Source: Mustelus asterias
Lineage: Eukaryota
Assembly: GCF_964213995.1 (NCBI RefSeq)
Contig: NC_135815.1
Location: 8,370,001-8,434,000 of the forward strand
Length of the DNA stretch: 64,000 nucleotides
Direction of reading: 5' to 3'
Each line of letters starts with the position of its first letter. Position 1 is the first letter of the stretch. The notes beneath the pieces are model-generated. The model was not told where the DNA came from, did not search any database, and saw only the letters and a list, made by a program, of their open reading frames with translations. Shown one piece after another: positions 1-64,000 of this stretch. Position numbers and translations under genes: made by a program.

Positions 1-870
1 ACAAGTCTAACCTGCCTAACTTTTCCTCATAAGACAACCCATCTGGACTGCTTCCAGTGCATTAACATCCTTTCTTAAATAACATGCCCAATGCTGTACA
101 CAGTATTCCAGATATGGTCTCACTGGTGTCCTGTACAACTGTGGGATTCTCTATATGGTTTGCATTAATTAAAAGGCTTCATTTTAAAGGTATTTCTGCC
201 TAATGTAACTGATTACGCTATGCTTTAAGCTAACTTGGCCACATTTTAAAACTCAGCTTGGAATTCAGGGTTTTGAGCTTAGAAATTGACTACATTTGAA
301 AGTACAAGGCAAGCAAAGTTTTGCATAAACAGAAGCTTTCATGGTCTCACAGCTGTGAATTGCTTTTGAAAGCTGGAGACTGCTTATACCTATTAGTATT
401 TTAACAAGATACCTATTAGTATTTTAACAAGAAAAGATAACTGAACTTGTATATTGTTAGTAGCAGCTGTTTGTTTTTTTAGTTGTTGTTCAGTCGAATG
501 CTGCAAGGTTTTTGGGTCTGGCTAGAAGTCAGTCCCCAACTCAACCCCCCTCCCCCCCACCCCCCACCCCCTCTCTCTTAAGTAATCCTATTTCATTTCT
601 GTTAGGTTAATTTCAAGTTATATCCAATAAATCATTTCTTTAAAATCGTACCAAGTGCCCACGGTCTATTTGGAGAAATGAATGGATTCTACAACATCTG
701 AAGCATAATCTCCCTATTTCTACATGCAATTCTTCTCACAATAAACACTAACGTTCTATCACACTTCCTGATTACTTGCTGTACCTGTATACTAGCCTTT
801 TGTGATTCGTGCACCAGGACACCCAGATCCCTCTGCACCTCAGCTCAGCAATCTCTCAGCATTTCGATAA
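1..870 (-). mobile_element. Degenerate CR1 ORF2 fragment split by a solo LTR
   Basis: CR1-like reverse complement; the host rejoins as ctgtacaac|tgaagcataa when 140-698 is removed. Confidence 0.6.
140..693 (+). mobile_element. Solo LTR
   Basis: TG...CA ends, 5-bp TSD ACAAC/ACATC, AATAAA at 626-631; interrupts a CR1 fragment. Confidence 0.6.
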
Positions 871-911
871 TATGTACTTCTGGCAGTGATCTGTACATTT
901 CCCTCTCAGGG

Positions 912-1213
912 TTTAAAGTTTATTTATTAGTGTCACAAGTAGGCTTACATTCACACGGCAATGAAGTTACTGCAAAAATCCCCCAGTCGCCACACTCCGG
1001 TGCCTGCTCGGGTACACTGAGGGAGAATTTAGCATGGTCAATGCACCCTAACCAGCACGTCTTTCAGACTGTGGGAGGAAACTGGAGCACCCGGAGGAAA
1101 CTCACGCAGACACAGGGAGAACGGGCAGACTCCACACAGACGGTGACCCAAGCTGGGAATCGAACCCGGGTCCCTGGTGCTGTGAGGCAGCAGTACTAAC
1201 CACTGTGCTGCCA
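912..1213 (-). mobile_element. V-SINE (HE1-type head/core) with tail type B
   Basis: tRNA-like head with A/B boxes, core gggtttcctccgggtgctcc, tail ...gtgacactaataaataaac. Confidence 0.8.
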
Positions 1214-1462
1214 TGAGTCAGATTTTGGGTGATAGACAATGGCACAGATTTATTAATGATGGTTTTAATCATGAATGATGATAATACCCAACAAAACTGA
1301 AAGACTTGGATTTATATCGAGCCTTTCATGCTCCCTGAACTTCACAAAGACTCACGGGCAGGGCTGGAGATTGACAGGAAAAACATGAGGATCAGTGTGT
1401 GGGGGTGTATGTGTGGGGCCTTCATATGGTGTGTGTGTATAAGTACTGGGCTCTTAATAATG

Positions 1463-1770
1463 TAAAGTAAACTTTATTTATTAGTGTCACAAGTAGGCTT
1501 ACATTAACACTGCAATTAAGTTACTGTGAAAATCCCCTAGTCGCCACACTCCGGCGCCTCCGACACTAAGGGAGAATTTAGCACAGCCAACTCACCTAAC
1601 CAACACGTCTTTCGAATTGTGGGAGGAAACCTGAGCACCCGGAGGAAACCCACGCAGACACGGGGAGAATGTGCAAACTCCACACAGACAGTGACCCAAG
1701 CCAGGAATCGAACCCAGGTCCCTGGCGCTGTGAAGCAGCAGTGCTAACCACTGTGCCACTGTGCTACCCC
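1463..1770 (-). mobile_element. V-SINE, tail type B
   Basis: Same structure as 912-1213. Confidence 0.8.
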
Positions 1771-1930
1771 ATGATGTATTCCACAGCTAAACAGCCTCAC
1801 AGACATTCACTAAATAGACTCGAGCACGAAGGAACATAAAATTGGGTGTGTCAATATGCAGCCAGAACCCGTAGAACAATCCCTCTGAAGGAGAGGAGCA
1901 GAGTTTATGGGATCAGGCTGACTGACTCCA

Positions 1931-2285
1931 CATGGCGGTGTCCTAGTGGTTTTATCGCAAGATTATTAATCCAGAAACTCAACTAATGTTCTGGGAACCT
2001 GGGTTCAAATCCCGCCACGGCAGGTGGTGGAATTTGAATTCAGTAAAAAATATCTGGAATTAAGAATCTACTGATGACCATGAAATGATTGTCGGAAAAA
2101 CCCATCTGGTTCACTAATGCCCTTTAGGGAAGGAAATCTGCCATCCCTACCTGGTCTGGCCTACATGTGACTCCAGAGCCACAGCGATGTGGTTGATTTT
2201 CAACTGCCTTCGGGCGACTAGGGATGGGTAATAAATGCTGACCAGCCAGTGACGCCCATGTCCCACGAATGAATTTTTTAAAAAA
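1931..2285 (+). mobile_element. tRNA-derived SINE family 2
   Basis: B box gggttcaaatccc; body aaaaacccatctggttcactaatg...; further copies at about 9720-9935(-), 25172-25490(+), 31250-31455(-), 41560-41800(-), 47920-48080(-). Confidence 0.7.
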
Positions 2286-2459
2286 TAGGGATTTGAAAAG
2301 GAAGCTGTAACGGTGCCTTTGGAGGACCTGTTTTCTATCCCCATGGAGAGGCAACATCAGGTGAATTTGCCAAATTCACAGTGGCCAGGAAGACTCAATT
2401 TTCTTTTCTCCCATTCTCATGTGGGCGTCCATGATGTCCATCCTTCAATGTGGGGTGAT

Positions 2460-3240
2460 CATACAAATTAGGAGCAGGAGCAGGCCATTCGGCCCATTGA
2501 GTCTGCTCTGCTATTCAATGAGGTCACGGCTGATCTGTTGTGATAATCCACAACTCGGCAAGGTGGTTAGCACTGCTGCCTCACAGGGACCCGGGTTCAA
2601 TTCCGGCCTCGAGTCACTGTCTGTGCGGAGTTTGCACTTTCTTTCCGTGTCTGTGTGGGTTTCTTTCGGTTGCTCCAGTTTCCTCCCACAGCCCAAAGAT
2701 GTGCGGGTGAGGTGGATTGGCCATGACCAAATTGACCCTCGGTGTCAGGAGATTAGCAGGGTAAATATGTGGTGTTATGGGGATAGGGTCTGGGTGGGAT
2801 TGTGGTCAGTGTAAACTCGATGGGCCGAATGGCCTCCTGCACTATAGGGATTCTATGAACTCCACTTTCCTGTCTGATCCCCATAGCCTTAATTCCCTTA
2901 CTGATTAAACCTCTCTCTCAGCCTTGAACATAATGTAACGACCCAGCTTCTGTGACAAAGAATTCCACAGATTCACTTCCCTCTGAGAGAAGAAATTCCT
3001 CCTTTATCTGTGTCTTAAATAGGCGATCCCCTTACTCTGAGATTATGCCCTCCGGTCCTAGACTCTCCCACAAGGGGAAACACCCTCTCAGTGTCAAGCC
3101 CCCTGAGAATCTGAGATGTCTCAATAAGGTCACCTTTCATTCTTCTAAACTCCCAATGAGTCCAGGCCCAACCTACTCAACCTCTCCCCATAGGAAAATC
3201 CCTCCGTACCCAGGATCAACCTCGTGAACCTTCTCTGAAC
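2460..3240 (-). mobile_element. CR1 3' fragment split by a V-SINE
   Basis: CR1 3' end in reverse; the SINE at 2557-2857 has TSD AACTC. Confidence 0.7.
2557..2857 (+). mobile_element. V-SINE with tail type A (CR1-like)
   Basis: Head/core plus gggccgaatggcctcc...gggattctatg; TSD AACTC. Confidence 0.8.
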
Positions 3241-3816
3241 TATTCCATCACTCTCCTCGCCAACCTCTCACTTTCCGCCCTCCATTAACTTGAGTTCATC
3301 CAAATTTGAGCCCACGTTTTAACTCACACCAAGTTCCATTCAGACATCTTTCCTGTGCCTGCTGCCCCTCCAACACTGACACCCTTGGAAACAGCCCCTC
3401 CATTTTAAAATCCAAATCTCCCCGTGGCCTCTCCGCTCTCTCTATCTCTGCAATCTCCTCCAACCCCACAACCTTCTGAGATATTTGCACTCCTCCAATT
3501 CAGCGTTATGAGAATCCCTAACTCCCTTCGCTCCACCATTGGTGGCCGTGCATTCAGCTGCTTGGACCTTAGGCTCTGAAATTCCTTCTCAAAACCTCTC
3601 CACCTTTCTCTTCTCTTTAAGATGCTCCTCAAAACTTAACTTGACCAAGCTTTCTGCCGTCTGCCCTAATATCTCCTTGTGTGACTGGATGTTAATCTTT
3701 GTCTGACAGTGAACAGTTTTGTGGTGTTTTACTACGTTACGATGCTGTGTAAAGGTCACGTTGACAGCTCTCCAGTGCATTTCTCCGCAATATTGATATT
3801 TGCTTTTAATTGACAG

Positions 3817-6800
3817 GCTCTGGACAGATACAGGTCAGAGGTCACTCCGTTATCCTCCCTGGTCAGTATTCCACCGTAAGTCGTCTGGAAAGCAGCAAAA
3901 CCACCAGGGGGCGGTCAGTGACCAAGGACTCCTCCTGCCAAACTGAAGAGGTCAAGGTGGTGCCGCCATCAGTCCGGAGGATTCGGGCACAGAAAGGACA
4001 GGGCATCGCGGCCCAACTCTCCCACTCATCAAGCAACATGTTGACTGTTGGTGATGGGACCAGCACGCCGCGTGCCAGCGGGGACCTGCATTTCCACAGC
4101 CTGCCCCGACCCGGAGCCCGAGTCTCGCTGCACGAGTTAGACTGTGCCCACCACAGCCTGCGCAAGTCGGAGGAGTCTTTTGGCACGCTGCCCGGGAGGG
4201 TGGGCAAGCTGCGTGTGGACGGCTCGGCATCCCAGCTCCGGACAGCCCCCCTGACCAGACCAAAATCCCAGGAGATTACGGGCCGTCAGGCCACGGGGGA
4301 AGAATCCACTGGGATGGTGCGCGCCACTTCGCCCATCCAAATCATCGCCCACACCACGTTGTCCTCCAAGGCCGAGGTGGTGGCCATACGCACCTCACAG
4401 GGCCGGGGAGGGTGCCCGCTGCCGCCGGGCTCTGCCGTTGCCACGCCCCTCACCGCCGCTGCTCTGGGCAATGCCAACGGACTGCGAGAGGAACACCGCT
4501 CCTCCAGCGGCAACTGGAGTGGCAGCAGCGGCGGCAATGGCGGCAGCTCGGGTCGGCACTCCCCGACCTCTGACACTGTGCTGCCCCCGTCCCGCTGTGA
4601 CTCAGCTGTTTCCCTGGCGATGGGCTTGCGGGCCGATCTGGCAGAACCCCTGTACGCCCGGGACCGCAGTGGGACGACCAGCGATGCCGGCGGGTTCCGG
4701 CTGGAGGGCAGCAGCAGCGGCTCAACACCACATCCGGTGTGTGAGACGCCACCGAGCGCCCAGCAACCCCCGGCAGAGACACAGGCCATGAACTCGGACT
4801 CTCAGGCCCCCGTCTCTCAAACCTATCAGAATTCGGAGCACCCCCTCTCACCTCCCCCCACTGAGGTGGACTGGAACTCCCTGTACTCGGAGGTGCAGTT
4901 TCCACCCGCGGAGGTCACTGCCAGGTCACGGGGCGAGGGCAAAGGTCGGCGAGGCCTGGAAAGCCAAACTGAATACAGTGACCGGTCCCTGGGCCGCAGC
5001 ATATCCCTGAAAAAGACCAAGAAACCGCCCCTTCCCCCCGCCCGCACGGACTCCCTACGCAAGAAGCCCAAGGGTGCCCGGCCTGTGCTCAGTGAGTCGC
5101 TCATTGCTACCCTCCAGCGCTCGCTAGAGGTCAACCTCAAGGATCAAGATGGCCCCTCCGCTTCCCCCAGTGAGGGTCATGACCCCTGGGCCATGCGCCC
5201 CCGCAGCCAGAGCAACGCCAGTGCTGGCGAGGGCAGCAGCAACAGCAGCGGGCGTTCCACCGCTGCCAGTAATGCCTACTCCACCAGTGCAGCTACGCCA
5301 TCCCAGAGTGAGACCAGCAGCCTGCGCTCGGAGTACAGTGACCCCTGGGCCTATTATACTGAGGGGGTAGGCGGGAGAAGCCAGGACGAGGCAGCACGGG
5401 CGAGCGCCTGGGACTGCACACAGGACGAGTTGCCGAGGGCCTGCCCGCCACTCGTCACCAACATCTCGGCGAAACCAAAGAGCCCGTCCCCAGACAAGTC
5501 CCATGGGGTCACCTCACCCTCGAGCGGCTACTCCAGCCAGTGTAACACCCCCACCATGCTGAACCCAGCACCCGTCTTCTCTCGCCAATTATCGCCAGGG
5601 CCTACCAAGCCAAAGCCAAAGGTTCCCGAGCGGAAATCCTCACTGCTGTCCTCCGTGTCAGCCTCCTCCTCATCCGCATCCCTGTCCTCAAATGCCTCGG
5701 AATCCCGGCATCAAGTGAGAGAAAGCCGAGCGCTTCCTTCAAACGCACCTCCTGCATTATCCATGGGTCCTGATCTGAATCCTCCACTTCCTCCTCCACC
5801 ACCACCAGTGTGCACCTTAACCCCTCCTGCTGCCCCCTTGGCTATCCTGCCCCCTCCTCCTTTGCTGCCCCCTCCTGCCTCCCCCCGGCCCCCTCCTGCC
5901 TCCCCCCGGCCCCCTCCTGCCTACCCCCGGCCCCCTCCTGCCTCCCCCCGGCCCCCTCCTGCCTCCCCCCAACCCCCTCCTGCCTCCCCCCGGCCCCCTC
6001 CTGCCTCCCCCCGGCCCCCTCCTGCCTCCCCCCGGCCCCCTCCTGCCTCCCCCCTGCCCTCTCCTTCCATCGCTGCACCCACTTTACCCCCTCCTGCTCC
6101 CCCTCTACCCCCTCCTGCTCCCCCCTTGCCCCCTGCAGCCCCCTCTCTGGCTATGCCACCTCCTCCCGCTCCCCCGCTGGATCCGAAGATGCTGAACTGT
6201 GCGAAGTCCCCACACTCGCCCGCCCGGCCCAGCAGGAAGGAGCCCAAGGCCCCAGCTGAGCAGGCCGAGGCCTACAAACCAGCCCTGGGCCTGCCTCTCA
6301 TTACAGCCAGCGCTCTGCAGATGGTGCAGCTGAGGTCGGTGAGGAGGGGCGAGCGAGATGGCCCCCCGAGGCCGGTGAAGGAGCCGAGTCCCCGGCTGAA
6401 ATTGCGACCGGAGCAGCCAATGTCTCCACCGCCCCGGAAACCGGCTGTGCTACAACGGCCTTCCTCCCTTTGCCGATTTGCCAACCAACACGAGGCCAGA
6501 ACCGTCCCTGACGCCAGCCTAGCCCTAAGCTCGGAGGACAAGACCAGCAGCAGCACGGATTGGCCTGAAACATTGGCCCCCTGGAGCAGGCCTGAGATGG
6601 GAGCTGGGAATGAGCCGGAGCTCTGGATGCAGTCACCCAGCCCTGCCCCCTCCTCCACTCAGAGCAATGGCATTGAAGCCGGGCTTGATAAAAGGCAACA
6701 GCGAGAGAGGACACCCCCACCTGAAAACCCCAATGCCAAATCGGCCGGCAAAATGCCACCTCCCATCGCCAGGAAACCCAAACTGAGTCTACTTGTCCCG

Positions 6801-7137
6801 CCATCTCCATGGAGCCTCCCTCCTCAAGGGAAACGGGTGCCAGTCTCCTCAGAACCAGTGGCAGAAGACAGGACTGCGACGGCGCCGGTATCTGCTGAGA
6901 CCAATGGAGAGCGGCCCTCAGGCCAGAGTGTGGAAGAGACGGAATCTGACAACTCCCACACCGCCGGGAGGCTGGAGGACACGGCGCAGCACCAGGCCTG
7001 GGAAGTCCATGTGGAGAACCTGTTGGATCAAAGCATGAAAGATCCCGGTGTTCACGAAGAACTGGCAACAGACGCCTCAAACACTTCGGACAGAATGGAA
7101 GAGAGCAGTGCAATCATCTGCCAAGGTGACGGAATGG
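3817..7137 (+). CDS. NHSL1: NHS-like protein 1, large internal exon (3321 nt; upstream exons lie outside the window)
   Basis: Long ORF with NHSL1 motifs SSCQTEEVKVVPPSVRRIRAQKGQGIAAQL, RSISLKKTKKPPLPPARTDSLR, SPSSGYSSQ, PKVPERKSSL and LITASALQMVQLRSV. Acceptor ttgacag|GC; donor ATGG|gtaaga (phase 1). Confidence 0.92.
5868..6056 (+). repeat. Coding 21-bp tandem repeat, 9 copies (PPPASPR)
   Basis: Unit ccccctcctgcctccccccgg, in frame in NHSL1. Confidence 0.9.
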
Positions 7138-7394
7138 GTAAGATTTCCAGCCAGAATTGACTTTCCTCTTCTTCCTCCCCGTCCCCCGTCCCCCCGTTCC
7201 CCCCCCCCGTTCCCCCCCCCCGTTCCCCCCCCCGTTCCCCCCCCGTTCCCCCCTCCCGTTCCCCCCTCCCCTCCACATTGTCCCTTTGCTTGTCCTCACA
7301 CCTCTTCATCACTCAATCCACTTGTCCCTTCCTCTCCCAATTCCTTCCCATCTCCCCCTCTTTTTAAACCACTCCAGTCCGTTCAATTGCTTCA

Positions 7395-8790
7395 TAGGGG
7401 GTGTAACAGAGTGTAATAGAGTTTACAGGGGCTGTAACAGAATGTTCTAGAGTTTATAGGGGGTGTAATAGAGTTTACAGTGGGTATAACAGATGGTTAT
7501 GGAGCTTACAGGGAGTGAAACAAGTGATATAGAGTTTATAGAGAGTTTAATGGGGTTATAGAGTTTACAGGCGGTGTAAGAGTGTATAAGAGTTTACAGA
7601 GGGTGTAACAGAATGTGTAACAGTGTAAGAGTTTACAGAAACTAACAGAGTTTACAGGGGGTGTAACAGAGTGTAATAGTGTTTACAGGACTGTAACACA
7701 GTGTAATAGGGTTTACAGAATGTGTAACAGTGTAATAGAGTTTACAGAGTGTATAACAGAGGGTTATAGAGTTTACAGGGGGTGTAAGAGTGTATAAGAA
7801 TTTACAAAGGGTGTACCAGAGTGTAATAAGGTTTACAGGATGTGTAACAGTGTAATAGAGTTTACAGAGACTGTAACAGAGTTTACAGGGGGTGTAACAA
7901 AGTGTTATAGAGTTTACAGGGGTGTAACAGAGTGTAATAGAGTTTACAGGGACTGTAACACAGTGTAATAGGGTTTACAGGATGTGTAACAGTGTAATAG
8001 AGTTTACAGAGACTGTAACAGAGTTTACAGGGGGTGTAACAAAGTGTTATAGAGTTTACAGGGGTGTAACAGAGTGTAATAGAGTTTACAGGGACTGTAA
8101 CACAGTGTAATAGGGTTTACAGGATGTGTAACAGTGTAATAGAGTTTACAGAGTGTATAACAGAGGGTTATAGAGTTTACAGGGGTGTAACAGTGTAATA
8201 GAGTTTACAGAGTGTATAACAGAGGGTTATAGAGTTTACAGGGGTGTAACAGTGTAATAGAGTTTACAGAGTGTATAACAGAGGGTTATAGAGTTTACAG
8301 GGGTGTAACAGTGTAATAGAGTTTACAGAGTGTATAACAGAGGGTTATAGAGTTTACAGGGGTGTAACAGTGTAATAGAGTTTACAGAGTGTATAACAGA
8401 GGGTTATAGAGTTTACAGGGGTGTAACAGTGTAATAGAGTTTACAGAGTGTATAACAGAGGGTTATAGAGTTTACAGGATGTGTAACAGTGTAATAGAGT
8501 TTACAGAGTGTATAACAGAGGGTTATAGAGTTTACAGGGGTGTAACAGTGTAATAGAGTTTACAGAGTGTATAACAGAGGGTTATAGAGTTTACAGGGGT
8601 GTAACAGTGTAATAGAGTTTACAGAGTGTATAACAGAGGGTTATAGAGTTTACAGGATGTGTAACAGTGTAATAGAGTTTACAGAGTGTATAACAGAGGG
8701 TTATAGAGTTTACAGGGGTGTAACAGTGTAATAGAGTTTACAGAGTGTATAACAGAGGGTTATAGAGTTTACAGGAGTGTAACAGGATGT
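7395..8790. repeat. Intronic minisatellite, 59-bp higher-order unit
   Basis: Core tagagtttacag; near-perfect 59-bp period from about 8130 to 8775, degenerate to the left. Confidence 0.9.
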
Positions 8791-8870
8791 TGCAGGTTGA
8801 TAACTATCTGGTTTTTACGATACTTCCTCCACCTTTCAGTGACTGGAGTTAAAATTCTGTCCTCTGGCAG

Positions 8871-8988
8871 GTGATGTGTTTGAACCCAGTTCCCCCGTCC
8901 TTGGCAGCAGTTTCGGATGGAATATTGAAGAGCCAAGCACTCCCAGCAGAGCCAGGACAACTGAGGACTTGTTTGCAGCGATTCACAG
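8871..8988 (+). CDS. NHSL1: NHSL1 penultimate coding exon (118 nt; absent from the ORF track)
   Basis: ctctggcag|GT GAT...CAC AG|gtaggg. Encodes (G)DVFEPSSPVLGSSFGWNIEEPSTPSRARTTEDLFAAIH(R); RTTEDLFAAIHR is the NHS-family signature. Phase 1 in, phase 2 out, matching both neighbours. Confidence 0.93.
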
Positions 8989-10109
8989 GTAGGGAGCGGA
9001 GTGAGAGGTTTTTACATTGATTCATGACATGGATCAACCTGAGAGTGACGGCTGAGATATTGTATTGTGCATTTCCTGAACTGGCCGATGACTGGTATGT
9101 CACCTTTCCTGGTCTCAGGCTCTGAGGGTCACTGGGGCATATAGAGGGCAGAGGTGTTAGTTTAATGTGGCTGATGACTTCCTTGGAACTTACTGGATTG
9201 CCCCTGGATTGAGATGTGCAAGAGGTTATTAAAGGGTTAAATACAGCCTGGAAATTCCTCTGAGGAATAATCAGCCCCATGCCTCAGCTTGGGAACTCTC
9301 ATGCTGAGGAACAGCTGAACAACTGCCCCTGACTGTAACTTCTCTCTCTCCCCTAAAGCAGCATATACACCAACATGGACTAATCAGAGTGGCCTGTTTC
9401 CGTGCTCTCAATCTCTAAGGGCACTCCAATACTCAGCTCGAGTCATAGAGGTTTACAGCATGGAAACAGGCCCTTTGACCCAACTTGTCCATGCCGTCCT
9501 TTTTTTAAAAACCCCTAAGCTAGTCCCAATTGCCCGCATTTGGCCCATCTCCCTCTATACCCATCTTAGAAATATAAAACAATATATCACAGACTTTGAT
9601 CGAGTTATCCAATTAGTCTTGCTCCCCCACTCTCCCCAAACCCCTGCAATTTTTTCCTCCGATATATGATTGATATTAATGTTAGTATCCTTCAGTCATG
9701 ATCATTTATAGATTTTGGTTCTTTTTATTCTTTCATGGGATGTGTGCGTCGCTGGTTGGGCCAGTATTTATTGCCCATCCCTAATTGCCTTGGAACTGAG
9801 TGGCTGGCTAGGCCATTTCAGAGGGCAGTCGCTGTGGCTCTGGAGTCATATGTAGGCCAGACAGGGTAAGGACGGCTGATTTCCTTCCCTAAAGGACAAT
9901 AGTGAACCAGATGGGTTTTTACAATAATCCATGAATGTTTTTTAAAATCTTTCTCGGCTTGTGGGTGTTGCTGGCTAGGCCAGCTGAAGTTGTCACGGTT
10001 ACCATTGCTGAGACTAGCTTTCAATGCCAGATTTATATGTATGTTTGTATATATACCCATCTCCCTGCCCCTCCCTCTCCGTCTCCAAGGGTGGGATCAC
10101 AAATTCTTG

Positions 10110-10534
10110 CTTTTCATTATCCATCTATCGTCCTTTCTACCCTATCTCTCTATCTTCACTTTTCATTATCCATCTATCGCTCTCTCTACTCCATCTCTCT
10201 ATCTTCACTTTTCATTATCCATCTATCGCTCTCTCTACTCCATCTCTCTATCTTCACTTTTCATTATCCATCTATCGCTCTCTCTACTCCATCTCTCTAT
10301 CTTCACTTTTCATTATCCATCTATCGCTCTCTCTACTCCATCTCTCTATCTTCACTTTTCATTATCCATCTATCGCTCTCTCTACTCCATCTCTCTATCT
10401 TCACTTTTCATTATCCATCTATCGCTCTCTCTACTCCATCTCTCTATCTTCACTTTTCATTATCCATCTATCGCTCTCTCTACTCCATCTCTCTATCTTC
10501 ACTTTTCATTATCCATCTATCGCTCTCTCTACTC
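10110..10534. repeat. 49-bp pyrimidine-rich minisatellite (continues at 11547-11625)
   Basis: ttttcattatccatctatcgctctctctactccatctctctatcttcac, about 8.5 copies. Confidence 0.9.
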
Positions 10535-10536
10535 TC

Positions 10537-11547
10537 TACCGCAGGGTTCAGTGTTGGGGCCACAGCTGTTCTCTTTATATATTAACGATCTAGATGACGG
10601 GACTGGGAGCATTCTGGCCAAGTTTGCCGATGATACAAAGATAGGTGGAGGGGCAGGTAGTATTGAGGAGGTGGGGAGGCTGCAGAAAGATTTAGACAGT
10701 TTAGGAGAGTGGTCCAAGAAGTGGCTGATGAAATTCAACGTGGGCAAGTGCGAGGTCGTGCACTTTGGAAAAAAGAATAGAGGCATGGACTATTTTCTAA
10801 ACGGTGACAAAATTCATAATGCTAAAGTGCAAAGGGACTTGGGAGTCCTAGTCCAGGATTCTCTAAAGGTAAACTTGCAGGTTGAGTCCGTAATTAAGAA
10901 AGCAAATGTAATGTTGTCATTTATCTCAAGAGGCTTGGAATACAAAAGCAGGGATGTACTTCTGAGGCTTTATAAAGCACTGGTTAGGCCCCATTTGGAG
11001 TACTGTGAGCAATTTTGGGCCCCACACCTCAGGAAGGACATACTGGCACTGGAGCGGGTCCAGCGGAGATTCACACGGATGATCCCAGGAATGGTAGGCC
11101 TGACATACGATGAACGTCTGAGGATCGTGGGATTATATTCATTGGAGTTTAGGAGGTTGAGGGGAGATCTGATAGAAACTTACAAGATAATGAACGGCTT
11201 AGATAGGATGGACGTAGGGAAGTTGTTTCCATTAACAGGGGAGACTAGGACGCGGGGGCACAGCCTTAGAATAAAAGGGAGTCACTTTAGAACAGAGATG
11301 AGGAGAAATTTCTTCAGCCAGAGAGTGGTGGGTCTGTGGAATTCATTGCCACAGAGGGCTGTGGAGGCCGAGACGTTGAGCGTCTTCAAGACAGAAATTG
11401 ATAAATTCTTGATTTCTCGAGGAATTAAGGGCTATGGGGAGAGAGCGGGTAAATGGAGTTGAAATCAACCATGATTGAATGGTGGAGTGGACTCGATGGG
11501 CCGAATGGCCTTACTTCCGCTCCTCTGTCTTATGGTCTTATGGTCTT
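10537..11547 (+). mobile_element. Young 5'-truncated CR1 LINE inserted in a minisatellite
   Basis: Open frame PQGSVLGP...KFADD...RPHLEYC to a stop at 11462; (TCTTATGG)n tail. Confidence 0.9.
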
Positions 11548-11704
11548 ACTCCATCTCTCTATCCTCGCTTTTCATTATCCATCTCTCACTCTCTCTACTC
11601 CATCTCTCTATCCTCGCTTTTCATTAGCCCTCTGTCTCTCTTCCTCTATTTCTTTTTATGTAACGATTAGGTGTAAATTTTACAACCGTGTTTCCCATCT
11701 TTAG

Positions 11705-12479
11705 GTCCAAAAGGAGGGTTCTGGGACGGAAGGATTCTGAGGATGAGCACAGTAAGACCGTGTCCCCTTCTCCTCCCGTCACCCCCACGGGAGCCGTGTC
11801 CAGTCCAGGCAGCTTCAAGCAGGTTGGCTCCATCCAGAGGAACCTGCGGAAATCCAGCACCAGCAGTGACAGCTTCAAGGCCCTGCTGTTGAAGAAGGGC
11901 AGCAGAGTGGAGACGGGCTGCCGCATGTCAGCCGCTGAGATGCTCAGGAGCACCGACCCCAGGCACCAGCACGCCGAACCCTCGCAGGCCGAGACAGCCC
12001 GGACCAACGGCTGGAGTCCGACCGAGAGCCGCTCGCCGGGACACCGGGGCAGGAACCCTCGCGAGGAGTGGGCCTCGCAGGAAGGGCCGATGCCCCGGGG
12101 CACGGGGCTGGCAGGTGTCCGGCACGGGCGCTCACGGACCCCCCCCTCAGCCGCCAGCAGCCGATACAGCGCGCGGCACCTGCACCTCCACCGGCTCCAC
12201 AGCAGCCCCATGACCGTTATCTGTGAGGGGGAGGCGGAGAACTCTGAGGCCGCCGAGAGTCCGGGTGACGAGGGGCGTCGGCACAGCGAGGGTGACATTG
12301 TCAGCAGCAATGGCCTGGGTGAGACCTGGGGGGAGCAGGAGCCCAAAGATGGCAGCATGTCAGCCCCTGCCTCACGGAATCTTCCGGACTCAGTGTGCGG
12401 AACAACAGACGTTTATCTGGCCCAGAACGGCTCCGCCAGTTTGAGTGAAGAAGGTGCGAATCAGGATTGGGTCTCGTGA
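11705..12479 (+). CDS. NHSL1: NHSL1 last coding exon to the TGA stop
   Basis: catctttag|G TCC AAA. Encodes SKRRVLGRKDS, SPSPPVTPTG, KQVGSIQR, FKALLLKKGSR, MSAAEML, EEWA, RSRTPPSAASSRYS and SSPMTVI, typical of the NHSL1 C-terminus. Confidence 0.93.
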
Positions 12480-14668
12480 AAGATAGAAACCAAACCGAGA
12501 GAGACTCATTTTATTCCCCTGCATTTTAATTTTTGTTTCAAAGTCAATGGCAATGCAAAGGGCAAAAACCCACCGAGGAAATGCCTAAAAAGTGAAGGCT
12601 TTGGCCTCCTACCCCCCCCCCACACCCCCCAACCCACCCTGTCCCGTGCTGAGCTGTGCAAACGTGGGAGATGTCCAGCCATGCACTGAAACAGAAAGAC
12701 TTGCATTTAAATAGCGCCATTCACAACCTCAAGAAGTTTCAAAAGCGCTTTACGGTCCATAAAGTCCTTCTCTGACGTCTTGTAAAGTGGGGGAAAAGGG
12801 GCTCCTTTGCATTCAATGGGGAGAGACGCAGAGGATTTGAGCAAAAGCGGCTCTTGAATATTGGCTGTGTAGCGTGCGAGCGCCACTGTTGTGTCTTTCT
12901 GAGATTGAAGGTGGCCTCCAGGCCACTGGGTGGACTAACGGCCGTGGGGAGAAGCGAAGAGATGGCAGGAGGAAGGTAGTTTATGAATCTGGAGTTGATG
13001 GAAGAGAGAGAGAGAGCAAAAAAGAAAGGCTAGAGAGAGAGGACAAGGAGGGTGAGAGGTTTTTGAAAGCTTTATTTGTGGGCAAAGGTTTATTTCCCTG
13101 GAGTTGAATTTCTCAGTCGAGCTGAGTTAGAGAGATTGGCATCGTTGGTACCTGGACAGGTTCTGGGAGAGAGGAGCTGTTTTGTGGGGGATTGAGGTCT
13201 AAGCTGTAGCCACAGTGTAGGGTTGGTCACTCCATCCCATAGTGAAGGAAGGAAATAGCAAGTACTGTAAATGGAAGGGTCGGCATTGGAAGATCCGTGT
13301 AGTCTTTACGCTGGGTGTATTGTCAATTTCAAACACATGGAGGCAGCAGAGTGCAGGCGGAGATCCAGCCTTTGTGCCGTTAACAGTTAGATGTGTCAAT
13401 CAGCATGACCGCAAACTGTTCAGACCGGGGGCTTCCTGTTCAATGCCTGGTCTGTGATTGGTTAATGTAGTCAGAACGGGTACAGTTGATTCCTGTTCCT
13501 GAGGGGGGGGGGTGCAGGTGCTGAGTGCGGGAGGATAGGTCAGAAAACATTCGATTGCATTTGCTGTGGGATCAGAAGGTGGGCTGGTGGGATCAGAGGT
13601 CAGGGCAGTGGGGTCAGAGGTCAGGACAGTGGGCTCCCTGTCCCAGAGAGCCTCCTCACTTTGTTTGCTTGGCAGAGCCACCCACAGTAGCCAATAAGTC
13701 GCCTTTGAGACTGAACCACAGACTATATCGCTCACTAACTTCAGGAGAGGAGAGGAACCCAAAAGGGGGAAGGAAATGGCGGTTGCACGACAGTGGCTTT
13801 TTTGGGATTTGGATGTTCCAGAAACCATTCAATTCAATACAAATAATTTTTGATGTTTTTCTTCTCAGTTGCCTATCTTTTCCTCAGTTGTTATCAAGTT
13901 AGTAGAGTTATCCAGTTAGATAAGCAATGGATTGAAGAAAGCCACTTGCCCGTTTGACCCAATGCTAACCCAATTGTAACACTCTCTTGACTTCAGCTGA
14001 GTGTGGTATGATGCCAGCCTGAATCAAAGGCACTCGGTGTCACTGGTATGGGTGCATCATTAATACCCATTCCTGAATCCTTAAACAGAGCCACTGAACC
14101 CAGTCTGACCCCAGTTGCTATGTTTAGTTCTGGTTGATCCCAGTGTAGGGTGTTCAGTCATGTCGGGTAGAGTTGGATGCTGGCACAGTCTGTGGAAGCT
14201 AAGCCACATTTCTATTGTAACTAACTTTGGTTCAATTCTGCCACGGGATCACAATCAGCCAGCCATGATAAATAAGACGGGGATAGAGTCGACACAACCC
14301 GCACTCCCTCCCTCCCCCAAGTATCTGCCGCAATCATTCCTCGATTAAACTATTCCATACAAATCTCCATGCATCCCGGTTTTCACCTTCCCTTGAGGTA
14401 TTTTCCAGCTGGCAAGCACTCCGACGACTTCCCAACATTCCCATTTAAAGCTCAGGTTGTGACACATGGGATGGAAGCCATTCCTTGTCTTTCCTGCTGA
14501 CCCCTCGACTGCCTCCCACATTCCCCAATCCAGGTCGTGCCCAATCTCTGTGCCCACCTTCCTCCCGCCCCGAGCTCTGTGCAGGAGCCCCGGTTGGGCA
14601 GTTGCCTCGTGGCACACATCCAGTCCAGTGCCACTTCCATCAAGTCTGCTTAAAAGTCTTTCTCAAAT

Positions 14669-14996
14669 CCAGCGTCCCCATTCCCTCTCTGCCAGCGTTT
14701 CCATTCCCTCTCTGCCAGTGTCCTCATTCCCTCTCTGCCAGCGTCCTCATTCCCTCTCTGCCAGCGTTCCCATTTCCTCTCTGCCAGCGTTCCCATTCTC
14801 TCTCTGCCAGTGTCCTCTTTCCCTCTCTGCCAGCATCTCCATTCCCTCTCTGCCAGCATCTCCATTCCCTCTCTGCCAGCATCTCCATTCCCTCTCTGCC
14901 AGCATCTCCATTCCCTCTCTGCCAGCGTCCTCATTTCCTCTCTGCCAGCATCCCCATTCCCTCTCTGCCAGCGCCCCCATTCCCTCTGTGCCAGCT
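14669..14996. repeat. 23-bp minisatellite in the putative NHSL1 3' UTR
   Basis: gccagcatctccattccctctct, about 14 copies. Confidence 0.9.
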
Positions 14997-16133
14997 TTCA
15001 AGTGGCATTGAACTCCTCAAGCCTTTGGCAGCAAGGTCTGGGCCAGAGATTCCATATTTGTCCAGTATTTAGATCCCTGGCAGATTTCAGCGTTCCTCCC
15101 TTCTCTGCCAAGAGTAGATATCGGATAGATTTAGTGATCAGAGTCTGCAATGAGAAACACAGCTGGCTGCTACAAGTTGGGCTGTAGTTGGCCTGAGTGG
15201 CACCCTCAGCATTTGGGAAGTGGAGCGAGCAAGGCAGGATTCCGAGCTATTAGCCCAGCACAGAACATGTCTGCACCTGAGCTGAGGCGGGCGGGAGGTG
15301 CAGGATTGAGTGATGATGCCCCTTGAGTCGAACAACTCACTGGTACACTTCAACATTTTGACTACTTGGGTAGAGTGAAGGCAAGGGAGTGGAACAATCA
15401 CTAAATGGTATCAGTGAGGAGTAGGAGATGAGAGAGGGAGGCCCAGGAAAGAGACTGAAGGACAGGGGTTGACAGTGAATTGCTGATTGAGACACTATTA
15501 CAGATATATATATATATATGACTAGAATATTCCAAATCCTGTCATACTTGCTGATATTCGGTTACCAAAGAGACGGAACCTTTCCTAAGAAGAAAAACTG
15601 CCTACAGTATTTTTTAAGAAACATTCAGAGAGGTTTTAAAAAGAATAATTACTTCGTGTTCACACCCTGCCGCACAGTTAAAGCCTTACATATTAAACTC
15701 AACTAAAGCTCGCTCACTCAATTGGCACCAAAGCCAGCTGGACTTGTCAAAGGGAAGAGATGTTTCCTTCCCTGAATTCTGAGCTTTATATACTGTTTTT
15801 ATGTGTACAGAGATTGTAAAATGGCCTCTACTTTTTTTTTTGGATTCCCTTTGTAAACGTAAGTTTTGGAAATTTGTACATTTTAGTGTTTCTTGTTTTT
15901 ACATTGCAAGTTTGTAGATTATTTATTTTAGTACGGAGAGTGTGAGAGAGGCTTCTACCCTTTCATTTGCTGTCCTTCATGTGTCTGGGATCTGCTTTTA
16001 CTGGAGATGCAGGGAGGGGTGCAGGGCCCTTTTCTGTTCTGGTTGGGACTTTACTGGAAACACTGAGGCCTTTCCGAATGCCTTTTATTTGTAGAGGGAA
16101 GGATGTTAACGATTGCTGTGTTTTCACACTTCA

Positions 16134-16139
16134 AATAAA
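16134..16139 (+). terminator. Probable NHSL1 polyadenylation signal
   Basis: AATAAA at the end of a largely repeat-free, partly U-rich stretch (15500-16140); implies a 3' UTR of about 3.7 kb. Confidence 0.5.
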
Positions 16140-16286
16140 GCAAGATTTTCAGCTCATCTGCAGAACCCGTTCTTGCGTATAACAGATTACCAAGGGGTCC
16201 CCCACCTTGTTCAACTTCTTAGTGTCACTTCAGTGCATTCCAAAATTCACAAGCAGTTCATATGGTCAATATTGTTCATTAATTTA

Positions 16287-16420
16287 CATGATGTGGAGAT
16301 GCAGGCTTTGGACTGGGGTAAACACAGTAAGAAGTCTCACAACATCAGGTTAAAGTCCAACAGGTTTATTTGGAATCACGAGCTTTCGGAGCAATGTTCA
16401 CTCACCTGATGAAGGAGCAT
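16287..16420. mobile_element. Truncated fold-back element, family A, reverse orientation
   Basis: catgatgtggagatgc...aggttaaagtccaacaggtttatttgg...agctttcggagc...ctgatgaaggagc. Confidence 0.55.
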
Positions 16421-16472
16421 CAGGGACCCAGGTTCGATTCCCAGCTTGGGTCACTGTGTGGAGTTTGCACAT

Positions 16473-16767
16473 TTAAAGTTTATTTATTAGTGTCACAAGT
16501 AGGCTTACATTAACACTGCAATGAAGTTACTGTGAAAATTCCCTAGTCGTCACGCTCTGGTGCCTGTTTGGGTACACTGAGGGAGAATTTAGCATGGCCA
16601 ATGCACCTAACCAGCACATCTTTTGGACTGTGGGTGGAAACCGGAGCACCTGGAGGAAACCCACACAGACACGGGGAGAACATGCAGACTCTGCACAGTG
16701 ACCCAAGCTGAGAATCGAACCCGGGTCCCTGGCGCTGTGAGGCAGCAGTGCTAACCACTGTGCCACC
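16473..16767 (-). mobile_element. V-SINE, tail B, nested in a + strand V-SINE (16424-16880)
   Basis: Host rejoins as gcacatt|cgccccgtgtc; TSD ATT. Confidence 0.75.
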
Positions 16768-16967
16768 ATTCGCCCCGTGTCAACATGGGTTTCTCCGGGT
16801 GCTCTGGTTTCCTCCCACACTCCAAAGATGTGCGGAATAGGTGGATTGGCCAGGCTAAATTGACCCTTAGTGTCAGTACCCCCTTGTATTTTAGGATGTT
16901 GTAAGAGCCTCGGCTGGTTCTGATCGATATGATTCTGTGCAGGTTGCTGCTTAACCTGTTCACCAGA

Positions 16968-17143
16968 CAGTTCCCCTAATCCAGCCACCAGTTCCCCAAA
17001 TCCGGCTACCAGTTCCCCTAATCCGGCTACCAGTTCCCCTAATCCGGCCACCAATTCCCCTAATCCGGCCTCCAGCTCCCCTAATCCGCCCACCAGCTCC
17101 CCAAATCCGGCCTCCAGCTCCCCTAATCCGGCCTCCAGCTCCC
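16968..17143. repeat. 21-bp minisatellite
   Basis: ccagctcccctaatccggcct, about 8 copies. Confidence 0.85.
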
Positions 17144-17361
17144 ATCGCTCAGTCAGCAAAGGTTTGCAGGCTGGAAGCTGCCTAAGGCCCACCCTGAGGC
17201 AACACCACGCCGTCCCGGTAACTGGTCTGGGTGAGGGCCTAGAGAGGGGGACTAGAACCCACAACCTTCCACTCCCCAAGGTGCCATCTGAACCAACACA
17301 CGTCAACCTGACAGAAAAATAATAAGACGGCGTAGCCGGGGTTACGATATGCACCCGCATG

Positions 17362-17367
17362 TTTATT
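17362..17367 (-). terminator. Probable ARFGEF3 polyadenylation signal
   Basis: TTTATT on + (AATAAA on -) preceded on the - strand by unique U-rich sequence; implies a 3' UTR of about 3.5 kb. Confidence 0.45.
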
Positions 17368-18019
17368 CTACAATACAAGCAACAGAAATACAGATCATCC
17401 CACAGCTGCTTATTAAACTGGAATTCTGAATTCACGGTGGCCCATTTGGACCACTCTCGACAGCAGGAAAATATACACAAATGACGTTTTTCTTTCTCAA
17501 CATAACTTATGCATAAACTGCAGTGACATTCTGACCAGCCAAACGGCAACTTAAAACATCGGACACCCGAGAAACACAAATACGCTATAAATAAAAGGTG
17601 AGGAAAAGGAGAATTCTTTTGCAGCAACTACAAAAGCCGGACAGGATGAGCACAGTAATTGAACGGACAATGTTGTACACAGTTACACGTGGCAAGGTTG
17701 GATTCGACCCAGTGTGAAATACTGTCGTCAGCAGCTCAGAGGCTAACAGGTTCATTGGGTTGTCACTGGGATTTCAGGTATAAAGTGTAAAGCTTCAAGT
17801 TACGTCCATTTGAACTGTTAACAACCCACCCCCCCTACTGCCCCGCACCCCCCCACCCCCCACCCCCAACCTCAGGGGAACATAACAGATTCTGTCCCAT
17901 CAGCATCAGGTTGTGTCTGGGTGATCAGCTCGAAAGGCAAGGTCAGCGACCCTCTTTCTGTCTGCGCAATACGCCATTCCACCAAAGAACAGGGACTTGC
18001 AATTACGCCGTGCGTTTCA

Positions 18020-18563
18020 GAATGGAATACTGTGTGCAGTTCTGGTCACCCTATTATAGAAAGGATATTATTAAACTAGAAAGAGTGCAGAAAAGATTTA
18101 CTCGGATGCTACCGGGACTTGAAGGTTTGAGTTATAAGGAGAGGCTGGATAGACTGGGACTTTTTTCTCTGGAGCGTAGGAGGCTGAGGGGTGACCTTAT
18201 AGAGGTCTATAAAATAATGAGGGGCACAGATCAGCTCGATAGTCAATATCTTTTCCCAAAGGTAGGGGAGTCTAAAATTAGAGGGCATAGGTTTAAGGTG
18301 AGAGATACAAAAGAGTTCAGAGAGGCAATTTTTTCACTCAGAGGGTGGCGAGTGTCTGGAACGAGTTGCCAGAGGTAGTAGTAGAGGCGGATACAATTCT
18401 GTCTTTTAAAAAGCATTTAGACAGTTACATGGGTACGATGGGTGTAAAGGGATATGGGCCAAACGCAGGCAATTGGGACTAGCTTAGTGGTAAAAACAAA
18501 GGGCGGCATGGACAAGTTGGGTTGAAGGGCCTGTTTCCATGCTGTAAACCTCTTTGACTCTAT
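18020..18563 (+). mobile_element. CR1 3' fragment within the putative ARFGEF3 3' UTR
   Basis: EYCVQFWSPYYRKD...LERRRLRGDLIEVYK; 3' end gggcctgtttccatgctgtaaacctc. Confidence 0.85.
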
Positions 18564-19334
18564 GGTGAGGCTTCCAGAGGTGCTTTGCAGCCAATGAATT
18601 ATTTTTGAAGTGTAGCCTCCATCGTGGTGTAGGAAATGCAGCGGGCAATTTATGCACAGCAAGATCCCACTAACAGAAATGTGACATTGACTAGATGATC
18701 TGTTTCGCTTTTAGTTATGAGGGTCGAGGGAGAAATATTAACCCGGACACTGGGGAGAATTCCCTGCTTTTCTGCCAAATAGTGCCAGGAAATCATTTCC
18801 GTCCTCCCACGCGGGGCCTCGGTTTAATGTCTTATCTGAAAGGTACCTCTGACAGCGCAGCACCCCCTCAGTACATCAGCAGTGCCGTTAGGAAGAGAGA
18901 TCCTAGCAACCTTATTCTCCTCGTGTGATAAACTCTGCCCCGGTGATGGGTTTAGATCTGGGGCTAAAAGCAAGATCTGTTCATGACTGATTATATCAGA
19001 AATAATGGGATTCATTGGAGAACTGTTTCTTCAAACTAGCAGAGGGACAATGGGCCGAATGGCTTCCTTCTGTGCTGGCAGCTTCTCTGATTAAGCGGAA
19101 TGTTTTACTGAACATGGGGAAGGGTCTCTCTACATCAACCAGAAGCAGAAACAAACCTCAGACTCCTACTGCATGCCTCAATTGCATTATTCTTAGGTTT
19201 TCGAAAGGTTTGCAGGCCCATATTCCTTGCTATGTGTATCTAATACCAACTTCAATGGAAAGATAAATTGGGCGGCGTGAATAATGGGATAACAATCCAC
19301 CTCTTCCCATTTTACACATTCATGGAATTCTTAC

Positions 19335-20120
19335 AGAAGGCCATTTGGTCCATTGTGTCTGCACTAGGTCCTAACCCTGGACATTCATCCTTTCCAGATA
19401 GCAGTCTAATTCCCTTTTCACTGAACCTGCCTCCACCACACTCTCAGACAGTGTATTCCAGACTCGACTGAACCTGCCTCCACCACACTCTCAGACAGTG
19501 TATTCCAGACTCGACTGAACCTGTCTCCACCGCACTCTCGGACAGTGTATTCCAGACTCGACTGAATCTGTCTCCACCGCACTCTCGGACAGTGTATTCC
19601 AGACTCGACTGAACCTGCCTCCACCGCACTCGGACAGTGTATTCCAGACTTGACTGAACCTGCCTCCACCACACTCTCAGTGTATTGCAGACTTGACTGA
19701 ACCTGCCTCCACTGCACTCTCAGACAGTGTATTCCAGACTCGACTGAACCTGCCTCCACCGCACTCTCAGACAGTGTATTCCAGACTCGACTGAACCTGC
19801 CTCCACCGCATTCTCGGACAGTGTATTCCAGACTCGAACCACTTTTGCTTCTTTTCCCAATGATTTTAAATCTCGATCCTAATTATTGGGAACAGTTTCT
19901 CTCTATCTACTCTGTCCAGGTCCCGCCATGTTTTTGAACACTTTGATCACATCTCCCCTCAACCTTCCTTTTCCCAAGGAAACAAGTCCCAACTTCTCCA
20001 ATCTGTCCATGGAACTGAAGCCACCAATCTCTGGAACCATTCTTTTATGCATTCTCTCCAGCGCAGTCATATCTTTCCCTAAAGTACGGCGCCCAGAATC
20101 AGACGCAATAGTCCAGCTGG
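19335..20120 (-). mobile_element. Old CR1 fragment containing an internal 47-bp tandem array
   Basis: ALERMHKR...RLRGDVIKVFK on the - strand. Confidence 0.65.
19420..19838. repeat. 47-bp minisatellite derived from CR1 sequence
   Basis: actgaacctgcctccaccgcactctcagacagtgtattccagactcg, about 9 copies. Confidence 0.9.
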
Positions 20121-20903
20121 TAACATTGTAGGTCCCACCCAAACGTGACTGAGAGTTTGTTTTTGTTTAGATGGGAAAACTAAGGTGGGTCAAAATGGCC
20201 ACTCTGAAATGCCACTCCGCTCTCACCTTGTTGACCTGCCTTTGATCGCTTACCCTGCACTCTACCACTGGTCACTGGTCAGCTGATGAGGTTTAATACT
20301 CCCCCCTCACTCAGATAAACCACATGGACTTTCTGATCATAATACTGCCACCATTCCACACCCTTCAGCCCCTATCTGGTGGCTGGTTTTTCAGCTTCTG
20401 TCCTTGACCACAAGTAAATACGACTGTGCTCACAGGAGAACCTGGCCTCCAGACATCTCCGGAACATCCTAGCCATCGGAACAAGGCCCCTCTCTGCTGA
20501 GGTGGGACGGTAATCTGCCTGTAACAGCCACCCCACATTCAAGCAGAAACAAAATCACACTCAGGCAAGGTCGCTTCCACTCGAAATTCCACCTCGGGAC
20601 CCATCGACCGGGAGTGGAAAGACGTTACTCTTGATCCCGAGGAATTGCATTGAAAGGATAGAGGACAGATCCCCAGCTTAGGTTGAAGATTTTCCCAGGG
20701 ACTAGGCCACTGGGCCTTGATGGAAATGCAGCAAAAATGAACGGTTTGGGGCACTGGAGCGTAACGATAAAAATATCTCCCAGTCGGGACGGGTAAAGTA
20801 GGTCATTTACTTGAAGGTTAAAAGTGAACTAGTGTGCTTCATAAATATAGATTCCTTCTTTATTTCCCCCCTCCCGTTGCCTTTGCGGCATTCCTCTTTT
20901 TTT

Positions 20904-21095
20904 TTACATAATTATATCATAAACCCTTCCCACTCTTCCGAGCCATTCCCTGACAGCTTGGCGAACACGGACATCGGTGACGTGGCAGGTGAGCTGGCTG
21001 ATGCTCGGGAACACTGACGGCTGCAGCGCGGTGAAGGTCTGGTCCGGCAGCAGCTGGATTTGGTTCAGGACAGTCAGGATCATGTTGGTCCAGGC
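20904..21095 (-). CDS. ARFGEF3: ARFGEF3/BIG3 last coding exon
   Basis: tgtag|GCC...TAA. Encodes AWTNMILTVLNQIQLLPDQTFTALQPSVFPSISQLTCHVTDVRVRQAVREWLGRVGRVYDIIM*, recognised as the BIG3 C-terminus. Absent from the ORF track. Confidence 0.94.
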   Translation of the reverse strand, partial: AWTNMILTVLNQIQLLPDQTFTALQPSVFPSISQLTCHVTDVRVRQAVREWLGRVGRVYDIIM

Positions 21096-21286
21096 CTACA
21101 CAACGGAAAAGCCATTTTAGTCAGGTGACCCGACAACAACAACTTACATTTGTATAGTACACGGCAAGACCCTCTCAAGCCGCATCAGAAGAACATCAAT
21201 AAAACACTGAGACACGCGAGGAGATATTCGGGCAGGTCAGATGATTTGGTCAAAGTGCCAGGCTTTAGGGAGGCAAGAGAGGGAAA

Positions 21287-21485
21287 ATGCTGGAAAATCT
21301 CAGCAGGTCTGGCAGCATCTGTAAGGAGAGAAAAGAGCTGACGTTTCGAGTCCAAAGGGTCATCTGGACTCGAAACGTCAGCTCTTTTCTCTCCTTACAG
21401 ATGCTGCCAGACCTGCTGAGATTTTCCAGCATTTTACCTTTTGGTTCCAGATGCCAGCATCCGCAGTAATTTGCTTTCATATAGG
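21287..21485. mobile_element. Fold-back Penelope-like element, family B
   Basis: Perfect 71-bp inverted repeat (21284-21354 and 21365-21435) plus extension; 11-bp TSD AGAGAGGGAAA. Confidence 0.75.
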
Positions 21486-21749
21486 AGAGAGGGAAAGACT
21501 CAGGGAGAAAACTCCATACTTCAGGACCCAGAGAGTTGAAGACACGGCCACCGATAATGCAGCGATTAAAATCAGGATGCCGGGATTGCAGGAGCGCAGA
21601 GATCTCGGAGGGTCGGAGGGCGAGAGGAGGTTACACAGATAGGGAGGGATGGGGCCCGGGAGGGGTTTGAACACAAGCAACTCCAGAACAAAAATGCCTT
21701 TGGTCCCCTGAAGTCGTCAGCCAGTAATTTCTTAAGTATAAGTTTATGT

Positions 21750-22054
21750 TTAAGTTTATTTATTAGTGTCACAAGTAGGCTGACATTAACACTGCAATGA
21801 AGTTACTGTGAAAATCCCCGAGTTTCCACACGCCGGCACCTGTTCGGGTACACTGAGGGAGAATTTAGCACGCCCAATGCACCCTAACCAGCGCATCTTT
21901 CGAAGTGTGGGAAGAAACCGGAGCACCCGGAGGAAACCCACGCAGACATGGGGAGAACGTGCAGTCTCCGCAGACAGTGACCCAAACCGGGAATTGAACC
22001 TGGGTCCCTGGCGCTGTGAGGCAGCAGTGTTAACCACTGTGCCACCGTGCCACC
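21750..22054 (-). mobile_element. V-SINE, tail B
   Basis: Head/core plus type B tail. Confidence 0.8.
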
Positions 22055-23018
22055 CTTCTCTGGAGAAGGGGGTGGGGGGGGGGGAGGCGGACGGGTGAGG
22101 GGGTGGAGGCGGGCGGGTGAGGGGGGGGAGGCGGGCGGGTGAGGGGGGGGCGAAATCAGTGGAATCCCTGGAGGATTTTGACACTGGATTTATTGTCCAC
22201 TCCTGTTAGTCCAAATAGGGCGGTTGACATTGTCTCTGAGCAATTGTTTTTCCAGCCCAGGGACGTGCTGTGGACAATCGTCTCTCTCCGCTACGACTGA
22301 CTCACGGCCCAATCGGCGTGGGTTCACTGAGGAGCTTGATGATGCCCAGGTTTGATTTGCGGTCCCTTAAAACATGCGAGAGGAGAGTCTCGGGTGAAAT
22401 TGGGAAGTCGGGTCCTTCCTGCCCAGGCGTACACGTGAGCACGAGCTGCTCAGGGGATTGCTGGGAATTAAAGAACAAAATGGAGGGAACAACTGGTGGG
22501 GAGGGAGGGTCCATAAAAATACTGAGCGAAAGGCAATTGGCACAAACACCAGAGAGAACGCGAGTTAACACAACGAGTGGTTAGGAATTGGAAAGCATGA
22601 GGAGGGAGCGATTCGATAGTCACTTTCAAAAGGGAATTGGGGAACGCATGAGGGAGAAAGAATTACGCTGATGTTGGGGGGGGGAGGAGGGTAGGACTAA
22701 CTGGATTTAATTTAATTTATTATTGTCACATAGAAGATAGGAGATGGAAGAGGCCATTCGGCCCTTCGAGCCTGCTCCTCCATTCATCACGATCATGGCT
22801 GATTGTCCAACTCAAAACCTAATCCTGCTTTCTCCCCATAACCTATAGAAACATGTATTGGGATACAGTGAAAAGTATTGTTTCTTGCGCGCTATACTGA
22901 CAAAGCATACTGTTCATAGAGAAGGAAAGGAGAGAGTGCAGAATGTAGTGTTACAGTCATAGCTCGGGCGTAGAGAAAGATCAGCTTGCTTCTCTGAGGT
23001 TTGAGAGCAGTACTGTAC

Positions 23019-24231
23019 CTGCATCTGGGCCTCAGTGTCCCGGACAGAGACACTGTGCGAGCTCACGGTGGAGCCAGAGCGTGGCCGTTTCTCCTGCCTG
23101 AGCAGCTCAGGCCCCGCGCTGAGCGAGTGCCGCATTTGGCCCTGGTCCAGCAGCTGCTGAGGCCTTTGCAGAGGGGAATCTGGACACCTCCCGGCTGCCG
23201 CCTCCCCCTTCTCCGACTTCCCGTCCTTGACGAAGGCGGTCAGGTTGTGTTGCTGTTTGCGTTTCTTGTACTCGAACACCAGCTTGTTAATGGTCTTGTC
23301 GGTGGCGATGGTGTAGATCTTGTTGCCGGCGCTTTCCCACCATTCCTTCCTCCTGCCTGGCTCCTTCTTCTCCCCGTTGGGGCTCAAGGGGGCGCTGCCC
23401 GGCCCTTTGGCCTTCCCGTCTTCCGCCGCCGGCTCTTTCGCGTGACACTTGGCACTCTCTTCCGAGGGCGTGTCCTTGCCCGACATGCCCCCGGTGGACG
23501 GGGTGGAGCCTTCGGAATAGCAGGAGGGCAGGAAGAAGAGGGGGTCGCCCCTCATTGCCAGGGGTCCCTCCGCCAAGCTCTCCAGGTCAAGATGCAGCTG
23601 GATATAGTTGTTACAGAGCTCCAGGCACAGTTTGTGGAGCCTCTTCACCAGCCAGACCCAGTCGGCATTGCTGACAGGCTGGATACTGAGAGATGGCACT
23701 CGGGCCCGCCATTGCCTCTTCTCCTTCCCCCTCGGAGGGCTTACTTGGGCCGTCTCCTCGAAGATATCCTCATCCTCCGAGGAGCACTGCTGGGAAGAAT
23801 CCGAGCTCAGCTCTTCCTCCTCATACAGAATCTTCTTCACTTGCTCAGCAGTGATGTTCTCCTGGTTGGTCAGAATGGCATAAACCAAAGCCTGGAAGTA
23901 AATGTTGAAGCTCATGGCTGACTGGCGGTAAAGGTTGGCAGCTCCCCCCACGCCCGACACTTTCATCAGCAGGTACTTCAGGCCAGGCCTGGTGTCAAAC
24001 TCCCTGGCTGTTCTGTAAGAGTCCAGCAGCAGGTCGAAGATGACAGCCAGGTTCTGCATGGAGATATACCTCAGGAAGCTGGCTGGCCTGCTCTCTCCAA
24101 AAGCAACCGTTCGATCTGAAGCCTCGCTCGGTGTTGGACCTTTGACAAATTCTTCGAGCAGAACGTCATAGAGATTCTGCAGTAACACCTGGTGGGATAA
24201 CAAACTCACCACTATCGTCCGGAATGGAATT
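23019..24231 (-). CDS. ARFGEF3: ARFGEF3 large penultimate exon (1213 nt)
   Basis: ccacag|A ATT CCA...ATG CAG|gtacag. IPFRTIVVSLLSHQVLLQNLYD...SSEDEDIFEETAQVSPPRGKEKRQWRAR...EAQMQ. Confidence 0.93.
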
Positions 24232-24274
24232 CTGTGGATCAAAAGACAGAGATTTAACCAGAAATGCACATAGA

Positions 24275-24760
24275 GCGTGTGTACATGACTGTGTAATTGT
24301 GTGTGTGCATGAAGTGCACTTGTGAGTATGTACGTGAATGTATGTGTGAGTACATGGTTGTTTGTGCGTGTACATGAGTGCAAGTGAGTATGTGTACATG
24401 AGTACATGTGTGTGTATACATGAGTGCATGTGAGTGTGTGTGTACATAAGTGCATGTGTGCATGTTTGTGTGTACATGTGTGCATGTGTGTGCACGTATG
24501 TGTATATGTACATGCGTGTGAGTTTGTGTTTGAGAGAGTTTATGTTTGTGTGTGAATGAGTGTGCGTGTACATGTCACTATATATGTTTCCTGTGTATGA
24601 TATGTGTGTATATGAGTGCATGTGTGTGTATATGAGTGAGTGTTTCTGTGTGTGATATGAGTGTATGTTTGTGTACATGCGTATGTTTCGTGTGTGTATG
24701 TGAGTATTTCTGTGTGCGTATATGAGTGCATGTACGTGTATATGAGTGAGTGTGCATGTG
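24275..24760. repeat. Degenerate (TG/CA)-rich microsatellite
   Basis: Alternating purine-pyrimidine tract. Confidence 0.85.
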
Positions 24761-25604
24761 ATAATTTGAAAGGACAGAGGGTTGAGGGTGGATTTTTGAG
24801 AAGTTAATGATGCCAGTTTTGAAAGGGAGGTAGGCAGTATATGAGAAGCCAGCAAGGGAGCCTGGCAGTGAAGGTGGAAAGGAACAAAGCAACATGTTTC
24901 TATGTTTAGATAATAAAATGCAGACTATTTGAGGGCGATGCTATTATTATTGTCAGTGTGTCAGCTTGACTTTTCTGCTCAAATCTTGAGTGGGACTTTG
25001 AGTCTCGAGGCCCAGAGGCGAGCGACTTACCCACTGAACCACAGCTGACACTCGGAAACATCATTGCAAAGATTTCAGAAAAAAAGTCACACGCTTGGAT
25101 CGATTCCGATGTGTTCCACCACTCCAGGAAAAATGATTAGTGACACGTTTCAACCAGACATCCACCACTAGGAGGGGGCGACGGTATTGTCATTGGACTA
25201 GTAATCCAGAGGATCAGAGTGACGCTCTGGGGACCCCGGGTTCGAATCCCACCACGGCAGATGGTGAAATTTGAATTCAATAAAAATTTGGAATTATAAG
25301 TTTAATGATGAGCATTGTCGATTGTTGAAAAAACCCATCTGGTTCACTAATGTCCTTTAGGGAAGGAAATCTGCCGTCCTCACCCGGTCTGGTTGACATG
25401 TGACTCCAGAGCCACAGCAATGTGGATGACTCCGAACTGCCCTCAGAAATGGCCGACGGAGACACTCGTTTTCAGGGCAGTTAGGAATGTGTAAGTTAAT
25501 TTGCGAAGACCACTCAAACTATCAACTTTTCAACAGGTCAGAACTTGGCCGCGCATCAAATCAAAATAAAATAGATCTAAGCGTGTGGTTCTCCTTCTGA
25601 AAAG

Positions 25605-25937
25605 GGGCGGCACGGTAGCACAGTGGTTAGCACTGCTGCTTCACAGCTCCAGGGTCCTGGGTTCGATTCCCGGCTCGGGTCACTGTCTGTGTGGAGTCTG
25701 CACATTCTCCTCGTGTCTGCGTGGGTTTCCTCCGGGTGCTCCGGTTTCCTCCCACAGTCCAAAGATGTGCGGGTTCGGTTGATTGGCCAGGTTAAAAATT
25801 GCCCCTTAGAGTCCTGAGATGCGTAGGTTAGCGGGATTAGCGGGTAAAATATGTGGGCCTGGGTGGGATTGTGGTCGGTGCAGACTCGATGGGCCGAATG
25901 GCCTCCTTCTGCACTGTAGGGTTTCTATGATTCTATG
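25605..25937 (+). mobile_element. V-SINE, tail A
   Basis: Full head gggcggcacggtagcacagtggttagc to a ttctatga tail. Confidence 0.85.
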
Positions 25938-26649
25938 AAATCTTTGCAGCTTGTGTTCCAAAATAAAGCTGGGATGGAACCTGTAACGACTTTTAATCAG
26001 GCAACTGAGGTGGGCCTGTTAGAATCTGAACTCCCTGATTAAGGGCCATTCAGGGAGCCTCTTGCTTTGTACTTAACCAGGCGTGTCAGTTCCTCTGGGA
26101 CACTCCGAGTGTGGGCTGCGAACTGAAAGCTCTCTGGATGCTGTTGTCAGACTTGTAAATAAAGGGATTTTGGTGAAGGGACTTCTGCCTCTGAGAACTT
26201 ATTACATAACCCCAAAGCTGCAGGACCCCGTACACTGAAAGCTCACAGCTTACCCTATTTTCCTGTTCGATAGCCAAGCGTGGGGAGAAAGAAGCAACAA
26301 GAGGAAAGTTAGTACAGTGCAACCAGGAGGAATACTTAACGGCAGATGCGGAGAAAAGGTTAAACATTAACTGACAGGAGCAAAGATTAAACACTGGGGG
26401 AGGAGGAGGATTCAAAACCAGGACACCAGGAGGAAGGTCAAACACTACAAGTTGGAGAAAAATACATAAATTGAACAAACGCTTAACATTTGACACCAAA
26501 AGTCGATCAGACGCTGTTCATTACCATTGTAAATGCAGAGTGTACCGAAGGTAAAACCATCATCCCCCCTTCATTTTAAATTCCTATTTTGCATATTTTC
26601 TTGTTTCAATAGATGCTGCAGTGCTATCGACTGATAGTCTCAACAACCA

Positions 26650-26996
26650 GAGGGCGGCACGATAGCACAAGTGGTTAGCACTGCTGCTTCACAGCTCCAG
26701 CGACCTGGGTTCGATTCCCGGCTCGGGTCACTGTCTGTGTGGAGTTTGCACGTTCTCCCCGTGTCTGCGTGGGTTTCCTCCGGGTGCTCCGGTTTCCTCC
26801 CACAGTCCAAAGATGTGCGGGTTAGGTTGATTGGCCATGCTAAAATTGCCCTTAGTGACCTGGGATGCGTAGGTTAGAGGGATTAGTGGGTAAATATGTA
26901 GGGATATGGGGGTAGGGTCTGGGTGGGATTGTGGTTGGTGCAGACTCGATGGGCCGAATGGCCTTTCTCTGTGCTGTAGGGTTTCTAAGATTCTAA
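26650..26996 (+). mobile_element. V-SINE, tail A
   Basis: Full-length copy. Confidence 0.85.
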
Positions 26997-27050
26997 GAAT
27001 ACAGAACAGCCATGCTGTAATCGAAGGAGATCGCTCAGAGTAAAGACTTA

Positions 27051-27180
27051 GGACGGGATTTTCCAGCCACGCTCGCCCCAAGACCGGAAAATTGCGTCCG
27101 AGGTCAATGGACCTTTGCGTGGTCCGCCCGCCCCCCCTCGCTATGATTCCCCTGGCAGGCGGGACGGGAAAATTCCACCC
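27051..27180. mobile_element. MITE, PIF/Harbinger-like
   Basis: Imperfect TIR ggacgggattttcc / ggaaaattccaccc; 3-bp TSD TTA. Confidence 0.55.
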
Positions 27181-27297
27181 TTAAGGCAGGACATATTGGA
27201 ACAATAATTATAATTACAGACATTGAGAATTCCCATTCCGAGAGATGAGGGAAGTTAGCGGAGTGTGAATTATCCTAAGGTATTATGGAGATTATAG

Positions 27298-27603
27298 AAG
27301 CATAGAATCCCTACAATACAGGAGGCCATTGGGCCCATCGAGTCTGCACCGACCACAATCCCACCCAGGCCCTATCCCCATAACACTCATTTACCTTGCT
27401 AATCCCCCTGACACTAGCGACAACTTAGCACGGCCAATCCACCTAACCCGCACATCTTTGGAGTGTGGGAGGAAACCAGAGCACCCGGAGGAAACCCACG
27501 CAGACACGGGGAGAACGTGTAGACTCCACACAGACAGCGACCCAAGACCGGGAATCAAACCCGGGTCCCTGGCGCTGTGAGGCAGCAGTGCCACCGTGCC
27601 ACC
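27298..27603 (-). mobile_element. V-SINE, tail A
   Basis: Reverse copy about 300 bp from the 26650 copy. Confidence 0.8.
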
Positions 27604-28195
27604 ATCATAAACATCTAGCTCATGGCTCAGACTAATACCCGAGGGGTATAAATTTTACTTGTAGGAATATATCTTCCAGGTTGGAGGTTAATGTGTTAAA
27701 TGTAAGAGAAATGGGAAGACTTGGTTGAGGTACTGTAGGGATTCTATGAAAATATCATCTGCTGTGTGTAAACCCAAAGGAAGATTTTCAAATGACTCCT
27801 ACATTTAAAAGTTTTTTTTAAAGTTTAATTATTAGTGTCACAAGAAGGCTTACATTAACACTGCAATGAAGTTACTGTGAAGATCCCCTAGTTGCCACAC
27901 TCCGGTGCCTGCTCGGGTACACTGAGGGAGAATTTAGCACGGCCAATGCACCCTAACCAGCACGTCTTTCAGACTTTCCCATGAAGGTTGTTTCCAAAGT
28001 TTATAAGCTTTCCGATCATTGAACTTCCCGAATTCTGGAATGTTTACCTCTCGGAGAAAGGGAAATGTTCCGATTTGAATGATCAGGAGTACGAGGGAGA
28101 AGCTTCACTGAATGGAAGTGTCAGCTGCCCCCCCCCCCCAGTGCCCCCACCGCTCCAGCACCCCCGCCCCCGCCACCCCCCTCGTGCCCGTTTAC

Positions 28196-28326
28196 CTTTT
28201 GTGGGTGTGCCCATTGGGTTTCTCGTCCGGTGGGAGTTCAATGATCAGCACGCAGGACTGAGCATGCTCAAACCCCTCCCTGTTGTTGGGGGTCTTGGGA
28301 GAACATTGGGTGTCCAATAGGAAAAC
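28196..28326 (-). CDS. ARFGEF3: ARFGEF3 exon
   Basis: VFLLDTQCSPKTPNNREGFEHAQSCVLIIELPPDEKPNGHTHK(R); AG/GT boundaries, phase 0 to 2. Confidence 0.9.
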
Positions 28327-28839
28327 CTGGAGCAGGAGATGAAAGCACTCACGTTACATCTCCCCAACGCTGCCTTAGAAACAAAATGTTCTCGTTCCTG
28401 AACAACACCAGACCCATTTACCCTGAGATACAACAGTTTGAAGGATGGTTTGATCAAGGCTTTTAGAACTTTGATTGGGTGGATAGAGGAAGTCTTTCTG
28501 CTCCGGGGGTAAGGAGGGTAGGGGTCTAGGACAAGGGGACATGACAATAAATTCCGAGCCAGGCATTCCGGAGGCGACTAAGGAAATATCTCTTTCTACA
28601 AAGGGTGGTAGAAATGTGGAACTCACCCACGGTAGATGGGAGTTGAATCAATAATTTTTAAATCTGAGATTACGAGATATTTGCTAATCAAGGGTAGAAA
28701 AGGATAAGGTGTGGGAGGAATAGATGGTGATGAGATGCAGATCAGCCATGGTCTCACGGAGTGACAGAACTGGCCTGTGGGGCTCCAGCTATGTTCTTGA
28801 TCACATCAACAAGGTGGAATTGGGAATTCTTTGGCCCAA

Positions 28840-29295
28840 ACTTGATGGTTTGAGTTATAAGAAGAGGCTGGATAGACTGGGACTATTTTCCTTGCAGCGT
28901 AAGAGACTTAGGGGGGCTCTTATAGAGGTCTATAAAATAACGAGCAGCATAAGATCAGCTCGATAGTCAATATCTTTTCCCAAAGGTAGGGGAGTCCAAA
29001 ACTAGAGGGCATAGGTTTAAGGTGAGAGGGGAGAGATACAAAAGGGTCCAGAGGGGCAATCTTTTTCACATAGAGGGTGGTGAGTGTCTGGAACAAGCTG
29101 CCAGAGGTAGTAGTAGAGGTGGGTACAATTTTGTCTTTTAAAAAGCATTTAGACAATTACATGGGTACGATGGGTATAGAGGGATATGGGCCAAACGCGG
29201 GCAATTGGGACTAGCTTAGTGGTTATAAAAAAGGGCAGCATGGACAGGTTGGGCCGAAGGGCCTGTTTCCATGCTGTAAACCTCCATGACTCTAA
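28840..29295 (+). mobile_element. CR1 3' fragment, same subfamily as 18020
   Basis: Shares gatcagctcgatagtcaatatcttttcccaaaggtaggggagtc and the 3' UTR. Confidence 0.85.
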
Positions 29296-29376
29296 TCAGG
29301 GAATGTTCAGTTTACCCCGCGCTGCCTCGCCCCGTCATTGCAGGGTTGGCCACAAAGGCATGTGTTGGCATGTTAC

Positions 29377-29508
29377 CTGCTGTGCCATCGCGCGGATTCG
29401 CCAGTACTCAGCCTCAGCACTGGCAGAGTGTGACGGAGCCGCCACCTTCACCTCACACGCATCTCCGCTGAAACTGTCCGAGCCGCTCTGGAAACAGGCC
29501 AGGAGGTT
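29377..29508 (-). CDS. ARFGEF3: ARFGEF3 exon
   Basis: NLLACFQSGSDSFSGDACEVKVAAPSHSASAEAEYWRIRAMAQQ; phase 0 to 0. Confidence 0.9.
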
Positions 29509-29930
29509 CTGAAAAGGCAAGAGCAAAAATATAACCCCAAAGAGCTGCTCAGAGTGACAGAGGGAGACACTCGTGTTTCCACACAGACTCTATCACATCT
29601 TGAAAGCTAATGCTGACTGAGTGTGCTGATGGAGGTTAATCAGACTCTGAGGACCAGCGAGGGGGAGCACTCACGTGAAGCTTCCCGACTATTAGCTGCG
29701 ATTGGTGTTCTCTGAGGAAGGATTCTTTCTTTCTTCTCAAATCTTTTGCACCATTCTGAATATCTTTACATTGGGGCCTCCGGCACATCCCAAACTTTAA
29801 TCGTTCCATCACTGGTGGCCCTGCCTAAGCTCTGGAATTCATAGCAACATAGCAGCAGAGGAACAGGATTGGGCCATTCAGCCCCTTGAGCCATGCTCTG
29901 CCATTCAACCAAATCTGGGCCTATCATTCA

Positions 29931-30381
29931 CGCCTCACAGCGCCAGGGACCCGGGTTCGATTCCCGGCTTGGGTCGCTGTCTGTGTGGAGTTTGCACGTT
30001 CACCCCCGTGTCTGCGTGGGTTTCCTCCGGGTGCTCCGGTTTCCTCCCACAGTCCAAAGATGTGCGGGTTAGGTGGGTGGTCATGCTAAATTGCCCCTTA
30101 GTGGGACCCTAAAACCTCACACAGGATCCACCATCCAACACAGATTCCACATGCTCGAGTAGTGAACCTGCCTCTGAACCAGAAGCTCCGGGTTCAAGTC
30201 CCACCCCAGCATTCGATGGCCAAGGAAGATATGTTTATAACGCGGCCAAACAGGGGGGACTAGCTGGGTAAATGCAAGGGGTGATGGCGATAGGGCCTGG
30301 GTAGAATTGTGGTCGGTGCAGACTCGATGGGCCCAATGTCCTCCTTCTGCACTGTAGGGATTCTATGGATTCTATGATTCC
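29931..30381 (+). mobile_element. V-SINE, tail A, with a 149-bp foreign insert
   Basis: Interrupted at 30106-30254. Confidence 0.75.
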
Positions 30382-30489
30382 AGTAAGAGTTTTAACAACA
30401 CCAGGTTAAAGTCCTGGACTTTAACCTGGTGTTGTTAAAACTCTTACTGTGTTCACCCCAGTCCAACACCAGCATCTCCACATCATAAC
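30382..30489. mobile_element. Internally deleted fold-back element, family A
   Basis: Same arms as 36763 but shortened to about 33 bp; flanks ttctatgattcc / ttctatgaatcc. Confidence 0.65.
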
Positions 30490-30708
30490 TTCTATGAATC
30501 CCCCAGCCCTAGACTCACCAAACAGGGGAAATAGTTTTTTCCCGATCTACTTTCCTTGTCCCTCTTAATATATTGAAGATTTTGATTAATTCGATTAGCC
30601 TCCTCTATTCCAGGGAACATGATTAGTTTGTGTAACACAGCTATCGCTGAGTTTCTTCAGCAACTTAATACGCAAAGTACAAATGTTCGGTCGAGGGATT
30701 GGCAGTAC

Positions 30709-30811
30709 CTTCACTGGTTCCAGTGTAACTGTGAAAGCATCCTGAAGGGCGCAGCAAGCCAATCTCCACATCTCATCAGTGAACACGGGTCCAGCTGTAA
30801 CAAGGACGTAC
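30709..30811 (-). CDS. ARFGEF3: ARFGEF3 exon
   Basis: YVLVTAGPVFTDEMWRLACCALQDAFTVTLEPVK; phase 2 to 0. Confidence 0.9.
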
Positions 30812-31477
30812 CTGAAACCAAAATGTCAGCAAAGGTAACTGGCAGGACAGCAATCATTCAAACTCGAGGCACCCTAAAGCCTCACACAGGATCCACCATA
30901 CAACATAGATTCCACATGCTCGGGTAGTGTCCCTGCCTCTGAACCTGAAGCTCCGGGTTCGAGTCCCACCCCAGGATTCGATGGCCAAGGAAGATGCGTT
31001 TATAACGCGGCCAAACAGGCTAAATATCGACCTGCAAATCCTTCCAACAAACACCAATGGCTGTCGGTGAGAGCAGGAGAGACTCCTGGTCAGCCATGTT
31101 TGATGTGGAGTGGCGCCCCTCAAGCGACAGGCTAGTGACCTGTTCCAGGAGAAACTTTTCCATGGGAACAGATGAAAGTCTGCCTCATGCACAATCTTAC
31201 CCACCTTGGCAGGGAATCTTGGGAGGAATATCCATCCATTTCCTTTCCCTATTTATTCTTTCATGGGATGTCAGCATCTGGCAAGGCCCTTCTCTAATTG
31301 CCCTTGAACTGAGTGGCTTGCTCGGCCATTTCAGAGGGCAGTTAAGAGTCATTGTTGTGGATCTGGAGTCACCTGTAGGCCAGACCAGGCAAGGATGGTC
31401 CTTAGTGAGCGAGATGGGTTGTTACAACAATCAATGATTTCATGGTCACCATTGCTAGTTTTAATTCTGCCAGCTGC

Positions 31478-31798
31478 CATGGTGGCAGAGTGGTTGGCAC
31501 TGCTGCCTCACAGCACTAGGGACCCGGGTTCAATTCCAGCCTTGGGTGACTGTGTGGAGTTTGCACATTCTCCCTATGTCTGCGTGGGTTTCCTCCGGGT
31601 GCTCCAGTTACCTCCCACAATCCAAAGATGTGTAGGTTAGGTGGATTGTCCATGCTAAATTGTCCCAAAATTTGGGGGGAATTAGCGGGATAAATACATG
31701 GGATTATGGGTATATGGCCTGGGTAGGATGCTCTTTCAGAGAGTCGGTGCACACTCGATGGGCCAAATGGCCTCCTTCTGTACAGTAGGGATTCTATG
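31478..31798 (+). mobile_element. V-SINE, tail A
   Basis: Head/core/tail, moderately diverged. Confidence 0.8.
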
Positions 31799-32078
31799 GT
31801 GGGATTTGAACCCAGCCACCAGAGCCTACTAGACCAGCGACATTGCCAATGCACCACCATCTCCCCATTGCTCTGTCTGCTCCTGCCCAGTGGATTAGGC
31901 TAGAATTATCCCCCGGAGCTTGGGTAGAACGAGAGAGGAAGGAACGGTACATTCAGTATTAACAATGGCAAGGGGACAGAGAGGTGGGTTGGTGGTATCT
32001 GCTGCAAAGGACCATTCTGTCGCCACTGCCTGATCTCAGTGGAGTCGCTGAGCTGTGTGAAACCTCGGCTGTTCCTAC

Positions 32079-32193
32079 CTGATACAGGAGCAGCCCACTC
32101 GTGAGATGGTTTCGATGGGTTCTGCAATGCAGGACACCAGAAGCTTCAGAAGGTCTTTCAGCATGGCGTTGATGCTGTTCTCGTAGCCGATAT
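32079..32193 (-). CDS. ARFGEF3: ARFGEF3 exon
   Basis: (D)IGYENSINAMLKDLLKLLVSCIAEPIETISRVGCSCI(R); phase 1 to 2. Confidence 0.9.
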
Positions 32194-32680
32194 CTACAAG
32201 TCAAAAAAGAAAAAGACAATTCTGTGGCGGCAAAACCAACAAAAGGCAGGAGGAGGCCATTCGGCCCATCGAGCCTGCTCCAACATTCAGTAAGACCATG
32301 GGTGATCCGATAGTCACCTCAAATCTGCCTCTACCCCCAATAACCTTTCACCCCCTGGCTTACCAAGAATCTATCCATCTCCACCTTCAAATTATTCAGA
32401 TTCCGCTTCCGCTGCCTTTTGAGTTCCAGAGACTCACTCCCTTCTGAGTGAAAACATTTCTCCTCATCTCGGTTTTAAATGGGTGACCCTTTATTCTAGA
32501 TTCCCCCACAAGTGGAAACATCCTCTCCACATCCACCCTGTCAATCCGCCCTCCCCAGATCTTACATATTTCAATCGAGTTGCCTCTTACTCTTCTAAGT
32601 TCCAGCAATCAAACATGACGCTTTTATTTACATCCAAACTGAACTTAACTAAGGTGAGGGGCTGGAGAACTGGCTACAAA

Positions 32681-32993
32681 CCATCCCTACAGTGCAGAAA
32701 GAGGCCATTCGGCCAATCGAGTCTGCACCGACAACAATCCCACCCAGGCCTTTTCCCCATCACCCCACATATTTACCCCGCTAATCCCTCTAACCTACGC
32801 ATCCCGGGACACTAAGGGGCAATTTAACATGGCCAATGCACCTAACTGCACATCTTTGGACTGTGGGAAGAAACAGGAGCACCCGAAGGAAACCCAACGC
32901 AGACACGGGGAGAATGTGCAAACTCCACACAGACAGTGACCCGAGCTGGGAATCTGTGAGGCAACAGTGCTAACCACTGTGCCACCGTGCCGC
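32681..32993 (-). mobile_element. V-SINE, tail A
   Basis: Reverse copy. Confidence 0.8.
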
Positions 32994-33224
32994 TCAGAAG
33001 GGGGACTAATTAATGTTAGGGGGGACTAATAGTCAGTAGCTGGGAAATGACTGAGTGGAGACCACAGGGATCAGTCCTGGTGCCAATCGGATTCCCGGGC
33101 TGGTTATTCTCCTCCTGAACCACGTCACGGATGGTGTTTCCAAGGATAACAAGCTGGAATGGGATTTGAACCCAGTGCGTTTGGCTTAGAGGCAGAGGCT
33201 GTGATCCACAGAGTCACAAAACCT

Positions 33225-33580
33225 CAGCCGCCAGTGTTGTAACGTAAGACGCACACCAGCCAATCTGTGCACAGCAATGTGCCACAAAGAGCAATAAGGT
33301 GGCAGCGAGATAACCTGTCCCTGTTCGACAGGATGAAGGATAATTTATGACCAGGGCACTCGGAAGAACCTCACTGGTTCTTCTTCAGAACAGTGCCTTG
33401 GGATCTTTTACACCTACCTGACAGGGTCTTGGTTTAACATCCCAATCAGAAGGCGCCTCGACCAGACTGAACCTCTCAGTTCCCTGGAGGGTCTGTCCAG
33501 ATTTTGTATTATCTCTAGAGTGGGACTCGAAACTCCAACTTTCTGACCTCGAGGCACGAGCGCCAATGACTGAGGCACAG
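33225..33580 (-). mobile_element. Old DeuSINE (AmnSINE1/SacSINE1-like)
   Basis: Deu-domain-like gtaaaagatcccaaggcactg...gaagaag on -, plus a tRNA-like head. Related copies at about 18570-18875, 37200-37420 and 45145-45390. Confidence 0.55.
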
Positions 33581-33914
33581 AAATATCCAGGGTTTGTCCA
33601 GTCCTGTCCACCGCAGATGTACAGGACGCCTATTGGGTAGCATTCAGGAACAGGGACATGAGCTCATTTGCCTCCTCCCAAGAGTATCCTAACCAGTTGT
33701 AGCACCCACAGTTTGAGGTCAGTTCAGAAACTTGAACCCCGAACTTTCCACCCTCTACCAGACTCTACCTGCAGAGTCACTGGGGAAGTTTATTGCTGCG
33801 CACATCACTGTCAGAATCACCATAACAACTTGTAAGCAATACTGATTGGCTGGCATCTATTTACAAACTTACCTACTGGCATAAGGCCTGTTCCAGCTGC
33901 AAACAAGCTCCTAC

Positions 33915-34091
33915 CTGATTGGATGAAGCAGTGAATGTGCTCCATCACCAGCTCCGAGGACAGACCAATCGCATGCTTGAAATTGGCACCAGCCATCTCC
34001 CAGTACGATTGGTCTCCGTGGTTACGTTGAAGCCACAGGGACATCACTGGAAGGAGGAGATGGGTAACAGCAAAAATCCCAAATCCAGGTC
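33915..34091 (-). CDS. ARFGEF3: ARFGEF3 exon
   Basis: (G)PGFGIFAVTHLLLPVMSLWLQR...NFKHAIGLSSELVMEHIHCFIQS; phase 1 to 1. Confidence 0.9.
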
Positions 34092-34339
34092 CTGCAAAAG
34101 ATAAAGAAAGATCTTTCACTGTGTTTTAAAATTAGGGTAAAATTAATCAATATCTTTGTGACACACCTGGACCTAGGCTGGGACAGTCAACATTTTTGGT
34201 CTCTCAGGGAACTATGGGATAGAGGGAGTGGGTGGGAAGTGGAGTTGAAGCCCAGGATCAGCCATGATCAAATTGAATTGTGAAGCAGGCTCGATGGGCC
34301 GAATGGTCCATTCCTGATCCCACTTCTCCTGTTCTTATC

Positions 34340-34830
34340 CTTTTTAAATTCATTTATGGGATGTTGGCATCGTTGGGTCGGCCAGCATTTGTTGCCCATC
34401 CCTAGTTGCCCTGGAGAAGGTGGTGGTGAGCTACCTTCTTGAACCGCTGCAGTTCATGAGGCATAGGTACACCCACAGTGCTGTTAGGGAGGGAATTCCA
34501 TGATTTTGCCCCAGTGACAGCCAATATATTTCCAAGTCAGGGTGGTGAGTGGCTTGGCGGGGACCTTGCAGGTGGCGGTGTCCCCATGTCCTTGTCCTTC
34601 TGGATGGTATCAATCATGAGTCTGGAAGTTACTGCCTAAGGAACCTTGGTGAGTTGCTGCAGTACATCTTTAGATGGTTCACACGACTGCCACTGCTCAT
34701 CAGTGCTGGAGGGAGTAGATATCTGGGGAAGGGATAGCAATCAACCAGGATGCTTTGTCCTGGATGGTGTTGAGCTTCTTGAGTGTTGTTGGAGCTGCAC
34801 TCATCCAGGCAAGTGGGGAATGTTCCATTA
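34340..34830 (-). mobile_element. LINE 3' fragment (CR1/L2 group), distinct family
   Basis: MEHSPLAWMSAAPTTLKKLNTIQDKA on -; its 3' end matches the tail of SINE family 2. Confidence 0.7.
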
Positions 34831-34864
34831 CAGGTTTAGAGAGAGATGGCAATTGGAGAGTGTG

Positions 34865-35370
34865 GGGAGAAAGAGGCAGGTGGAGGGAGAGAGGGGCAGG
34901 TGGAGGGAGAGAGGGGCAGGTGGAAGGAGAGAGAGGGCAGGTGGAGGGAGAGAGGGGCAGGTGGAGGAATGGAGGGGCAGGTGCGAGGGAGAGGGGGGCA
35001 GGTGCGAGGGAGAGAGGGGCAGGTGGAGGGAGGGGGCAGGTGGAGGGAGAGAGGGGCAGGTTCGAGGGAGAGAGGGGCAGATTCGAGGGAGACAGGGGCA
35101 GGTCCAAGGGAGAGAGGGGCAGGTGGAGGGAGGGGGGCAGGTGGAGGGAGAGAGGGGCAGGTGGAGGTAGGGGGGCAGGTGGAGGGAGAGAGGGGCAGGT
35201 TCGAGGGAGAGAGGGGCAGATTCGAGGGAGACAGGGGCAGGTCCAAGGGAGAGAGGGGCAGGTGGAGGGAGGGGGGCAGGTGGAGGGAGAGAGGGGCAGG
35301 TTCGAGGGAGAGAGGGGCAGGTCCGAGGGAGAGGGGGGACAGGTCGGAGGGAGAGGGAGGAGGGCACAGG
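34865..35370. repeat. Purine-rich ~20-bp minisatellite
   Basis: ggagggagagaggggcaggt with a higher-order block duplication. Confidence 0.85.
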
Positions 35371-35434
35371 TACAGAGAAAAAGAGTGGGGAAGGTGCAGC
35401 AGTCAGTAGAATGCGTCCATCTCATCCTCATTAC

Positions 35435-35563
35435 CTGGTACTTTAGTGACTTCCCGCAGCAGTTCGAACAAGAGGTCCAAGGTGGGGGGCTGGTGCTGGC
35501 GTGGACAGTTGGAGATGGCTGTGGTGAGCTGCTCCAGCAGAAGAATCCAGACTTGAATCAAAC
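35435..35563 (-). CDS. ARFGEF3: ARFGEF3 exon
   Basis: (G)LIQVWILLLEQLTTAISNCPRQHQPPTLDLLFELLREVTKVP; phase 1 to 1. Confidence 0.9.
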
Positions 35564-35631
35564 CTGGAAAAGAAGCAGCAGCAGATAATCCCCCTGGAGA
35601 AAACACCTCAGAGAATCAAAGCTAGAATCAA

Positions 35632-36135
35632 CATAGAGTTCTACAGTGCAGGAGGAGGCCATTCGGCCCATTGAGTCTGCACCAACCACAATCCCACCCA
35701 GGCCCTAACCCCATAACCCCATGCATTTACCCTGCCAACCCCACTGACACTAAGGGGCAATTTAGCACGGCCAATCCACCAGACCTGCATGTCTTTGGAC
35801 TGTGGGAGGAAATCGGAGCACCCGGGGGAAACCCATGCAGACACGGGGAGAACGTGCAAACTTCACACAGACTGTCAACCAAGCCGGGAATTGAACCCGG
35901 GACCCTGGTGCTGCATGTTCTCCTGGCTTTCCTCCGGGTGCTCCGGTTTCCTCCCACAGTCCAAAGATGTGTAGGTTAGTGGATTAGCCATGCTAAATGA
36001 ACCCTCGTGTCAGAGGGGTTAGCAGGGTAAATGCATGGGGTTATGGGGATAGGGCCTGGCTGGGATTGTGGTCGGTGCAGACGCGATGGGCCGAGTGGCC
36101 TCTTCCTGCACTGTAGGGATTCTATGATCCTATGA
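35632..36135. mobile_element. Two 5'-truncated V-SINEs fused head-to-head
   Basis: - copy 35632-35911 and + copy 35912-36135, both tails pointing outward. Confidence 0.8.
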
Positions 36136-36241
36136 TTAAGTTGCAGTTTCCTAGAAGTGATGTCTTGAGGTGGACAAAACATCTTGATTTGGAATAACAA
36201 GTGGCTGAAGTTTTCTAGAGGTAGTTGACCGTTGCGTTTAC

Positions 36242-36386
36242 CCGTGTCGTCATCGAACTCGTTGAGGACGGATTCAATCCCGTCCTCGCTGCTCATCGAG
36301 CGGTTCGGGCCTCGAAACGGCAAACTGGACAGCTGTGCCCCGTGGAAAATCGGCTTGGAAGGCATCTTGTAGATTTTGGCAAGTAA
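36242..36386 (-). CDS. ARFGEF3: ARFGEF3 exon
   Basis: LLAKIYKMPSKPIFHGAQLSSLPFRGPNRSMSSEDGIESVLNEFDDDT; phase 0 to 1. Confidence 0.9.
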
Positions 36387-36819
36387 CTGAGGAGAGGAAC
36401 GAGACACACAGATCAGCAGAGGCTTTGGGGAAACATCGTAAAGAAATGTCCTGACACAAAGGCAAGTCCGGAACTTTCTCTCTCTCATTAACCAGCTGCG
36501 GTGGGCGGGGGCGGCGGGGGGGGGGGGGGGGGGGGGGGGGGGAGGCAATTGAAACATTTCTGAACCAAACTCAACAAATTCTTTTTACAAATCGGGGCGA
36601 GGATATTTCAGGATGCGAAACCATGGCGGGTGACGGCAGATCAGCCATGATCTCCCTGACTGACGACAGAGTGGGCTTGAGGGGCTGAATGGCGTCTTGC
36701 TGTTGCTATGCCCCAGTCGCAACACCTCACTCACCGTCCTTAAACTATTGGTAATTTAATCCAGTAAGAGTTTTAACAACACCAGGTTAAAGTCCAACAG
36801 GTTTATTTGGTAGCAAATA

Positions 36820-36856
36820 CCATTAGCTTTCGGAGCGCTGCTCCTTCGTCAGATGG
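36820..36856 (-). ncRNA. Putative minimal type I hammerhead ribozyme
   Basis: CCAU-CUGACGA-A-GGAGC-AGC-GCUCC-GAAA-GC-UA-AUGG: stem I CCAU/AUGG, stem II GGAGC/GCUCC, palindromic AGCU in place of stem III. Confidence 0.55.
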
Positions 36857-36881
36857 AGTGGCAATCTGCTCCATTTCCACT

Positions 36882-36918
36882 CCATCTGACGAAGGAGCAG
36901 TGCTCTGAAAGCTAATTG
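36882..36918 (+). ncRNA. Second, slightly degenerate hammerhead motif on the opposite arm
   Basis: CCAU-CUGACGA-A-GGAGC-AGU-GCUCU-GAAA-GC-UA-AUUG; one G-U pair in stem II and one mismatch in stem I. Confidence 0.4.
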
Positions 36919-37619
36919 TATTTGCTACCAAATAAACCTGTTGGACTTTAACCTGGTGTTGTTAAAACTCTTACTGTGTTTTCCCCAGTCCAACGCCGGC
37001 ATCTCCATATCATGGTAATTTAATCCCCAGGGTAATGATGTCCACACTTACTGCCTGACTGGACTCACATCTCAGTTCCCGGGCGGGGTCTGTTCGAGGA
37101 CAGCCATTAGTGAGACTGTCTACAAATCCACCCCCCCGCCCCCAATTTACGATGACGAGGGACTTCCTTCTAAACTCCCAGAGACAGGGTCCTGGGAAAG
37201 AAACAACTCGCATTTAAACAGCGCCTGTCTCATCCACAGAGTGTGTCAAGGCAGATCACAACCAATGAATAATGTCTGAAGTGCATTCGCTGTTGCAATT
37301 TAGGCAATTCTGTACACAGCAATATCCCACAAACAGCAAATAAAAAGATGACCAGTTTGTTTTCCACAGTGTGCGTCAGGGGATAAATGTTGGTCAGGAC
37401 ACCAGGGGAATGCAACACTCCTCCTTCTATTACTGGCTAGTCCACGTCAAGACAGAGGCACAAATTCATGTGTTTAACCTCACATCTGAGTGGGAAGCAG
37501 TCATCGAGTTAGAGTGAGGGTAGCAACAGCCCAAAGTGTCAGGGTCTAAGTGAACAGAACAAACTAAAGTTCGGCGTTGACATTGGGGATGGGAAGTTGT
37601 GAGAGGGAGAGGGAGAGAT

Positions 37620-38293
37620 ACCCCGAGAGTAGAAAGAATGTTCCCAATGGTGGGGGAGTCCGAAACTAGGGGTCATAGTTTGAGGATAAGGACTAAACCT
37701 TTTGGAACTGAGGTGAGGAGAAATTTCTTCACCCAGAAGGCGGTGAATGTGTGAAAATCACTACCACAGAATGTAGCTGAGGCCAAAACGTTGTGTGATT
37801 TCTAGAAGAAATTAGATATAGCTCTTGGGGCAAAAGGGATCAAGGGATATGGGAGGTGGGGACAAATGGTGGGATCAGGGTCGTAGAGTCATAGAGGCTT
37901 ACAGCATGGAAACTGGCCCTTCGGCCCAACTTGTCTGTGTGGAGTTTGCACATTCTCCCCGTGTCTGCATGGGTTTCCTCTGGGTGCTCCGGTTTCCTCC
38001 CACACTCCAAAGGTGTGCGGGTTGGGTTGATTGGCCATGCTAAATTGACCCTTAGTGTCAGGGGATTAATAGGGTAAATATATGGGGTGACAGGAATAGG
38101 GCCTGGGTGGGATTCTGGTCAGTGCAGACTTGATGGGTCGAATGGCCTCCTTCTGCACTATAGGGATTCTATGATTGTCCATGAAGCCCAGCATTGAATT
38201 TGATGATCAGCGATGGTCAAAATGAATGGCGGAGCAGGCTCGAAGGGCTGAATGGCCTCCTCCTGCTCCTAGCTTCTATGCTTCTATGTTTCT
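37620..38293 (+). mobile_element. CR1 3' fragment hosting a nested LINE tail and SINE
   Basis: CR1 C-terminal coding remnant at 37620-37880; resumes around 38190 to a (CTTCTATG)n tail. Confidence 0.65.
37930..38173 (+). mobile_element. 5'-truncated V-SINE, tail A
   Basis: TSD/microhomology TTGTC; sits inside a - strand CR1 tail. Confidence 0.75.
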
Positions 38294-38510
38294 ATTGGCC
38301 ACCTCTGGAGGCTCCAGTGTGGGATCTCCCGTTTGAAGAATCCTTTTCCCCGGCTGTCCTTTACCCTGTGAGAGAGCGGTCAGAGGTTTTGCTCCATGTG
38401 AGACAGCCTGGATATTCCCGGTGAAATCATCATGGAATCTGGGGAGTTGTTAGTTCAATCCGACCCAAACCCATAGCGTCAGTTTAGGGATGTCTGGGAA
38501 TAGTCTTTAC

Positions 38511-38614
38511 CTGTGAACACTTCCTGAGATAATCGAGGGCGGGAAGGCACAAATCTGTGGAACTGGATCCCAAACCTGGAAAGCAATCGCCTATTTCTTT
38601 ACAATCCTCATCAC
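38511..38614 (-). CDS. ARFGEF3: ARFGEF3 exon
   Basis: (G)DEDCKEIGDCFPGLGSSSTDLCLPALDYLRKCSQ; phase 1 to 0. Confidence 0.88.
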
Positions 38615-38924
38615 CTTCAAAGGTTAAAGAGAAACCATTAACTTCAGGAATGCACGGTCATTCGAAACACATTTACTTTAAGCTTCTTTCCTCTCCCGCA
38701 GTTTTCCTGAAGGTGTTAACTCCCTTCCTGGGCCACCCAAGGCTGAACATTCAGAGAGGTGGGGGCCTCTATGGAGGCCTGGATCCAAAAACTCCTGCCC
38801 CCAAACACACCACCTGCCATAGTGGGCAGGGGAGTGGGGAATGGGGGTGGTTTAAGTTGCACATCCAGCGGTTCACAGAGGCAACAGCCGTGTTAAAGTG
38901 CAGCTACGTCCAGCTGATTGGATT

Positions 38925-39550
38925 TTCCATCCCACAGCTCAGGCCCACAGCCCCCAACCCCCACCTCCCCCAGAGCAGAGCTTGGGTCCACACATGTCAG
39001 CTGACCCTCCCCAAGCGCCCCCCCCTCCCCCCACGCCCGGCCTCCCCCACAGCTCAGGCCCACACATGTCCAGCTGACCCTCTCCGAACCCTGCCTCCCC
39101 CACAGCTCAGGCTCACACATGTCTAGCTGACCCTCTCCCAAACCCCCACCGCCCCTACCTCCCCCAGAGCTCCGGTCCACACATGTCTGGCTGACTCTCC
39201 CCCAGCCACCCCCCCCCCCGCCCCCCAACCCCCCCAGTCTCCCCCAGAGCTCGGGTCCACACATACCCAGCTGACCCTCCCCCCAAACTCCCACCACCGC
39301 CACCCCCCTCCACGCCCCGTCTCCCCAGAGCTCGGGCCTACACACGTCCAGCTGACCCTCCCCCCAACCGCTCCCCCCTCCCCACCCCCCCCGCCTTCCC
39401 CAGAGCTCCGGTCCACACATGTCTAGCTGACCCTCCCCCAAACACCCCCACCCCCCTGGCCTCCCCCAGAGCTCGGGTCCACACATACCCAGCTGACCCT
39501 CCCCCTAACCGCTCCCCCCTGCTCCCCCCCCCCCCCCAGAGCTCGGGCCC
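38925..39550. repeat. C-rich ~60-bp minisatellite with variable C tracts
   Basis: ccagagctcgggtccacacatgtctagctgaccctccccc, about 10 copies. Confidence 0.85.
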
Positions 39551-39784
39551 GCAAATGAAGCGACAAGTCAGCCAACTGGTAATGCCTCATCCTCAACAAG
39601 ATTTGGGACATTTCAAATCCCGATGATTATTGGGATTGGTTTACAATGAATGAATCAAAAATATGAATTTAGAAAACATACAGCAGAGAAACAGGCCATT
39701 CGGCCCGACCAACACATGCCAGTCTTTGTGTTCCACTTGGGACTCATCCCATCATTCCTCATCTAACGCTATTATAGAGTCAGA

Positions 39785-39897
39785 GGGCAGGATTTTCCCG
39801 CCACGCTCGCCCCAAAACCGGAAACAGGTCAATGGACCTTTGCATGATCCGTGTTCCGCCCAATTCCCGTGGTGGGTGGGACGAGAAAGTTACACCC
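39785..39897. mobile_element. MITE, same family as 27051
   Basis: gggcaggattttcccgccacgctcgcccc...gagaaagttacaccc. Confidence 0.5.
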
Positions 39898-40058
39898 ATA
39901 GAATTTTACACCAAAGAAAGAGGCCCTTTGGCCCATCAGGCCCGTGCCGGCCATCAACCACCAACCTATTCTAATCCCAGTTTTCAGAACTTGATCCGTG
40001 GCCGTGTATGCAATGGGGTTTCAGTGTTCATCTAACTGCTACGTAAATGCTGCGAGGG

Positions 40059-40386
40059 CGTCCTCATGTTCTCCTCATCCCCATCCGCCTCAGCAATGAA
40101 CTCAGCACATCCCGGTGACAGAAACCGCTCGGTGTGGCTCGGCTAACCCCACACTCAGGACACAAAGCCATTTCCGAAATGATATGCTAATGATATAGTT
40201 AAGATACACAGGTGCCGGGCCTTGTTTAACTACCTCGGGTACCTATAGAGAGAGACCGCTGGAAGGTAGCAGGGAGGAAGCAGGAATGCAGTATGTAATG
40301 CTGCATTCTGTAAATAAACCTAGTCTCAGGCAAACTATTCGTGTCCAGGTTCATACTTCACCAGATGGCTTGGGATTGGCTTAACA
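40059..40386 (+). mobile_element. Probable solo LTR
   Basis: Ends in TTAACA with AATAAA about 70 nt upstream; flanks GAGGG/GGGGG; removal restores the CR1-type gagggttcc seen at 46064. Starts CG rather than TG. Confidence 0.45.
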
Positions 40387-40654
40387 GGGGGTTCCAAGGA
40401 ATTGTACTGTATCCCCTCGACAATGAGCTGCCTCTTTCTCTTCCCCACCCCACCTGCAACACTCCTTTCTCTCTTGTGAAGACCCTGGGCTGTTTTGATA
40501 TGCGATAGGTTGAATGTTTAAGCTCTAACTATCAAGTATGTTTGGAATAGGCTTGGAGACAGCAAGGCTTTAATGGTGGTTTTTAAATTGGGTAGAGCTT
40601 AGAGGGGGTCGACATAGCAACGGTGTTTCTACCTGTGGAGGGAGCCCAAAACCA

Positions 40655-41036
40655 AAACCAGCCTCCCATCCATTGACTCTGTCTACACTTCCCGCTGCCT
40701 CGGAAAAGCAGCCAGCATAATTAAGAACCCCACGCACCCCGGACATTCTCTCTTCCAGCTTCTTCCGTCGGGAAAAAGATACAAAAGTCTGAGGTCACGT
40801 ACCAACTGACTCAAGAACAGCTTCTTCCCTGGCTGCTGTCCGACTTTTGAATGGACCTACCTCGCATTAAGTTGATCTTTCTCTACACCCTAGCTGTGAC
40901 TGTAACACTACATTCTGCACTCTCTCCTTTCCTTCTCTATGAACGGTATGCTTTGTCTATATAGCGTGCAAGAAACAATACTTTTCACTGTATACTGATA
41001 CATGTGACAATAATAAATCAAATCAAATCAAAATCA
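40655..41036 (+). mobile_element. Rex1/Babar-like LINE 3' fragment
   Basis: Near-identical to 47520-47893. Further copies on - at about 22705-22985, 58651-58998 and 62410-62590. Confidence 0.7.
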
Positions 41037-41328
41037 GGGGCCATAACTATAAGATTGTCAGTGACAAATCCAAGGAATAAGGGAGAAATATCTTCACTAG
41101 AGCAGAGCTGGAATATAGAACTTGTTGCCACAGGGAATGATGGAGGTGATTAGCTTAGATAGGCAATTGAGGGAGAAATGAGGGATAGAGGGGTAGGATA
41201 AGGTACAATAGAGGTGGAGGATCATAAGCACTAGCACAGAGCAGTTGGGCTGAATGGCCTTTCCCTGTCCTCTAGATTTTGAAATCATTATAGAACAAGG
41301 TTTCAATGTGATGTGAGAGCAAGCTTAC

Positions 41329-41451
41329 CCAAACCCTTGACAAACTTCATAAGGCACATTATGTAGTCAGTGGCTGCATTGGCAAACACTTGGATGTTAT
41401 CCGTGTTGAGGAATGCCTCAAAGACGTCAAAGACCGGAGCCTGGGATTTTC
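41329..41451 (-). CDS. ARFGEF3: ARFGEF3 exon
   Basis: (G)KSQAPVFDVFEAFLNTDNIQVFANAATDYIMCLMKFVKGL; phase 1 to 1. Confidence 0.9.
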
Positions 41452-41809
41452 CTGCCGACAGAATGAAGTGACTGATCACATAACAGTAAATGTCATCTGT
41501 CTACAACCAATCAATCAACCAAACCCCATCATAACCAAACATGGGGCACCTTACAATCTTTTTCCGGTTCATTGCATCGCTGGTTGGCCAGCGTTTGTTG
41601 CCCATCTCTAATTGCCCTTGATCTGAGTGGCTGGATCGGCCATTTCAGAGTCAACCACATTGCTGTGGCTCTGGAGTCACATGTAGGCCAGACCGGGTAA
41701 GGATTGCAGATTTCCTCCCATTGGTGAACTAGTTAGACTTTTACAATAATCAAAGATAGTTGCCATCGTCACCATTACTGACATTGTTTTCATTCTAAAT
41801 TTATTTAAT

Positions 41810-42152
41810 TCATAGAATCCCTGCAGTGTAGAAGGCCATTTGGCCCATCGAATCTGCACCAACTCTCAACATAGCATCTTACCCAGGCCCACGCACTGCC
41901 CTTTCCCTGTAACCCCTTGTATATACCCCACTAATCCACCTAACCTACACATCTTGGGACACTAAGGTATGATTTAGCATGGCCAATCTACATAATCTTT
42001 GGACTGTGGGAGGAAACTGGAGCACCCGGAGGAAACCCACACAGACACGGGGAGAACGTGCAGATTCCTCACAGACAGTGCTCCAAGGCAGGAATCGAAC
42101 CCGGGTTCCTGGCACTGTGAGGCAGCAGTGCTAACCACTGTGCCACCGTGCC
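41810..42152 (-). mobile_element. V-SINE, tail A
   Basis: Reverse copy. Confidence 0.8.
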
Positions 42153-42354
42153 GGCCTCATCTGCCCCTACCTAATCTTGCACATCTACAGAGATCTCAGA
42201 GGGTTGTGGGGCTGCTGGAGGTTACAGAGATAGGGAGGGGGTGAGACCATGGACGGGGACCTGAAAACCAGGATGATAATTTTCAAATTAAACCACTGCT
42301 CAACCAGGAACCAGTGTGGGCACCGGGATGAGGGTGGAATCGACTGGAAGTGAG

Positions 42355-42695
42355 GGTTGAATGGGACGAGGGGCAAGGGTTGTTTGGGACTGGGGATGAG
42401 GATGGAATGGGACGAGGGGCAAGGGTTGTTTGGGACGAGGGGCGAGGGTTGTTTGGGACGAGGGGCGAGGGTTGTTTGGGACTGGGGTGAGGATGGAATG
42501 GGACGAGGGTGAATGGGACGAGGGGCGAGGGTTGTTTGGGACGAGGGGCAAGGGTTGTTTGGGACGAGGGGCGAGGGTTGTTTGGGACTGGGGTGAGGAT
42601 GGAATGGGACGAGGGGCGTGGGTTGTTTGGGACTGGGGTGAGGATGGAATGGGACGAGGGTTAATGGGACGAGGGGCGAGGGTTGTTTGGGATGG
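42355..42695. repeat. G-rich compound minisatellite
   Basis: gggacgaggggcgagggttgttt mixed with gggactggggtgaggatggaat. Confidence 0.85.
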
Positions 42696-43357
42696 GAGGT
42701 GAGGAAGGACACAGGCAGCAGCGTTTAGAATCACCTCAATTTTCCCGAGGGTGGAATGTGGGGCAGGCTGGAGAGCGCTGGAATCGTCAATTCCAGAGGG
42801 AACAGGAGTCTCAATGAGGGCTGCAGCGGGGAGGTATTGGTACGGAGGTGGAAATAGACACAGATACGTGGTTGGAAGTTCATCTTGAGATTAAATAAGG
42901 TTCTAAGGTTGCAAAAGGTCTGGGTTCAGCCTCAGACAGTAACCAGGGGGAGGAATATAGCCGGTGATGAGGGAACGGAGTTTGTGATGGGCCCAGAGTC
43001 TTGATGGGTGTGGAATAACAACATTGTGGTGTAAGCATTGTTCTGACACCAGTGATAATTACTGGGGGGTTTGTGAAGCAAGGAGCTGCTGTCTGAGATG
43101 TGGGCTATTTAACGGGAAAATAGCAACTAAAGGGTTTATAATAACGGGGTGAGTGGTCTAACTGAAATTGAGTGATAATAGTGAGCCACACAACAGGACG
43201 TTTAAATACATAACAGCGATTATTAAATGTTTTTCATATAAACGAACAGTTTTTACCATTGGCGTGAGCTCTGATACAATGAGAGAGTGTTGTGCAAATG
43301 ACCAATCGTAAGGGACAATTGGTGTCGGGTGCAGAGAAGCTCCATTACTTTACTCAC

Positions 43358-43499
43358 CCATAGAATAGTCACCAATCAGATAGTCCTTCACGTCAGCCTT
43401 GTTACTGTGCACGGTCTTCAATGCACTGAAGAGTGGTCGCCAACCAGACTGGATTTGTGGTGAACAAGCTTCCACCAACTCTCCGATCGATGTGATCAC
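43358..43499 (-). CDS. ARFGEF3: ARFGEF3 exon
   Basis: VITSIGELVEACSPQIQSGWRPLFSALKTVHSNKADVKDYLIGDYSM; contains the IQSGW motif of large ArfGEF HDS domains; phase 0 to 1. Confidence 0.9.
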
Positions 43500-43569
43500 C
43501 TACACGGGACACGGGACAGTAACTTCCAACATTCACTCGCACGGTCCGTTACTGCAGCCTCTCCACAAC

Positions 43570-43782
43570 TCACCTCACCACCCTCCCCCCCACCCCCCTC
43601 ACCACCACCCTCCCCCCCACCCCCCTCACCACCCCCCACCCCCACCACCCTCCCCCACCCACCCCCCCCACCCACCCCCACCCCCCCAACCCCACCCACC
43701 CACCCACCCCCACCCTCCCCCCCCACCCACCCCCACCCCCACGCCTCACCCTCCCCACCCCAACCCCCCCCCCCCCCCCCCA
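43570..43782. repeat. C/A-rich low-complexity tract
   Basis: Runs of cccccca; G-tracts on the ARFGEF3 sense strand. Confidence 0.8.
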
Positions 43783-44485
43783 CTTTCTGCACCCTCCAAA
43801 CATTAAAATCCATTGGAGCAGGAGGAGGCCATTCAGCCTCTCGAGCCCGTTCTGTCATTCAGACAGATCTTCACTCCATCTACCCGCCTCCACTCAGCCT
43901 TAGCCAATAGAAATCCAGCAATCTCAGTTTGGACATGTGCAGTTGACCTCACTGTGACCCTGCCAGAGGCAATCACCATGTGCTTAGAGTCAGACAGTAC
44001 AGAAGAGGCCCTTTGGCCCATCGAGTCTGCACTAACATCAAATCTACACCAATCCCATTTTCCAGCGCTTGGCCCATAGCCTTGAATGTTTTGACATTTC
44101 AAGTGCTCTTCCAGGTACTTTTTAACGGTTCTGAGGTTTCCCGCCTCTCCCACCCTCCCAGGCAGTGCGTTCCGGACTCCCACCGCCCTCTGGATGAAAA
44201 GCTTTTATTTCAAATTCCCTTTAAACTTCCTGCCCCTCACTTTAAAATTATGTCCCTCGTTGACCCTTAGTTGACCCTTCAACTAAGGGAAACAGCTGCC
44301 TCCTATCCCGCATGATGTGGGGATCCCCATCACAGGTTAAACACCAACAGGGACAGGTCATGGTCGATGCAGACTTGATGGGCTGAATGGCCACCTTCTG
44401 CACTGTAGGATTCTCTGATTCTATGACTAAGTGCCCATTAATTGGCCATTTACGGCCTCCAGTAGGCTGTGTGACTAGAACTGAC

Positions 44486-44845
44486 TAGAGTCATAGAATC
44501 CCTACAAGTCCAGAAGGTGGCCATTCAGCCCATCAAATCTGCACTGGTTCTCTGACAGAGTATCTTACCCAGGCTGTCTTCCCCACCCTATCCCCGTAAC
44601 CCCGCACATTCACCCTGACTAATATATCTAACCTACTCATTTTGGGACACTAAGGGGCATTTTAGCATGGCCAATCCACCCAACCTGCAAACGTTGGGAC
44701 TGTGGGAGGAAACCGGAGCACCCCCGGAGGAAACCCACGCAGACACGGGGAGAATGTGCAGGCTCCACACAGAGAGTGTGGAGTCGAACCCGGGTCCCTG
44801 GCGCTGTGAGGCAGCAGTGCCAACCACTGTGCCGCCGTGCCGCCC
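44486..44845 (-). mobile_element. V-SINE, tail A, starting about 8 nt after an ARFGEF3 donor site
   Basis: Reverse copy adjacent to exon 44854-45033. Confidence 0.8.
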
Positions 44846-44853
44846 ACATCTAC

Positions 44854-45033
44854 CTGATCTTGCACATCCTCATCGCACAGCTCCAACTGCATGATGTGCT
44901 CAAATGGTCGGAAAAGGGCTTCGTTGAAGTGAAAATACGGCAGCTCATTCCAGTCTGTCAGAACCTCGGTCAGAATGTCATGGATGAAGGAAACCGCTTT
45001 CTGGGAAACGTGCCGCTCCTTGTGACAGGCTGC
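44854..45033 (-). CDS. ARFGEF3: ARFGEF3 exon
   Basis: AACHKERHVSQKAVSFIHDILTEVLTDWNELPYFHFNEALFRPFEHIMQLELCDEDVQDQ; phase 0 to 0. Confidence 0.92.
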
Positions 45034-45467
45034 CTGCGGAAAAATAAAAATAAAGATAAAAATACCCATTGAGCAGCAATAACCGAGGAAAAACAAACAG
45101 GGAGAAAAGCACATTATTAAAAAATATCCACATCAGGCAGTGCAGCAATGCGTCTTGTCTCACAGCAGTGTAGTTTACAGTGTAGTTACTGTCGTTACAA
45201 AGGGAACACAGCAGCCAATTAGCTGTGTTAATGACCCGATCGGCTGTTTCCATGGTGATATTAGATGAGGGAAACAGTCACTGGGGAGAATTCTCCTGCT
45301 CGCCTTTGAAGTAAGTCCACCTGAGGGGCAGAGGGTTTAATATCTCACCCGAGAGGTGGCGTCTCCAACAGTTCAGCACTCCCTCAGTGGGTGGGCAATG
45401 AGTGCCAGCCATGCCAGCGTTGCCCACTTGCGATGGTGGCAATAACCAAGTGGGATTGAGCGCTTAC

Positions 45468-45613
45468 CTCCGCTAAGTGAGGGCCCACCACACTCCAGGT
45501 CTTCATCAGGTGCAAGAGGGGACAAGCTCTGCTGCGTACAATTCGCAGCATGACATCGCCGAGGCGGAAGAGGTGCAGGGCGCTCCGTCGATCGTGCGTG
45601 GATCGGGCCTCGC
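45468..45613 (-). CDS. ARFGEF3: ARFGEF3 exon
   Basis: (G)EARSTHDRRSALHLFRLGDVMLRIVRSRACPLLHLMKTWSVVGPHLAE; phase 1 to 0. Confidence 0.9.
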
Positions 45614-45914
45614 CTGCCAATCAAAGCAGGAAGGATTAAAAACCCATCGAACTGTTGTTATCGACGTCACAGATATCATCCTGCGTGACCGGGTCAAAGG
45701 TAAACTCTCCCTCCTTATCCTTCCCGACCTCTCTGTAACCTTTGACGCGCACCGTCATCCTCCAGTGCTGGGTGGGACTGCTCTCACCCAGTTCCATTCT
45801 TATCTATCTGACTGTAGCCAGGGAATCACTTACAATGGCTTCTCTTCCTCCTCCCGCACCATTACCTCCGGCAACCCTCAAGGATCAATCCTTGGCTCTT
45901 CTAATTGGCCATCT

Positions 45915-46390
45915 ACATGCACAAGAAGAGGCCTTTCGGCCCATTATGCCTGTGCCAGCCATCAAGCACCTATCTATTCTAATCCTATCTTCCAGCACTT
46001 GGTTCATGGCCTTGAAGCCTATGGCGTTTCAAGTGTTCATCTAAATGCTTCTTCAATGTAGTGAGGGTTCCCGCCTCTCCCACCCTTTCAGGCAGCGAGT
46101 TCCACACTCCCACCACCCTCTGGCGGAAAAAGTTCTCCCTCACATCCCCTCTAAATCTCCTGTGCATTACCTTATGCCCCCTGGTTATTGACCCCTCTAC
46201 TAAGGGGAAAAGTTTCTTCCTATCTACCCTATGTCCCTCACAATTTTGTACACCTCAATCAGCACCCCCCCCCCCCCTCAGCCTTCTTTACTCTAAGGCA
46301 AACAATCCCAGCCTCACCATTCTCTCTTCATAGCTGAAACGCTCCAGCCCAGGCAACTTCCTGGTGAATCTCCTCTGCCCCCTCTCCATT
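45915..46390 (-). mobile_element. CR1 3' fragment
   Basis: RFRGDVRENFFRQRVVGVWNSLPERV on -. Confidence 0.7.
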
Positions 46391-46666
46391 AAATACCACC
46401 CCTTACATCTGGTTCTGTTGTAGACTCAGCAATCGGGTTCGAATCTCTGTGATCGGTCAACAACTCCATTATTGCGTGACGACCCAGATAGAAGATGACC
46501 TCTGAACTTTGGCCTTTTTTACACTTAGCGATTCCCACAGAGCTGACGAGGGCCGGCGCTGAGACTTTCCCCAAAAACCGCGCTGGACCCCCGAATAACA
46601 TCGGGGTCACCCAGCTGCCTGACTGTAGGGAACATCAGGCGGGTGAGCAGAGCTGGTGCATGTTAC

Positions 46667-46800
46667 CTGGCATCGCGAGCGAGTAATCCACCGTCTCAGT
46701 AATGGAGTCAAAGAGTTGGGCCTGAGAGGCTTTACGTAGCTGATTGAGAAATCCCACCAGAGCGTTCAGATTCAACTTAACTGCTGCATCTTCAAATAAC
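46667..46800 (-). CDS. ARFGEF3: ARFGEF3 exon
   Basis: LFEDAAVKLNLNALVGFLNQLRKASQAQLFDSITETVDYSLAMP; phase 2 to 1. Confidence 0.9.
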
Positions 46801-47019
46801 CTGCGGGAGAGGGGGAACGGGGGAATGGAGGAACGGGGGAACGGAGGAGAGGGAGGAAGAAACAAGGGAGAAGAAAAGGATGAAAGAGAACAAATGAGCT
46901 TTCCTCACAGAAATTTTCTGAAGGATATTTATTTATTTATGTTATATTTACCTCATTTATTATATTTACCTCAACTCTATCTGGTACACAAGGCCTACAG
47001 TTTTAGGCTCCTTACTTAC

Positions 47020-47322
47020 TTGTCAGCCATTGTGGAGAGGGTACAGACAGCCCTCGCTGCGCTGCTCCCATCCAACACGCCTCCACCTCGGAAGTCGAAC
47101 GCCTTCCCCTTGCAGTTCTCCTTGATCAGCTCCTGTATGGTGACGGACTGAATGACGGGGTTGCCGATGTGTGTGTCCAGCTCAGCGCTCAGGTTCCTGG
47201 TGGGGTTGAGAGCAAGGCCCGCAGACTGCAGCGAGCCTGAGGCCTGCGTGATGGTGATAGGTGGCTGCGAGCCTCCGTCGCTGAAGTGGCTGTGTTCCAG
47301 GGTGCTGATGTATTCACACACT
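47020..47322 (-). CDS. ARFGEF3: ARFGEF3 exon
   Basis: VCEYISTLEHSHFSDGGSQPP...AARAVCTLSTMAD(K); phase 2 to 2. Confidence 0.9.
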
Positions 47323-47419
47323 CTGTGGAGAGACAGGAACCACTTTAACCCATTCCCCGTTACTTAATCACACCACCCAAACTTCTTATTTTACAGCTGC
47401 CTCGGATCAGATTTGGATA

Positions 47420-47893
47420 CCGATCTCTCTGGATGTATCACAGCTTGGTATGGTTCCTGCTCTGCCGAAGAACGCATGAAACTACAAAGGGTCGTGAATG
47501 TAGCCCAATCCATCACGCAAACCAGTTCCCATCCATTGACTCTGTCTACTCTTCCCGCTGCCTCGGAAAAGCAGCAGCATAATTAAGGACCCCACGCACC
47601 CCGAACATTCTCTCTTCCACCTTCTTCCATCAGGAAAAAGACACAAAAGTCTGAGGTCACGTACCGACCGACTCAAGAACAGCTTCTTCCCTCCTGCCAT
47701 CAGACTTTTGAATGAACCTACCTCGCATTAAGTTGATCTTTCTCTACACCCTAGCTATGACTGTAACACTACATTCTGCACTCTCTCCTTTCCTTCTCTA
47801 TGAATGGTATGTTTTGTCTGTATAGCGCAGAAGAAACAATACTTTTCACTGCATGTTAATACATGTGACAATAATAAATCAAATCAAATCAAA
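47420..47893 (+). mobile_element. Rex1/Babar-like LINE 3' fragment
   Basis: LSGCITAWYGSCSAEERMKLQRVVNVAQSIT; (TCAAA)n tail. Confidence 0.7.
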
Positions 47894-48088
47894 AATCATT
47901 GTTTTTTTTTATTTGAAGGCAATCCCTAATTCCCGAGAAATGAGTGATTGGCTCGGCCGTTCCAGAGGGCAGTCACAAGTAAGGGCGGCAGATTTGCTTT
48001 CCTGAAGGACGTTAGTGATCCAGAAAGGTTTCCATGACAATCAGTGAGAATTCCAATGCCGCCATTTCTGAGACCAGCTTTCAATTAC

Positions 48089-48208
48089 AGGAACGGGATT
48101 TTCCAGCCTCATTCACCCCCGAAACCGGAAAATCCCACCCGAGGTCAACGGACGTTTCCATGGTCCCGCCCCTCGCCCGTGGCGGGTGGAACAGGAAAAT
48201 CCGTCCCC
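48089..48208. mobile_element. MITE, same family as 27051
   Basis: ggaacgggattttcc...ggaaaatccgtccc. Confidence 0.5.
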
Positions 48209-48580
48209 GGGTTTTTTAATCTACCGAATTTCAGTTCACCTCGAAGATCAGAAGGAAGGCTCCAGCCGAAGACCTTGCCCCAAACTGGAGCCTTCAACAT
48301 GTTACATTCCTTGGGGGCCAAACGGGGGGGCGAGGGCACGGTGAGAAGACTTTCCCCCTCCATTGGTGGGGGTGGGGGGAGGGGATTGCCTCTGTGTTGT
48401 TGCTGTGGATCTCCGTGTCCTATCACCATCTTCCACAGGCTGACGCCAGGAGGCTGGCAGTAGCTGGTACGTAAGGGAGAGGAACCCACTGGCACCAAGG
48501 CCCATGTACCGTTTACGTTTAGTGAGCAGGGAGGAGTGGCCAATGGCAGTCCCCATTGGGGTCAGGGGGAGGGAATTCCC

Positions 48581-48769
48581 AAAGATAAAGGCAAAATACT
48601 GCGGATGCTGGAACCTGAAACACAAGCAGAAAATGCTGGAAAATCTCAGCGGGTCTGACAGCATCTGTGGGGAGGGAACAGAGATATTTGTCTCTATTCT
48701 CTGGCTCTATTCTCTCCCCACAGATCCTGTCAGACCTGCTGAGATTTTCCAGCATCTTCTGTTTCTGTT
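48581..48769. mobile_element. Fold-back element, family B
   Basis: Same arms (gaaaatgctggaaaatctcagc...); 13-bp TSD GGAGGGAATTCCC at 48568-48580 and 48770-48782. Confidence 0.7.
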
Positions 48770-48999
48770 GGAGGGAATTCCCTGTTTGGTGCTTAATGGA
48801 TTGTGGGCCCCATTTTCCAAATTTACAACATTTCTCCCACTCTCCCATTGGGATGTAGAGGAAATTCCGCCTGCTCCCTAAAGTCCAGCTTCATCTAATT
48901 GTTACTTTCTGATCTGGCTTATCTTCCCCACGACTCTTTTTGCGAATCATAATCCTACACCTTGGGCACTGCCTGTTCACCAGGGTTTCCCAATGGATC

Positions 49000-49358
49000 A
49001 GGGGAGGCTAGTGCGATTATCGTTAGACTATTAACCTGGAAACTCAGCTAATGTTTTGAGGACCCGGGTTCGAATCCCGCCATTGCAGATGGTGGAATTT
49101 GAATTCAATAAAAAAAATTTGGAATTAGGAATCTACCGATGACCATGAAACCATTGTCGATTGTCGGAAAAACCCATCTGGTTCACTAATGTCCTTTAGA
49201 GAAGGAAATCTGTCGTCCTTACCTGGTCTGGCCTACATGTGACTCCAGGGCCACAGCAATGTGGTTGACTCTCAACTGCCCTCCAAGGGCAACTAGGGAT
49301 GGGCAATAAATGCTGGTCAGGCAGTGACATCTATGTCCCACAAATGAATTTTTAAAAA
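49000..49358 (+). mobile_element. tRNA-derived SINE family 2, near full length
   Basis: Collinear with 1931-2285. Confidence 0.75.
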
Positions 49359-49428
49359 TCCCCAAGAATCCTGGGTCAAGTAGAAGAAAGTGGGATGGCA
49401 CCGTTGGGGTTGGCATCACCGATCGTAC

Positions 49429-49579
49429 CTGAAAACGTGTTGCCAGCAGTCTGCGTTGTGACTGCCCATCTCCAGGCCTACACTGAGAATGGCGTCCATG
49501 CAGAGGACGTGGGCCGTGTGCAGCTGAACGCCCTGCGGCCTCCCAATCTGCTCCAGTTTCTGTTCCACTTTCTGTTTCA
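49429..49579 (-). CDS. ARFGEF3: ARFGEF3 exon
   Basis: (V)KQKVEQKLEQIGRPQGVQLHTAHVLCMDAILSVGLEMGSHNADCWQHVF(R); phase 1 to 2. Confidence 0.9.
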
Positions 49580-49698
49580 CTGCGGAGACACACGCACACA
49601 TCAAAAGAACCAGCTTTCATCTACATCAGTAAATGACCATCTCCTACTCTGAACTCATGGCAGCAACACTGGAGGGCCAAAGCAATAATGCACTTTAT

Positions 49699-49998
49699 GG
49701 GGCAGCACGGTGGTTAGCACTGCTGCCTCACAGCGCCAGGGACCAGGGTTCAATTCCGGCCTTGGGTCACTGTCTGTGTGGAGTTTGCACGTTCTCCCCG
49801 TGTCTGCGTGGGTTTCCTCCGGGTGCTCCTGTTTCCCCCCACAGTCCAAAGATGTGCGGGCTAGGTTGATTGGCTATGCTAAATTGCCCCTAATGTCAGG
49901 GGGATTAGCAGGGTAAATGAGGGCTATGGGAATAGGGCCTGGGTGGGATTGTGGTCGGTACAGACTCGATGGGCCAAATGGCCTCTTTCTGTATTCTA
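49699..49998 (+). mobile_element. V-SINE, tail A
   Basis: Head/core/tail. Another copy at about 50228-50475. Confidence 0.8.
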
Positions 49999-50877
49999 AG
50001 TGATTAACACTTGTACCCTGCGCTATTTCTCTTCTGGGCAAATGCAGGGTCATCCACTTTTAACCTAAAATGTACAGAACAGAATGCTTTCTAAATGGTG
50101 AAAAGATAGAAGCAGGGGAGGTCCAAGGAGACTTAAACTCCCTGTACACTGATCACTAAAATATTAACAAGCACAAAAAATAATCAATAAAGCAAGTGGA
50201 ATGCTGGCTTTTATACCTACAATAGAGGGTGGCAAAGTGCCACTGCTGCCTCACAGCGCCAGGGACAGGGGTTCAATTCCCGGCTTGGGTCACCGTCTGT
50301 GTGGAGTTTGCACGTTCTCCCTGTGTCTGTGTGGGTTTCCTCCGGGAGCTCCGGTTTCCTCCCACGCTCCAGAGATGTGTGGGTTAGGGTGGATTGGCCA
50401 TGCTAAATTGCCCCTTAGTGACTAAAGATGCAAATTAGGTCAGTTAGCCATGGTAAATGCACGGGGGTTACAGGGATTGTGTGTGTGTGTGTGTGGGGGG
50501 GTGGGGAGTTGTGTGTGTGTGTGTGGTTGGGTGTGGACCAAATGGCCACCATCTGAACTGAAGGGATTTTGTGGAACACAACAGGGTTGAAGTCATGTCT
50601 AAGCTACACAAAGCCCCAGTTAGACCCGATCTGGAGTCACTGTGAGCAGTTCTAGGCACCACATCTTAGGAAAGATATATTGACCTCGGACAGAGAGTAG
50701 CATTGACTTACCAGTATGATACCTGGACACCAAAGCTTCAATTCTGAGGAGAGATCACATTATTCCTCGCAGCTTAGAAGGAGTGATTTGATCAAAGTTT
50801 TCAAGAGGGGTCAAGATAGAGAAACAGTATTTCCCCGGGTTGGAGAGTCCAGAGCTAAAAAACAGAGCCAGACCTTT

Positions 50878-51632
50878 CATAGAAACATCGAAACTAGGAA
50901 CAGGAGGAGGCCATTCGGCCCTTCAGGCCTGATCCACCATTCATTTTGACCATGGCGGATCACCAAATTCAATGTCCTGATCCCCCTTCCTCACATATTC
51001 CATGATCCCTTTCGCCCCAAGAGCTATATCTAATTTCTTCTTGAAATCAGACAGCATTTTGGCTTCAACTACTTTCTGTGGGAGTGAATTCCACACATTC
51101 ACCACTCTCTGGATGAAGAAATTTCTCCTCACCTCAGTTCTAAAAGGTTTACCCCTTATCCTCAAACTATGACCCCTAGTTCTGGACCCCTCCACCATCG
51201 GGAACATTCTTTCTGAATCTACCCTGTCTAACCCTGTCAAAATTTTAAAAGTTTCTATAAGATCCCCTCTCACTCTTCACTCCAGTGAATATAATCCTAA
51301 CCGACTTAGTCACTCCTCATACGACAGACCTGCCATCCCAGGAATCAGCCTGGTAAACTTCACGGCGCTCCCTCTATAGCAAGGACATCCTTCCTCAGAT
51401 AAGGGCACCAAAACTGCCCACAGTACTTGAGATGTGGCCTCATCAATGCCCTGAACAGTTGCAGCAAAATATCCCTATCTCTATACTCTCACTATGAAGA
51501 TCAACATACCATTTGCCTTCTTTACTGCCTGCTGTACCTGCGTGCTTACTTACAGCGACTGATGCACGAGGACTCCTAGGTCTCGTTGAGTATCCACCTC
51601 TCTCAATTTACACCCATTCAAGTAATAATCTG
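50878..51632 (-). mobile_element. CR1 3' fragment
   Basis: RGDLIETFKILTGLDRV...FFIQRVVNVWNSLP on -; tail near 50880. Confidence 0.8.
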
Positions 51633-51950
51633 TCATCAGTGTAACTGGAAATATCTCTATGCACAAAGGGTGGGAGAAGTTTGGAACACTTTTCTGCAAA
51701 CGGCAATTGATGCTGGGTCAATTGTTAATTTTAAAATGAGATCGATAGAATTTTGTTAAACAAAAATGTCCCATTTCTCTGCTCCAAGTTTTACCAATCA
51801 TTTGTAAATCTGGTCATTTAGGGATAGGACGGGGAATGGGATTAACTGGATTGCTCCAGGGAGGGCTAACATGGACTCAATGGGCTGAATGGTGTCTATG
51901 CCGTAAATGACTCTAGGATATGTGGCAGAGGCAAGTATTTGGAGTTAGTT

Positions 51951-52506
51951 CATATGTTCATAAGATATGGGAGCAGAATTAGGCCATTCAGCCCATCGAA
52001 TCTGTTCCGCCATTCGATCATGGCTGATATGCTCCTCATCCCCATTTTCCTGCCTTCTCCCCATAACCCTCCAACCCCATCACCAATTAAAAATCTGTCT
52101 AACGCCTCCTTAAATTTACTCACTGTCCCAGCATCCACCGCACTTTGGGGTAGCGAATTCCACAGATTCACAACCCTTTGGGAGAAGTAGTTTCTCCTCA
52201 ACTCTGTTTTAAATTTGCTACCTCTTATCCTAAGACTATGACCTCTCGTCCTAGAATGCCCCACAAGAGGAAGCATCCGCTCCATGTCTACTTTATCCAT
52301 ACCTTTTATCATCTTGTATACCTCAATTTGGTCTCCCCTCATTCTTCTAAATTCCAGAGAGTATCGGCCTCAACTGTTCAATCTCTCTCCATACGACAAA
52401 CCCCTCATCTCGGGAATCAATCTAGTGAACCTCCTCTGAACTGCCTCCAATGTCACTGCATCTTTCCTCAAACACAGGGACCAAAACTTTGCACAATACT
52501 CCAGAT
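51951..52506 (-). mobile_element. CR1 3' fragment joined head-to-head with the full-length CR1
   Basis: RGDQIEVYKMIKG...FSQRVVNLWNSLP; tail ...ctcccatatcttatgaacatatg. Confidence 0.8.
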
Positions 52507-52763
52507 ATTGGATCGTAAAGTGAAAACTAGAAGTGGGCAGCAAAGGAGTCTGGGAAGGGTTTTTATTTTAACTTTAAAAGTCAGTTACCTGGGAGGTTCC
52601 CCCTCAGTAGTAGTTTTTTTTTCTCTCGGGCCCCTAGCCCTATAAATTGGTGCAGAGGAGATACCCGATCCTCTACACTGGTAGAGGATCCCACCCTTCC
52701 ATCCTCCTCTAACCTAATTATAAGTGTGGGGAAGTTTTTTGTTTTCTTTTTTTCTTGCTGGTA

Positions 52764-53693
52764 ATGGCTTCAGGGATGGCAGTTCAGGCAGTATGCTGCA
52801 TCTCCTGTGGGATGTATGTGGTGAGGAAATCCAGTAGTGTTTCAGGAGATTTTAGTTGTAAGAAGTGCATTAGATTGCAGCTTCTGGAGGAGCGTGTAAA
52901 GGAGCTGGAGGGGGAGGTAGAGGAACTCCGCATAATTCGGGAGGCGGAGGTGGAAGTTGATAGGAGTTATAGAGAAATAGTAACTCCTAGAAATGAGGCT
53001 TGGGTCAATGCCAGGAGGAGGGGTAAGAAGCAATCGGGAAGACAATCCCCTGGGGCGGTTCCCCTCCATAATAGGTTTTCGGTGCTGGAGGCTACAGTTG
53101 AGGAGGAATCAACTGAGCATAGAGAGCAGATCTCTGGGGGTGAGCCGAGTGAGAAAGCTCAGGTGGTTAGGGGCTGTAAAAGACTGGGCCTTGTGATTGG
53201 GGACTCCACAATTAAGGGGACAGATAGGAGGGTCGGAACTAAAGGTAGGGACTCAGGGTTGGTGTGTTGCCTACCAGGGGCTGGGGTCCGGGATGTGTCT
53301 GACAGGGTATTCAGGACTCTTAGGGGGGAGGGAGATAAACCACAAGTTATTGTACATGTGGGGACACACGACATAGGGAGGATAGGGGAAGGGGATATTA
53401 GGCAGGGATTTATGGAGTTGGGGTGGAAACTAAAGGCCAAGACTGACAGAGTGGTTATCTCTGGACTCTTGCCTGTACCACGGGATAGTTTAGAGAGGAA
53501 TAGGGAGAGGGAAGGTTTGAATTCATGGCTGAGGGGATGGTGCAGGAGGGAGGGGTTCAGGTACTTAAGCAATTGGGGCTCGTACTGGGGAAGGTGTGAC
53601 CTCTATGAGAAGGATGGTCTACACCTTAATCAGAAGGGGACCAATATCCTGGGGGGTAAATTTGCTAAGGCCATGCAGGGAGGTTTAAACTGA
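52764..53693 (+). CDS. CR1 ORF1p: zinc finger, leucine zipper and SGNH esterase-like domain
   Basis: CISC...CKKC, heptad LLEERVKELEGEVEEL, and VIGDS / VHVGTHD / DGLH blocks. First ATG at 52764. Confidence 0.88.
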   Translation: MASGMAVQAVCCISCGMYVVRKSSSVSGDFSCKKCIRLQLLEERVKELEGEVEELRIIREAEVEVDRSYREIVTPRNEAWVNARRRGKKQSGRQSPGAVPLHNRFSVLEATVEEESTEHREQISGGEPSEKAQVVRGCKRLGLVIGDSTIKGTDRRVGTKGRDSGLVCCLPGAGVRDVSDRVFRTLRGEGDKPQVIVHVGTHDIGRIGEGDIRQGFMELGWKLKAKTDRVVISGLLPVPRDSLERNREREGLNSWLRGWCRREGFRYLSNWGSYWGRCDLYEKDGLHLNQKGTNILGGKFAKAMQGGLN

Positions 53694-53743
53694 TTCGGGG
53701 GGGGGGAGGGATCCTGAGTAGTGGGGCTGAAAGTGAGGGATGC

Positions 53744-56563
53744 ATGGATGGGGACTGCAATGCACGGCATTGCAGAGGTGGGGTGGAGCAGGGTTTGAAA
53801 TGTGTATACTTCAATGCCAGGAGTATTCGCAATAAAGTGGGTGAACTTGCAGCGTGGATCAGTACCTGGGACTTCGATGTTGTGGCTATTTCAGAGACAT
53901 GGATAGAGCAGGGGCAGGAATGGATGCTGCAGGTCCCGGGGTTCAAATGTTTTAGTCGAAGTAGGGAAGGAGGTAGAAGAGGGGGAGGGGTAGCATTATT
54001 GGTCAGAGATTGTATCACAGTGTCAGAGAGGAGGTTTGATGAGGACTTATCTGTTGAGGTAGTATGGGCGGAGATTAGAAATAGGAGAGGAGAGGTCACC
54101 CTGTTGGGAGTCTTTTATAGACCTCCTAAAAGTTCTAGAGAGGTTGAGGAAAGGATTGCGGAGTCAATCCTGCTTAGGAGTGAAAGTAATAGGGCAATTG
54201 TTATGGGGGATTTTAACTTGACTAATATTGACTGGAATTGTTATAGCTCTAGCTCGTTAGAGGGGTCAGTTTTTGTTCAAAGCGTGCAGGAAGGTTTTTT
54301 GACTCAGTATGTAGACAGGCCAACTAGAGGTGAGGCTATATTGGATCTGGTGCTGGGAAATGAGCCAGACCAGGTGCTAGACTTGGAAGTTGGTGTGCAT
54401 TTTGGTGATAGTGACCACAATTCGGTTACGTTCACCTTAGTGATGGAAAGGGATAGGCATGAACCTCGGGCCAGTGGTTTTAGCTGGGGGAAGGGTAATT
54501 ATGAGGCTATTAGGAGAGAATTAGGAAACATAGGTTGGACTAGGAGATTACAGGGACTGGGAACGTCTGACATGTGGAGTTTTTTCAAGGAGCAGCTACT
54601 GCGAGTCTGTGATAGGTATGTCCCTGTCAGGCAAGGAGGAATTGGTAGGGCTAGGGAACCGTGGTGCACCAAAAAAGTTTCTTTGTTGGTTAAAAAGAAA
54701 AAGGAGGCTTATGTTCGGATGAGACGTGAGCACTCGGGTAGTGCACTAGAAAGCTTTAGATTGGCTAAGAGGGAGTTGAAGAGCGAGCTTAGAAGGGCTA
54801 AAAGGGGACATGAGAAGACTTTGGCGGATAGGGTTAAAGAGAATCCTAAGGCGTTCTATAGGTATGTCAAGAACAGAAGGTTGGTTAGGGCAAGTTTAGG
54901 GCCAGTTATAGATGGCAGAGGGAAGTTATGTGTGGAACCGGAGGAGATTGGTGAAGCATTGAACCAATATTTCTCTTCGGTGTTCACGCAAGGGGACATG
55001 AATATAGCTGAGGAGGACACTGGGTTGCAAGGGAGTAGAATAGACAGTATTACAGTTGATAAGGAGGATGTGCAGGATATTCTGGAGGGTCTGAAAATAG
55101 ATAAATCCCCTGGTCCGGATGGGATTTATCCAAGGATTCTCTGGGAGGCAAGAGAAGTGATTGCAGCGCCTCTGGCTCTGATCTTCAGGTCGTCGTTGGC
55201 CTCTGGTATAGTACCAGAAGATTGGAGGTTAGCGAATGTTGTCCCATTGTTTAAGAAGGGGAACAGAGACTTCCCCGGGAATTATAGACCGGTGAGTCTC
55301 ACTTCTGTTGTCGGCAAGATGTTGGAAAAAATTATAAGGGATAGGATTTATAGTTATTTGGAGAGTAATGAATTGATAGGTGATAGTCAGCATGGTTTTG
55401 TGGCAGGTAGGTCGTGCCTTACTAACCTTATTGAGTTTTTTGAGAAAGTGACCAAGGAGGTGGATGGGGGCAAGGCAGTGGACGTGATATATATGGATTT
55501 TAGTAAGGCGTTTGATAAGGTTCACCATGGTAGGCTTCTGCAGAAAATGCAGATGTATGGGATTGGGGGTGATCTAGGAAATTGGATCAGGAATTGGCTA
55601 GCGGATAGGAAACAGAGGGTGGTGGTTGATAGTAAATATTCATCATGGAGTGCGGTTACAAGTGGTGTACCTCAGGGATCTGTTTTGGGGCCACTGCTGT
55701 TTGTAATATTTATTAATGATCTGGATGAGGGTATAGTTGGGTGGATTAGCAAATTTGCTGATGACACCAAAGTCGGTGGTGTGGTAGACAGTGAGGAAGG
55801 GTGTCGTAGTCTGCAGGAAGACTTAGACAGGTTGCAAAGTTGGGCCGAGAGGTGGCGGATGGAGTTTAATGCGGAGAAGTGTGAGGTAATTCACTTTGGT
55901 AGGAATAACAGTTGTGTTGAGTATAGGGCTAACGGGAGGACTTTGAATAGTGTGGAGGAGCAGAGGGATCTAGGTGTATGTGTGCATAGATCCCTGAAAG
56001 TTGGGAATCAAGTAGATAAGGTTGTTAAGAAGGCATATGGTGTCTTGGCGTTTATTGGTAGGGGGATTGAATTTAGGAGTCGTAGCGTTATGTTGCAACT
56101 GTACACAACTCTGGTGCGGCCGCACTTGGAGTACTGTGTGCAGTTCTGGTCCCCACATTACAGGAAGGATGTGGAGGCTTTGGAGAGGGTGCAGAGGAGG
56201 TTTACCAGGATGTTGCCTGGTATGGAGGGGAGATCCTATGAGGAGAGGCTGAGGGATTTGGGATTGTTTTCGCTGGAAAGGCGGCGGCTAAGAGGGGATC
56301 TTATTGAAACATATAAGATGATTAGAGGTTTAGATAGGGTGGATAGTGATAGCCTTTTTCCTCTGATGGAGAAATCCAGCACGAGGGGGCATGGCTTTAA
56401 ATTGAGGGGGGGTAGTTATAGAACCGATGTCAGGGGTAGGTTCTTTACCCAGAGGGTGGTGAGGGATTGGAATGCCCTGCCAGCATCAGTAGTAAATGCG
56501 CCTAGTTTGGGGGCGTTTAAGAGATCCGTAGATAGGTTCATGGACGAAAAGAAATTGGTTTAG
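53744..56563 (+). CDS. CR1 ORF2p: AP endonuclease plus reverse transcriptase
   Basis: YFNARSIRNK, ISETW, YRPP, MGDFN, ILDLV, SDHN (APE); NYRPVSLTS, MDFSKAFD, GVPQGSVLGP, KFADD (RT). The frame is open from 53669. Confidence 0.95.
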   Translation: MDGDCNARHCRGGVEQGLKCVYFNARSIRNKVGELAAWISTWDFDVVAISETWIEQGQEWMLQVPGFKCFSRSREGGRRGGGVALLVRDCITVSERRFDEDLSVEVVWAEIRNRRGEVTLLGVFYRPPKSSREVEERIAESILLRSESNRAIVMGDFNLTNIDWNCYSSSSLEGSVFVQSVQEGFLTQYVDRPTRGEAILDLVLGNEPDQVLDLEVGVHFGDSDHNSVTFTLVMERDRHEPRASGFSWGKGNYEAIRRELGNIGWTRRLQGLGTSDMWSFFKEQLLRVCDRYVPVRQGGIGRAREPWCTKKVSLLVKKKKEAYVRMRREHSGSALESFRLAKRELKSELRRAKRGHEKTLADRVKENPKAFYRYVKNRRLVRASLGPVIDGRGKLCVEPEEIGEALNQYFSSVFTQGDMNIAEEDTGLQGSRIDSITVDKEDVQDILEGLKIDKSPGPDGIYPRILWEAREVIAAPLALIFRSSLASGIVPEDWRLANVVPLFKKGNRDFPGNYRPVSLTSVVGKMLEKIIRDRIYSYLESNELIGDSQHGFVAGRSCLTNLIEFFEKVTKEVDGGKAVDVIYMDFSKAFDKVHHGRLLQKMQMYGIGGDLGNWIRNWLADRKQRVVVDSKYSSWSAVTSGVPQGSVLGPLLFVIFINDLDEGIVGWISKFADDTKVGGVVDSEEGCRSLQEDLDRLQSWAERWRMEFNAEKCEVIHFGRNNSCVEYRANGRTLNSVEEQRDLGVCVHRSLKVGNQVDKVVKKAYGVLAFIGRGIEFRSRSVMLQLYTTLVRPHLEYCVQFWSPHYRKDVEALERVQRRFTRMLPGMEGRSYEERLRDLGLFSLERRRLRGDLIETYKMIRGLDRVDSDSLFPLMEKSSTRGHGFKLRGGSYRTDVRGRFFTQRVVRDWNALPASVVNAPSLGAFKRSVDRFMDEKKLV

Positions 56564-56741
56564 GTTGGAGGGTCACAGTTTTTTTTTTAACTGGTCGGTG
56601 CAACATCGTGGGCCGAAGGGCCTGTTCTGCGCTGTAATGTTCTATGTTCTATGTTCTATAAATCAGCCAGGATCTCATTGAATGGCAGCACAGGATGGAA
56701 GGGATGAATGGCCTCCTCCTGTTCCTGTGGGTTTTCAGTAC

Positions 56742-56852
56742 CTTGTGCTAAGGGGTCAGTGGTCTCAGGAATTTCTTTGTCCTCCTTCTCATCCTGGACA
56801 CACGATGCTGCTGACATCTGCGCAAGGGCTGAGGCGCAATTAGCTGCGACAC
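56742..56852 (-). CDS. ARFGEF3: ARFGEF3 exon
   Basis: (G)VAANCASALAQMSAASCVQDEKEDKEIPETTDPLAQ; phase 1 to 1. Confidence 0.9.
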
Positions 56853-56895
56853 CTGCGAAAGAAAGTTCCAATTTTAGTCACGTGACTCACCGTGA

Positions 56896-56990
56896 ATAAA
56901 AACAAAATACTGCGGGTGCTGGAAATCTGAAATAAAAACAGAAAATGCTGGAAAAACTCAGCAGGTCTGGCAGCATCTGTGGAGAGAGAA
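56896..56990. mobile_element. Single arm of fold-back family B
   Basis: aaatactgcgggtgctggaaatctgaaataaaaacagaaaatgctggaaaaactcagcaggtctggcagcatctgtggagagag. Confidence 0.6.
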
Positions 56991-57215
56991 TCTATCATAT
57001 TTCTCCCTTTCTTTAGCACTCACACAGACTTGGGATGTTAACTTTGTTTTAGATACTGAAAAACTAATTATGTTGCATATGCTTATCTGACAGGTGAACC
57101 GAATGAACAAGGAGCAGTTTGCTTAACTTAGACCCATTCGATTTCCCCCCAATTATCTCTCCTCACCTTCAAAGCCAATAATGTGCTGTTGATCGATTTA
57201 TCTTTAATTTATTTA

Positions 57216-57625
57216 CATAAGAACATCAGAACCAGGAGCAGGAGTAGGCCATCTGGCCCCTCGAGCCTGCTCCGCCATTCAATAAGATCATGGCTGATCT
57301 TTTTATGGACTCAGCTCCACTTACCCGCCCGCTCACCATAACCCTTAATTCCTTTACTGTTCAAAAATGTATCTATCCTTGCCTTAAAAACATTCAATGA
57401 GGTAGCCTCAACTGCTTCACTGGGCAGGGAATTCCACAGATTCACAACCCTTTGTGTGAAGAAGTTCCCCCTCAACTCAGTCCTAAATCTGCTTCCCCTT
57501 ATTTTGAGGCTATGCCCCCTGGGTTCTAGTTTCGCCTGCCAATGGAAACAACTTCCCTGCTTCTATCTTATCTATTCCCTTCATAATCTTATATGTTTCT
57601 ATAAGATCTCTCCTCATTCTTCTGA
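57216..57625 (-). mobile_element. CR1 3' fragment
   Basis: Typical CR1 3' UTR and ORF2 end in reverse. Confidence 0.7.
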
Positions 57626-57904
57626 ATTGATAATTTACAGCTCAAAAGTGTGCAGGTTAGGCGAATTAGCCGTGCTAAATTGCCCCTTAGTGTCCAAAGA
57701 TGTGTGGGTTAGGGGGATTAGCGGGGTAAATACATGGGGTTCCAGGGATAGGGTCTGGATGGGATGCTCTGCCAGAGGTTGATGCAGGTTCGATGGGCCA
57801 AATGGCCTCCTTCTCCAGTGTAGGGATACTAATCTATGACCAAGTGCTTGGTCAAAGGAGTGGATTTGAAGATGCGTCTTAAAGGAAGAAGGTGTTAAAG
57901 GTAG

Positions 57905-58195
57905 TGATGCGTGATTGATTCACACGGGAGGCTAGAACGTACCCGGGAATAAAGGCTTTTATTCATTACAAATAGGAGCACACTACTCAACAATATTATC
58001 CCAGACTAAAGACTACTAGGAAGTAGCAGTGACCTTTATACTCCTGTAAGAAGGCGGAGTCCTGGGCGGAGCCGAACGGAGTGTACCACATAAACAGTAA
58101 TAACAGGTGGAACACCCAACAACCCTAACCCCAACAGCAACGAGAGTAACATATATACAAGTACCCATAGTGGTAACCATCTATGGTTCACCACA
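57905..58195 (-). mobile_element. Solo LTR (291 bp)
   Basis: TG...CA ends, perfect 5-bp TSD GGTAG (57900-57904, 58196-58200); TATAAA then AATAAA in order on the - strand. Confidence 0.75.
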
Positions 58196-58337
58196 GGTAG
58201 TTGTTTAGGTTGGTAGCAATTCAATTATTTCAGGAAGTGCTGTGAAGGAAGTGGATTGGATGACGAATTATTTAGCTAATGACCACACAGCACTGCCACC
58301 CCAGGGAGGAGGAAGGAAACAAACAAAGTCTACACAC

Positions 58338-58553
58338 CCAGGGCGCAGCTGAGCCTAGCTGCTTTCCGTAGGCCATCCAGGCTCATGCAGATGGCATCTC
58401 TCTCCTTCTGGTTCTGTTCCTTAATGCCCTCCGTGCCCAGTATGAATGCCAGGCCCTTGGAACTGCCAGCCACCCGGCCGGTCAGCGGGGTGGAGAGTGT
58501 GTCAATCAGATTCTTCCAGCAGCCAATCAGAATGAACCGAGCGAAACATATTC
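58338..58553 (-). CDS. ARFGEF3: ARFGEF3 exon
   Basis: (G)ICFARFILIGCWKNLIDTLSTPLTGRVAGSSKGLAFILG...MSLDGLRKAARLSCAL; phase 1 to 1. Confidence 0.9.
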
Positions 58554-59764
58554 CTGGTTCACAGGGAAGAGAAAGAAAAAGATTATTCCACGCTGCTCAG
58601 TAAACGTCCTAACACACCTGCACCAGGCAAAGGCAAAGCACCTGTGATAGGATTTGATTTGATTTATCATTGTCGCATGTATTAGCATACAGTGAAAAGT
58701 ATTTTTTCTTGCTTGCTATACAGAGAGAGCATACCGTTCATAGAGAAGGAAAGGAGAGAGTACAGAATGTAGTGTTACAGTCATAGCTAGGGTGTAGAGA
58801 AAGATCAACTTAATGCAAGGTAGGTCCATTCAAAAGTCTGTTGGCAGCAGGGAAGAAGCTGTTCTTGAGTCGGTTTGGTACGTGTCCTCAGACTTTTATG
58901 TCTTTTTCCCGACGGAAGAAGGTGGAAGAGAGAATGTCCGGGGTGTGTGGGGTCCTTGATTATACTGGCTGCTTTTCCGAGGCAGCGGGAAGTGTAGACT
59001 CACTTTCCACTGCACATCTAAATACTTCTTCAATGTTATGAGGATCTCTGCCTCCACCACCCTTTCAGGCAGTGGGTTCCAGACTCCCACCACTCTGAGT
59101 GAAAAAGTTTTTCCTCACATCCCCTCTAAACCTCCTGCCTCTTACCTTCAATCTATGCCCCCTTCACTGATCCCTCCAGCAAGGGGAAAAGTTTCTTCCC
59201 CACCCCAGTCTCTGCTGTTCCAGGGGGAACAAACAGTCCCTCACTTTTACCTGTGTCTATATAACAGAACAACGTTTACATGCAGCAACATCTAAGTGGT
59301 AACCTGTGTGCTAAACCTGCTAGCTGGTATAACAGAGAGGTACTAATCACAGCACTCTACATGACAAGAACATTCCTTCCTTTTTGACTGGCTCCACTCT
59401 GACCTGCAGGGTAACTTAAACCAAAGTCAGTGCCGCCTCTAACCCTCAACCGCTGGGAGGGCTGTATTTGTAGCATTGAAATTTGGTTCAGCGTGTTTGG
59501 AAGATCATCAAATTTGCAACATTCGACGTGCCCAGAGGTGGCGCTGTTGCAGGAACTCTGTCAAGAAGCAACAGCAGCGATATAGACTGCCTACCTAGAG
59601 GACGCCCATGTCCATCTTAATCTGGCTCTTTGGTCATGAGAGGATTCACAGAAGACAACAACATCACTTACAGCTAGGACACAGACAAACAACGAGCTAG
59701 GGCTAGAGGTGGTTAGAGGCCTTAACTACACAAAAACTCATTGACTATTAAAGAGGTGTTGCAT

Positions 59765-60100
59765 ACTTGTGTCTCCTCTTGTCGGGGAGACTAGGACGAA
59801 GAGATACAATTGAAGAATCAAAGGTCTTCCTTTTAAGATGGAGATGAGGAGAAATCTTTTCTCTCAGAGGGTCATTCATCTGTGGGATTCTGTTCCCCAA
59901 GAGAGCGGGCGGTGGGGGAGCGAGTTATTGAATTTATTTAAGGCTGAGTTAGATTTGAGATTATTCAGAGAGTGAAGGGTTATGGGGGATAGACAGGAGG
60001 TGGAGTTGGGATCATATTCAGATCAGCCATGATCTTACTGAATGGCGGAGCAGGCTCGAGGGGCTGAATGGCCTCCTCCAGCTCCAAAGTCCAACATTCC
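59765..60100 (+). mobile_element. Old CR1 3' fragment
   Basis: gagatgaggagaaatc...gatcagccatgatcttactgaatggcggagcaggctcgagggg. Confidence 0.65.
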
Positions 60101-61816
60101 TACTTCCCTCTGCTTGTTCTTGCCTCCAGTGAAGCATAATGCAGCACAGACTAGTCTTTCTGCTCATAGACACAGAGTGCCTCATACATTATAACCCACA
60201 GCTTTCACATCGATGATGTTGCACAGGGTTAATGATCCTTGCGTTTAGTGCAGAGTAAGTGTCTGGCCTTTTCAGCCTGGATGTTTTAAGTGGTTGTGAC
60301 ATTACTGCCTGATTTCAAGTTGGCTACACAACAGTGAAAATTCACCAGAACACTCAAAAAAAAGTACTCGCAGCAAAATAAACTCCCCGTCTGGGATCCA
60401 ATTTCGCTCATTTTAAATTTGCTCCATTGTTAAAAATTTGAATTCAATGCAATCGATCCCAGAAGGCCTGATGGGACCAAAATATCACACATGTGACTGT
60501 GATTGTCCTGTTTTACATCCCACCCGATTTTAAACTTCCGCCCAATTTACACCCTCCCCGATAAACTCCCAATTTACACCCCCGATAAACTCCTGTCCAA
60601 TTTACACCCCCCCGATAAACTCCCGCCCAATTCACACCCTCCTGATTTACATTTCGCCTGATGCACACCACACCTCTTTTTATTTTTAATTAATTTCAAT
60701 TGAGAGTTAAGACCTGGTGTGGAATGAAAAGGGGTCGATCTGATTCTGTCAGTCCTCCACTGGTTATAATGATCCCTTGTACGTGATTCCCAGTGGCCCC
60801 ACGGTGCACACTCCCTCAGAGACAGAGTTTGGACACTCCAGCCCAAGTGGGTACGGTATTTATCGGCACCGGTCTGTCCCAGGGGGACAACGGACGCTGC
60901 CCAGGGTGTAAATCGCTTCTGTACTGAACACAGTCTATGGTGGCTGATTCACCAGAGGCATTCCCTTCTGCAACTGACACAGATGAATAGCATTAGTGCG
61001 AGCTTGACTGATGTTTCTCTCCTTCCTGCGGGCTCGCTTTCCCACTATCCGGCCATTTCTTTTGTCCCCTGCCTTTTCCATGCCTTTCTGACTGTTTGTC
61101 TCCACGAACGATATTAAACTGAACAGTGTCAGTACATTCCTGATCTGCTTAGCAACTGGCGAACGAAGACATGCAAAGCGGTGTCTGTGCGCCAATCTTC
61201 TCTCCCTGATCTGACTCACTTGGAACAGATGCAATTTCATTAATTCAGTGCTGTGATATATAAATCACAACTCAATTACTGACAGGGCTTCAACAGTCAG
61301 AATAAATCTGAATGTACTCACAACTGGTGACTGCAAACATCTCATTTCTAATGGAGAAGATCAGGAGCAGAGATCCCTGATCCTCCATTTGCTCCTCAGT
61401 GACACCAAGGCCCAATCGTACCGCCCTCAGAATCAGACAATGCTAAGGGTGACCATTCAGCTCATCATTCCCGTGCTGGCCCTTTGAAAGAGCTTTTCAT
61501 TCCCCCACTCTCTCCTTGAATTTTATTAGTTGAGGACTTCCCGTTCTGCAGGTCATGACTCCTGTGGGGTCACGAGACGGAGTTTTGGGCTCGCTTGCCC
61601 CAGGGTAGTGATGGGGTTGGGGTTGAGATTGAATTCTTACAGTTCTTTTAAATCCTGGTGTTTGATTTTTCGAATGGTGGGTGTGGCCTAACGGATAGCG
61701 CTTTCAGACCGGATTGCTGCTGTTAAAAAAGCCAATCAAAATGTAGCGATTGTTTTTTGCGGTTTAAACACTTCCTGCCATGCTCAATCTCACCCCCACC
61801 ATTACCAGCTCCCCGT

Positions 61817-62123
61817 GGGGCAGCAAAGTGGCACTGCTGCCTCACAGCGCCAGAGACCCAAGTTCGATTCCCGGCTTGGGTCACTGTCTGTGTGGAGTCT
61901 GCACGTTCTCCCCGTGTCTGCGTGGGTTTCCTCCGGGTGCCCCAGTTTCCTCCCATAGTCTAAAAGACGTGCTGGTTAGGTGCATTGGCCATGCTAAATT
62001 CCTTCTCAGTGTACCCGAACAGGCGCCAGATTGTGGCGACTAGGGGATTTTCACAGCAACTTCATTGCAGTGTTAATGTGCGCCTACATATGACACTAAT
62101 AAATAAACTTTAAAATAAACTTT
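61817..62123 (+). mobile_element. V-SINE, tail B
   Basis: Ends cagtgtacccgaacaggcgcc...taataaataaacttt. Confidence 0.8.
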
Positions 62124-63136
62124 AGAAGAATTTTTAACATTTAAGAAAAACTTGGACGGGTTCATGGATGAGAGGGGTGTGGAGGGATATGGTCCAAGTG
62201 CAGGTCAGTGGGACTAGGCATAAAATGGTTCGGCACAGACAAGAAGGGCCAAAAGGCCTGTTTCTGAGCTGTAATTTTCTATGGTTCTAAGAAAACTCCC
62301 TCACAACTTTGGAATCTCCAAATTTTTGATTTTGGGGTCAGGTTCAGTCATGGGCATTGAAATGGGGTCACACACAGATAGAGTTTGGGGAGCGCTGTAC
62401 TAGTTACTATTGATTTGATTTGATTTGATTTATTATTGTCACATGTATTAGCGTACAGTGAAAAGTATTGTTTCTTGCACACGATACAAACAAAGCATAC
62501 CGTTCATAGAGAAGGAAAGGAGAGGGTGCAGAATATAGTGTTGCAGTCATAGCTAGGGTGTCGAGAAAGATCAACTTAATACGAAGAAGGTCTGATGGAA
62601 TTAAAGCGTTGTTAGAGAGTTTAAAAGAGTTAGAATAAAGTTTTAGAAGTATAGAACGAGAGGAAAAGATAGAATTAGAAGGGATGCTGGGCACAGTTTG
62701 CAAGAAGTCGCCACGCTCCGACAGCCAGCTTGGAGTTATCAATGAATCTGCTTCCAGGCAGCGCATTCCAGATCACAACTCATTGTGCAAAAATAATTCT
62801 CCCCCCCCTCCCCCCATTTATCTTGCTAATTGCCGTAAATCTTTGTTCTCTGATTACTGATCTGTGTCTCACCGGAAACAGCTTCTCCCTATTTACTGTA
62901 CCGTGACTTCAAACACCTCCAACAATCTCCCGTTAACCTTCTCTGCTCTAAAGGGAACCCCCACAGCTTCTCCAGTCTCTCCTTCTATGAAGCTGGCACC
63001 AAATGGTAACTCAAACCTGGCACCTGCCCGGTGTGCATGGCTCCAAAGCATACCCGGCAAAGCGGTTACCCGGCAAACCCCCGAGGAGCCAGGAGGCGAG
63101 CGGGTTCCTGAGTGCAATGTGAAATCGAGACATTAC

Positions 63137-63244
63137 CTGCCATCACAGATTCAGGTATGTTCTTCTCCTGGGCTAGAGGAGATTGTTCCGAGGCGGTGCT
63201 GACCATCTGCCCTCCGACCGCACTGCTTCCCAGTCCATCCATAT
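63137..63244 (-). CDS. ARFGEF3: ARFGEF3 exon (most 5' in the window; gene continues beyond 64000)
   Basis: (D)MDGLGSSAVGGQMVSTASEQSPLAQEKNIPESVMA; tttttag| acceptor, G|gtaatg donor; phase 1 to 1. Confidence 0.85.
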
Positions 63245-63494
63245 CTAAAAACCAAACACAATCAAACATACAGAATTTCTATGGCATGTTTACTGCAGAT
63301 TTCTATTGACACCTCCGTGTTAAAGTCTATCTACTCGACAAACAGAGTCTATTTAAACAATGCACTACAGCAAACAGTCTACAGAGTCTATTTAAACGAT
63401 TCCTTAAAGCAAATAGTCTACAGAGTCTATCTAAAAAGAATAATGAACTATAGCTAAACAGAACTCATGGCTGAAGCTACAGCAATGCTTCCCA

Positions 63495-63802
63495 GCAAGG
63501 TGGCACAGTGGTTAGCACTGCTGCCTCACAGCGCTGGGGACCCGGGTTCAATTCCCGGCTTGGGTCACTGTCTGCGCAGAGTCTGCACGTTCTCCCCGTA
63601 TCTGCGTGGGTTTCCTCCGGGTGCTCCGGTTTCCTCTCACAGTCTGAAAGATGTGCTGGTTAGGTGCACTGGCTGTGCTAAATTCTCCCTCAGTGTTACC
63701 CGAACAGGCGCCTGAGTGTGGCGACTAGGGGATTTTCACAGTAACTTCATTGCAGTGTTAATCTAAGCCCACTTGTCACAACAATAAATAAACTTAAACT
63801 AA
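63495..63802 (+). mobile_element. V-SINE, tail B
   Basis: Same structure as 61817-62123. Confidence 0.8.
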
Positions 63803-64000
63803 AAGCAGGGGAATCTCTACAGCAAGATGTATTGATTAGAAGATAAGTTATATAAATTAAAAATCAATCCCAGGCACTTACAGCAATGTGGCTTTGAGGT
63901 GCGACTGGTGGGATAATTAACCAATCATTTCCATTCTGGCTGGAAAAGGCCATCCTGGGTCCCTGGTGCTGAGAGGCAGCAGTGCTAACCACTGTGCCAC

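Follow-up and report, generated by a model that had tools for sequence, protein, structure and literature searches.

The locus described here poses a simple question: how did a 250-bp fold-back with hammerhead-like motifs come to lie in the intron of a shark gene, and does its ribozyme act there? The fold-back (element A) occupies positions 36749 to 37026 of the 64-kb stretch of DNA that we analyzed (the window). We conclude, with a probability of roughly 0.86, that element A is a single 5'-truncated insertion of an endonuclease-bearing (EN+) Penelope-like retrotransposon (PLE), in which the hammerhead is a passenger. The host gene is ARFGEF3/BIG3. Its last large coding exon upstream in the window is 96% identical to the Scyliorhinus torazame protein, followed by two other sharks (91% and 90%) and bony vertebrates (at most 76%), and the S. 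torazame protein maps onto 20 exons on the minus strand of the window. Element A sits in the ARFGEF3 intron at 36387 to 38510 (minus strand; acceptor end read by eye), with some 360 nt between it and the acceptor downstream.

An earlier annotation made from the letters alone, the sequence-only reading, had described a fold-back with two arms, a loop, an unpaired tail, and a TSD, and our measurements confirmed this architecture (99 to 100 bp, 15 nt, 36 to 37 nt, and 14/14 identical positions, respectively). Element A begins with the left TSD (36749 to 36762; 71% AT), whose final C may represent microhomology. This is followed by an inverted, 5'-truncated PLE end (pLTR) at 36763 to 36861 (minus strand), which lacks the tail and ends at what we interpret as the inner RT start site; by a 15-nt head-to-head junction, the loop (36862 to 36876); and by a direct, 5'-truncated PLE end at 36877 to 36975 (plus strand), which pairs with the inverted arm. 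The tail (36976 to 37012, plus strand) is attached to the direct arm only, has an end point common to two further copies, B and C, and abuts the right TSD (37013 to 37026). Both TSDs read TGGTAATTTAATCC, and an in-register 14-mer repeat at the same spacing was found at 0 of 20,000 random window positions. The arms measure 99 bp (100 bp if C36762/G36976 is counted) and contain only three internal mismatches (36821/36917, 36832/36906, and 36837/36901). Two of the three fall on the arm's 3 CpG sites, as expected for neutral decay. Folding of the whole element gave -178.3 kcal/mol (z = -26.4), a value matched by none of 200 shuffles.

When the direct arm's 42-codon open frame was used as a protein query, 2 records were retrieved in one search and 7 in another, 8 of them distinct (P0001, P0002, and P0125 to P0130), which are spurious ORFs without a Pfam family that contain the repeat. 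These outside records helped to define the junctions of element A. Record P0126 aligns from 36871, so the 3' part of the loop probably represents upstream sequence belonging to the direct arm. Two of the eight run to the same TGG that opens the right TSD and continue into unrelated flanks; these 3 nt therefore probably matched the template, as template-target microhomology. Depending on how the TGG and the 1-nt C at the left junction are assigned, the TSD is 10 to 14 bp long. The tail ends at an ATG (37012 to 37014), as does copy C, and in the parent element the next tandem ORF may start with this ATG. A protein search with the frame leading to it returned no records.

Long inverted repeats and a TSD would also fit a MITE or another long-TIR DNA-transposon derivative, and Rfam miRNA models do score the hairpin (MIR841, 86 bits). 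Yet all 8 Rfam matches lie below the gathering score (the best at 86 against 200) and reflect a generic hairpin shape, and the element contains a hammerhead consensus. For a TIR transposon, the repeats should abut a fixed-length TSD at both ends; here the tail parts the right arm from its TSD by 36 to 37 nt, and arm and TSD lengths vary among copies. We rejected the transposon on these grounds, in agreement with the earlier view that the arms are not DNA-transposon TIRs, and consider a MITE, a similar derivative, or an miRNA precursor very improbable. For annotation, such PLE inserts call for caution, as they resemble MITEs or miRNA hairpins.

The hammerhead motifs were evaluated with a minimal-hammerhead descriptor written from the consensus of PMC4209133. 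Without a stem I requirement, the descriptor found two motifs in 64 kb, which are the two arms, compared with a total of 6 in 500 dinucleotide shuffles; requiring at least 3 stem I pairs left one match (minus strand, core starting at 36852), compared with a total of 1 in 500 shuffles. The surviving motif (36820 to 36856, minus strand) comprises a 4-bp stem I, CUGACGA, an extra A, a 5-bp stem II, GAAA, GC, and UA, with predicted cleavage after 36824. It also has features listed in PMC4209133 that lie beyond the descriptor, namely, an extra base after A9, the G10.1-C11.1 pair, and a palindrome at 15.2-16.2. Judged by conformity of sequence and fold, it is a genuine minimal type I hammerhead. The assignment to this class with a palindromic AGCU, made in the sequence-only reading, is thus borne out, as is its location on the ARFGEF3 sense strand, since the gene's exons and the motif are both on the minus strand.

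The same reading had placed a motif on each arm, and this holds for the minus arm only. The plus-arm motif (36882 to 36918) is degraded by CpG transitions at 36901 and 36906 and a transversion at 36917, such that G10.1-C11.1 is now G-U and stem I is broken after 2 bp. Protein records that translate the repeat (P0001, P0126, P0127, and P0129) show the minus-arm state, which makes the plus arm the derived one. Comparison with copy C revealed that two of four stem I pairs are changed on both sides (U-A versus C-G and C-G versus U-A; the C halves are on opposite strands), while all five stem II pairs are identical and show no covariation in these two copies. Positions N7 and N17 differ between copies A and C. 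On this two-copy sequence comparison, the double changes in stem I suggest that the fold was under selection in the parent family.

A covariance-model search, which the earlier annotation had proposed as a check, gave no match to any Rfam hammerhead family at E values up to 10, and the window contains no Rfam match at the gathering score. Rfam hammerhead models expect a stem III, so the missing match weighs little. Stem II and its loop (36832 to 36844, minus strand) hold a second palindrome, AGCGCU, and because of it the most stable predicted dimer of the motif is a noncleaving, domain-swapped form.

Could the intact ribozyme cleave ARFGEF3 pre-mRNA or be retained by the host as an intronic ribozyme? 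The antisense-strand motif is damaged by all three arm mismatches, none of which affects the sense-strand motif, and the isolated fragments 36820 to 36856 (the 37-nt motif) and 36810 to 36861 fold with stems I and II. However, three changes on a single arm have a chance of 1 in 4, and two of the three are at CpG. Moreover, in the pre-mRNA the antisense arm is transcribed first. Co-transcriptional folding had been suggested to rescue the ribozyme, but our predictions contradict this: both strands carry their motif in the downstream arm, the arm made second, and the motif should thus be trapped as soon as it emerges. In folds of growing prefixes, which describe equilibrium rather than kinetics, pairing of the core to the earlier arm was 0.96 to 0.999 on the minus strand (11 lengths) and 0.71 to 0.999 on the plus strand (7 lengths), and at every length that allowed stem II its probability was 0 (six decimals). 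Imposing stems I and II on the full element carries a penalty of 51.3 kcal/mol.

Nor does the motif seem suited to act alone. As a monomer it has no stem III, and nearest-neighbor energies, which omit tertiary contacts, rank the active dimer (-19.1 kcal/mol) below both two monomers (-21.8) and the inactive swapped dimer (-29.1) in stability. The fragment put forward earlier for a cleavage assay (36810 to 36870, minus strand) is predicted to misfold. In the experiments described in PMC4209133, single minimal motifs gave no cleavage and dimers gave low cleavage; the anole hammerhead in PMC11167929 cleaved only with protein, and its cleavage was dispensable for insertion. Cleavage of the pre-mRNA or a host function for the ribozyme is accordingly a very slim prospect. 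Folding models indicate that the ribozyme in element A is most likely inert in its context.

Element A shows every structural feature of EN+ PLE insertions that we looked for. These include an inverted 5'-truncated copy beside a direct copy, a one-sided tail of 30 to 40 bp, and a hammerhead in the pLTR; between elements A and B, TSD length and 5' truncation vary while the 3' end is fixed. Descriptions of PLE inserts in PMC3846280 include direct and inverted pLTRs, an optional 31-bp tail, and a 9- to 10-bp TSD; PMC8557442 gives a tail of 30 to 40 bp that is often at one end only, and both PMC8557442 and PMC8969392 treat inverted and direct pLTRs, tail, and TSD as general PLE features. The PLE origin first proposed from the letters is supported by footprint and motif, which are the basis of the assignment, rather than by a protein.

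Related copies in the window bear on how the fold-back arises. Copy B (30370 to 30501, plus strand) has perfect 34-bp arms, a 1-nt loop, a 12-bp TSD (11/12), and no ribozyme, and its inner end and tail end are those of element A. Copy C (16287 to 16419, minus strand) belongs to a sister subfamily; its direct part starts in stem II, its inverted piece (16399 to 16419) holds the 5' half of the ribozyme, and no TSD was detected. All three copies share the same 3' end point and are identical at 62 to 66 of 71 bases pairwise. In the complete fold-backs A and B, the inverted arm starts at the same inner point, with arm lengths of 99 versus 34 bp. A second, unrelated PLE-like family yielded fold-backs with a tail at 21276 to 21495 (plus strand; TSD 10/10) and 48568 to 48782 (minus strand; TSD 13/13) and, by sequence comparison within the window, a copy without inversion at 56896 to 56990 (minus strand). 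Its tails are about 35 to 50 nt long, its TSDs are purine-rich rather than AT-rich (50% and 38% AT), and the copy at 21276 to 21495 retains a 3' portion of a minimal hammerhead whose palindrome is ACGU, as read by eye. The window thus contains four complete fold-backs from two families, with TSDs of 14, 12, 10, and 13 bp. Outside the window, two of the eight protein records (P0128 and P0130) represent whole fold-backs, an antisense followed by a sense arm, with other junctions. P0128 carries the tail on both arms, so the one-sided tail is not a strict rule.

Two minor observations concern these copies. At the junction with the inverted arm, the TSDs of both A and B finish with (A/T)TCC (36758 to 36762 in A; 30377 to 30381 and 30497 to 30501 in B), GGATT on the other strand; this may reflect a target preference or priming by microhomology, in two cases only. 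The inverted piece of copy C runs directly into a SINE-like repeat (16399 to 16470), and a microhomology deletion possibly removed the rest of the fold-back and its TSD. A weak match to the element at 44333 to 44351 was set aside as probable chance.

The sequence-only reading had gone further and proposed a separate non-autonomous, ribozyme-bearing family. In such a scheme, the 250-bp fold-back would either replicate as a unit that a PLE mobilizes in trans or be derived by truncation from a non-autonomous, ORF-less parent. Precedents exist in the non-LTR retrozymes (PMC7229834; bioRxiv 10.64898/2026.07.22.740005) and in Chlamys (PMC8557442), pLTRs by themselves can direct integration in trans according to PMC3846280, and no partner ORF turned up in the window or in protein searches. 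However, the junction of element A recurs in no second copy, whether among the three copies in the sampled 64 kb or in the two outside fold-backs; the 250-bp structure does not recur as a whole; the 100-bp hairpin is predicted to hide both motifs; and copy B shows that the layout can arise without any ribozyme. Retrozymes, moreover, are head-to-tail tandems, and no tandem array overlaps element A. Taken together, the variable junctions, the ribozyme-less copy B, and the same layout in a second family argue that the fold-back is a product of each integration and not an inherited unit. We therefore regard a replicating or ORF-less unit as improbable and the separate family as unsupported.

The partner search suggested earlier, for an RT or GIY-YIG ORF tied to the element end, found none among window ORFs, protein records, or prokaryotic contigs. 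In the window, we scanned 56 ORFs with Pfam (12 chosen as host exons and 44 others from the 99 of at least 110 amino acids, many of the remaining ones lying in simple or interspersed repeats) and found only ARFGEF3 and NHS-like host domains and one LINE ORF1/ORF2 pair; the sole RT was the APE-type ORF2 of this LINE. A six-frame regular-expression search for PLE motifs across the window gave nothing coherent, and arm-motif scans of a prokaryotic contig collection gave 0 matches, as expected for prokaryotes. Literature searches, judged by title and opening lines of the abstract, gave no account of shark PLE hammerheads, and the element A family may be an undescribed shark family; Repbase, Dfam, or preprint supplements may hold it.

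How would a truncated PLE insertion of this shape form? We propose that the protein of a source element of the Penelope/Poseidon or Neptune type nicked both strands of an AT-rich target, 10 to 14 nt apart, and that RT on element RNA was primed by each freed 3' end, from the outer start site in one case and from a point 36 to 37 nt further upstream in the other. Both cDNAs would have aborted after about 100 to 140 nt, just past the pLTR hammerhead, and would then have been joined head to head. Gap filling would generate the TSD, and the offset between the two RT start sites would leave the one-sided tail. In the parent element the hammerhead would work, probably when dimerized or assisted by protein; in element A, it would be locked in the 100-bp duplex, with one copy decaying. 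We infer the two-strand target-primed route in the shark family, the joining of cDNAs, an autonomous partner, and the lack of cleavage in vivo.

The proposed steps have biochemical counterparts. In vitro, the anole PLE protein described in PMC11167929 cuts both strands and extends each of them, favors AT-rich DNA, and initiates RT at two sites flanking the tail. The ends of element A fit this finding: its fixed inner and outer ends, separated by 36 to 37 nt, sit on the opposite strands of a single staggered cut and make it a clean natural example. For inversions of this kind, PMC3846280 favors self-priming on an antisense template; the data from element A fit both self-priming and two-nick priming without separating them. 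The anole element PAc has a conserved stem-loop at its RT start sites; in element A and its relatives such a structure was unsupported, with z scores of -0.2 to -1.8 and folds that were inconsistent among copies.

Compared with described EN+ PLEs (PAc of Anolis, PMC11167929; Pen2a_Av of Adineta, PMC3846280), element A shares the inverted and direct pLTRs, the one-sided 30- to 40-nt tail, a TSD of about 9 to 14 bp, an AT-rich target, 5' truncation, and a hammerhead upstream of the RT start sites. From the predicted cleavage site, the distances to the two ends of element A are 61 and 98 nt; in PAc, the cut is at +26 and RT starts at +111 to +118 (PMC11167929). Unlike these elements, element A retains no ORF, and the truncation of both arms falls immediately beyond the ribozyme. 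The PAc ORF starts at stem II (PMC11167929), whereas in element A the tail region has a single ATG, located right at its end (37012); the position of the ORF relative to the ribozyme thus probably differs.

With the metazoan PLE hammerheads of PMC4209133, element A shares CUGANGA plus an extra base, G10.1-C11.1, GAAA, a palindromic 15.2-16.2, a short stem I, and the lack of stem III. It has A at position 17, as do several motifs in that study. A turtle PLE-type entry in Fig. S3 of PMC4209133 contains GAAAGCU as well, followed downstream by a similar CCAAAUAAA, and there was no shark entry among the rows of that figure examined. Cervera and De la Pena 2014 (PMC4209133) had already reported opposite-strand motif pairs 100 to 700 bp apart as truncated PLEs; in element A, the motifs are about 35 nt apart and base-paired together. 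Like the non-LTR retrozymes (PMC7229834; bioRxiv 10.64898/2026.07.22.740005), which the preprint reports from one chondrichthyan sampled, element A is noncoding, on the 150- to 450-bp scale, related to PLE pLTRs, and equipped with a type I hammerhead and a long TSD. However, those sources describe same-orientation, head-to-tail tandems with mostly canonical ribozymes that give rise to circular RNA, whereas element A is head to head and single and cannot release a unit. It was not tandem, its ribozymes were not in the same orientation, and in this small sample the copies all differed in their junctions; we rejected a retrozyme identity.

As a locus, element A is a dead insertion, and its footprint has been described for PLEs since at least 2013. 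If head-to-head ends are routine in PLE integration and dense in sharks, host transcription through them would make long dsRNA against the pLTR/ribozyme region. That such RNA serves as a source of endogenous siRNA or as an ADAR substrate and silences the parent family is a speculative and rather unlikely extension. Under the same premise, thousands of fold-back junctions would provide an in vivo readout of two-nick, two-start-site integration.

The surroundings of element A are themselves rich in repeats, with about 40% of the 64-kb window repeated within the window itself. An NHS-like gene (3810 to 12479, plus strand; Pfam), presumably NHSL1 by synteny, lies tail to tail with ARFGEF3. A near-intact LINE (52713 to 56563, plus strand), which we take to be of the CR1/L2 type, sits in an ARFGEF3 intron antisense to the gene; by Pfam, it encodes an ORF1 with a GDSL/esterase domain and a 964-amino-acid ORF2 with APE endonuclease and RT domains. 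In the ARFGEF3 intron that follows the one holding element A, two SINE-like copies (35641 to 36116) are inverted relative to each other and 89% identical over 122 nt, and they are a likely source of dsRNA.

Follow-up and report, generated by a model that had tools for sequence, protein, structure and literature searches.

Sequence conservation at the ORF1-ORF2 junction of a CR1 LINE points to programmed −1 ribosomal frameshifting

Results

CR1 is a very common LINE in vertebrates and a dominant one in birds, reptiles and sharks. An intact, young CR1 LINE is present in the 64-kb window (the whole stretch of DNA that was analyzed), and its domain layout, its 3′ end and its named relatives argue for the CR1 assignment. 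ORF1 (52764..53693, + strand) encodes 309 aa from the ATG at 52764, or 305 aa from a second ATG at 52776. Its translation carries an N-terminal CxxC-x16-CxxC, an SGNH/GDSL esterase at residues 168-292 (PF13472, E 1e-7) and a C-terminal Leu-Asn before the stop. The ORF2 frame (53669..56563, + strand, 964 codons) opens after the TAA at 53666-53668, overlaps ORF1 by 25 nt in the −1 phase, and contains an APE endonuclease (∼53807-54418) and a reverse transcriptase (∼55256-55918; PF03372, PF14529, PF00078). The 3′ UTR (56564..56659, + strand) closes with a 7-nt repeat (3.3 copies) and has no poly(A). Upstream of ORF1 lies a structured 5′ UTR element (52654..52710, + strand) with a 7-bp outer stem, a C-rich internal loop and a 10-bp hairpin (fold z −3.47). 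It occurs upstream of 36 loci in five groups, has no match in Rfam at E≤1, and is not needed for the junction motif.

At the junction, ORF1 ends in the slippery heptamer T_TTA_AAC in ORF1 register (53684..53690, + strand), with the TGA stop directly 3′ of it (53691..53693, + strand; TAA or TAG in other lineages). A divergent linker (53694..53806, + strand), open in the −1 (ORF2) frame only, leads to the endonuclease. Within it is G10-A-GGG (53697..53710, + strand), a candidate stimulator whose core, here called the G box, consists of GGGGG (53701-53705), two variable positions and GGG (53708-53710); heptamer, stop and G box make up a cassette of 27 nt. The first AUGs past the stop (53740..53746, + strand) are one at 53740, the nearest at 49 nt past the stop and in the +1 frame, out of ORF2, and one at 53744, in the ORF2 frame with T at −3. 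A preliminary description of this DNA had proposed a −1 frameshift signal here, and its placement of the heptamer, the stop, the ORFs with their 25-nt overlap and −1 phase, the G10-A-GGG at 53697 and the ATG at 53744 was accurate throughout.

Copies in the same genome were retrieved with queries that lacked the last six ORF1 residues. TTTAAAC stands at the ORF1 end of 157 of the 170 copies, followed directly by a stop in 152; further protein searches of this genome at strict cut-offs were empty, and a DNA search of it gave no matches, the repeat being too abundant. This exceeds chance: in the window as a whole, roughly one position in 10,000 carries TTTAAAC and roughly three in 1,000 carry any X_XXY_YYZ, and the heptamer at 53684 is the sole one in ORF1 register within ORF1 and ORF2. 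The heptamer is kept in relatives with only ∼30% ORF1 identity (14/14 lineage representatives), and nucleotide conservation of the cassette spans lineages of 23-37% ORF1-tail identity; these 14 lineages share ancestry and so do not amount to 14 independent tests. TTTAAACT is invariant in all 14 representatives, and the residue before it differs (G, S, C, A, D). In 14/14, Leu and Asn are each encoded by one and the same codon, whereas none of 14 control residues (invariant residues of the ORF1 tail and endonuclease) keeps a single codon. TTA accounts for 12% of Leu and AAC for 21% of Asn codons in the window element, and synonyms never replace them at the heptamer. Judged from these alignments, nucleotide conservation at the heptamer exceeds coding need.

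The same ending is found among protein relatives. ORF1 proteins end in Leu-Asn in 27 of 35 relatives and in 60 of 150 more distant matches; named proteins from shark, ray, turtle, snake, lizard and bird are among them. The residue before Leu permits a T-ending codon in 27/27 (P 0.03) and 58/60 (P 0.007) of these. Nine further ORF1 relatives, known from protein only, end in Gln-Gly-Asn, which would fit G_GGA_AAC; among 111 distant ORF1 relatives whose sequence extends to the C-terminus, 43 have neither an LN nor a GN ending. A search of viral contigs, prokaryote contigs and plasmids for DNA behind the Gln-Gly-Asn group yielded nothing relevant; three bacterial SGNH loci turned up in it. The full junction motif is absent from viral contigs, and a search among longer proteins for natural in-frame ORF1-ORF2 fusions gave two matches, unrelated or partial, which is weak evidence.

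The start of the endonuclease was located in 156 copies, of which 124 keep the −1 phase. We read the 32 out-of-phase copies, as well as the 13 of 170 copies without the exact heptamer, as decay after insertion; in the young family, it is the length of the G-run that puts 7 of 33 copies out of phase. The distance from stop to endonuclease takes ten distinct values (104, 116, 128, 131, 137, 140, 146, 149, 176 and 257 nt), all of them 2 mod 3, although the linkers align at mostly 24-62%. In modal-length copies of six lineages the −1 frame contains stops in 0/25, 3/18, 1/45, 1/8, 1/11 and 3/12 copies, while each of the other two frames contains stops in every copy. In shark-type lineages the −1 frame is usually bounded upstream by a stop that precedes the heptamer by 5 codons. 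Conservation of the heptamer and of the phase, a linker without common stops up to the APE domain, and a G-run length that is no assembly error had been named in advance as tests of the frameshift reading, and it withstands all of the refutation tests so named that can be run on sequence alone.

The ATG at 53744, also named for a conservation test, is not kept across lineages, as the frameshift reading would have it. An in-frame linker ATG occurs in 24/25 modal-length copies of the window's family and 42/45 of the 131-nt lineage. Four lineages have essentially no in-frame ATG before the endonuclease (none in 18/18, 8/8, 10/11 and 12/12 modal-length copies), and in these the first Met is mostly found within the endonuclease, 17 to 121 codons from its start. 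It is very unlikely that ORF2 is translated by ordinary reinitiation or leaky scanning at AUG 53744, with the heptamer a mere consequence of a conserved Leu-Asn end and the overlap incidental. Initiation there would yield a complete endonuclease, and the ATG is present in those 24/25 family copies; it is, however, preceded by the out-of-frame ATG at 53740, has no counterpart in the four lineages and is differently placed in others, and protein conservation would not keep TTA and AAC from being swapped for synonymous codons.

A restart of a different kind, within a few bases of the stop and in the −1 frame, is somewhat less improbable, though still unlikely. Such termination-reinitiation, either AUG-independent as in L1 or at a nearby AUG as in SART1, would have the heptamer and G box position the restart; it is the mode proposed for both of those elements (PMC5972666 and PMC5009743, excerpts). 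A restart fixed close to the stop would preserve the phase and the open linker just as a slip would. It would also suit the in-frame ATG found two nt past the stop in four of six amniote-type loci (L091, L092, L095, L097) and the TAATG stop-start of the shark-type copy L147, but this ATG is absent from L093 and L098 of the same amniote-type group and the four lineages above have essentially no in-frame AUG before the endonuclease. UGGGA motifs of the TURBS type have no shared position and are absent in 6 of 13 representatives, including the window's family; within 120 nt none occurs in that family or in five amniote-type loci. A restart also leaves unexplained an exact X_XXY_YYZ in slip register ahead of the stop.

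The eight G positions of GGGGG-NN-GGG are invariant in 14/14 representatives, three of them being ORF2-frame wobble positions, and the motif stands at +11 to +20 from the heptamer in every one. Among the copies in the same genome it is exact in 126/170 and has at most one mismatch in 162/170. The preliminary description had placed the G tract 6 nt past the heptamer. This holds in the window, but what the lineages share is GGGGG-NN-GGG, which begins 10 nt past the heptamer, and the G10 run is family-specific. Run length ranges from 9 to 16 G. The length in the window copy is real rather than an assembly error, since 24 of the 33 copies in the family have G10, and no indel over 53200-54400 is present in the contigs of three public runs, two of which may be the source of the window DNA.

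Signals at the level of DNA or transcript (a TATA-like internal promoter, a splice acceptor, or polymerase slippage), giving an ORF2-only or fused mRNA, are extremely improbable. TTTAAA resembles a TATA variant, CTAG resembles the 3′ splice-site consensus, and a run of 9-16 G is prone to polymerase slippage. A promoter, however, would depend on an AUG further downstream and would leave the phase free; where the stop is TAA or TGA, there is no AG to serve as acceptor; and the G-run is 3′ of the stop. The public-run contigs, which cannot show transcripts, contain no joint or indel.

A G-quadruplex that stimulates frameshifting would be expected 5-8 nt past the heptamer, built from four G3 tracts that short loops connect (PMC3919603). 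Four G3 tracts occur in 0/14 lineages, and we reject a canonical G-quadruplex as the general stimulator that had been suggested; a two-tier pattern is possible in 9/14 lineages and predicted to fold in 6/14, the window's family among them. A local hairpin was also rejected, and no shared local or long-range fold was found that would match a classic stimulatory hairpin or pseudoknot 5-9 nt downstream. In models without explicit pseudoknots, local folding at the junction does not exceed that of shuffled sequence (z −0.23 and +0.59). Duplexes of the G box with the 3′ end or the rest of the element were best at differing places in 25 sequences, with no shared position at the 3′ end. Pairing with the C-rich 5′ UTR element is strong in the window's family (−37 kcal/mol) and is also found in four other groups, with one central position mismatched in three of the four. 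In the 149-nt lineage and in copies with other 5′ UTRs, however, the G box persists although the C-rich element is missing, and we retain this pairing only as a possibility. With no canonical G-quadruplex and neither a hairpin nor a long-range partner that is conserved, a protein bound to the G box is the lead for the stimulator, and the action of the G box is the least certain step. The arrangement known from PRRSV, a linear motif at a fixed spacer without structure, was found for GGGGG-NN-GGG in 14/14, and a novel type of frameshift stimulator may be at hand in the G box.

Discussion

How ORF2 is translated in bicistronic LINEs has so far been answered mainly for L1 and SART1. The conservation described here makes it highly probable that this CR1 element produces an ORF1-ORF2 fusion by programmed −1 frameshifting. 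The cassette combines an X_XXY_YYZ in zero-frame register, a −1 frame open into the downstream protein, and excess nucleotide conservation. Because distant relatives keep the heptamer letter for letter, the ORF2 enzyme likely arises from a ribosome slip. For the majority of ribosomes, translation would end at the ORF1 stop, with ORF1p set free. In a minority, slow termination, together with the G box close to the mRNA entry channel, would cause a pause with tRNA-Leu on UUA and tRNA-Asn on AAC. The paused tRNAs would re-pair on UUU and AAA and reading would go on, yielding a fusion of ∼1,260 residues that carries the endonuclease and reverse transcriptase. Under the established tandem-slippage model the predicted junction is ...GGLN-LIR..., as had been anticipated, with GGLK-LIR as a minor form; the GGFK form also put forward is not expected. 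Such a slip would give a high ratio of ORF1p to polymerase and tether the polymerase to ORF1p. U_UUA_AAC and G_GGA_AAC are both listed among the most shifty heptamers (PMC5009743, excerpts).

More tentatively, esterase-type CR1 elements from sharks to birds might make this Gag-Pol-like fusion by a structure-free, protein-switched slip, with a host G-run-binding protein or ORF1p on the G box as a G-rich counterpart of the C-rich arterivirus signal, and distant relatives might use G_GGA_AAC to the same end. If so, the host or the element could tune transposition at the ribosome. If the frameshift itself is true, CR1 has its polymerase fused to esterase and endonuclease in one esterase-endonuclease-RT protein, the ORF2 starts annotated for CR1 are incorrect, engineered CR1 constructs need an intact junction, and antiviral frameshift regulators could affect a vertebrate transposon.

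Vertebrate CR1 elements with an esterase ORF1 have been classed as ORF1 type IVB, CR1 subgroup 7 (PMC4120745; survey PMC13343379; excerpts of both). The window element shares with them a zinc-finger-like N-terminus and esterase in ORF1, an APE-RT ORF2, and short terminal repeats without poly(A). In the portions of these two papers covered, the word frameshift is absent and the junction cassette is not described. A literature search whose reach excluded the original CR1 papers found none on CR1 frameshifting.

Retroviral gag-pol and coronavirus ORF1a/1b use the same U_UUA_AAC in the same register and join a structural or RNA-binding ORF to a polymerase ORF at low ratio. Their signals have a pseudoknot or hairpin 5-8 nt downstream, whereas in CR1 none was found, the stop abuts the heptamer and a linear G box follows at 10 nt. 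The spacer is also 10 nt in the arterivirus PRRSV. There the frameshift is stimulated by a C-rich motif, CCCANCUCC, bound by PCBP and nsp1-beta (PMC8915115, excerpts). As far as these excerpts go, PRRSV and CR1 share a short homopolymer motif that is split and keeps a constant distance from the slip site, without downstream structure; the CR1 motif, however, is G-rich rather than C-rich, and CR1 is a cellular retrotransposon with a candidate binder only.

We know of no G box in the Dictyostelium elements TRE5-A and TRE3-A. These APE-type non-LTR elements require a −1 frameshift for ORF2, according to the legend of a review (PMC5911963), and on that legend they are a LINE precedent, from another LINE clade and host than CR1. 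L1, SART1 and CR1 are alike in having a bicistronic LINE RNA with low ORF2 output after ORF1, but in L1 a 63-nt spacer separates the ORFs and in SART1 they meet in a UAAUG stop-start (PMC5972666, excerpts), whereas in CR1 the two ORFs overlap at a slip-register heptamer, often without an AUG.

An intact CR1 element with overlapping reading frames

An intact LINE occupies about 52.5–56.66 kb of the window and comprises ORF1, ORF2 and a short-repeat 3' end (3.3 copies of a 7-nt repeat). ORF1 starts at the ATG at 52764, is 309 aa long and includes an SGNH/GDSL esterase; its closest named proteins belong to sharks and rays. The ORF2 frame, open from 53669 to 56563, encodes an APE endonuclease and a reverse transcriptase. 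The same layout is described for vertebrate CR1 elements with a type IVB ORF1 in PMC4120745, and the assignment to CR1 is by domain layout, 3' end and named relatives. Other CR1 lineages have left about twenty truncated 3' fragments in the window (10533–11411, 17911–18431, 51028–51630 and 52088–52507 among them), none with an ORF1 junction. A first look at the Mustelus asterias genome (3.68 Gb) yielded more than 40,000 ORF1 candidates. One CR1 ORF1 of 58% identity (P0011) is listed as an SGNH hydrolase of Pseudomonas aeruginosa, from a contig of 4.2 kb, and is probably host contamination. CR1 ORF1 sequence also lies within a sawfish protein named 40S ribosomal protein S24 isoform (P0028) and an elephant shark NLR protein (P0195), either by exon capture or by annotation error.

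As the preliminary description had it, ORF1 ends GGT TTA AAC TGA with the heptamer TTTAAAC at 53684–53690, ORF2 overlaps ORF1 by 25 nt in the −1 frame, a G10-A-GGG tract begins 6 nt 3' of the heptamer, and an in-frame ATG stands at 53744. An out-of-frame ATG at 53740 precedes the latter.

Heptamer and phase are conserved across copies

Copies were collected from the same genome with C-terminal ORF1 queries, cut six residues short of the end, that came from the window element and seven diverged relatives. Two queries gave no matches, the other six each contributed their top 19–30 loci, and 20 further loci were hand-picked from one search list. A metagenome scan added 22 loci at 26–49% identity. 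We kept 177 of 192 sequences, the 15 dropped all being metagenome fragments ending before or at the junction. The junction site was the best match no more than 12 nt from the expected ORF1 end, a procedure that could produce an exact heptamer by chance far less than 1% of the time.

The frameshift proposal, drawn from the window copy, holds up in both heptamer and phase: TTTAAAC is present in 157 of 170 own-genome copies, immediately followed by the stop in 152. Of the 156 copies whose endonuclease start was located, 124 have ORF2 in the −1 phase and 16 in each of the other two. Modal distances from stop to endonuclease in six multi-copy lineages are 116, 128, 131, 140, 149 and 176 nt, and lengths of 137, 146, 104 (three loci) and 257 nt come from single loci. 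All ten lengths equal 2 mod 3, expected once in 59,000 if lengths were free and independent, a condition that holds only in part; the exceptions are locus L133 (168 nt, expanded G-run) and the decayed locus L111, which has lost its stop. In the young family of the window element 26/33 copies are in phase and the other 7 differ by G-run length. Three single copies (L117, L124, L044) carry an indel near the junction that places ORF1 and ORF2 in one frame, probably through decay. Among the metagenome loci, six of seven have heptamer and stop, and the five of these that reach the endonuclease are all in the −1 phase. Their ORF1 tails are 23–37% identical to shark-type tails and resemble named bird and reptile proteins, which suggests that these loci are amniote-type.

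The junction is constrained at the nucleotide level

With one real copy for each of 14 lineages, TTTAAACT is invariant (14/14). The residue before Leu-Asn varies (G, S, C, A or D) and its codon always ends in T. In the window element TTA makes up 12% of Leu codons and AAC 21% of Asn codons, and of 14 control residues that are likewise invariant, drawn from the tail of ORF1 (13 sequences) and the start of the endonuclease (12 sequences), none keeps one codon. ORF1 proteins end in Leu-Asn in 27/35 near relatives and 60/150 distant cluster representatives, with named members from the snapping turtle, the painted turtle, a snake, two lizards and a swallow as well as from sharks and rays. Residues without a T-ending codon (E, Q, K, M, W) directly precede Leu in 0/27 and 2/60 of these proteins, and occupy the position before that in 16 of the first set and 16 of the second. 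Judged from this comparison of sequences, the junction signal is real, ancient and conserved at the nucleotide level.

Nine distant relatives (P0085, P0095, P0101, P0105, P0106, P0107, P0116, P0140, P0171) end in Gln-Gly-Asn, which, from the protein alone, would fit G_GGA_AAC. Other distant ends with Asn are SN, EN, KN and FN; Asn is terminal in 76/150. Since 43 of the 111 distant representatives reaching the C-terminus end in neither Leu-Asn nor Gln-Gly-Asn, not all esterase-type ORF1s share the signal.

Entry into ORF2

The ATG at 53744, earlier put forward as a possible reinitiation site, is not conserved across lineages. In four lineages the stretch from heptamer to endonuclease lacks an in-frame ATG (18/18, 8/8, 10/11 and 12/12 modal-length copies), the first Met lying mostly 17–121 codons into the enzyme. 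Throughout the linker, from ORF1 stop to endonuclease, the −1 frame is open, with no common stops 3' of the heptamer, and both other frames are closed; in shark-type lineages a stop usually closes the −1 frame five codons 5' of the heptamer. On this sequence evidence, entry into ORF2 of the AUG-less lineages has to take place no earlier than the heptamer region and with no AUG. Counting against AUG-free entry are the linker ATG of the window's family and of the 131-nt lineage, an ATG two nt 3' of the stop in four amniote-type loci, and a TAATG stop-start in locus L147.

We consider it likely that a −1 slip on U_UUA_AAC gives an ORF1-ORF2 fusion. Most ribosomes would release ORF1p at its stop, and a minority would slip one base and read on into ORF2, yielding a product of 309 + 957 = 1,266 residues, or 1,262 when counted from the second ATG, joined at GGLN-LIR. 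AUG-independent reinitiation after the ORF1 stop would also account for the −1 phase and the open linker, but it leaves the slip-register heptamer unexplained, and no TURBS motif is common to the lineages; we regard it as improbable. The junction is best read as a predicted programmed −1 frameshift signal in a vertebrate LINE.

A G box follows the heptamer

Counted from the end of the heptamer, positions +11 to +15 (GGGGG) and +18 to +20 (GGG) hold eight Gs that do not vary in 14/14 representatives. Of these, three are wobble positions, against a background of 41% GGG among Gly codons. The G-tract noted earlier is real and 3' of the heptamer; its long run is family-specific and simply lengthens this conserved box on the upstream side. 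As a general stimulator, the suggested G-quadruplex did not survive comparison: published examples are built of four G3 tracts, with 6–8 nt as the best spacer (PMC3919603), and in none of the 14 lineages are four G3 tracts joined by loops of 1–7 nt. A two-tier quadruplex pattern is possible in 9/14 and predicted in 6/14, the window's family among them. Local folding at the junction was no better than in shuffled sequences, and no shared long-range pairing partner of the G box was found in 25 sequences.

A C-rich element of the 5' UTR pairs well with the G box in the window's family; it was rejected as a general partner, being absent from a lineage in which the G box is retained. A structured 5' UTR element at 52654–52710 consists of an outer stem, a C-rich loop and a hairpin, followed by CTCTAACC, and is common to five CR1 groups (L061, L066, L147, L139 and L152 are named beside the window). 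The hairpin differs in sequence between families with pairing kept, fold z scores are −4.7 to −5.7 in two groups and weak in two, and no Rfam match was found. Loci L002 and L004 share the same young ORF1 and have a different 5' UTR of tandem monomers of about 49 nt, indicating 5' UTR exchange within one family.

Comparison with known systems

Our full-text literature search found no paper linking CR1 to ribosomal frameshifting; the original chicken and turtle CR1 papers lay outside its scope and may hold an earlier remark. In the portions available, a 2016 frameshifting review does not mention CR1 and ascribes mammalian LINE ORF2 to unusual initiation (PMC5009743), "frameshift" in the ribosomal sense is absent from a 2026 CR1 survey (PMC13343379), an ORF1 survey (PMC4120745) and a chicken CR1 paper (PMC2734521), and PMC4255032 and PMC6609765 use the term only for decay. 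ORF2 translation in L1 and SART1 is attributed to reinitiation (PMC5972666), and a −1 frameshift is stated for Dictyostelium TRE5-A and TRE3-A (PMC5911963).

The CR1 G box resembles the arterivirus PCBP/nsp1-beta signal in being a fixed-distance linear motif without structure. The arterivirus signal has a 10-nt spacer. That signal is described as a linear motif lacking structure (PMC8915115), and a stop beside the slip site as raising frameshifting in some plant viruses (PMC4737148, PMC5009743). Together these two precedents favour, speculatively and by analogy, a stimulator in which pausing by termination would combine with a protein bound to the G box.
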